DNA from: Catajapyx aquilonaris
Taxonomy: Eukaryota
Assembly: GCA_000934665.2 (NCBI GenBank)
Contig: JYFJ02005392.1
Span: forward strand, 1 to 52,586
Direction: 5' to 3'
DNA length: 52,586 nucleotides
Below are positions 1 to 52,586 of the stretch, one piece after another (position 1 is the first letter of the stretch; the number at the start of each line of letters is the position of its first letter). The translations under genes were made by a program, and so were the position numbers. The notes under the pieces are model-generated. The model was not told the origin of the DNA and did not search any database. It saw nothing but the letters and a program-made list of their open reading frames with translations.

Positions 1-100
1 AACTCTATCCACATAAGTATCCTCCGTCCGACCCGGGGATCGAACTCGGGACCTTAGAGGTGGAAGGCTGCGGCGCTAACCACTCGGCCACCGTGTCACC
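1..100 (-). mobile_element. tRNA-derived SINE head (family A), cut by the window edge
   Basis: Reverse strand: A box TGGCCGAGTGG, B box GAGTTCGATCCC, followed by a non-tRNA body. Confidence 0.8.
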
Positions 101-158
101 TATAATTATAAATACTAAACGTAAGTTACACCTACTCCTGTAATCCTCAGAAATAAAT

Positions 159-295
159 CGTCCATAAAGTAATGTACGTCAAGCTGCTTTTGGTAGGGGG
201 TAGTATGGGTTGACTCAAGCGTGACTATGCCTGACGTGGGGTACGGGGGTTAAAAAAGCCGACGATCAGCGTGACGTACTTTATGGCACGTCCAC
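159..295. mobile_element. Degenerate short MITE, PIF/Harbinger-like termini
   Basis: cgtccataaagta..tacgtca is inverted relative to tgacgtactttatggcacg. Confidence 0.5.
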
Positions 296-434
296 AAAGT
301 ATATGTGACACTAACGCTGTAGGCCCTACACTATGACATCATGCAACACAACATTAGGATTTTCGCCAAATCGGTTTGAACTTTGAAGTTATAATCCTAC
401 TTAGCCTACGAGTTTCTCCTTATTATAATTATAC

Positions 435-858
435 CAGGGTGTATCTGAACTCAGTGCCCCGACGTATATGACTGCCTTCCTAGCCATCAGAGGATCGATT
501 TAAGTATAGGAATCATTATGTTTGGCCGCCGCATTACGGAGATAATTGGCCGCAAACATGTAGTACAAAATATCCTGTCGGTTAGGCCACCCATCGAACC
601 CTCCCCCAGTCAGAAGGCTCTGGAAGGTCTGGGGGCGGGACTTTGTTGGTTTGTTGCCCACAGGTGGTAAGGCCTCTTTGGCTAGTTACACCAGAAAATT
701 CTATTTAAAAGTCAGAAGGAGCGATTAGGCAAAAATCGCTTAAGAGTGTATCTCAGTAATGAGGCTGCCCACACATATGACTCCTATACTTAAATCGATC
801 CTCTGGTGGCTAGGAAGGCAGTCATATACGGCGGGGCACTGAGTTCAGATACACCCTG
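435..858. mobile_element. Tc1/mariner-type MITE with ~85-bp TIRs
   Basis: cagggtgtatctgaactcagtgcccc... and ...ggggcactgagttcagatacaccctg followed by TA. Confidence 0.9.
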
Positions 859-1029
859 TATAATGCCTTGATAAAACCACACATGCTATCGCTCTCATAC
901 ATCACTGAATATGTTGTGTAAACACTACTATGAAGGCTGGCAGTTCTGCTATAGATCTATACCATACACCATCATCATTAGTTTCTGAATCTATAATATT
1001 AAAATGCTTGCGTTGCTTGACCGAGCCCT

Positions 1030-1359
1030 CTGATTGGTCCGCCCCCGTATTGTTGCCACCACCTCTTCCTATTGGCCCCCGTCCATTGTTGCTGCGACGT
1101 ATCCATGACGCGTTGTTACCATGACGCCTCCGATTGGCCCCCGTTCTGGGCATGCGCAGTGGGGGTGGAACACGTCCAGTTGCCTGCTGACCTCCTTGGC
1201 AGAAGGTCGCTTTTTTCCGTCTCTCCCGCCGCCGTCATCGTCACCTGCCAGACCTCTTCCCCTTCCCCGTTACCTACTACCCTCCCTGTCCCCCCTTCGC
1301 CGCGGGTATAGCTGGTTATTGAAAAATGGCCGTATGCACTGGCCTGGAGAAATGTAAGT
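1030..1359 (+). promoter_or_regulatory. CpG-rich Pol II promoter with candidate first exon ending at donor 1354
   Basis: Three ATTGG (CCAAT) boxes near 1033, 1071 and 1133; GC box ccgcccc near 1039; NRF1-like gcatgcgca near 1150; pyrimidine-rich stretch; YY1-like aaaatggccg near 1323; consensus donor gtaagt at 1354. Confidence 0.6.
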
Positions 1360-3288
1360 TCGAAATTCTAACCTTAGCATTAGGCCTACTGATCGGACTG
1401 CTTCGGATGTGCGCGCGTAGGCCTACCCATGCGCGGTGCTTTCACAGATGGGAAGTACAGTACACTGTCTTCGAGGCACTTCCTTCGGTGCAGTGTCGGA
1501 AACTGACTACCGTCGAATGCGTCGAATCGAACGTAAGAAGGCGGGTTGCAAATATCACGCGTTCGAATTATCAGCCAGGAACGTACTATATTGTTGGTTT
1601 TCCAGTTGTGGGCAGGTTGTTTATACAGTCAGTGAAGTTGATGAAGGACAATTTTTTGAGTCGCATCTTGTTCAAGAACGATAGTTTTGTTAAAACTTTA
1701 ACTGCGCGCAACAGTGTAATGTTCCATTTGCAGTGTTGCCACATTGTGCAAGTAGGATTCATGCCTAACCTTCAGCAGATACACGCCCGGGAGTAGCCAA
1801 TCGGAGTCGACCGTGACATCAGACATTGACGACTCTCTCCCTCGAGTCTCTCTAACTCCTGGCACAAAAAATACCAGGAGAGTGAATATTATTTCCAGGA
1901 GTTCGAGAGCCAGAAGAATGACCTATGCATGCATTAGGATTAATATCAAGGTCCAGAACAAACGTTGACTCTGGAAATTTCTGTGGGTTCATGACATCCC
2001 TTCATGCCATGGAATCACAGTTATTTCAAAACATTCAAGCTATTTTGTGACATAGAAAAATGAGCCAGGAGTGTGAATGCAAAATGTGCCACATAACTGA
2101 ATTTAAAACGCCTTAATTTTTTAATCCACTAGAAGACGTATCCCTTGCACATCAATATGTAGTTAAATCAAGGTGTCATGGAGAAGCAGTGTTGCCAAAT
2201 AACTGAGTAAAAATTTATTTGTTTCACTGCAAATTTTAAAATAATATCCTGATCCAGGAGAGTAAAATGAAAATTCCGGACACACTTTGGAGTGATGCAG
2301 CAAGGTCATGTCAAATGAATAAATCGTTTTAAAAATGCTGTTTTATACCTTCAACTATGTACCATTTAATTATAGTATTGAAACTTGTCTAATGTTAATG
2401 ATAAAATTGTAAGAAAATATAGCATGCTTTAAAATGAGATCGGAACACGCCAAGAATAGTGATTTTAGGCCCTTAGACATTTTTTGCAGTAAAACTTAAT
2501 TTAATATATTTCTTTGTTTTCATGGGGATGGCTAGGTGTCAACTGCTTCTACAAATGTTTAAAAAATCAACTCTCTCAGTCAAGCCATTTTTGAGTTATT
2601 ATGGCGGGACATGGTATTGGTAAGTTTTTGGAGAATCACCCATACATGACTCATCGACTACTTAGGTCCAGAGCACGTGTTGGAACAAGGTGCTCAACGT
2701 GGAATGGTGAAAGTGGGTGTGTCACCCGATATGTTACCATAACTTTTTATCCGGTCCAGATGTGCAGTGCCAGTTGTCAAGGGATTTTATTTATTTTTTT
2801 TACCATGGAGATCTTCATCAGGTGTGTTCTTGATGTCCAATGTAGAGAAATAATCCAGGTAAATACCATTTTCATAAGCAGCTTCTTGTGTAGAATATTT
2901 TTATATTATATACACAATGCTACTTATATTATATTACATTATATTAAAATAAGTGTGTTTCAAAACGAGTTTCCTCGCCAAGATATTACAGCAGTATATG
3001 AGGGAAAACACGATGACAATATTGTAGGTCATTAATACTCATTATCAAAACCAGACTACCTTACTTTGTCAAAAGTGTATTAATTCCTGGTTACAGGCAT
3101 CAACACAAGGCTAAATTCGTATTTACAACATACGGAACGTTTTCACCTCGAGTCCACCTCCCATTGGGCAAGGTCACCTCAGGGGCCATAAAGAGACTCA
3201 CTAAATCTGAAATAATTATTATATTCCTGTTTTTTGAAGTGTTCGACCGGAAGAAGGTAGCCTGGTTTTGATAATATTATTATACCTA

Positions 3289-3473
3289 CACTGTATACCG
3301 CAAAACATTAAAAGAGCATCACTGTAACATCAATTTTTAATGCTCTTGTGATGCTCCTGTGATGCTTTTTTGTTGCTGAAAAGCATCACAAGAGCATTAG
3401 CAGAGCATTAAAAATTGATGTTCCATGAGAGACTCACCAGAGATGCTCTTTTTATGTTTTGCGGTTTACAGTG
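3289..3473. mobile_element. Palindromic (foldback) MITE, TA-flanked
   Basis: TA-cactgtataccgcaaaacat... and ...atgttttgcggtttacagtg-TA; nearly the whole element is self-complementary. Confidence 0.85.
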
Positions 3474-3564
3474 TATTCTAAATAAAATTGCTTTACCTAT
3501 AGTGACACAATTATAATTTGCCATTGTAAAATAAGAAAATATGTCGATTTATAATTTTAAAATT

Positions 3565-3920
3565 GGGGGAGGTGTGGTGGCCGAGATGGTAACGTCTCGG
3601 CTTGCTGAGTGAAAGGCCCCAGGTTCGATCCCCGCCTGGGGAACTTCCTTTCACCTGCGTCGGGAGGGTCTCTGACCTGCACCTTGGCGGTGTCTGGCAA
3701 CCTAACCTCCTGGGGGACTGCACATGGCCCAAAGGTTTAAGTTTAAGACATTGCACCTGCACAAGTGTCCCCTCCCCGACAATCCCTATCCTTTCCCAAT
3801 GTCCCTGTTTCCTTGCACCGGAGAAAGAAGCTGAAAAGTATATAGAAAACTGATGGTGGTGTGCCACCCCCCTATAGATCCCGTAAGAGACATCACGGGG
3901 TAAACAAAATAATAAAAAAA
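3565..3920 (+). mobile_element. tRNA-derived SINE family B, full length
   Basis: A box TGGCCGAGATGG, B box GGTTCGATCCC, A-rich tail; second copy at 8461-8787. Confidence 0.9.
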
Positions 3921-5647
3921 CACCTTTAAAATTACTTTTTAAAGGGCATAAATGCCTGAGATATGAGGTCATTCAGTCAAAGGGGTACTCACGTCGCGTC
4001 GGTGTATACCGGTGTATACACTATACAGTATACGAGTGGTATGCATAAGAATAATCGGGTTTTTAAAAGTTCTGACTTACGTCACCAATGCTGTCATTAC
4101 TAAGAAAGCGTCAATAACAGTGGCAACGAAGGTGGCGTCAGGTATACAGCTCTGAGTAGCCCCTCCACTAACCGTGATGTTAGATTATTTTCACTTGAGC
4201 AGATTCGTTCAGTTCTCGCAGCCGCGAATAGTTCTTCATATCCCAATATACGTACAGTACGTACAAGTTTCTGCATCCGTATACTCATCGCTACAGATCA
4301 CGATAACCAACCGACCCGACTTCGACGCCTCCCCCGTCCTATACCGGTACCTCTTGTGATATGAGCGAAAGTTACTCTTCACATTGTCCTCACGTCCTCA
4401 CGTCCTCACGTTATCACGTTATCAATAATGCGGGGTTTATCCGTCGTTTATCATTACCAGAGATTATGAAAATGTACCGTATATATTGTGCAATGAAAAT
4501 GTGCGTTTTGGAGCCATACATTAAAAGATGATGAAGAGGTGCTGACCAAAGAGCGCTAGATTCATAACCCAGTTTTGCGGTATGTAGTTACCTATGACAT
4601 CATAATATACGCATACCGTATATTGTACAGTACCTGTTTGTTTGGTTAAAAGTGCTATAGATGATGTGTAGCTATATTAATTATGCAGTATATTACTCAA
4701 AGCATACCTCTGTTGTCTCCAAAATGAATGAGATTCGATTACTGCGTCCAAAATACCGACAGCGTGTAGACGTGGCTCAGTCTGGGATCGTGCTCTATAT
4801 CCATCCATGCATTAGAATCTCATTAGGCTTTCTAATTAGATTGTTGCAGTACGCGGTCAGTTTTGCGAAGGAAGACTGAGTGCGTGCAAGGCGCGAAATT
4901 TCCTTTCATCCTTCTACGCGTACATGTGTTAAACATGGTACTCTATTGGCATTGATTATTTTTCAGTTGTATACTGTAGTTCAGTATGTCTCCGATGCAA
5001 GCCTATATGCAAGACAGAAATTTTTTAAACTATGACCCAATCGATTTAAGAATAATTAGGCAAATATTGACACTAATGCTACCTTAATAAGAGCAGGACA
5101 TTCACTACTGACCTAATTCAAAAGGATGGAAGAGAGGGGTGCTGGCTGGGTGCTGGTGACACCATGTCGATTTTGTAAAAGGAGGGCATTATTTTCTTAC
5201 TTAATTTGTAACTTAACCATGATTCTTTTGGTACATCATTATGGTGACAGTATAGCATTGTAATCAGGTCACAGCTGTCATATACTCCAGCAGCACAGTA
5301 TAGGCATATGAACCAGGTCTTCCTGGTTTTTAAGTGACGTCACATAAGTTATTATGGTCTGGCATTGGGTGAAAACCTTCAAGAGCTTGCAGTGAACTAA
5401 GGATCGCAGGAGGGTAATAATTACATCTCAACTCACAAATCAGTGTAGTATAGTGCAATGGGTTATGGGTTGCATCCAAGCCAGGATAACCCGCGACGAT
5501 CCTTGTTTGGGCCATAGTAATACACATCCACTACCTAACATGAAGTACGAAGCTTTAGCCCTCTGGTGTAATACCGTGGAGATATGTATCATGTTGAAAA
5601 TGAGGCTGGGAGCAAAATAAACTCCATTTCTTTATTTCGGGGTCGAA

Positions 5648-5650
<3 letters not shown>

Positions 5651-5726
<76 letters not shown>

Positions 5727-5735
5727 TATAATAAT
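5651..5735. repeat. (AAT)n microsatellite, the expanded SINE tail
   Basis: About 25 perfect AAT units. Confidence 0.97.
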
Positions 5736-6066
5736 CCGGGGTAGTGCTTGACCTCATCTGAGGTATGCAGCACGGACCTTTATTTATTATGTCAAGTACT
5801 GTACATTTGGAGCCTTTATACGTAGGGCCCGGGCGCACAGGCAGGATGACAGGAGGGGATGTGCAAGGTGCAGTGCATCTGACGCTGTGGCCATTTTTAG
5901 TGAACTCCCCCGGGTGGTTTAGTCTGTGGAAATACCACCCGAGACGAAGCCAGAGGTGACCCTGAACTCTGCACGAGATGAAGGGCGTGTCCCCGGGTTG
6001 GGATCGAACCCGGGACCTTAACATCCGTGGGCGCATACGTTACCGCAGCACCACTCCGCCTCCCCC
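5653..6066 (-). mobile_element. tRNA-derived SINE family C, full length, (ATT)n tail, 15-bp TSD
   Basis: B box GGTTCGATCCC on - strand; TSD cggggtcgaaattaa at 5638-5652 and 6067-6081; second copy at 8825-9163. Confidence 0.93.
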
Positions 6067-6096
6067 CGGGGTCGAAATTAAAACCTGCCAATAGTA

Positions 6097-7455
6097 AGGG
6101 GTGCTGAAAGACGTACCTTCGGTGTTGGATATGGATAGAGTGGTTCTAAGCGATCATTTTAAGCATAGGCATTGTGGGTCTCCGCAGCATAGTTACCGAG
6201 ATATGAAATCTCCGCAGCATAGTTACCGAGATATGAAATAAAGAGTCAATAATACCAGCTTCTATGTCGCGGACACAGCCTGCGACCAAAGAGCTTATAC
6301 TAGGAAGAGTGGAAAAAACAGCTGGTAGCATAGCAACCGTGTCGCCAATCGACTGACCTGCCACCTGGCGAGTCGACAGCGAAACTCGATACTGTATTGT
6401 ACAATACGGTAGATCGAGGCAGTGCCGGAAATATGGCAATAAAAGCCACAGAGGTTGGAAATAAGCTATAAGCACTCGTATACTCTCGTTGGTGTAAAAA
6501 TTGACGACAAAACACGATGTAGAAGACCTGTGAATAGAATACCATCACGAAAAGCAAATTGTTTGCCGGAAGTTTATTGCCACTACAATAATCCCACACT
6601 CTGCGCTATACAATACACACCACGGTAGGCTACTGTACACACTGGTCATGATGCTGAACGTGGTCATGACAGGAAGATGTACCCCCCGCTGCTATGTCCA
6701 TCTTGTGGCGGGACGGGCTTGTTCTTCTATACCGTGAACTCGAGAGCCGTGGAGGGTCCTTTGGTAATAAAAAGAATGCGATCCGAGACCCCGTGCGCGA
6801 ACAGCAGTAGTAGCACTCGGCACCCAACCCCCGATCGTCTACGCCCCACTATGCCGGCCTTGGAACTGGTTCCATTTCAAAATTCGAACGTGATTTCTAA
6901 GCAACGAGGTGATTATTTGGATTGTTAGGTGCAGCGTGGGAAGCTGCGCAGAATATCAGTTTCGGGTCCAAAATTAGTTCCTTAACCCCATACGACCTCA
7001 TATTGGTCAGTTTTTAGATTGATAACTCTTAATTATGTGCCTCTTGATATTAAATACACACATTTTATTGAAATTCATCTCGACAGCACTCGACCGTGGC
7101 GCCGCGTAGTGAGCTAACAGCAAAACACGTTGGCCAAACAACTGGCCAAAAAGTGGCGACGCTTGGAAACCGTTTCTTCCACTCTTCCTAGTATAAGCTC
7201 TTTGCCTGCGACACTTCATCGTTTATGGTATTATCTGCTACACCTATTGGGATCGTGTCTTATATTGCATGGGAAAACCTCCAAATAAGATCGCATGGAG
7301 GGACGCAAGCCAGGACGTTTTATACCTGTACATTGTGTTTGAAGCACATTATCTCGATAACTATGCTGCGGAGATCCATGATGCCTATACTTAAAATGAT
7401 CACCTAGAACCCCTCCATCATTCATTAAAGTTTCGGTGCGTTTTTCCGCATCCTA
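6097..7455. mobile_element. Degenerate non-autonomous DNA element with two pairs of inverted repeats
   Basis: 6142-6205 inverted to about 7348-7411; 6287-6321 inverted to 7171-7204; internal 28-bp tandem duplication at about 6179-6238; outer ends approximate. Confidence 0.65.
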
Positions 7456-7718
7456 TGTCTACAGCGAGCAGTACAGGGTGATCCCAAATACTACTTGTTC
7501 GATTACTGTTGCGATTTGTGCACTAAGCTGCAGTTACTCAGAAATGGCTACTTTCAGTAGTTAGCCCAATATTTGCTACTAATATTAGGCCGAATTATAA
7601 ATCACCTATGCAAGCTCTGAATATGTTGGGAATGGCCGATTTGAGAAATCGTATCGAACGCCATTAATAGTACCTTTTTTTGTTATGGGCCAATACAACC
7701 TAGTTTTAGTATCCAATG

Positions 7719-8424
7719 CAGGCAAACCTCGATATAACGCTCTTCAAGGGACAGCCCAAAAGTAGCGTTATATGGGGGAAATGCGATTTAATTCACCCTT
7801 TTCTCAGAAAGTGAATGCCTTCACTGTTGCTATGTAGAATGAATCATATAAACCATGTTAACCTGAACAACTGACCTGCTGACGTACCAGGTACAGTCTT
7901 TCCCGAAAGTGTAGGACCATCTCCATCCAGTGTATAAGGTACAGTTGAAAGCGTCTTCAAAAGAGCTATAAAACAAAAAAGGAACGGTCTTCCTCGGTTC
8001 CACGGAAGCGGAGGCTTTAATTGTTTTGTCTTTAAAAATTACCGACAAAAACCTACAAATTTATGACAGGAAATAAACTCCGAACAACAAAAAAATCCCC
8101 AAAAATGTTATTAAAAATCTGTAGCCGAATTAGATTTTTTTCCCCAAGTTGCGTCACTTATAGGCTACTCACTTTCCTCCCCATAATCGCGGTTATGGGG
8201 AGGAAAGTCACGGAAATTGACGTTATATAGACGGGATAAGTAAGTTTCTCTGGGGACCAGGGAAATCCAGTGGTATATAAGGGAAAGGGTTAAAATCGGG
8301 AAGCGCTATAAGCGGGAATTTACCATTGGGCCAGGGCTGATCAAGGGACCGGGAAAAATGGCGTTAAAAGCGGGATAGCGTTACGCGTATAATTATGCGG
8401 TAGCGTTATATCGAGGTTTTACTG
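7719..8424. mobile_element. pogo/Tigger-like MITE
   Basis: caggcaaacctcgatataacgc and gcgttatatcgaggttttactg TIRs; internal gcgttata subterminal repeats. Confidence 0.75.
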
Positions 8425-8460
8425 AATATTTTTAATTTAATTTTATTAATTTTTTTACGT

Positions 8461-8787
8461 TACCCCGTGATAAGGCGGAGCCTTTGTAGGGGATGTGTGG
8501 CACACCACCATCAGTTTTCTAGTAACTCTGTACTATTTTTCTTCGCAGGGACATGGGTAAGGATAGGGATTTTTGAGGAGGGAACATGTGGTGCAAGTGC
8601 AAGGTCTGTAAAGGGGTCTTGTGCTGTTCCCCAGGAGGTTAGGGTGCCAGACAGAGACACCTCCAAGGTGCAGGTCAGAAACCCTCCTGACGCAGGTGAA
8701 AGGAAAACTCCCCAGGCGGAGATCGAACCTGGGGCCTTTCACTCAGCAAGCCGAGACGTTACCATCTCGGCCATCTACACCTCCCCC
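8461..8787 (-). mobile_element. tRNA-derived SINE family B, copy 2
   Basis: Reverse-complement homolog of 3565-3900; T-rich tail at about 8429-8460. Confidence 0.9.
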
Positions 8788-8824
8788 AATCTCAATATTT
8801 TTTTAAAAAAAATATGTAATTTTT

Positions 8825-9163
8825 AATAATAATCCTTGGGTAGTGCCTGACCCTCTTAGGGTATGCGGCACGGACCTTTATTGTACCTTTATTGTACATA
8901 CAGTGGAACCTGATTTTTGAACCGCCCGGGCTCACGGGCAGGATGACAGGAGGGGATGTGCAAGGTGCAGTGCAATGTCTTAAACGTGGCCATTTTTAGT
9001 GAACTCCCCCGGGTGGTTTAGTCTGTGGAAATACCACCCGAGACGAAGCCAGAGGTGACCCTGAACTCTGCACGAGATGAAGGGGGTGTCCCCGGGTTGG
9101 GATCGAACCCGGGACCTTAACATCCGTGGGCGCATACGTTACCGCAGCACCACTCCGCCTCCC
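8825..9163 (-). mobile_element. tRNA-derived SINE family C, copy 2
   Basis: Direct homolog of 5737-6064; short (AAT) tail. Confidence 0.92.
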
Positions 9164-11419
9164 TTAATCTAAATAATTGTAGCTATCCATATTGTGAATA
9201 CCAATATCCAGACCACGTTAAAAGCAATTCGGTTTATTTTAGAAAAATATCAAGTTGTCAAAAAAAATGCTACTGTATATATTTATGGGATTTACTCTAT
9301 CGCGAACCATGCATAATTCACATTTGAAAGACACATTTCACATTTGAATAGCCCATGACATCCCTCCCTGGTAAATATTAAGATTTGAGCTTGATATTTA
9401 ACTTTGAGCAAATCCATCATTAATTTTCAAATTTTCGATAATGTGACCGATTTCAAAGCCGTAAAAAAATTTATTTCCATTTTCTTTGCTGGAAACTATT
9501 TGCCCGATATTGCATTGGATTCCTATAATGTTCCTAATTTTTCGATGTGTACAATTTGCTCGGTTTGGATCACTTCGTCCAAGATATCGTGAGATCTAAC
9601 CTGCCTAGATAGTCACTCCTGACCTCTATGTACTGTACACCCATGATTTTTTCCCCCCACCAAAATCCGAGACGGTCAGGTGCCAACTACAACGTGACAG
9701 TCCCCCTACCAACGGGCTAATCCCTTAAACCCACTGTACACCAGTGTGTAAGTCGAGTAAAGTCCGGATAATTTCCCCATCTTAACTAGTAAACATTCCT
9801 TACAGCCACCTTTGACCCACTGAATAACCATGACCAAGTGGACGTCACAAAATGTCCCCATACCATTTAGTTAGTCCCCATCACGTATCCATCTCCAGAA
9901 TAACCCAACCTTTGAACCCTACACCCAAAGAAGTTTTCACCCACCCCAAAAAATTTTGACCAAGTTGTTCCACATACTGATAAAAGGGATAGTTGAGTCA
10001 AGTGCACTATGGGGCATATATCTGCATCGATCCGAAAATGGGGGAGGGAGGTTGTGGGATGGTTGAGGGGGGGGCTTTAGAGGAGGAAAGAGGTTGCGCG
10101 GGTGTGGGTGGGGCCATGGATGGAGCCGATGGGGAGGGAGGTGGGGGGAACTGACGTAGGCGGCAGTTGGCAGCCAGGCCTCGACACAGTGCACCCCACT
10201 TACTGACGCCTCCCACCCACCCCTTCCTCCCACTACCCCACATATATATATTTTTTTCTATCCACACTTCGCACCCTTACTAGGACAAACCATGTGAGAG
10301 GACACCGTGGGGCGGCGCTGCTATTCGGTAAGTCAAAAGAGGAGGGTTATATAGGGTCACTGCGTTATGAAAGGCTTAAAAGGGTGTATGTGCTGGATGT
10401 TGGCGCGCGCGCGCGCAAAAATTGGGTTTATTTCTGCACTATCCTACCGTCTTTTGTTTTTCTAACTAAACCACACGGACCAACTTATCTGTACCAACTA
10501 CATGGATTTCACGTGCTGGCATGTGAAAAGAGTTTGCCGGTGTATCGCACATGTCAGCATGTGTACAAAAAATGTTTGGAGAATATTTGCGACTGATTTG
10601 ACCTCGTGGACTGTGCCAAAAGTCATGTGGTGGGACGGTATAAATACGCGTAACAATCGTGGAGATAACCTTGACATTCGGTATCCTTGTTGGCGCCACC
10701 TGAGTCAGCGGTACGGCTAAATGTTCCGATCACTTTGCTCTGTGTGGGGGTGGCCTGGTCGCGAAATTCCGAAGAGGGATGCCAATTTTTACTCTTATGT
10801 CAGCTGATGATACGGAGCAGACTGGATTATCTACTCAAACATGAATGGAAGGGAAAGTTAACGCTATCGGAATTCAGAATCGATGTTTCGTACAATGGGT
10901 GTACAATGAACCGACTATGCGGTATAGCGGTATGGACGAAAAGATAGCCGTGAGTTTCGCCGAAGTAGCATCAAACGTATTAAGTTTCTGACCTATTCGA
11001 TAAATAATCGTCGAGGGACTTTTCTTACATCTTCTCTGCCGGTATATCAATTATTAGTCTATACTAGAATATTGTGTTGGTATCGTAAAATTCTCACCAT
11101 GGCATTATGTTCGATCGCTTTCTCAAAATGGTTGTATAGAGACACTTTGGTTGCTTGGGTATTTTTTTAGCAGCAATAAACAAGGGGGAAAACAAAGCCA
11201 ATATTATTCCTGAATATAACAAATAAGCAAATGGATAAGTGTGAAGCTATAGAGCATCTGGTGTGACTATATACATAGCCTATACATTTTGCGAGTATTA
11301 TCAAGGCGATAATAACATCACGAAACTGCGCTGATAAAGTTTGATGTTTACAGATATTGGAAAAATATGGTATCATACTTATTCTAAGATTACATATTAG
11401 TTATTCTCACATCTTTATA

Positions 11420-11833
11420 TAGGGTGCTCCAATTGAAATGTTCCCATTGGTTACCGATTTTTGGGGCTAAAATTCTGCTTTTAAAGTAATTAAATTGATG
11501 AGTTACTTTTCGTCGCTATCAAAATGTATCAGCTGCTAATATTAGGTTGCATGAACGCATCCTGTTTAGCACATTCAAAAAATCTGTTCTGTAATAATTG
11601 ACGTTTGCTGTCAACTATTGTTTCAATGTTGCCTATTGTTTCAATGGACATCAGAATCCCCATCTGAAATTTATTGCGGTTAAGAGCTTGGACAGATGAT
11701 TCAATTGGGCCTAATATTAGCAGCTAATACCTTTGATAACCCTTGCAAATAACTACTCCAAAGTAACTGCTTGAAAGTAAGCAGCTTAGCTTTCCAAAAA
11801 TCGGTAACCTTAATGAACAATTGGAACACCATG
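11420..11833. mobile_element. Old Tc1/mariner-type MITE, same family as 20901-21289 in opposite orientation
   Basis: agggtgctccaattg...ggttaccgatttttgg is inverted to ccaaaaatcggtaacc...caattggaacacc; shares aagcagttactttggagtagtt with the 20901 copy. Confidence 0.7.
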
Positions 11834-12387
11834 CATATACTTACAGTACCGAAGTAGCGCATATGTTGTTTGTACCCCATATAATACAATTCGTAAGTGA
11901 TGCGGCATCTGCAGCACATGTAATGTACCATAATAGTGTACCATTTAAAAAAATAGTCGATTGACAGAAATGAAAATAGACAACGATTACTGCTTGGTTC
12001 GTGATATGTAAGTCAGTGTTTAATCCTTATGAATTTCCACAACATCTGACCAATTTGCATAAGTCGAATGCTATGTGTAAGCACATGTATTTATGAAAGA
12101 ACCACTTGCGTACAATATTCGGTGTGGTCCATGTCCACTTCGTATAACTGTAAGGAAATATTATGTCCTTACAGTTGTACGCTATCATATGCTTAATTCC
12201 AAACATTTGAACTATTTGAAATAAGTAACTAGGTCAATATTGAGTAAAATGTAGTGTGCTATACTGCGAGTTTTCGCGTTCACTGTAGCTGCACGTTTCG
12301 GGAATGTTCTTGAATGTGCTTTCAGCGTGTAATTAACTTTGGACAGCTTTCCGTGCAGGAATTTGATCTCACAATCCGTTTGTACAA

Positions 12388-12390
<3 letters not shown>

Positions 12391-12449
<59 letters not shown>

Positions 12450-12461
12450 NCCCCCCCCCCC
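12391..12461. repeat. (CT)n microsatellite followed by poly-C
   Basis: About 28 CT units, then a C run containing an N. Confidence 0.97.
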
Positions 12462-15400
12462 TTTCTTCGCACTCCTTGAACTGTCATGTTATTGACTTGT
12501 GTCAACCCACATGTCATCATTTTTAATGCTTCATTTTGCAAGCGACTCGAATCTTAGTGTTCCTGTGCGCAAGTGTGCCCAACTGCACCACCACAGCCAT
12601 TAAACCACGTCAAGTCCAATATGGCAATAGTAATAAAAATTAACGTGATGAATCAATGTTAGCCTTCCATTTAAGCAAGTCTCTGTAACTTTCACTGGAA
12701 GCACACCAGAAGGTGGTTATAAGTGAATTGGTCTCTATATAGAACATTTTTGGTGGGAAGGTGGCAAAATATTGCCTTCTCCATCAGTATAGTATTAGAT
12801 TACATGCTGGAAACGTTCTTTATTCTGACCATTGCATTGCATTGGCCTGGTGAAAAAAGTTCTATTCTTGACACGATGCCAAAGGTTTTAGATGTGACAT
12901 TACCAATGTTTAAGCAAGAAAAACAATCAAGCCTTGACAGGACATGTCCATTCAACCTGACACTAACAGGAAAATTGTCTGACTATGTAAATAATTGAGA
13001 AGGTACGTGCTTAATAAAAGCTGCTTAGTAGGGTATCAAAAATTCGATAACACAAACAATTCAGGTGGATCACTATGTAGACTTACTGCATGCTACAAAT
13101 TTTTGTAACAATAGCGTACTTTGAATTGACAGAATAATTTGCCAAAAAGTGTGCCAATTTTTTTAAAAAGTAAAGGATCCAACGTCAAAAGTCTGCAAGA
13201 TATCCTGCATGCCATTTGGTGTATTCTAAATAATGTAAGAAGTTAATGTTATAGAGTTAGAGTAGTCATTCGATATCACATTCTCCAGCTATACGACACG
13301 AAGTTCCCAATTTGGAAAAATACACCACCAAAGTAACATGATGTGATTATCGAAATTCATGCGGTTCGTGAACACCGCCAATAATAATAATAATTAGATA
13401 TGGTGTGCTATTATGTATCAAAGGCCTATATCACCCGTGAACATTTGGTCTTTCCTTTGTTATACTGCAGTTGTGAAGCCGCAAAGAGACACCGTAACTT
13501 TGTAGCCTGCAGTATTTAAAATCCAGAGAAGCTCACTGTATATGCGCGAAGGAAGAGGATTTTGTCGGTTTGGAGTAAGTGACACCGAAATAGAACGCGT
13601 GGAGGCTTCTCCTTTTGAATAATGCACGACTTCAACGCGCCAGAGTGGTGGATATATGAACTATTGTTAATGCGAGGTTTGGAGACTTTCTGCTTTTCAT
13701 TCAGTTGGCTGCTTTTTACTGAAAACGTATAAGTCCAGTGACGCTTGCTATTCAAATGTCTGTATACCGCCAGACCTTTCTTCTATAGTTTGTAAAGCAC
13801 TGGTGTCCCCGTTACAAATAATGGTCAGAAAAGGAAATATGAAAAAATTACCCTGCACAAAAGGCCGTTTTTCCTCATTCACATTGCACTGATCCTAATT
13901 ATATGAAAAAAAATATGACGAATTATTACAAATGAAATTAAAGAAAGGGTCATTTATAAGAGAGATGCTTGCGCTGGATGGATCATGAAGGAATTCTCGT
14001 GCTGTAGAATACTGTACAAGCTATCGTCGATAAGGGTCTATAGCAGGCAGCTCATATATACCTATAGAGAGCAGTCGGTGTACAGTATCACTCTTAAAGC
14101 TAAGCTCGTTCACTTTCATCCGCCGACTTTTCTCTCTCGGTCTTCCGTCCGCGACCTGTCTCAATCCTCGCTGTGCAGTAACTTTGACCTATGACCTATA
14201 ATCCCAGTCGTGGGAGAATCGTGAGGAGTTGTTTCAAGTATCCAAGTGTATACAAGTGTATACTGTGTTAGCTTGCATAGAGTGCATAGAACACACACTT
14301 CAAAGGCAGCTTTTGCAAGACGTCCCAGTCTATAATCCAATCCATGAATGGAGTATAATGGATACCCCGTGATAGGCCTCCTTGGGCCTTTTAGGGGATC
14401 ATATTTTAATTCCATAAATGGAGTAGAGTGGCTGGAGTATACTGAATACTGTATATTATGTGGTGTAGCTCGGCTAATGATAACTTATGAAATTGTGAAG
14501 CACTAACTGTGACTCATAGTCCTATATTTAAATACGACTGCACATTTCCAGCCAGAAGATATCTTGCGCCGATTTTTCATAATAATATTGTAATGAAGGA
14601 ACTCTTCAATCACTTCTGTATACAGCATATGCGTAGCACAAAATGCAGTACATTTTGAGTGAGGCCTGCTAACACAATTTTATGCTCGGTTGTTTATAAC
14701 TGGTAATCTGGCAAGTACTCTTCCACTAAGTTACTCTAATTTGGCAGTGCAATACCTGTAAAACACTATTTTTTTTGTTCCTTTGCTTGTCCCAAAATAC
14801 AACTGACAGATGTAGCTCGCTTGCAAAATCTCGGTTACGGAGTTTTGCTGTTGAAACGGGGCCAATAGCATGCAACAGTGAAGGTGTGTAACTATCAATT
14901 TGCAATATCATTGAGGACTGGTTGCATTACAGCAAAAGAAAAAGTTGCTAATTATACGTATGTCACAGGTATTCAGCACAGTAACTTACATAATTCGACA
15001 TAATCTTAGATTTCCTTAATTTTTGTTCGAACAACGTGCCCTTAGAGTCAAATGATATGTTATTTGTTGAAGTCAGTAAATTATATCCCCGCCCCCCACT
15101 CCTCCTTCCAGCATCATATTACGCACAATACCAGAGTACGAGTAATAATAATCGTTGCCAACAATAAATGTAAACTTGCTCTCAAACTTATATACCGATA
15201 TTCTCTGAGTAGACCAAAGAATTATCTATGAGTTGAACCTTCAATATTCCCATTTATATCGTCAGGTCCTAACAGGCTCGGAAATCAATGACGCGAGTCT
15301 CTGCCGTGTATAGCCTTACTAACTCTGGAAAAAGGAGACACACCCTTCTTTCAGCCAAGCTTATCAGCGTCACAATAATCATGGAGGTAAAAAAAAAAGT

Positions 15401-18400
15401 ATCTTTATATAGGCAAAGGGTCGACTCTTTACAATGCAGTAGTGTACTTAAATATTAAAACATTACTGCGCAGTAGGATTAGCAAATGCCCGCAAATGTA
15501 GTTGGTTAGTTGGGTCGTACTGGTCTGTGTACTACACCTGTCGCATGCCAAAGTGCAACTGGCATTGTACGTGCCAGGTAATAAATACAGTTGTTCACAT
15601 ACCGCATTCGATAGATATCCTGCGGCGCAAACGCACATGAACAAAAAAGGGATCAAGGTTTCTGTTGGAGGACTATTCTTGTGACATTACTGCCGTAGTG
15701 TTTGTATGTGTGTCTGTGTGTGTTTTTTTTCATTCAAAAGAATGGCTTGAGCTTTTAAATCGATGGCTTGAAAGTGAGGATATGCTCTGTGAAATGAGGC
15801 TCCATCCCCCCCAACCCGGGGTAGGGGGGGTAAGGCTCCAGCAGAGAAAAGTGTAATTAATTATTCATCTCCAAGTGTGAGCCATTCGCAAACGAAAGTG
15901 AAAGGATGACAGGCAGTGAAAAGAAAATAAATACGGTGTGACAAACTTAGCGACACATGTTCCCTTTCCCGACGTTGCCTGAACTAATACTCGACTTTTC
16001 TATATACAGCAAAAAGGAGCATTAGAGAGAGGGCTGGCAACATTGCCTCCTTCTGCAGCAATCCCAATCCATCGATTGTGAAGGAGTCTCTTTGAAAGTT
16101 TGAAATGCAGAATAGCGCTCATTATGTTTGTTCAGCTTACTCGCAGAACTGTAATCCGAACTAAGATCTTCTGCCTTTTTTCCCTTTGAACCTCCTTTGA
16201 GTGGCAGGTTAAAATTCCTGCAATACTACAAAGAAATACAGGGAATTTACGCTGACATCCGAAGAGTATTATACTCATCACACTGTATGAAGCCAGATTA
16301 CTGTTACTTATGCCAAAAAAGAGAGGCAGAACATAGGCTTTAGCCTATTCCAGATTGCAGACATATGATAGCAGAACTTGCATAACACGAGCAAAAAACA
16401 CATGATGTATTTGTGAAATACTCTTCTATAATCTAGCTCATAAATCTTCTCTGAATATCCTTCCACATTAGACTCCCGAGTCTATTCCTATCGTCTCCTG
16501 TATTCCTCTGCAAGAATCTACCCCCTGCCCCGTGACAAACCTGACATTACTGTCGTTAGACCAATAGTGAATAGCATATTTATATTGGGTATGTTATAGG
16601 GGCGTACAAGTATTACGTAGGTTATGAATTTGATATACCGATACGCTGTATTGATAGACTTGGTGGTTGCAGTCACGAAACTGGGCACTTTGATCGAGCC
16701 TCGTCCAATCAGCTCTTTCCACCGAATGTTAAAGTAACCGAATTATGTGGTACCTATAAGGTGGGTGCTTTGGAGCCACTTTGAAGGTGCACACAAATGC
16801 CGGGAAATTTATTGTAGGCTATAAAAGACATTTTTCTATATATAATGAAAATGACATTAAACTTTTTATTTCATTAGAATTATTCATTGTAGGACTTGTC
16901 CAAATAAATTCCTATAGTTGTTAAGCACAAAAAATCAAGAAAGCCGTTCAAAAAGTATTGTAAAACTTTTACGACATATTCAAAATAAAATATAAACATT
17001 AACGTCTCACTTCATCAGTTGCACACACGCTGGCCATATGTCGTAAATATCGAGGAAATATCCTTACAGTAGCCTATAGTAGATAAGAAACCAAACAATA
17101 AAAGAAGACCGACCTGAAACTGTTCTTTGAGATTGGGCAGAGCAGTAATCCGGTTCTTATGAATGAGAACAGTGCTGAGTTCCAGCGTTTGTGATGAACT
17201 AGATGCCGTATGCCGTGGACAGGAAGATAGGCAGGTGGACACAAAAAATACTGTACCTAAAGAAATGCGAGAATACAAACAAAATATAGGTATTCACCTT
17301 TTTACGACGCTCCATTTTACGACGTTTCACATTAACGACCTTTTCAAAATTACCTTAAAAATAAATATTGCGAAAATATTGCGAATAACAAAAAAGCGAA
17401 AATTAACTGAACGTTACACCTCTGAGTCCACCATGCTTTTATTGGTGCATATAGTGGCAGGGATTTCAAACGCTTTAGCGTAGATATACAGGGTGTTCCA
17501 AGTATCCGGGTCACTTTTGGATAACTGCTATCGCCCCATTCCTAAAATTCTCCAAATTAGCCGTGTATGCCATTGTATGCACCACGTGGCAACTCCGCCT
17601 GGTTTTGAGGGATTTATAATTTCAAGATATCTCGTTTGGTTCGGAGTGGGTGGGAAGGCTTAAGATAACAAAACTCCCACTCGTTCTTGGCCAGACTATA
17701 CAAGTTACACAGACGGAAAGAAGAGTGCGAGACACACCAGAGAAACACCATGCCGGAAATAATGAAAAAGTATGCTGGTGACAGCTGACGTGTTCATGGC
17801 TGAGCTGGTCAATCAGAATTAATTGTTTACCGTAGCAAATGTCGCTTCCTTTCTTCTTGATGTGCTTCATACCAGACTTGTGACTTCACGCCGGTTTGCT
17901 CATTAATAAGCAACTGGTTTGGCCAGACGACAGAAAAATCTTTCCTTTCGCCTTCAAATCATTTGAGATTTAATGGTAAACCTCGGGGTTTTTCAAATTC
18001 AATTCAAGTAGGCCTACACGTGTCACACCTGCATCTGCTAACATGCTCACTGGTAAATTGTTTCATCAAGTGTAATGTCCAATCTGTTGGCGACAAGAAA
18101 GTTAAGAGTGTAAAATGGATCAGTCCATCTTGGTAACTTACGATTTAAAAATATCACTATTTGAAATCAGAACTTTGTGGGTGGGATACGTTGTGAATAC
18201 CCCCATCCGTCCACTGTCCCAATCAGGGTGAATGTGTGACAAGATTGTTTTGGGTGAGATGAGATTGTGCTTTCAGGGTGGGAATAGAAGTCACTTTCCA
18301 AGGACTGTCTGACATCTGGCAGGTCTTTACACGCATTTACAATGCACATCATAGTATTCATTCCCAGTCAATAAACCATATCAGTAAGCAAATGCCTGAA

Positions 18401-19359
18401 AAATTTACATCAGATGACTTGTTGTGTTGCCTATCAGACAGCCACTGCTCTTCATCGTGCAATTTTGCGCACGCTGTTTTATTCAGAGAGATTATAGATC
18501 CAACCTTATAGTGTATAGCTATATACCACAGAGGTTAACGATCCAAAAGGCACATAATTAAATTTTCATGATATTGCCATATAACTACGCCGGGTCATAT
18601 TATATCGATTATTAACTTTTATCACCAAGAAGTGGTGCAATTATGATAATTAAAAGGTACGTTCGATAACTTCAGTAATCATGGAAATTATGCATTGTAC
18701 AAATCAAAAGCACAATAGTCTATTATTATTTAGGCGCTCTGAAGTGTAGAAAGCGTGCATGTACAGGATAATATTACATACATTTGTAACTATACCGTAT
18801 TTGGCTGTAATATTCTTGGGTGATTGTTGCTTATTTTCCTATACACATGGCATATTCAAAATAAGCGTTATCGTTCTGGATATGAGTCACATGAAACAAA
18901 AACTCAGGACGGAATAACTATTCCGTCCTGTTTCATGCATTATGATGCAGTACCAACATCATGCATTCGTGATGAAGTAGGTCTATGCTACTGTATCATC
19001 ATAAATTAGTTCATAGTCAAAATGCAACTCAAGATAAGAATGATATAGAGCAGCATTTATACTGCATTGTACAGATCACAAGTCTAAGTCTGCTGTGACA
19101 ATACATGGTAAAGGCCTTACATTATTGTTCCCTGGTAATGAGGTAATAAGCGGAGATGTTTTCGCAATTTTCGTGAAACTGAGAATTGCTTGCCAATTTT
19201 TAAAAATCGTAAAGAATCCTTGTTACATTACCGTATACGTTTGATAGTTTACCATGTAACCTAGCGTATATAAGCTTGACTATTGAGGCGGGCTTTGACG
19301 TATTTTTCGAACGCAGGCCCATTTACAGCCCCAGAAAAAGACCACAGCATTATTAAGGA

Positions 19360-19476
19360 GCTGGTGCGTGATTGATAGTGGTAAATCCAGAGCAAGTAAT
19401 TGATCCTGAATTCTGAATATGAATAACATGGGATCAATTACTTTTCCAGGATTTATAGCCGATCACGTACCCAGCC
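19360..19476. repeat. Imperfect inverted repeat (foldback relic)
   Basis: gctgg..cgtgat..taaatcc..aagtaattgatcc mirrored by ggatcaattactt..ggattta..atcacg..ccagc. Confidence 0.7.
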
Positions 19477-20900
19477 ATAAATGAAAAAATAATAGCCATA
19501 TTATGCGTCATTTCCCCCCCCCCCCNCCCCCCCCAAAAAAAAAAAATATTTGAAGCCCTTTCTCACGAATATTTCTGGTTTTACGCAAATAGCACAAATA
19601 ACAACGTAACTCGTAACAAAAATGTTCAGTTTTGTCCTATTTGTAACATTATTTTTAATTTCTTCATAGAGGCCTTAACAACAGCCTTAATTTGTCTAAT
19701 TTGCACTCCTCAAGGTGACAAAGTGGGGAAACAAACCATTGGACTTCAGACACGCGGTAACTATACTGCATCAAGTCTAGTGCGTGAAGGAGTATATACC
19801 GCAACACGTGCTTTCGTGTTTGTTGGACGTTGTTCATGACGTTCCGTACTTGTTTTACGCAATTCTGTAACATAAGAATAGTGCCAACCGTGATAGATCC
19901 GTCTCACGTCATCAAGTGATCGTACAAACAATCGCAACTGTGACGATCATATATAGGGAGAGGTTGTTTCGTAAATCTTATGCATATTGCTTTCATCGGT
20001 ATGTTTGTGATCGATATCCAAACCTATACCATTAGGATATTTTGGTCCATTAGCAAATACGTTGGAGCATACAGCAGAGAATCTAGGTACAAAAATAGGG
20101 TAAATGCCTCCATTTTCTCCCTGTAAGTAACATAATAAGGAAGATCGAAAGTGCAAAACTATCAGAAACACAGTTCTGTCGAAATTGAGTTAGGCATTGT
20201 GTAATGGCAGTCCTCGATGCGTACTTTCTGATGATCAGGTTAATTTTATGCTATAGCATATAGCCCTATATATAGAAATGTCGAAAAACTCGCATATAAT
20301 GGCTAATTCAATCGGAAAACTTCAAACCCTCACTACTCGAAATCATTCCAATACGACACTGATCGTTCTGCATTTCAGGCCTTATTATATGTCCTTCTCC
20401 GATTCCATGGTTCAATAAACTTGCGCTAGGCTTGTTACCGCAGCAGCCACAGGAGTGTGCGTAGTGAGAGCAGAAGCTTTCAGACTACATAGGACGGAAA
20501 TTCTCAAAAGTCACATTCTTGTCTCATTTACACTAACTCAAGTCTTCACTTGACATGGATTGAACCCACTTACTCGTCACATACCATATCGATGTGGGAC
20601 ACACAACTATAATAAAAAAGGGTTCTTCGCTGGATCACCCTATAGCTCCTACAAGAACTTTCGACTTGAACTGAACAACTTTCTAACGTATAGTCCGTGG
20701 CAATCAATTTATTCTTCAGATAAGGAAAGGCATTTTTCCCGGTTCACCGATATTGGTATAGCAAGCTCGAGTCGTCCCATTCTTATCCTATCGTCCACAC
20801 AACGAACGTCACACTCTGCTTCAGTCATCTTATACTGTATGATGGTCAATATTAGAGAAGGCAATAATATTGATATAAAGGTGGATCCTTACCAGGAATA

Positions 20901-21289
20901 CAGGGTGTTCCAATTGAAATGTCCGTTTTAATGAGCGATTTTAAACTCTAAGCTGCATATTTTAAGCAGTTACTTTGGAGTAGTTCCTTGTAGTGGTTAT
21001 CAAAAGTATTAGAAAATATTATGAAGAATATAATCATATTTATGCCAGCTCTGAATTTTAATGGATTTGAGGTTAGGAATAATACATTGGAACAATCGGC
21101 ATCGAACGTCAGCGATATAGAACTCCGCACTTATGTCAAGCAAGACACACTTGCAGGTCGAGAAACTTAATAGCACCAACTAATGGATTTGATATAGCCG
21201 CTAAAAATTTCTATTCAAAACCGGAACTGCTTAAAAGCAATCATCGTTATTATCGAAAATTAAAATTGACATTTCAATAAATCAGCCTG
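20901..21289. mobile_element. Tc1/mariner-type MITE, TA-flanked
   Basis: TA-cagggtgttccaattgaaatgtc and gacatttcaataaatcagcctg-TA. Confidence 0.75.
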
Positions 21290-23489
21290 TATATATCTCA
21301 TATAACGTTTGCAGCAGACTAGTATAAAAATGAAAATAGACACAGAAATAGCAGGACTTATCACTCTCTAATAATTTGTGGTAACAATTTGAGATTGTTT
21401 TAGCCAATAACCTGTGACACAAGTCATACGTAATTTCCACCTGGAAGTGCTATAATTTTACAGAGGTTATATCGTTGCAGCATATTGACCCTGATCAAAA
21501 ATAGGTTACGTGCCACTATTAATTTGACATATTTATAGCCACAAGCGAAAACATGTCATGGCATGTGCGACGCGGGCTTTTACCGAGTGAATATAATAAG
21601 CAGGAATGCCCAACTCAATTAACTTGCATTACATCTGCATGTTTAAAATAGCAACACTCTGGCGAATATTAGGCCAGCCGAATCAGTACCACATTACTCG
21701 ACTGTTATGAGTTTGCTCGTGGCAGGCTACATTAACCTGTAGCATATACTGTAAATTAAAATCCAACACTAGATACCTGTCACCAAACGAAAACGAGGTC
21801 ACCATCGAGTTAAAAATATTCTATAGTTTACTGTAAGTTAATGAAGTACTGTCATCTTCAGGCTTGTGACATATTGGGTATTGACAAGCACTGCCTTTGT
21901 GATCTAACCAAGTGGCACTCGGTTAGAATTGAACCCAAACGTAAGTGGAATCTGTAGAGCTATATATATAAAAAAATCGCATTCCTGAATTAGAGGCTGA
22001 TCCATGAGAAGTTTGAAGTGCCATTCAATCTGTTCATATAAAACGCTCATGTTTGTGCCAGTGCACTCGAGGAATTCCGATTCCTGTCATTTCGCCATTC
22101 TCTCCGATTTTCCCCATCCTCTTCTGTTCATTCAAGTAATTACCCGCTTACCCCTCCACTCGGAACATATTAATCTCGCACATCCATCAGGCTCACATTC
22201 ACGGAACAAAAAAAAAAGGCTTGTCTGCAATGCCCGTCATATTCTCAAACCTATTATTATCGATCTTGACTTCTGAGTGTGACGCAAAAGTGCCTTTCAA
22301 AATGACACTCGCCGAACGTTTCGGTATACTACTGGCAAACAGCAAACACGCTATTCAAGAGTGTTACCGCAGAGATGATATCATATACTCGTGTCATGTT
22401 TCTCAGAATATTTTTTTTCTTATACCCGTATATATACAGTAGGTCTACAGAGTATATGCCAGATCAATTTTTTTTTTAGATTCGTCGTCCTAGAAAGTGT
22501 GACGACGGAAAATGAAGTATTGTATATCGGAGCGTCTTTCAATAGATCTGATGAAAGGGAAAACGAATTCATTCATTGCGTGCGTAGGGATTTTTTTTTA
22601 CTTCGATTTGGAGTCCAGGAAAGGGGTTGAAGTACCTGAGTCACGGAGGTTGTGATCAGAAGGTGCTATAGACGGAAGCTGGTAAATCTGGTATTGAAAT
22701 TTTTCTTTGGTTGTTAATGAGTGTTGAGTGAGTCATTACCAATGGGTCCTGAGATTTATATGCGGTGAATAATGCGGCTCACTTGAGCAAAGTCGCTAAC
22801 TGCTATCTTGATAGGTTTCTGTAAGTGTCAACAACTTTTGTTGACATATTAGTAATCGTGTAATTCGCACCGCTAGTGGGAGTTATTACGTCATGTATTT
22901 CCATTGTGAGATTGTCGTGCCTGGTTACAATGGTCTGGCCAAATCGTATATATACGATTACATTGCTCGAACTGTGTCACGATCATTTAAAATAGGGAAA
23001 CTATTTGCCGTAGTAACTCGTACAAATGTTATGCATGAGTTTGTCTCAATAGGTGAATCATTGGCTCATACATTTATTAAATAATCGATTTTATGTTGCG
23101 ATTACACCGCTTCATCGATGATGAAAACAATCTTCGACATCCATCTGTCACTAATTGAAACATGGAAGGATGACTTGAGGGCAAAGTCATTAATTTTAAA
23201 ATCTAATTTGTAATTCGAAAATGGGTAATGAGAACATTGAAGCCCACGCCAATTTTTGATTAGATCTACAGACTAATAACCTAGTAACATACCATCCAGT
23301 AAACTCTATATTGTGAGTGTTACGAAAGATCGTGTACCAAAAGTATATAAAATTAGAAACTTTAAATCGTCTACTACTAGCCTACTACGTATATAGTAGT
23401 CTGTGCTAGTGTGACTATTCAAATCCGCCACATGATAAACTCATAGGACAGTTCCTTGATAATCAGGTGGCTAGTAATACAGGTTAATC

Positions 23490-23600
23490 AGGACGGAGGG
23501 ATTTTCTCACGTGGAAAGATGGGAAAGAAATGAGTTCGCTCCGAGTTAGCGTAGGTTTTCTCTCTCAGGGTTCTCCCGTTTCCTCCCACAATCAAGATGC
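23490..23600 (+). mobile_element. Degenerate SINE with V/Meta-SINE-like core
   Basis: gcgtaggttttctctctcagggttctcccgtttcctcccaca resembles GGTTTYCTCCGGGTRCTCCGGTTTCCTCCCAC. Confidence 0.6.
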
Positions 23601-26572
23601 AGCGCAGGCAATCCGGTGTTCCAAAAAAAAAAAATCCCATATGAGGCCGCAGCAGGCTTAGCACGGGATGTCGAATTAGGTGTCTAGGAAATATACAGGG
23701 TGTTCAAACTATGCGGGTCGCTTTAGTTATAGAATTTTTGCTCAAAGCTGTCATTTTTGTAGCGTGTTGCGCCCGGCTCCAGGTGGACTATTATGTAGCA
23801 ATGCTGTATTCGTATATAAATATTCGTACCATAGATTAACGATTCGTACATAAATAAAGTAACCCTCCTGGTTTCCATCTGACGATATACCGGATAGCTA
23901 CAGTACTTTTTCTAGTCAAGAGAGGAGAGCCACCTGACTATCAGGCTTTCGCGAACAATCTAACATACTAAGCCTGTAGTCACTATACTGAAGAACCTGA
24001 GTAGTACTCGGGTTCTTCAGTTAATGATTTTGATTAGCAGGTTATTATGCAGAAGTAAAAATGCAAGTGTCCTAGAGTACTTTTAATACCACTTTGACGC
24101 CCACGTTGGAGCTGGAATACGAGACACTACTGACGTCAACCGAAGTTATTCCTTGGGCTGTAATCTCATTACTATACGGTATACCGTACGCAAGGAGTTG
24201 TAAACTTCAACGAAATGATCCACTTACTGTAACAATTCAAATTTCTTGAAGCAGAAACAGAAGCTGTCTTGGAGTGACAACAATGGCGCACTTACCTTGA
24301 CACGTGGCCTCTCAGGCCATTTCATCACATACAGACCATATTATTGGTGTGGCCTAGATCTCATTTCGAGACTTCCGTTTCTCAGCAGATAATTGTTCCC
24401 ATGATGAAGGAAAATATCTCCCCCACAAGCTACGCGCGTGTACAATCTACGCCGTATGAGGATGCAAATGAAATATACAAACAAAAATATAAATGTTTGA
24501 AGGACGTGATAAAGAGAGGCAATTTCTTTTCACATTCATCACGGGTTATTTTTCGCAGAAATTTGCGCCAGGTGTGGTCCTACCCACTTGTATGAGGAGT
24601 AATGAAAATGAGACCGACTCTATTGAAAACACTTTCTCCATCCAAATGACTCTTCAGAGGCAGGGAACCCAAGCGCTCTCAACTTCATATTCGCAACCGT
24701 AGTCAGTTTTTCGATGATATAGGAGAATACAGAGCTTAATTTTGTGGGAATTATTTCTTACTGTTCTGTAATTACCTGGTACCGACGTCTTATATACATC
24801 AAAAGAGGAGGAAACCCCTCTAGGAAAATTGTCATTATTTTGAGCGCAGCCTTTGCCCTCTCCTTAACTCCACAGGATTTCTGAGATGCCTTGTAGATTT
24901 TCCGAGGGGGTAACAACTTCGTAAATCCGATGCGCACTTCGCCATAAATCCCTTCATATACCGTATCTCTGCATAAAGCCCATCAATCTGGTACACACTA
25001 AACTGATAAGTTGTTAGCCCCTTGGGATTTTCCTGAATCTTCTTGTGAATCCAGGATATTTGACTTCGAGAATCTATGGTGGGCGGGATTCATGTCATGT
25101 CTATAGTATCAAGACGCATTTTCTATCCTTTCTACGAACCACTGACTTCTGGAAGCTTCTTTTAATATGATGCTATAAGCCTATAACGGTATTAAATATA
25201 CAAGGAAATACGCAGAACAGCGAAACGCAATTCCCAGAAGTATACCTCGCTCTTCAAAAAAGACGCTTATTTCACCTAATCAAAGTTGACAACATGTTTT
25301 CCGCTAAGGTTATAGACATCTTTGAATGCCTCACAAATTGAACCTCACTCTCGAGTCCTATACCATATAAGCGTATTTCTCTATGGTGCTTTATAAACCT
25401 TCATTGTGATGGACCGGAGAGGAGGTATTAATAACATTGAGGAGTAGCCAATACGCCTACTATACTGAACGTAATAAGATTTTCGGCATATCCTTTTTTT
25501 TTGCTGTCAACAGTTTCCAGGTCGATAAACACTTAGTAGACTCTCCGTATAGAGCTTAAAAGATTACTCGAAGACATTATATGTGAAATAATTTTTGAAA
25601 ACTGAATTAACCGACATGGGTCTAAGGTTCAGGCTGGGCTCATACAGGCTCCAGGAACGTTATTGTTGCTTTTGCCAATATGTATCTTATCAGTTGGCAT
25701 CAGGAATGGTGACCAGAGATCCTGGATCCCGCACCCGGCACAAATGTTGAGGTTTTGGAATACAGTATCACTGTTGCGTAAACTCTGCAATATTTTTCCG
25801 CATGTCTGGAATTTTTTGAGTAAGTTCGGATCTACATATGTGTCGGAGCTACGCATTTTTTTCAATATGCAGAATCGCATAGAAATTTTTATGCAATTTA
25901 AACATTTTAAATTTAATAAAAATTACTATAATGGGTTGGGGGGCACTCCAATACAACCGCTCTACTGTATACACTTTCTAATTTTAAAAGCGAAAAATAA
26001 TTTCAAACTCTATGTTCACAGTCTATTCTATTAATAGAAAATAATTATAGGGGTGGGAGAACTAAGCGATAGCATGAATTTGAGAAAATCGATGCCTCAA
26101 TATACACATAATAACATGGAAAGCAAACGTGGTTGATTTGCCTCAATTCTGTAGTTTTAATTGCACTGATTGCAACATCTACATGGTATAAATTCTTCCA
26201 ATACTGCCTAATGACCAAGCATGCAGTGTAAGTACTCTGCTATAGTAAAATTAAAAACTGGCTGAAACTTGCTCCCGCGAACACAGCACCGCCCAGTTAT
26301 AGGCTATGTATCTGTCCGACGCTGTCGCGAATCTGCGCAAAACCCAGAAAAACATGTCAAGTGGGTGAGGGTGGGTGACAGCAGGGCGGGAGGGTGTCCG
26401 GGATGCCAATAAAATGAGCCGTGGACAGCTATCCGTCTTCAGAACTCGAGTTCGACTCGTCACGTGCAGAGAGCTCATTCCATAGACTACTATTGTGCTC
26501 TTCACTGTGTGAGTATGAAGTGTGCATGGCTCTGAGATTGAATGAGATCGCATAATACTGTTTATTTGGGTG

Positions 26573-26647
26573 GGTCCCATAGTGTAGATGGAAGCACTCT
26601 GGTTCTCAAGTGGACCAGCAGTCCGAGTTCGAATCTCGGTGGGGCCT
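26573..26647 (+). tRNA. tRNA-Gln-like gene or pseudogene with atypical, enlarged anticodon loop
   Basis: Acceptor GGTCCCA/TGGGGCC plus discriminator T; D stem GTGT/GCAC; anticodon stem CTGGT/ACCAG around a 10-nt loop; T arm CCGAG-TTCGAAT-CTCGG; T7 run at 26654-26660. Confidence 0.75.
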
Positions 26648-26653
26648 TGCCAC

Positions 26654-26660
26654 TTTTTTT
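26654..26660 (+). terminator. RNA Pol III terminator (T7)
   Basis: T run 6 nt after the tRNA-like discriminator base. Confidence 0.6.
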
Positions 26661-27347
26661 CGCATGGAGTATGTCTGAAGATTGTTCAGTTGCTATTTAT
26701 TTTGGAGAAAAAGTGTGCGTATTGAGAGAATTATATTACAGTATATTTGACATGAGCGCGTGTTTCTTTTCTTTCGATGCCAAATGCTTCCGGATGGCAC
26801 TGATGAACTGCAGAAGAAAGCGACTAAAGGTAAATTTGCTATACAGATCAACAAAATCGCATTTTGGTGTGTCCCACCTGCAGTTTTATCTCGTGAGTAC
26901 ATTATCTCGTTGGCTGATTGGCTCTGATCCGAGGCACTATAACGTTCATCCGAAGTAACTTTCCGCGTTGCATGCTGGGGTGTAATTTTAAATCGTGACA
27001 GTTCTTTTAAGATGGTAACTAAAGGGATTAATTTTAATTGCAATAATCCACTTTAAATTTACATAAAACTAGGATGAGATTTGCATGACGGCTGATTAAT
27101 TATTTGCTTCGTAATGCAATATTGCGTGGAATAAGTTTGTTCATATCGAGTAATTGAAGTACTGTACAGTGACAGTGCCGAGGTCAAATATTTCGTAGCA
27201 GTGGCAAAATTGAATCGACGTGACTGAATTGAGACCTGGGGTGATTTTTATTCAATATTTCGTCGAAAACGCAATAGGGCGTGGAACATATCGTGTAAAA
27301 ATTATATATCAAAAATTACCGTGTGTTGAGATCAAAATAAGAGTATA

Positions 27348-27552
27348 CAGTTGAATTATCCAATCGCAAATTTCGCCCGAAGTTGTTCTTTTGTGTATCA
27401 TTTTGTGCCCCGATCGAGGCGCCCAATTATGTAGCAGCTGCTATATTCGACCACACCTGAGAATAAATGGGCACTTCCATCGGGGCTCAAAAACCTGCCC
27501 AAAAATAACAGCTTCGAGCGACATGCGATAACTAAAAACGACGCTGACACTG
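27348..27552. mobile_element. Degenerate foldback MITE, TA-flanked
   Basis: tatacagt/actgtata ends; mirrored blocks atcgca..cgaag, gccccgat/atcggggc, gcccaattat/ataaatgggc. Confidence 0.7.
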
Positions 27553-30500
27553 TATATATAAAGTTATAAACTATGACCTAATTATTTCATCTCTACTTAC
27601 AAGTCTGAACAAAAAGAATTATATAAGTTAGCTAGGTACTTATTACGTACTTGCAGCCTGTGAATAATTCAGCACTGTAATTAATTTAAACTTCCAGTCA
27701 TTAATTTTCCAAGCGTAATAATGCGTCAATAATCATGTCCCGGGCACGTCCCTTTGGATTCGCTGGAGCGGAGGAATGAGCGGGGGAGAAACGAACCCGA
27801 ATTGTAATCCATCCCCTGCTTTGGTGCGCACGAATAACGTTGTCATTTTATACAAATTCCAGATGCAGGTTAATGGCGAGGTTGAAGCTATGTCACAATA
27901 CGTGTATAGTAAATACCTGTTGATTTCCCCCCCCTCCCCCCCTNCCCCCCGGATTAAATAGCGATGAATGGGTCAACTATACATTGATCGCATTTTCTCT
28001 CGTGTTAATGGTACCGGTATCTTAATGTTCAAAATATTTTTAAAATATGCGGTTTTCAAAATGTTGTTCACTCTATTACTCGTTCGACGACATATTGAAA
28101 TTTTTCTGGAGCAATATTTGCGGAGATAAACGTTCATGATTTTTCTATCATATTTATTGTGATGCTTTGCATGAATATTGTTGGGCTTGGTAAGCGACAG
28201 GATATGGAGCGTTTAGGTTTACTTTGACAATTTTATGTGAAAATTTTATTAAAGACGTGAACGATGTTGCAATCTGTGTATCTTTCGGGAATCATTCCCA
28301 CAACATTATTTTTAGCACGAGGCAAAGTGATGAGTTCTGGTTAGCTCCATGTATTTAAATTCACACGCAAATTGCACTGCCGATGATTTTGACATTTGGA
28401 AAAATCTCGTATACGTAGACAAAAGAAGTCAACGGTGTTCTGGTTTCAATACAGGGAAATTGTGGAATTGACGAATATCGCAGCATCGAGTCTTAAATTA
28501 TCATGTAATGGAGTGATCCATAGAATGTATTATAACAGTCATAAAATATTGGACTCGGCGATCCAGGTATAAGATTTGTTTCCAGCATTCAACGTCATCG
28601 GAGCAGGTAAGTGCATGAAAATCAGCTTGGTTGAGACGGTTGGGGGCGGGCGGCGGGTGCAGGGAAAGGATCACTTTTGCTCGCTTCCCTCCCCTAACTT
28701 GTAAGTCGTAAATGAACAGGAACAATGATTGTATTCAATACAGCGCGATATTATCAGGGATTCAGTTCCTTGGCGCCAGCTCAAGGTTCTGAAAAATAAA
28801 AATGCCACGCCCCACCAAACACTGATCATTGGCTTGAGTGTACGGACTTTTCAGGTCGTGAAAAGGTTCACAAACATCCTTTTGACTCTGGTTGTACCAG
28901 GTATGGGTTACTGCTTCTTACAGAACCGCGTCCAATAATGTTATTAAAACTACATCAATTTAATGGTTATAAGTTTCCATAAATACAATAACGTAGCAGC
29001 CAATCGATAAAGGCTCGCCAACTACCAAGGCTAAACAAGGATGAAGTATAAGGTATCCCATGACTTCCAAGAACGATTTATAAAGACCGCCGGACTCGTT
29101 CGTAAGAAAGGAAGGAATATTCAGAAATATCCCATTTCACGTCGTGGATGACTAAATCTTTTTGTCCAGGTTGTTGGGGGAAGAAAGACGAAGATATGTA
29201 GAGAGAGAAAACTGACAACATGTTATGATGGGCACCGATGATGGGCACCGTTGATAAAGACTGGATCAATAGTAGATCCTGTAGAATCTGGTGATTGGAA
29301 TGAGGGGTTATTGTTCATTCTAATTTTTCCGCAAACACGGACTATACGGACTACTCGATTTTCTATGAATGCCTAGCATTGCCTCCGGACTACCCCGGAA
29401 ATGACTGTACAGTAGTACACCGGACAATCTTATAAATAAATAATAAATTATCGTGATTGAGTAGTCTAGATACAGCTAGTTTCGACACAGTTCATAATAA
29501 TCTTATTTGCGATTGTGGAATGTATACTATTGCTATATGTACGACTATTTTCTAGGCAATATATTTATTCTCAGGTGTAAGCCTTGTATAATTAGTAATA
29601 CTTCAAGCAACCAGATGATGCTAATAAGTGAATTAAATCATTCGTTTAGATTCAAGGCGCAGTTTGGTGTTCATTTGTCATCACCGGCCATTAGTGAAAC
29701 CCCTCAAAGCATAAGCCGCAATCCATCTAATACTGGATGATTAATTTGCTTGTAATAAGGCGGAATAAACATGTAGGACATACGGTAACGTCAACATATT
29801 CGCGCATCATTATGTTTCCTAAATCCTTCCCAGAAATGAATTTGAACACTCTGTCTTCTTCTAATGATTTCTTAACCCGCCTTTCTCCTCTTCCTCTTCC
29901 TTCTGGTCTTAATTTCCTACATCATTTTTCACTGTTCCCCATCGACAATGGTCGCAGCGAAAAACAATATATGGATGAAGTAGTCTATAACTTTCATGCG
30001 ACCCTAAAAAATATATTCACAGACATCAAACTCTTCCGTCTCGATAAAATTACCCTGTTCCTGCCCGCCCCCAATGATGTGAATGACCTGTGAGATGGAG
30101 GGTTAAGGGACATTGGATTAATCCGAAACCCAATCAGTTCAGAGTATTAGTGCTATTTTTTGAATGAATACGTGATTACGATGTGAAGCAGGGTTTGATT
30201 GATACTGACCCAGTGCAATGATGCCAAAAGGGGTAATTTGTATATTCAGGAGTGGTCTGGATACACTATACACAGCGACGCTTTGAAGTCGAGGTAGTAT
30301 TTTTAGGGGTGAGACGACAAAGGTTTAGCGTAATTACGGTTGCTTCTTCGTAAATATTGCTTATGTCAGCCTGGTTTGCCTCGGGTATCAGGAAGTTGTT
30401 ATTTGATGTTATAGCTAGGCAATACCAATTCCGATGCACTTCCTTATACTTCATCTACATTTACGTAAACACGATGAACCTGATATATTATACTTGGCGA

Positions 30501-31298
30501 AGTTCAGAGTGCCACAGCTGACAGTATATGGTTTAACTTGTAAGATTAGTTTAACTCGCCCTTCAAGAGGCTAGTAATTTTTATATTTCCGTGCAATCTA
30601 AATGCCATATTTTCAAGAGCTCTCGATTCGTAATTACACCATCTTATACGTGAGCTTCATGTCATTCATGTAACTTATACAAGTATCAATGGAATAGTCT
30701 TGCATGACTAGCAGGCACCGTGACTATTAATTATTAAATGTGACTTCTTGATACGGTATGGATGGAGTCGGATGGCACGCTATAGTTTATATAGACATCT
30801 TGTGAATTACTAGAAATATTGTGTATTAAGAAAGCAGGGAATGTTCGCATCCCGAGTGAGCCACTCTATAGTTCCTCAATAACACAGAAATATAGGCTAT
30901 TAAAAGTAGTTTTTTGATATAAAATAAGGAAATAAAATCTGGGTTATTTGTGTTATGAGCTATCAGTTCCTCAATTAACCGTAAATTGCCTATTATTTAG
31001 CATAGTTTATATGTAATCACTATCATTAGGTTTTATCTTATTATAGTGCTAAACATATATTTTGATGTTAGAGAACACTAATACATTGGAATCGTAATCT
31101 GTTTCCTAGAGACAAGGCAGTACAGCAAAAGTTATGCATTAGATATTCCTAACAGTTAGACTACTTTCCAACACTGTTAAGTCACTCATTACAATTCTTC
31201 CTCATCCTTATGGAATATATGTGCTGTCATCTCTGCAAATAATTAATCATTCTTTATTTTCATTACAATTTTTATCTGGATATAGGTCTGTGATTATA

Positions 31299-31876
31299 CG
31301 AGGGCCGTAGTAAAATGATTTGAAATTTATTTATTTTTGCTACAAATACAGCGACCGTACAGGTCGCAGATAGGCGCAAATTATCGATAGAATCCGCCTG
31401 GAGCCAATATACACAGGAGTCATGGGTATGGCAACCTCTCCAGACCCTCCAGGAACCACTTTTTGGCAGTGAGGTGCACCCACTCTCGGACAACTGCGCG
31501 CAGTCAGCAATGTCCTCGATATGGCGTCGGCGAAGGGTTTTTTTTTCATGTCCCTGAACAGGTGAAAGTCACAGAGGGCCAGATCGGAGGAATACGGCGG
31601 GTGTGAAAGCACCCAAAGCCAGATCCAGGGGGAAAAAACTCTTCGCTGACGCCATTTCGAGGACATTGTTGACTGTCCGCAGTTGTCCGGGAGTGGGTGT
31701 GCCACACCACCAAAAAGTGGTTCCTGGCGGGCCTGGAGACGTTGACACACCTGTGGTGGTATAGTGCATCCGGCAGGAGGCATGACTATCTGCCGACCTG
31801 TATGGGCACTGTATTTGTGGCAAAAAAAAACAAAAAACAAAAACAGAAGTTGTAGATCATTTTAGTACGGCCCTCG
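31299..31876. mobile_element. mariner-derived MITE with a transposase C-terminal remnant
   Basis: TA-cgagggccgtagtaaaatgat and atcattttagtacggccctcg-TA; - strand reads HPPYSSDLALCDFHLF (mariner YSPDLAPxDF motif). Confidence 0.92.
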
Positions 31877-32455
31877 TACATAAACCATTAATAGGACTAA
31901 GCATTAGTACCGACTGGATTAGCTACAGTATAATGGTCAGTCTGTAAGAGAGAAAATGATATAATCTTATCCTATAATTATAATACAGGGTGTTTCTTAC
32001 TATAACTGCGAAAGAGGCGACATTGCAAAATCCCAACAGTAATGATGATCACCATGATCATATCCTGTACCCTAGGCAACCACAACAAGGCGAACTGGTC
32101 CATCCGTCAGGCATTCGCCCTATACAAAAAGGTGTGGTGTGTGTTGCCTCGTGTGTCTAGTAGCACTCCAATATGTGTCGTCGTCTACGTTTTTACCGGT
32201 TGGTCCTTCGACATTTCTCACCGAATGTTTTTTGACTTGTTTTGTGCCAACGATTACGCTGGTAACGCAGGATCCACCACTCTCTGAATATCAGTATACT
32301 CAACAACATATCCCTGGTCTGTAACATATAATTTTAGGGTTATTTTATTGCCAAGCCTGGTCATTCCTATACTGCTCTTTTCAGGAATCAATTAAGACAG
32401 TATGTTCATCACAAGTAATGCAGAAAATTTATCCCCATGATCTATTGCCCCGGTG

Positions 32456-32499
32456 TAAAAACTGGCACCAATAGGCATAAAAACTGGCACCAATAGGCA
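32456..32499. repeat. Perfect 22-bp tandem duplication
   Basis: taaaaactggcaccaataggca x2. Confidence 0.9.
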
Positions 32500-33889
32500 T
32501 CTGTCAACATGACGTGTCTGCCTATACTCGTGCACAAAAACATTGCAATTAGTGAACATCGCACTACCACATTTTGCACAAAAAAGTTCAGTAATTGACA
32601 GTAAAGTGACCCAGTAAAGCAAGAGCCCAAGGCCACATGGGTTTTCTACCCTGGGCTTTGGCCCTTGTTATTTTGGACCATACATATGGGGCAGTGATGC
32701 ACTTAATTATCAATTGTGACTGAAAATGCATAATGAGCAGCGGTTGTAAGCCTTAGCGTGTACTCTAACAATACTGGACACAACAGGTGTAAGCCATTAT
32801 CCAAAGCATTCACTTGGCAGTACGTTATTTTTAGAGGGAAAAAATGGTAGAATTTATACATGCTGTTGCATGGCCGACTTTTCTGGCCTAAAATAAATCA
32901 CTACTAAAGTCAGGTACCAGTTACTCATGTTTTGTTTTATTATTACAAACCCAAATTTTCGACTAGTATAGAGTAGCATATTATTTCTACCCACTTTAAA
33001 CTCTAAATTGCCTCGGAGGTGCGTGTTATACAAAGTGTTTAGTATTTAGCTTGTCGATTTTTATTTCACGTGTGGTATAATGTGTATTGATAGAGAAAAG
33101 GTTACGACACTTCCGGGTCTGTGGTTGCTCCTTGAGGAGATGAGATTGGTTAGCCGTAACAGTTACGGATATTTAATCCTTGATTGGGTCGGGCAGCGTA
33201 GGGATCCCGAGGTTCAGGCCCTGTTTTTTTATATAGTATATACCGGTACGTCTGGGATGCAGGCACGCGCTATGAACGAAGTGGGCTTTTCCTACAGACT
33301 TTAGCTAGTACGTATACGTATAATTGCGACAGACGTACACTTCGCTGTACTACATTCCTGGCATCCGCGCTATTCTTCAAGGTCTATGCTACACCAGTCA
33401 GGAATGGCGCAATAATTTTATTTGCGTAATATGCGGAAGAAAAATATAATCTTGAAAACGTGTACACGCTCCAAACATATTCAGTAGTACGTAAAAAACG
33501 GCTAACAACTTCGTGGTTGATAAATCCTAATATTATACAGGATCTATACGTAACACCGCGACTTGTATACTTGTCAAGTATACAAGTTCCCTATTCAAGC
33601 TCGCGATGACCAACATCACAACTCCGCCACAAAGATTCGTCAGCATTGCCTAAGATATGGTAAAAGCGATGAGGTCGACCAATATTTAGATCAGTGTAGA
33701 TGACAATTTCGCCAGCGTCATAACTCTGTGGTAACACTGTGTAGCGCAATTAGAGTTTCGAAATCCCAACGGCACAATATGGGTGTGCTAATTGATGGTG
33801 GAAGGAGTGCAGAAAGTATTCTGTGTAAATATGTGGCTTTAGATTCAGCGCTTTTCACTTGATTTATCGACAGGAGCGCAGGATAAGCC

Positions 33890-33973
33890 ATGACCAAGCA
33901 CTTCGAGTTCAACTGGCGCGTTCCGGTGCCTGAGCCTCTCCTGCAGGGATGTGTCTTCGATCGCTGGACCGAG
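33890..33973 (+). CDS. norpA: PLC-beta coding exon 1 ([28 protein letters not shown])
   Basis: gccATG start; acceptor cag at 33871-33873 upstream; donor gtgag at 33974. Confidence 0.93.
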
Positions 33974-36900
33974 GTGAGATATAACCATTCTCTGAGGACA
34001 TAGGAAGGGCACAATTTACATAAGTCTGGTCTCTTTGTCCCAACGCTACCAGGATAATAAAGATGCGTTTGATCTGGAGATCAACTGTCTCTTCCGAGTG
34101 GACGAGTACGGATTTTTCATCTACTGGAAAGGCGAAGGAAGGGTAAGGTTTCTATCCTTGGCTTACTGACTTATTCCCTTTTTAGCATTCTTAAGTGGGT
34201 TGGGTCCCATGATAATACATTGACCTGACAGCCAATCTCGGAAGCGTGTTTGCTAGTGGCCTGAGCTATATAGTCAAATTCGTTCCACTCGCAAGTAAAT
34301 TCAGGGAGTGCTAAAATGGGTCACCAATTAATGTCACTGCCAGCCTCATCGATCCCAAATGATCCGCCTTAATAATTGCATTGCACATCTAATCCGTGTC
34401 GCGGTCGTTGAATGTCACCGTCCATTGATGAAATGATATCATCTCTACCCGGGCGGCTAATTGAAGCTTATGTGACATGTCCGTTTGTATCGTGCAATAT
34501 GTGTACAGTACGAAGGTGCTGAGAGGCCCAAATCAACGGGTGGAAGCTGAATTAAAATTCAACTTTATTTAGTTAATCCCATTGTTCCATCTGACCTAAT
34601 TCGGCTACGAGATTTACACGGAATTGGGTCAAGACTATTAGACTATATAGGTTATGTGTTGATGCAAATGCGGCTTTTATAGAGTCACTCACACCCGACC
34701 TGCAGTGTAACCGCACCTAATTTTGCCATACCCTTTGGGACGTGTTTCATATATAGCCTATAAGCTTGGAAATGCAAGTTGCCTTGGTATAGTCCAACCA
34801 CGCATAGCAACCTGCTTCTCCCGAGCAATCCGCTTACGAGCTTTCAATTAGACCCTGTCGCGCTCTATCACCTCTCCCTTTCATGTCTCGTAAGTGATCA
34901 TGATCCCTTTTATCTCATAGGATGGAGACGTACTGGAGCTTTGCCAGGTCAGCGATATACGAGCCGGCGGTTTGCCTAAGGTGAGAATGTCTGCCAGCAT
35001 AATAATGATAAACCATATCATGTCATCAGGTACCTCACCCTGTCAAATAAACATGCCCTCCTTATTTTGAGTCGCGCCATTTTTGTTGTTGTTGTTTAAA
35101 ATATTTTCTCCGGTTAGGATCCACGTCTTTTGGCTCAGCTGATGGCTAAGAATGGGGACAATGTGGAGGAACGAAGTCTGACAATCTGCAGCGGCACAGA
35201 TCTAGTCAACGTCAACTATCAACACGTGGTATGTCCCGACTCGAACACGGCTAAGGTGAGTCTGCTTGTGTTGCTCCAGTTTCTCGAGTTGAAAAAAAAT
35301 GTGCCAGACGAGGCATGTTAGGGACCAAAATAATGCCATTGCAGTTTTTTTTCTCATCCTGTTCAAAACATAGATGGTACTACACATAGGCTTGTATGGA
35401 ACGCTGTGTGTGGCCTGTCCCTTGAGATGGCGTTGGAGAAGTTGAGTGGTGCGGCCACATTTTATTGACTCAATAAGGCGGCCTCTTTTGCATGGATGCC
35501 AACGTAGGCCACACTGCGTTCACTTTGGTCTGTTGACAAAACTAGGTGTGTTATTGGGCTTTGTTGGGCACTTTGAAGTGTGCCAGTAGGTTTTCAAAAC
35601 ATTAGGAATTTTAATTAAGAGCAAAGCGTTTTCATTGTGTGGAGTGAAATGGTAACAGCGAATTGCATTGTGTTTCTGGTACCTCCCTTTACTGCCAATA
35701 ACTAGCACTTCGTAATCCAAGGGCGTACGGCCTGATGAAGATGACGCCTTTTTCCCGGTTATGAAACCTTTGTGTGCTGGCAGTCATGCTATCAGAAACA
35801 GTAGTTCACACTGTGTGTTGTCTCAAAATGTAGACTTTAAGATAATATATTATTGCTACAAGGTGCAATAGGAAATAACTAGGAAATTAAAATATTTTTC
35901 TTGTCGATATCAGTGAGCATTTTAGAGTAAAAACCAACCGTTAACATTCATGTCGGCAATGCCATATTATTAATGATACCTTATGTGCTGCCTTTTCGAA
36001 ATGAGCCGCTTTTACAGAGTTGACAGATCTGGTACTGGCAATATCACTGTACAACTCCTAAAAAATTTATATATTGGGATGCCATGGATTCAAAAACTTG
36101 ATTTTACGTTATCTCAATACGGTTACAATTTACTACTAAAGCAGCAATACAATGATGTTGACTGGGATATTAATGAGCACCACCATACCTTTGCATTCAT
36201 TGCAACTTTGGCAGTAAAGTAATACCCGAGGGGGAAAAATTAAGTACACGGCTTATTACAGTATATCTGGCTCACTATAGGGTAGTAGAAAATTAATAAG
36301 CCCTCTCATAACTGCAGAGGCGGGGATTTTATTTCATATCATCTAGAGTCTCGCTCGCATTGTGACAGCCCAAGTTGGTAACGACCTAGTTATTCAGTGA
36401 TGAACAACAGCCTGGCCTAATTGCTCTCTGCTATATTTTGCTCCTACATACAATCGCGCTTTGTACACAAGCTTCAACTCCTAATTCAACATTTATTCAA
36501 TGCCGGCTAAAAAAATAATTATGACGAGAAAAAAATAGAATTCGGATGTTATGGATATTATACGAGATAGGAGAATAGAATCATGTCAGGTCTCATACAA
36601 GCAACAGCATTGAACCCCTGCTTGTTATAGGACGTCCCCACGTAACCTTCCACAATGAGCCCTGTAATAAGTCACTCGCGTGACAATCGGATAACGAGAT
36701 ATAATGAGCCAAATATTTATTGTATAGGCTACTGAGCTCATTTCATGGAGTCACATAAGCTGCTGACACCGAGTAGATGGAGACGTTTCAAGGTTACAGT
36801 CGCTCTCTCGTTCCTGAGAGTGATACTTTATCTGGAACATTGCGGATATCCGCCGGCTTTTCCAGCTGCCCTCGTTGATTACTTCTAGGAGTGGGTGTTG

Positions 36901-39900
36901 TACGGTGCAGTAGGTACAATCATGCAGGGCAATGTAAAAAAAATGGTGCAAACACACCTCGATAGGTCATTGTCCAGTCCTAATATGTTTCATCACAGGA
37001 AGGATATTCAGGATAATAATCCATGGTGTTTCGCCAAATTGCCGGAATACGAGTAATTAAGTAACAATTTGACAAACCTAAGGAATAGGTATGCAAGCAG
37101 CCAATCAATAGTTGGGAGGGGGGGGGGGGGGTTTGAGAAGGTGTAACATTGGTATTCGCCTCTCCCGACTACGCCCCGTTAGTTGCATACATTGAAGGTA
37201 TTATTCCAACGTAAACGGCTCACGCAGAATTGGGTTCGCTCAGGCTTGAAAAGAATATCTCGATATTTTCAACCTCACTGTTGGCACGAGCCAACGATGC
37301 ATACAAACATAATCATCCGGTTTGCTATCCTTTCCTAACCCATATGCTCGGTATGGCAGGTTTTATCGTGATCAGTTTACACACCAGATGCTTACAGTAT
37401 ACTATAGGGTTGATTGCACAATCGGAATCGAAATGATGCTTCTGTATAAACATCCACTGAAAACCCGACATCCTATCAGTGATGCTTTAGGCTAATTGAA
37501 AGTTTTGATACGTACACTCTTTTAAGGCCAAAATCAAATTAGGGAAAACCTCCGATTACATATAGACATTCACAATATAATCAGATATTTTGCTCCTTAA
37601 TTTGATGTGCAAAATGCGTATCCCTTGCCAAAATGAATACCTGTATCATACCAGTCTACGTATACAGGATTATGATTCTTCCTTACCCAGTGCGCCTTTC
37701 ATATTTCAAGACACTCAGCCCTTCCACAGGGTTGCCAGTAATTCCCGAGGAATACGCACCTAGAGCGATCGATTGGCCTGTTGCAATACTAAAATGCTGT
37801 ATACTTTCTATCACTTTGACAGGCGGAGATGTCTTCCAAGTGAACTCCATAGGAGATATCCTACTTGTTAGGCTACCCGGGAACCACCTGTGATAGGCTA
37901 CTTGTCTAGCCAGAAGTGGGGCTATTCTCAGTAGAATTCACAGTGGAATGCCACCCAAACTTAATTGCCGGAGAGTCTATATAGGACGCTTTCCAGCCAA
38001 AAGTGATGCCGTAGGGTATTTTGGTCTTGCAATAGGTCAAGGAATCGCCTGCCTGCCCATTACGCGGTAGTCACTCATTGTCCTGAATAAATGTCATGAC
38101 GCTATAAAAATCTCTCATTATGCAATCGTCTACTCAACAAATGGAAATAAGTATACGCCAGTGTTGAACGACACAAAAATTTCATTACATTTTTGAATAT
38201 GGCAAATGTGCTACTTCTCATAACTGTGTAGCCTGTAGTTGGCATGGCTCCAGACGCAATATTCTGGGAGCAGCTGGGATGTAAGGCTTCTATAAAATGT
38301 TGCATAACACAGCCCCAGTTCTATTTGTCAGAAGAATTTATAGGAAGACTGGCACTAATGTGTTCGTCAGACAGCCACCACCTTCCAGATTCCCTACTGT
38401 GAAGGAACTTGCAATAGACATGCCATCAAGTTGTGTAGAGATAGATTTTTTTACATTATGTACCTCATTATAATAGCCTACTTATAGGCCTACAGCCTCC
38501 TCTATATAGGTTTTTTTCTACATTTGATGGCCAAACTGCACTACTTGGGTGTTCGAAATGAGAGAGGGAAGCGACTGTGGCCTCAGCTGCGCCATATTGA
38601 TTCGAAACTTTCTCCTAATTTTCCAAGGAAATCGGGTTAACCTGTAATGAGGCTCGAACTCTGGACCCCCAAAATGAAAGCCGTCTCATGTCGGCACAAA
38701 GAGTTCAGACCACTCTTACCTTATAATCATAGCTGAACTTATATATCAATATCCAATTAACTGAAGTACTTGCTATATAGTATAATGTTTGGCGAAGTTA
38801 TACTGCATGTAGCTACTTATAGTTCCCGAGTCTTTCTGATCAATATCTTAATACAGCATGATCCTGTTAGGTAGTTTAATAGGCTTATGGTATTAGTCAA
38901 TTTCAAATAAAATACAAACAGAGCAGCAGTTACTATAGCATTATCGACATATTACTTACACGAAAGTACTGTACTGTGAAGAACGGGATACGCCTCCTGA
39001 GCTGTAGATTATACCTATATTTTACCTGCAATGAAACGCCGGCCACTAATAATATTAGTACATTTCAAAAGTAAGTTCGTTTGGCCGAAGATATTTTAAA
39101 TAAATTTTCTCAAAAGTCAACATGGCCTCACTGTGGCGGATATCTTTAGCTATATACCACTGTACACAAACATCAGATTTTGTGGGCATCTGTCGAACAC
39201 TCTCGCCACCAATGTGTTCTTTCGTCTCTTGGTCACTTCCTAGAGGCTGTCACGTGACAAAGTTTTTCTCTTGGTGGCTTTAACAGTTGAACAGGGAAAT
39301 TTTTGAACACCCAGACCATGGTCCAGATCTTTCAATCACGTTTTTGCCACCTGCATAAAAATTTCGGCAGCAGAAAAGGAGTGATTAAGAGACGAAAAGA
39401 AAGGATTTGGCGGCGAGAATGCTCGACACCACAGCTTGAATAATCCCTTTGATAGATGTATGGTTTTTGTGCAGTGGTAGGTAAAGATCTGTGAATTCAT
39501 ACTGCTACGTTGAGTTTTGGAAAAATTCTTCTGAAACCTTTCACGGCCGAGCGGTACTTATTTCTGGAATAATGTAATATCTTGCCAGGTTTCCCAAGTT
39601 CAATCCGCTACGAACTTTTCAGGCGGAAAGGTCACTTCTCCTTTTAGTTGCGATATATGGCTAAAGCTCTATCGTGCTCCAATATACTGTAGGCAATGAA
39701 TTTTCTTCCTGCTGAAAATAGAATTAGGAGCGTCAGGGCCAAGGTCGAAATTTTCAAGTAAACAACAAAACTACGCAGACCACTGACAAGTCGACTGCAG
39801 TAGAGCTTTTAGAGTGGAAAATAATATCACAGAAAGCAAAAATGAAATCACATTTTTGACCTTTCTTAAATAATGACACAAAGTGTGCTTTTCAGAAGTA

Positions 39901-42900
39901 GGATATGAAGAAAACCCCTTGCCTATACGCACTACTCACTAAAATTGAATATAACCGCAAGGAAAAAAGACACGATATATTCCAGAATTTGTTTGGTATC
40001 CCTAATGGCCACAAAACTACATCACAGGAGTGTCACAATTATCAATCTCCATGAAGGGTGACAGACACTACCAACTAAAGTGTATGCAGCATAGCAACAT
40101 TGATTACTTACAGTACTTTCAGTTCTATTTATAATGAACAAATATTACGGGAATAATAGCTAATCGGAATAAGCATGTATCACAAAATAGTAGTGTATAG
40201 CCCTACTTTAACCTGTAACGTCCTATATAATTCGGTTGGATTAGTTTCCTTGACTATGAGGCGGGGTTTCGATCCCACGTAGCTTACTTGACCCACAAAA
40301 GTTAACCTCTAGATATTCAGAGTTATCTTAGGCACTACCATGTCTTTCAATTGTGGGCATGTCAAAAAAGGCACAATGACTATCCTCGTGTATTCTCCAA
40401 GGAAACTGTAATTGCAACTAGTGGCACTGATTTCATCATTTTTTGACAGGCATGGCTGGACGGAATTCGCAAAATAACGCACAACGTCAAATGTAACAAT
40501 ATCTGTCCCATGACCTGCCTCAAGAAGCAGTAAGTGAACTCGCAGGCAATTTTGCAATTAGATTGTCGTAGTAGATGTTGGTCTTTGCATGTCGTTTTTG
40601 TCGCATGCTGCCATGCCCTCCCAGCATCAAAAGGAAATCGACAAAGTAAAAGCGAAAGCGAATCCAGAGATATACTTGCAAGGGTCTTCGTCACGGAGGT
40701 CGACACGCAGATATCGATGTCGATGGGGTACTGTACCAGGACCTTTTTCAGACCGTCAGTTCCCTGATTGTAGTCTACTGTACATTGTTTCAGTATTAGG
40801 AGTTGTAAAAATAGAGTCAGTCGATAGATGTGAACGATAAGAGTTGGTGCATGTCTACATTGAAAGATTTGTATATTTGCATGTGAAGGCATGGCAAGAA
40901 GGGTTGCGGAAAATCACCCACAACTCAAAGATGAACAACGTGTGCCCTACGACCAACCTCATGAAACAGTAAGTAGAATGCGTGTTTTCCTAGTTGATGG
41001 ACATGTTCGATTTTATAGCTTCACTGGGCTTATTTATGAAGGTAGTACAGTGCTCAACCGTACGCTACACGAGAGTGAGGGAGTAATGACATGACAGCAG
41101 GGAGAATGAAGTGAGAGAGGAGTGGACTGCCTGTCTTCACATGTAATCATTCCTTGCACGTATAGGCCGATCAATTCACCGCTTATTCCTCTATCCCCAT
41201 TATGTCCCATTGCGTCCCACTTTTCATCAACTTTGTTACATTCTCGACTGCTCAGAATCAAAGTTGTTTCCTTGATTCGGTCACTTTGTTGTTATTCGAG
41301 CCCCTTTGCTTTTTCTCTGCTCTATAATAGCCTTTTCCACTTCAAGCCCTAGGTGGGAGTACAGCTTCTCCCCTATTCCCCTGGGGTAGGCGCCACCGTC
41401 CCCTTCACCAGTATATGATCAACTCTACTGATCATTCTCCTGATGGGTCTCTCCCTCCCTTCCACCATATGAAGGCGTCCAATTTCCAAACAAGTCATGT
41501 CTCTCAGGCACCCGGGGGGGAGTAGCCTCGAAAACCAAACATGTGAAAAAATTTCTCGATCAAAACTTTTGGTGCCCAATCCCCAGCCAAAATGATAAAC
41601 TTGTGAGAAAAGTTTCAACTCCACCTGGACCATTCCCTTCTCAGTGGCTCTTTGCATGCAGCAGACATGGGGTAACACTTTTTGCAACTTTTCCAGCTGG
41701 ATGCGGCTGTGCTTTCTGGTTGACCCCGCCTGCAAAGTTCCGGTCCGTGTTGTGGCTCGAACATTCGCCTCTGGGAAAACGGAGAAATTGGTTTATCAGT
41801 GCCTGTCCGAGCTTGATCTCCCTAATGGCAAGGTAAGACACTTCCTGTCAGCCAATGAGACACTGCCAATGTCAAAATTACATGTTGTGCCTCTTTCGCC
41901 TGCAGAACGATGTGATCGAACCGACAGACTTCACATACGATAAGTTTTACGAGCTGTACCACAAACTGTGCCCTCGTAACGACATTGAGGAACTCTTTCA
42001 GAGCCTGTATGTATCTGTAATATCCTGCAAGCTTTCAGAAAAATTTTAATCAGCTGTAATGTACGTTAAAAATATGGTGCTGTGGCCCCATTTTTCTTCA
42101 AATATAAATGCAATTAATATCTCATATAATTTATATTCATTTCTTCATATACGATATAAGAATTCCCTTTGATACGAAAATCACCGAATCTGTCAATTCC
42201 TCAGGTCACAGGGAAAAGCAGATTACATCGACGTAAGCCAGTTCATCAACTTCTTGAACGAAAAGCAGCGTGATCCACGCCTGAACGAAATCTTGCACCC
42301 CCTGTACGATGAGAAGCGTGCTGGCGAGATCATCTCCACGTACGAGCAGAGCGAAGAACATCGCAAACTCAGTGAGTCATATATGCTTCTACACCAACCC
42401 AAGCACAGTAAACTACAATATCCTTTCTTTGTACAGAGCGTCTGAGCAAGGACGGTCTAATCCGCTACTTGATGTCAGACGAGAATGCACCAGTGTTTCT
42501 GGATCGCTTGGACATTTACATGGAGATGGACCATCCATTACCGCACTACTACATCAACTCCTCCCATAATACCTACTTGATCGGGCGCCAGTTTGGTGGA
42601 AAGTCGTCTGTGGAGATGTACCGTCAGGTGTTGCTGGCAGGTTGCAGGTACAGTACATAATTATGTATACACGGTATGTCCGCATTATCGGAAGATCTGG
42701 AAAATCGATATTTAAATGTATAGTACGGTATATTAAAGTGCAGGCCACAAAGCGATTTCTATATTTTTTGCGAGTGCTTTTATTAGGTGTGGCGGAATTA
42801 ATCCACTTTGCATGTCATTACCGTGAACTCTGTAATCATTCATTTACTGCTTGGTTTCAGGTGCGTGGAATTGGATTGCTGGGACGGAAAAGGCGAGGAC

Positions 42901-45900
42901 GAGGAGCCAATAATCACGCACGGAAAGGCAATGTGCTCTGACATTCTTTTCAAGGTAACACCTTCACCACGTGTGTTTCCATCAAATGAAGGTGGAATTT
43001 CGAACTGACAATCTATTCTTCCAGGACGTTATTTATGCCATTCGCGACACGGCATTTGTGACTTCCGACTACCCTTTGATCCTCTCCTTTGAGAATCACT
43101 GCTGCAAGGCTCAGCAGCACAAGCTGGCCAAGTACTGCGATGAGATATTGGGCGATTTGCTCCAGAAAGAGCCATTGACTGAGTGCATGGTGGGTATAAT
43201 TGATTTTTGGCCATTTGACAACATTGTAATAACGGGGTCTATGCCATTAAAAGCTGGAACCAGGCCATCCTCTTCCTTCACCAAATCAACTGAAGCGTAA
43301 GATTTTGATCAAGAACAAGCGTTTGAAGTTGGAGGTGGAGAAGGTGGAATTGGATTTGTTTAAGAAGGGACAGTTTGTGATCAATGATGATGAGGAACGG
43401 GAGGACGCTTCTGCGCCTGCTGCTCCAATACCGATCGAGGAGAAGAAGGTTATTATTGGAAAGTATTATCGGAAATACAGCAATTAACGTGGATAAATCT
43501 TGCAGGAAGGAGAAATCGGAGAAGTACCTCCACCAGTGGTGACACCGTACACGGGATCCACCACTAATGTTCATCCATGGCTATCCTCCATGGTCAACTA
43601 TTGTCAGCCGATCAAGTTCCAGGGATTTGATGTGGCTGAACGTGAGTGCAACTCTACATATTGCAGATATGTTCCATAGACCTGTTGATAATCATGTTCT
43701 GTCCCACAGAACGAAACATGCATTACAACATGTCTTCCTTTGCGGAGACTACGGGTTTGGGCTACCTCAAGTCGCAGGCCATAGAGTTTGTGAACTATAA
43801 CAAGAGGCAGATGAGTCGCATTTATCCAAAGGGCACCCGAGCTGATTCCTCCAACTACATGCCCCAGATTTTCTGGAATGCTGGTTGCCAGATGGTCTCC
43901 CTGAATTTCCAGACTCCAGATGTGCCCATGCAGTTGAACCAAGGAAAGTTTGAGTATAATGGCAACTGTGGCTACTTGCTAAAGCCGGACTTTATGAGGC
44001 GTCCGGACCGAAACTTCGATCCATTTGCGGAGTCGCCTGTAGATGGTGTCATTGCTGCACAATGCTGCGTACAGGTATTTGTTTAAGAATAATCTCACCT
44101 GATGGGAGCCTAGACATGTGACGTACTAATTATCTAAATATTTATACTAAACTAGCAGGTTACCCGGCGTTGCCCGGGTATGTTATGGTGGTAGGCCTAC
44201 AATGTAATGAGGGCATTACCATGGAAATCTATGAATATTGTTAAATAGGTAATTGGCAATTGGTTACTTGGGAATATGCGTGTTATGGGTGTTAGGTACA
44301 TTTTCGGAAGCTGAAACATGCGGCATTAAATTCCTTGAAAAATGTAACTCCCGATATGCTAATTTAAGGCGGTGTAGGGGCCTTCCCCCGGATTTCTATA
44401 AGGGACAAACAAACTGACAAATTGACAAATTGACAAACTTCCTTATTTATAGAGATAGAGATGAATCTTCCATGTGCATTGGTCGCATTTTATTGCTAAT
44501 TTTTAAAGCTTTTGCAACAATAAAATTCAATCAAAGAACCTTCCCAGAAAATAATGTAAAGTGTCACAGAGCAGACCTGCTATGTTATACCTGTATAACG
44601 CCAAGGCTGCAACTATATCTCTTTTTCCACAAAAATGCTGGTCAACTAACCACGTTAATTTGTAGGTGATCGCTGGCCAGTTTCTCTCTGACAAGAAAGT
44701 GGGAACCTATGTGGAAGTGGATATGTACGGCCTTCCAACTGATACAATTCGCAAAGAATTTCGCACCCGTCTCGTCCCTGCAAACGGCCTGAATCCAGTC
44801 TACAATGAAGAAGCTTTTCTGTTCCGCAAGGTACTACATACAGCCTAAAAGTTGTATAGCTTACTAACCCAACCCAAGACCTGAATCTATACTGACACGA
44901 TCATTTTCTGAAGGTGGTACTGCCCGACCTTGCTGTGCTGCGTTTTGGCGTGTATGACGAAAATGGCAAGCTTCTGGGTCAGCGCATTTTGCCACTGGAT
45001 GGACTTCAGGCTGGTTATCGCCATATTTCTCTGCGTACTGAAGCCAACTTCCCCATGTCTCTTCCTATGCTGTTCTGCAACATTGAGCTTAAGATTTATG
45101 TCCCTGATGGCTTTGGGGGTAAGATATTCTGTAACCCTCTGTCTTGCGTAGGATGAAGTTGACAGAATAATAACACTGCAACAAAAATCAACTTTTTTCT
45201 TTCCATGGAAATTCATCGCTATTTCCATGTTCCTTAGGTCACTCGTAATTCATAATGACCATTCATTTTGTCGATTCGATTTGTTTTTGACCTCGGAAGA
45301 GGGGGAAAAAAACAACCAAAATCATCAAATACAGGTGTTTTTCCCAATCAAGTGGGCCTAAATGTTGCTAAACCATCTAGGACTTTGCTGGAAGAAATCA
45401 CAGCTGTACTATTCCGTAACACTTCATATCAAGTTTCATCCAAATTGCGCAATACAGTGGGGAGGAAAACAATTGCGTAATTTTGGAAATAGGGCCTTTT
45501 TTTGGATAATTTTTTCCGGTTATTGAAAGTGGTCAAAACCCAATCAACGTAGGCTATATACATCAAATGAAAGAGAAACGCGAGTAGAATGCGCCTATGG
45601 AAAAAAAATCTTCGAAAATGCACCCAGAAAAACGTGTGGCATTCCATCGGTCACATGCTCAGTCACATGTCCCAAGTATTTAGACCCCAGCCACATTTGG
45701 TAACAGGAGTTGTGACCTATACAAGATATAATATGTTCAGTTTCAATCCTGAGTCATGCCTGGCTCGCGAGAAAATAATATAAGGTGAAGTGGGGGAAGT
45801 GCACACACGGGGTAAGTGCACAGCTACATAGCTGACGCGTTTTGGTGTCGTCAGCCATTTTCATTCCAATATGGAGGCACAATATATGCACTTACCCCGG

Positions 45901-48184
45901 GTGTGCACTTCCCCCACTTCACCTTATTATAACTTATGTTTTGCAGATATGCCATTAATTTTCAAAGACCCAAATTCTTGGGCATGTGACCAATCGAATG
46001 CCACACACGTTTTTCTGGTTACGTTTCAGAGGAAACCAAATTTCATAGGCGCATTCTACTCATGTTTCTCTTTCATTTGATGTATGTGTTGATTGGGTTT
46101 TGACCACTTCCACTAATCGAAAAATATTATCCCAAAATGGCCCCATTTCCAAGATTTTGCGATTTTTTTCCCTTCCCACGGTATTTCGCAATTTGGCTGA
46201 AACTTGATATGCGATGTTATGGCATATAGTGTGTACAGCTGTGACTTATTTCACCAAAATTAGTGATGGTCTAGCAACATTTCGGCCCATTTTATTGGGG
46301 AAAACCCCTATATTTGAGGATTTTGGTTTTTTAACTGCCCCGAAGTCAAAACAAATCAAAGACAAAATGAATAGTCATTATGAGTTACGAGTCGACACCT
46401 AAAGAACATGAAAATTACGATGTATTTCCATAGACAAATATCGTGTTGCATAGTGTAATTTGTTTGGTGAAACTGATTTGTAGTCTATAGGCCTTCACTG
46501 TACAGTTGGCCAGTGGTAATGGTAGGAGTCTTCTGGCACAAATACAGAAAAAACTTTAAACATTTTGTTGTTCTTGGCCTCCGTATCATTGCTAATTATG
46601 ATATCAGTAAATCTCACAAAGTTATTAGCGGCACAATGTTATTGATAAAATTCACAGGAATTTAGCCAATCAAATGATAACTGGTTTTAAGCTGAATATG
46701 TTGGCACTTACTGTAAAAAGAAACTCAAATTAGTTGCATCAGAGTTAGAGCAATAGCAGATGTCTGCTGAAACCATAGAAAATAGTTTGAGCTGTTTTGA
46801 ATTGTTGTTCCATTTTGTTGTTCCATATTTTCAAAATGTTGATCATTTCTGATTTGTTTATCACAGACTTGATGGATGCTTTATCCGATCCACGCGCTTT
46901 TTTATCCGCCCAAGAAAAACGGGCCCAACAAATGAAAGCAATGGGTATTGAAGAGGCGGACATTGCAACTAAAGACCTGAAAGTGGCTGCTGGGGGTGGC
47001 ACAGGAGCCAAACCAGGCGGCCAGAGTGTCAAGGCCCAGGAAGAACATAGAGGTAGGTGCAAACACTACAAATAATGCTAACTTTTCACTAATACAGCAA
47101 GGAAGCTCTGCAGTGTTTGATGCAGCATAACAATGACAACTTGTGACTTTTACAGAGGAACTCAAGTTTGAAATCATCACTCTGGAGAGTCTCCGTACTG
47201 AGAAAGGGTTTGGCCGAGCTTTGAAGAAGCAGCAGAAGGAGCTAGAGGCATTGCGAAAACGTCAACAGAAGGAGAAAGCAATGATTCAGAAGCAGCAGTG
47301 TGCTGCCATTGACAAGATAGTGAAGGGGAGAAAGTAAGTGGCTAACATACTGTATTAGTGGAAACCCTTAACGTTACAATATCTGCAGGCCGCAAGACTT
47401 GATTCAAGATCCGGCTGTGAAACTGCTGGTAGCTGATCAGACCAAGCAGTGGACTTGCATGGTGGAGCGCCATCGCCAGGAAGAGTGGGAACTGATGCAG
47501 GAACAACTTCGTGCCCAGCAGCAAGTTCTCCGAAAGCTCATGGAGGTTGCTCAAGCAGCACAGCACAAACAACTCGATGCCAAGCATGATCGGTAAAAAT
47601 ACTGTAAAAATTCATCATCTCAGATTTGAAGGCATCTGCTGTGTATAGAGATGTAAATGAGCATTTGCCTCTGACATATCCTCAATAAGTTGAGGATGTG
47701 GGCATATTGGACAGTGCGTGCTATTGGTTTTGCCATCACAAATTATTTGCACTTGTGTGACAGCCAACCTCTCAGCATGTCACAAAAATGTTTGTATTTT
47801 AGAGAAAACAAGGAGATGAAGAGCAAACAAGCCAAAGTGTCGGTGGAGACAGCCAAAGAAGTGGGAAGTGACAAGACTCTTCGCAACAAGGCTGAGAAAG
47901 ATCGTCGCCTGAGAGAAAAAAATCAGAATAACACCAAGAAGTTCATTGAAGAGCGCAGGGTTGCTGCCATAAAACTGGCAAAGGAGAAGGAGAGACTGAG
48001 GAAGCAGCATGAGAAGCAGATGGAGGACCTGATGAGGGATATTCAGCATGTACGCTCTATTATAATGCTTTAATGAATGCCATGAGATTGACAATTTTTG
48101 TTTTCCTTCTTCCAGACTATCGAAATGTACAAGAATGAAGAGCTGGAGTTGCAGCTTGCACCAAAAGCAGAATTTTTTGTGTGA
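33890..48184 (+). CDS. norpA: Phospholipase C beta, NorpA/PLCB4 class (whole spliced gene: PH, EF-hands, X/Y catalytic barrel, C2, C-terminal coiled coil); 1091 aa
   Basis: 21 exon positions join in frame at GT-AG sites and sum to 3276 nt. Motifs: N-terminal [17 protein letters not shown]-box [11 protein letters not shown] and [15 protein letters not shown]-box [20 protein letters not shown]2 [12 protein letters not shown]. Recognised by close similarity to Drosophila NorpA. Confidence 0.96.
34053..34142 (+). CDS. norpA: PLC-beta coding exon 2 ([30 protein letters not shown]), PH domain
   Basis: ccag acceptor, gtaag donor, 90 nt, phase 0/0. Confidence 0.94.
34921..34980 (+). CDS. norpA: PLC-beta coding exon 3 ([20 protein letters not shown])
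   Basis: catag acceptor, gtgag donor, 60 nt. Confidence 0.95.
35118..35255 (+). CDS. norpA: PLC-beta coding exon 4 (DPRLLAQ...[11 protein letters not shown])
   Basis: ttag acceptor, gtgagt donor, 138 nt. Confidence 0.95.
39050..39580. mobile_element. Old foldback element in norpA intron 4
   Basis: Mirrored blocks tgtcgaacactctcgccacc/ggcggcgagaatgctcgaca, tttcgtctctt/aagagacgaaa, taccactgtac/gtgcagtggta; ends approximate. Confidence 0.7.
40450..40529 (+). CDS. norpA: PLC-beta alternative exon 5a ([27 protein letters not shown])
   Basis: ttttgacag acceptor, gtaagt donor, 80 nt, phase 0/2. Confidence 0.93.
40889..40968 (+). CDS. norpA: PLC-beta alternative exon 5b ([27 protein letters not shown])
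   Basis: gtgaag acceptor, gtaagt donor, 80 nt, phase 0/2; paralogous to 5a. Confidence 0.92.
41697..41832 (+). CDS. norpA: PLC-beta coding exon 6 (WMRLCFLVD...TFASGKTEK...LPNGK)
   Basis: ttccag acceptor, gtaag donor, phase 2/0. Confidence 0.95.
41906..42006 (+). CDS. norpA: PLC-beta coding exon 7 (NDVIEPT...[13 protein letters not shown])
   Basis: tgcag acceptor, gtatgt donor, phase 0/2. Confidence 0.94.
42205..42371 (+). CDS. norpA: PLC-beta coding exon 8 (SQGKADY...[15 protein letters not shown]...EHRKL)
   Basis: ctcag acceptor, gtgagt donor, phase 2/1. Confidence 0.94.
42437..42647 (+). CDS. norpA: PLC-beta coding exon 9 (start of X box; SSHNTYL catalytic His)
   Basis: tacag acceptor, gtac donor, phase 1/2. 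Confidence 0.95.
42861..42954 (+). CDS. norpA: PLC-beta coding exon 10 ([31 protein letters not shown])
   Basis: tttcag acceptor, gtaac donor, phase 2/0. Confidence 0.96.
43025..43189 (+). CDS. norpA: PLC-beta coding exon 11 (DVIYAIRD...[11 protein letters not shown]...EPLTECM)
   Basis: ttccag acceptor, gtgggt donor, 165 nt. Confidence 0.94.
43254..43448 (+). CDS. norpA: PLC-beta coding exon 12 ([22 protein letters not shown]...; start of X-Y linker)
   Basis: Purine-rich aaag acceptor, gttatt donor, 195 nt; frame continuity with neighbours. Confidence 0.88.
43506..43641 (+). CDS. norpA: PLC-beta coding exon 13 (EGEIGE...[29 protein letters not shown])
   Basis: tgcag acceptor, gtgagt donor, phase 0/1. 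Confidence 0.93.
43710..44074 (+). CDS. norpA: PLC-beta coding exon 14 (Y box)
   Basis: cacag acceptor, gtatt donor, phase 1/0; [34 protein letters not shown]. Confidence 0.96.
44152..44461 (-). mobile_element. Non-autonomous Helitron (~310 bp) in norpA intron 14
   Basis: On the - strand it begins with TC after A and ends with CTAG before T; subterminal hairpin tacccgg-cgttgc-ccgggta at 44161-44180; short gacaaatt repeats near the 5' end; no TSD. Confidence 0.85.
44666..44830 (+). CDS. norpA: PLC-beta coding exon 15 (C2 domain, first half)
   Basis: tgtag acceptor, gtac donor, 165 nt. Confidence 0.95.
44914..45118 (+). CDS. norpA: PLC-beta coding exon 16 (C2 domain, second half; ...IYVPDGFG)
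   Basis: ctgaag acceptor, gtaag donor, phase 0/1. Confidence 0.94.
45203..46433. mobile_element. Large foldback element with ~480-bp imperfect arms in norpA intron 16
   Basis: About 45203-45690 is the reverse complement of about 45950-46433, e.g. ctcgtaattcataatgaccattcattttgtc vs gacaaaatgaatagtcattatgagttacgag. Confidence 0.88.
45781..45926. mobile_element. Young short MITE nested in the foldback spacer
   Basis: Near-perfect 40-bp TIR taaggtgaagtgggggaagtgcacacacggggtaagtgca vs tgcacttaccccgggtgtgcacttcccccacttcacctta. Confidence 0.9.
46867..47052 (+). CDS. norpA: PLC-beta coding exon 17 ([12 protein letters not shown]...; proximal CTD, Galpha-q-binding region)
   Basis: cacag acceptor, gtaggt donor, phase 1/1. 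Confidence 0.92.
47156..47333 (+). CDS. norpA: PLC-beta coding exon 18 (distal CTD coiled coil)
   Basis: ttttacag acceptor, gtaagt donor, phase 1/2. Confidence 0.92.
47389..47592 (+). CDS. norpA: PLC-beta coding exon 19 (distal CTD)
   Basis: ctgcag acceptor, gtaa donor, phase 2/2. Confidence 0.92.
47803..48049 (+). CDS. norpA: PLC-beta coding exon 20 (distal CTD; ...[18 protein letters not shown]...)
   Basis: ttttag acceptor, gtac donor, phase 2/0. Confidence 0.92.
48116..48184 (+). CDS. norpA: PLC-beta last coding exon ([22 protein letters not shown])
   Basis: Strong polypyrimidine tract and ccag acceptor; TGA at 48182-48184; EFFV aligns with the NorpA EFCA tail. Confidence 0.92.
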   Translation, partial: TIEMYKNEELELQLAPKAEFFV

Positions 48185-48914
48185 AGGATTTGCTCTTTCC
48201 CCTCATGCATAGCATACACAGTTTGCTGTTCAGTATTACATTCACGTCAAACTTGTGCTCTAGTCAGGCTTCCACACCTTTTTCAATTGCCAATTCCTTT
48301 TTGCCAAATTCTTCCCAGAGCCAACTTCATAGCTATGCTGGATATAATACTTATAAGCATAGATGGCCACTACCCAGATGCATCAGTAGCCCTCTGGCCT
48401 GATACTGCTGCAGTTCATTTTTAAATGCGACAGGCAAAGATTTTGGCCTAATTACTGGCAAACAGTGTATCAACAAGACGATTGCATTTATAATCCTCCG
48501 GCCTCCTCTGTTTCAGATGGAAATGCACTAAATATGCTTAAGTAACCACCTTTCTCCCTTGCTGCCTGTACTAGTCTGAGGCAGAATCTCTATCCTTCTA
48601 GTCATAATTATTATATTGCATGTGTTGTTAGTTGCTGTTGAAATATTTAATGTGATTGTTGTGTGAATCCTGAAATGATACGATAAATTTCCACTGAAAA
48701 CCATTTCAGTAACAAGGTGATGAATGAGGATGTGAACAGATTTCTTTATTTTTATTTAATTTTATTTCACTGAGCTGAAAATATTGTGTTCTGAAATGCC
48801 ACATGATGGTGTAGAGTGCCAAAAAGTATGCACACCTTTTGTCCGGATTTAGTTATGACTAAGGTCAGGACCTCTGTGCACACATATGGTTTGATTAATG
48901 TTGTTGCACTATTA

Positions 48915-49510
48915 CAGCGGTTCTCAAACTGTGGGGCCCATCCCCCTGGGGAGGCGCGGGGCGAATCCAAAAATTGTGACTTGAAACAGGTGCAAAAATC
49001 GCACTGATTAGGTAAGAACTACTTCTCAGGGCTTACTGTAGCGTGCAGTTCTACACAATTTGTGCAGTTCTAAAAGCCAAATGTGCAGTTCTGAATAAGG
49101 ATTTGTGCAGACAGATAATAGCAGACAAGTCTGTTATATCCGGATTGGACATTTTCACTGCTGGAAATATGAAGGGACTGAACTTTCTACTTGCTTATAT
49201 CCGATGTGCTTACAGTATAGGAGGATTCCACTGTACTTTGTCAGTTACATTCACCTAAGCTTGTGTGACCTTGAACAAACAAAAATTTCGCCTGTGGCGG
49301 GCTTATTGGCACTTTTCTCATTTGCCCTATTACGACAAGTTAAACATGCCTTTATCCGGTTCTAAAAATTAATTAGAATAAGCTCTGGTATACTTCTGTA
49401 CATTCCTAAAATACGTGCTGGACTACTTAGTAGTAGTCGTAGTGCCTAGAGGGGGGGTTCTGAAATTACTTCCCAGGGGGGCCCGATGTGGCAAAGGTTG
49501 AGAACGGCTG
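48915..49510. mobile_element. hAT-superfamily (Charlie-like) MITE with 8-bp TSD
   Basis: TIRs cagcggttctcaa and ttgagaacggctg; TSD cactatta at 48907-48914 and 49511-49518. Confidence 0.93.
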
Positions 49511-50640
49511 CACTATTACTACTGTGTCGTCCGCATATCCTATTTAAAAATGTTTTATGGCCACTTTTGTTGCATGTGTATCAGAGAGAGCAGTTTGTTC
49601 CCTGCGGAGAATATAATACCATATGTAGACTGTGCCAAAAAAAATAAAACACACCAAAATACCATATTAGGCCCAAGGTGTAGAGATCGAATGAGAATGT
49701 GGTGACTAGATCATCTCTTGAATGAGTCCATGTGAGAGTGTAGGGATCAAAATATTTTCATACCCAAAATTTAGATCTCTTTGTATATAACTGTCGAGCA
49801 TGAATCATAAAATGAGGATGGAAGTTGTAAAGATGGTGGAGTTCCTTCTACCCTGGCATTGTTTTCGTTATCAGCATTTCAATGTTGTGGTCATTCTACC
49901 ATGTTTTGTGTCTTCCTCCAATATTTCCAATCTGTTTCTTTGTGTTGGAGGAGTAATTCCATTCCATTAAAATTCGTGACGTCTTTTCTATGGGAAAGTG
50001 CAAACCTATGGTAACGCGACCATATCGAAGTGTTTGGATGTGTACCATGGTTCATTTTATTAATTGCTTATTCATAATATCGGCATTGTCAGTCGTCTTT
50101 TTAATAGTTTGACCACCGTTTGGGACCACTGGCATCAAGGTGTCACTGAATTTTGACCGTCAATCCTGAGCATAACAGGATGTGCATCAGCAAATTAAAA
50201 AGCTATTGGTTACAATGCTACTTTCTGAGGTAGAAGTCAATAAGGATATTAGGTTTTGACTTTTCCATTTTTACCCTGTTGGTAACATCCTGTCTCTTGT
50301 TAACCTTGGATTTTGACCTCCACAAACCGTGTGCCAAATCATTGCTTTAATGTCTTATTCTGTGGATTAAAGCATAATAAATCTGTACCCTATATAAAAA
50401 TATTGTTTTCATGAATGTGGTCACAATTTTAATACAAGAGCTCATGTCACAACTGTAATAAAAAATTCTGCGTATCTGCCTCTAAAATTAGAAATTTTAA
50501 TGATCATTACTACAACTGTGCATCGAGGTAAAGGAGTATAAATGAGGGTAAAAAAACCAAACTCTTGATATGAGCTCTTTTTTGACTGTGACCATGGATT
50601 GCCCTCTTCTTTTATAGGAAAAATTATGTTGTGTACAATA

Positions 50641-50749
50641 TGTACTATATCGCTCAAAAACATAAGACGATTTTGCATTTGACTCACGTGCAACCTGCAC
50701 TTGAATCAAATGCAAAATTGTCTCTTATGTTTTTGAGCGATATAGTACA
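50641..50749. repeat. Near-perfect ~109-bp palindrome (MITE-like hairpin)
   Basis: tgtactatatcgctcaaaaacataaga..ttttgcatttga vs tcaaatgcaaaa..tcttatgtttttgagcgatatagtaca. Confidence 0.9.
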
Positions 50750-50988
50750 GTGTACACATTGAATAAAATATGGCAATCTGACATGGTGATAATGATCATC
50801 ATATACAGAATGACAGCTCATCCAAGGTGCAAAAATAATATTCACGCAGCTGGTGATGCTTCAGAGGTATATAGATAGCGTGAGTAGGCTCTACATTTTT
50901 CAAAGTATAGTACATTGTATACATACTGGGGCTCTACTTGGTTGTTACTTGTTAGTAGTCTTTCACATTTGAGTACCGTACACGTATA

Positions 50989-51154
50989 CAGTGTTGGTCA
51001 TACATCGAGGCAACTGCCAGCGACATTTTTCTGAAGCAGCAGAAGAAGGAATCGAAGGTAAGCATACTACAAGTCGGGCGAACAAGATTCCTTCTGCTGC
51101 TGCTTCGGAAAAATGTCGCTGGCGGTTGCCTCGATGTACGTATGACCAACACTG
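50989..51154. mobile_element. Palindromic MITE, TA-flanked
   Basis: TA-cagtgttggtcatac..gaggcaac..ccagcgacattttt and the mirror image ending gtatgaccaacactg-TA. Confidence 0.9.
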
Positions 51155-51821
51155 TACCTTAAAGGAACAGTGGTCTATTTACTAGTAGTTAATGCCATAA
51201 ATGTGATCAGCGATCCAAAATAGTGGGGATCGACAACCAACATCACCCTATTCGCAGTAGAACATGACATTTGAGGTAGCCATTTTGAAATATGATGTCA
51301 TAGGGGGCCAAATTATGTGACTGACATTGGGGGCATGGTTACCATTCGTCTCAGTGATGTCGACTTATGAGGAAAAGACACTAACAGTTTAACCGAAAGA
51401 ATCCATCAGTCAGAGATTTTAACCCAGTCAAAATGTAACCAGATGAGAAGAATAAATGACATGAATACTCGAATTTCCCTTTGCAGGCCCTACTCTCTTT
51501 GAGGAGTGACGTTGGTAAGAAAGGGATCTCCATGCAATGACTAGCAAGTCAATGGATGAAAGAGCCCTTTGCCACAGAATCAGTAGGTAAAGTAAGCAAG
51601 TTTTTGCATGAAGGCATTCAATTGACCACTTGCTCAAATGTCTTTCCTAACCCACTACACACACAGCCCGCACAATCAGTACTGTAAGTGAAATGTGAAA
51701 CTAAAGCACAGCCTTATGAGTGAAGAGATTGATTATATAATTATATCAGCAGCTTCAATCAGACAATGTTGGGGGGTTTTCATGTGGTATTATTTACTTC
51801 AAATGTATGAATGACCTGAGC

Positions 51822-52121
51822 TCAATTATAGGTAATAATCCAATGACTGTTGCTAATCAGTTCGAATATGTCTGCAATCTTGTGGCGCATTATGTGCCTC
51901 CTCTCGTTTATGTACTTGTCTAGAGGGGTGAGCCCATCTGGAGGATTGCATAGTTTGATTGAATCTGCACTCGATGGGTTGCTCTGTACTTCCTCAAGGA
52001 TAACTGATTTGTGGAGTGCTGCGTAGTAAGGAGAGGCTGGGAATTCTAGCTTGATTGAGTTTCCTGGGATTTGGTTCACCTCCCAACTGGCCTTCTGCTC
52101 AGGTGTAGCATCGAATGGAGT
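51822..52121 (-). CDS. Probable last coding exon (99 aa) of an unidentified gene convergent with norpA
   Basis: On the - strand, ttctctcacttttctaactctgtatccacttag (pyrimidine tract, CTAAC branch motif, AG) is followed directly by a 300-nt open frame TPFDATPEQKASWEVNQ...IFELISNSHWIITYN*; natural-looking composition. Confidence 0.7.
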   Translation of the reverse strand, partial: TPFDATPEQKASWEVNQIPGNSIKLEFPASPYYAALHKSVILEEVQSNPSSADSIKLCNPPDGLTPLDKYINERRHIMRHKIADIFELISNSHWIITYN

Positions 52122-52375
52122 CTAAGTGGATACAGAGTTAGAAAAGTGAGAGAATCAGTTGCATTTGGGAGCCAGATACAATAAAGATGCAGCCACAATA
52201 AGGATGTGTAGATACAACCTAGCTCACTTCACTCTATGTATATAGTGCCAAGAGTTATTAGCTCTTGATAGTGCCTACGAGTCATCCTGACCATATTCCA
52301 GAAATGTATAGTAGTCACCTTGACTAGAAACAACTCTTCATCAATACTATTGCATATAAAACTTCATGCAATATA

Positions 52376-52586
52376 CAGGGTGGTCCAGCTTTTTTGTCCG
52401 AACAGCTATTGACAAATTCGGCCTAAGCTGCTTATGTTGTAGTGCGTTACCTGGCAACCCCGGCCAGCGGGCCAATTCAAACACCAGCCCATGGAGAGCG
52501 CTTCCATTGTTGCCACTGTTTACAAATCGAGTGAGTGACGCGGACGACCCAGCGACGGGTCTCTTCTGCCTGCGCACTCACTCACT
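52376..52586. mobile_element. Possible left end of a Tc1/mariner-type element cut by the window edge
   Basis: TA-cagggtggtcc terminus like other MITEs in this window; partner end not visible. Confidence 0.4.

Follow-up and report, generated by a model that had tools for sequence, protein, structure and literature searches.

The window analysed here is a stretch of 52,586 bases from Catajapyx aquilonaris. It carries a tRNA-like gene at 26573–26647 on the forward (+) strand, 75 nt in length including the discriminator base; sequence and coordinates are as an earlier reading of the letters alone (the sequence-only reading) had described them. RF00005, ARAGORN and a covariance model of tRNA-Gln genes (R1, see below) together point to a tRNA-Gln-type cloverleaf with a non-canonical anticodon arm. 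ARAGORN returns it as the single gene in the window (26572–26648, +), labelled tRNA-??? with a four-base anticodon (caag). A search of 26450–26750 alone with Rfam gives a match to RF00005 at 26573–26647 (46.1 bits, E 5.5e-09, gathering score 29). The predicted fold of 26573–26646 is a cloverleaf of −30.5 kcal/mol (z −3.2), and a fold as good was obtained in 1/200 shuffles.

Rfam scans of the whole window, run in gathering mode and in E-value mode, missed the gene: one gave no matches and the other 13, none of them to tRNA. The 301-base search recovers the 46-bit tRNA match, and the whole-window misses are a filter effect and not evidence against the gene. Where odd tRNAs are concerned, negative whole-window Rfam scans should not be taken as absence.

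Read 5′ to 3′, the gene begins with one strand of the acceptor stem, GGTCCCA (26573–26579), which pairs in the folds with the 3′ strand TGGGGCC (26640–26646) through six Watson-Crick pairs and one U·G pair. The dinucleotide TA leads into the D arm (26582–26597), delimited by alignment and by the list of differences from canonical genes: its stem is GTGT/GCAC, its loop is AGATGGAA in place of the canonical AATGGTTA, and it holds the A-box region. A single T precedes the anticodon arm, CTGGT-TCTCAAGTGG-ACCAG (26599–26618), which is predicted to form a 7-bp stem (26599–26605 with 26612–26618) and a 6-nt loop (26606–26611). The first base of that loop, 26606, is polymorphic: T in the window and C in a minor linked haplotype present as a 110-nt bubble contig in sequencing run X4. 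By alignment, the variable region is a short CAGT (26619–26622; canonical CGAT), without a long variable arm. It is followed by the T arm, CCGAG-TTCGAAT-CTCGG (26623–26639), which RF00005, the fold and R1 all recognise and which holds the B-box region. After the acceptor strand come the discriminator, T at 26647, and then (26648–26660) a 6-nt trailer, TGCCAC, with a run of seven T at 26654–26660 that resembles a Pol III terminator.

The sequence-only reading had proposed paired acceptor, D and T stems, A- and B-box regions and a T7 run 3′ of the gene. The stems are borne out by the folds and by the ARAGORN drawing, and the T run lies where it was placed. The D-arm and T-arm sequences, which hold the A-box and B-box regions, align to RF00005 with high posterior probability. 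T runs serve as Pol III terminators. In sequence, the locus thus has the elements of a type-2 (tRNA-type) Pol III gene: A-box and B-box regions inside it and a T run downstream.

The T-arm/B-box core of the gene has a 12-nt copy (CGAGTTCGACTC, 11/12 identical) 177 nt upstream, at 26447–26458, which may be there by chance; neither ARAGORN nor RF00005 on 26450–26750 detected a second tRNA near it. In a Pfam search of 41 of the 58 stop-to-stop ORFs of at least 70 aa between 14 and 40 kb, the only match was a sub-threshold one to SHLD2_C (17.5 bits vs 27), and the two ORFs that overlap the tRNA-like gene had no credible Pfam match.

The tRNA-Gln-type body

The reference set consists of seven eukaryote-type tRNA-Gln genes, six with anticodon CTG and one with TTG (ARAGORN), from six loci of genome contigs; they are mutually 99% identical and come from organisms other than the host. 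A human tRNA-Gln printed in a figure legend of PMC5159642 served as an extra reference. The six loci (L003–L008) are filed under bacterial MAGs, yet their seven genes are canonical and eukaryote-type, with an inverted tRNA-Gln pair on a 662-base contig and three tRNA-Gln genes on one 24-kb contig; these loci are probably eukaryotic DNA binned with bacteria.

Outside the anticodon arm, 45/55 positions of the gene equal the consensus of the seven canonical genes and 10/55 differ. R1, the covariance model made from the same seven genes, finds the locus as its sole match in the window (60.8 bits, E 4e-16), about 45 bits below the canonical tRNA-Gln genes themselves (103.1–107.5 bits). The model discriminates: in L006, a non-Gln tRNA fragment scored 20.2 bits and a second tRNA, worth 58.6 bits on RF00005, was left unmatched. 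With RF00005, five canonical tRNA-Gln genes (four of the six loci scored) reach 65.6–68.4 bits vs 46.1 for the locus. Identity to the consensus and the scores from both models therefore define a Gln-type but clearly diverged copy.

The tRNA-Gln body proposed by the sequence-only reading is upheld by this identity and by the R1 score. The further claim of that reading, that change is focused on the anticodon arm, holds in one part and fails in the other: the arm has been rebuilt, but the body has also changed, at the ten positions just mentioned. Set beside canonical nuclear tRNA-Gln(CUG/UUG), the locus matches in the acceptor, D stem, T arm and U73-type body, but lacks the YUG anticodon and the 7-nt loop.

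The anticodon arm and decoding

The 31–39 pair of the anticodon stem is U-A instead of A-U, giving CTGGT/ACCAG vs CTGGA/TCCAG in 7/7 references and in the human tRNA-Gln of the PMC5159642 legend. The stem encloses 10 nt, TCTCAAGTGG, vs 7 in 7/7 references, with the heptamer CTCAAGT at 26605–26611. All three features (the double change with pairing kept, the 10-nt enclosed region and the heptamer) had been reported from the sequence alone and are confirmed. What that earlier reading missed is that pairs can form at the two ends of the enclosed 10 nt, U26604 with G26613 (a U·G pair) and C26605 with G26612.

With the remaining cloverleaf held fixed, the calculated energies are −24.8 kcal/mol for 5 bp with a 10-nt loop, −27.1 for 6 bp with 8 nt, and −30.6 for 7 bp with 6 nt. 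The longest stem thus beats the shortest by 5.8 kcal/mol; the probabilities of its two extra pairs are 0.996 and 0.994, and the predicted 6-nt loop is UCAAGU. Because the outer bases are predicted to pair, a 7-nt loop displaying CTCAAGT is not expected, and no register yields a 5-bp stem with the 7-nt loop CUCAAGU. ARAGORN draws a 5-bp stem with an 8-nt loop, C-U-CAAG-U-G, under the label tRNA-?(Leu|Leu)(caag), an arrangement 3.5 kcal/mol worse than 7 bp with 6 nt. Chance alone would give two such additional pairs in ∼14% of random cases, so the extension of the arm is in itself no evidence of design.

Two origins for the enlarged arm were considered and rejected. For a tiny intron, the intron options of ARAGORN change nothing, and removal by eye of 3 nt at 37/38 gives TCTCAAG, with neither U33 nor a Gln anticodon. 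Inversion of the palindromic arm would, by eye, leave the 31–39 pair unchanged.

Could such a gene decode? As a tRNA-Gln it would present a 7-nt loop with U33 and CUG or UUG; it has 10 nt that contain neither CTG nor TTG. As a tRNA-Leu(CAA) it lacks the marks of that isotype: the discriminator is the T at 26647 and the variable region is 4 nt. A73 is a determinant of leucine identity in eukaryotes. Table 3 of PMC9976931 includes A73 for human tRNA-Leu, and the tRNAscan-SE 2.0 paper (PMC8450103) names the long variable arm as an identity element of tRNA-Leu(CAA). For E. coli GlnRS, PMC9976931 gives U35, G36, the acceptor stem and the 10–25 pair as determinants, with losses on mutation of up to 10^5-fold. 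With no U35/G36 anticodon presented, charging by GlnRS would not be expected, nor would charging by LeuRS, because base 73 is U and the long variable arm is missing. A gene whose product neither enzyme charges would take no part in translation.

The heptamer and the ARAGORN drawing nevertheless suggest two ways in which the gene might be a decoding tRNA: as a reader of UUG, with CAA on a Gln body, or, with an 8-nt loop, as a quadruplet reader of the +1 frameshifting kind, with CAAG. There is precedent for the second, as E. coli tRNAs with enlarged anticodon loops can suppress frameshifts (PMC5009743). Such suppressors (the sufB2 type and E. coli mutants with 9–10-nt loops) resemble the locus in having an extra-long loop on an otherwise normal tRNA; they are, however, chargeable and carry one inserted base beside a cognate anticodon, whereas the locus has lost its cognate anticodon and has a loop predicted to close. 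Both decoding roles also meet obstacles in the arm itself: the thermodynamic prediction pairs 'C32' away and closes a 6-nt loop, one haplotype alters 'U33', and quadruplet reading would put U at position 37. Neither synthetase would find what it needs (A73 and a long variable arm for LeuRS; U35/G36 for GlnRS, if the E. coli data can be extrapolated to an arthropod). A decoding tRNA of either kind is extremely improbable.

The resemblance to tRNA-Leu(CAA), which the sequence-only reading had treated as potentially meaningful, is not supported by these comparisons: part of the heptamer is predicted to be base-paired, the discriminator and variable region are not those of Leu, and a co-existing haplotype turns its 'U33' into C. 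The doubt which that same reading had expressed about decoding is supported, given the absent Gln anticodon, the predicted closed loop and the missing Leu marks.

Copy number, alleles and paralogues

Of five sequencing runs, none recorded as RNA, four contain the stretch; these four come from one study, and three of them are flagged as possibly from the source sample. In X1 and X2, Logan contigs cover 26300–26900 with 0 differences, at depths of 29.7 and 25.4. X5, from another sample under the same species label, has 0 contigs matching the stretch. Because the matching runs represent one sample, maybe that of the assembly itself, they provide an independent assembly and not independent DNA.

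In X4 there is a k-mer bubble at 26527–26636, where the window allele has a depth of 17.2 and a second contig, of 110 nt, a depth of 5. Their sum is close to the flank depth of 20.5, as expected for alleles. The minor haplotype carries three linked changes within 50 nt: A26557G, 16 nt upstream of the gene, and C26577T and T26606C, both within it. C26577T converts the C5–G68 pair to U·G and T26606C alters the 'U33' of the Leu-like reading; the predicted fold is the same for both alleles.

That the unusual loop is an artefact of assembly or sequencing can almost certainly be discounted, since the X1 and X2 contigs reproduce it with 0 differences and the window allele in X4 has a depth of 17.2, albeit all in one sample that may be the source of the assembly. 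A read-level error in the loop, named in the sequence-only reading as something that would overturn it, is contradicted by the contigs of all three runs.

Copy number was estimated from contig depths of the same-sample runs. Summed depth over 26615–26635 is far above that of the flanks: 208 vs 29.7 in X1, 163.7 vs 25.4 in X2, and 154.1 vs 20.5 in X4. The rise is limited to the last ∼34 nt of the gene, the 5′ half and the anticodon arm being at 1x. Other contigs match this stretch with 1–3 differences and continue into different sequence beyond it (loose-end agreement 0.51–0.54). These depths suggest that the 3′ half is common to about 6–7 loci and that the arm and the rest of the 5′ half occur once.

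The sequence-only reading had entertained a 'SINE seed', and its own counter-case was that of many copies embedded in a larger repeat. Conserved A-box and B-box regions with an anticodon arm that is free to vary are the pattern expected of SINE heads, and tRNA-derived SINEs and retropseudogenes share with the locus a tRNA shape, preserved A/B-box regions and a free anticodon region. The locus differs from them, however, in being single copy with unique flanks: 26300–26900 is at single-copy depth save for those last ∼34 nt, and the flanks of the other loci are different. Moreover, the gene is not followed by poly-A, and direct repeats of at least 10 nt, which could mark a target-site duplication, are absent from its flanks; the gene has instead its own short trailer and T-run terminator. 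Without poly-A, target duplication or shared flanks, as judged from the sequence and these contigs, the locus is not a SINE, and we regard an origin as a SINE head derived from a tRNA, or by retroposition of a tRNA, as very unlikely. The same contig depths contradict a larger repeat: they put the flanks and the arm at 1x and show sharing for the 3′ half alone.

Two of the paralogues that share the 3′ half also have odd arms. The first lies on a 7.2-kb single-copy contig and has ATGGCAGCACTCTGGGCTCCTTATGGGAAC directly before the position corresponding to 26615; by eye, a 5-bp stem closed by a G-C pair encloses 13 nt, which can pair internally. The second, on a 5.1–6.4-kb contig, has TGGTTCTATGGTGCAACGGCTAGGCACTCT directly before 26613 and seems, again by eye, to leave no room for an anticodon hairpin. 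Together they indicate that damaged or rebuilt anticodon arms recur in the tRNA-Gln family of this genome.

Probable loss of decoding and possible maintenance

Differences from canonical tRNA-Gln outside the arm fall on 1/32 paired vs 9/23 unpaired positions (Fisher p 0.0009), a contrast to be read with three things in mind: the references belong to other organisms, part of their 3′ half was preset by the pattern used to find them, and 5 of the 9 unpaired differences sit in the D loop, where they may reflect one indel shift. The changed positions include some in the D loop and the variable region as well as positions 9 and 57. Even neutral decay would not yield such a stem-sparing pattern. The pattern could equally have been inherited from the species' own functional tRNA-Gln genes, for the 3′-half differences are seemingly common to the genome's other loci (1–3 letters differ in ∼34).

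Relatives beyond this genome were sought in contig collections. The exact arm has two matches in metagenome contigs, both of them chance matches without any tRNA. A family pattern with the variable region and T loop of the locus gave 0 matches in genome contigs and 0 in viral contigs; a looser pattern gave, in genome contigs, six loci with seven canonical tRNA-Gln genes, all of normal loop length. No orthologue was thus found in the metagenome, genome or viral contig collections. A literature search found no exact match to three stretches of the gene and, on enlarged-loop or crustacean tRNA-like RNAs, general reviews only.

We favour, with moderate confidence, a nuclear tRNA-Gln paralogue, single-copy and diverged, that no longer decodes but still looks transcribable by Pol III; it may be called a tRNA pseudogene or a tRNA-like gene. 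Given the intact A-box and B-box regions and terminator, TFIIIC and Pol III probably still transcribe the locus, and its transcript could be matured by RNase P, RNase Z and the CCA enzyme. In the functional sense this would be a tRNA pseudogene, of the kind that tRNA finders report with an 'undetermined' anticodon. Copies with a wrecked loop can persist because they are harmless, whereas chargeable anticodon point mutants would mistranslate and be purged; a filter of this kind would account for visible damage being concentrated in the anticodon arm. Disabled copies of tRNA genes are common in animal genomes. Another arthropod genome has ∼300 tRNA pseudogenes, according to PMC4244043.

A human gene described in PMC8450103 offers a close comparison. 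It too is a high-scoring cloverleaf of one isotype with an unfit anticodon region and no Leu long variable arm; it is likewise single copy, and it was judged likely to be silenced or non-translating. The human gene, however, has just one altered base, in a loop of the normal 7 nt, whereas the locus has 10 enclosed nt, a swapped 31–39 pair and a predicted arm of 7 bp and 6 nt.

Two observations sit awkwardly with simple loss of decoding. One is that changes spare the stems and that the 31–39 change is compensatory; the other is that two paralogues, this gene and the one enclosing 13 nt, have self-pairing enlarged arms, different from one another, so that what has been kept could be the hairpin. 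Both count in favour of a tRNA-like RNA that does not decode but is maintained; made by Pol III and given tRNA-like processing, it would have been kept for some other role. By analogy, such a role would be, for example, the binding of GlnRS or other tRNA-handling proteins, as in mammalian mascRNA, or that of a DNA element bound by TFIIIC. All stems are intact, substitutions avoid paired positions, both alleles keep the fold, and an enlarged arm that can pair with itself recurs, by eye, in a second paralogue.

The closest functional precedent, mascRNA, is described in PMC9976931 as a cloverleaf that lacks a conserved anticodon loop and that binds and stabilises GlnRS without being charged. Like mascRNA and menRNA, the locus is a cloverleaf without a usable anticodon loop, but it is not a member of their family, scoring 18.4 bits on RF01684 against a gathering score of 42.5; and whereas mascRNA is released by cleavage of a long Pol II transcript, the locus looks, from its sequence, like a stand-alone Pol III gene. 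Besides the low score on the mascRNA model, several points tell against maintenance: no orthologue was found in the contig collections searched, the two extra closing pairs are within reach of chance (14%), the loop is polymorphic within the sample, and stem sparing may come from the functional tRNA-Gln genes of the species. We therefore rate a maintained RNA as unlikely.

A more specific version would have this gene and its relatives form a small single-copy set of Pol III-type genes, with a tRNA-Gln body and differing closed-hairpin arms (7 bp and 6 nt here; 13 nt in the other), acting as non-decoding mimics, for instance by binding or stabilising GlnRS, as mascRNA does in mammals, or by marking sites for TFIIIC. 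This is distinctly improbable. Were the closed-hairpin arms found to be conserved and expressed, they would represent an invertebrate, Pol III-made counterpart of the mascRNA-type regulators. As it stands, the locus, read as a tRNA-Gln paralogue that has lost decoding, matters little; it should be annotated as tRNA-Gln-derived with undetermined anticodon, and not as a tRNA-Leu or a suppressor.

Elsewhere in the window, a 173-aa open frame at 31340–31861 (−) includes a stretch, …HPPYSSDLALCDFHLF…, that resembles the C-terminal part of mariner-type transposases; the frame has no Pfam match even at E 10. Hairpins at 51021–51118 and 3341–3407 give sub-threshold matches, on both strands, to unrelated microRNA families (for example mir-15, 36.2 bits vs 57.3, and mir-4773, 35 vs 100). 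A palindromic hairpin at 50642–50748, by its appearance a MITE-type foldback and not a microRNA gene, matches MIR7993 and, on both strands, the MIR1120/MIR1122 model (49.2 and 47.5 bits vs a gathering score of 86).
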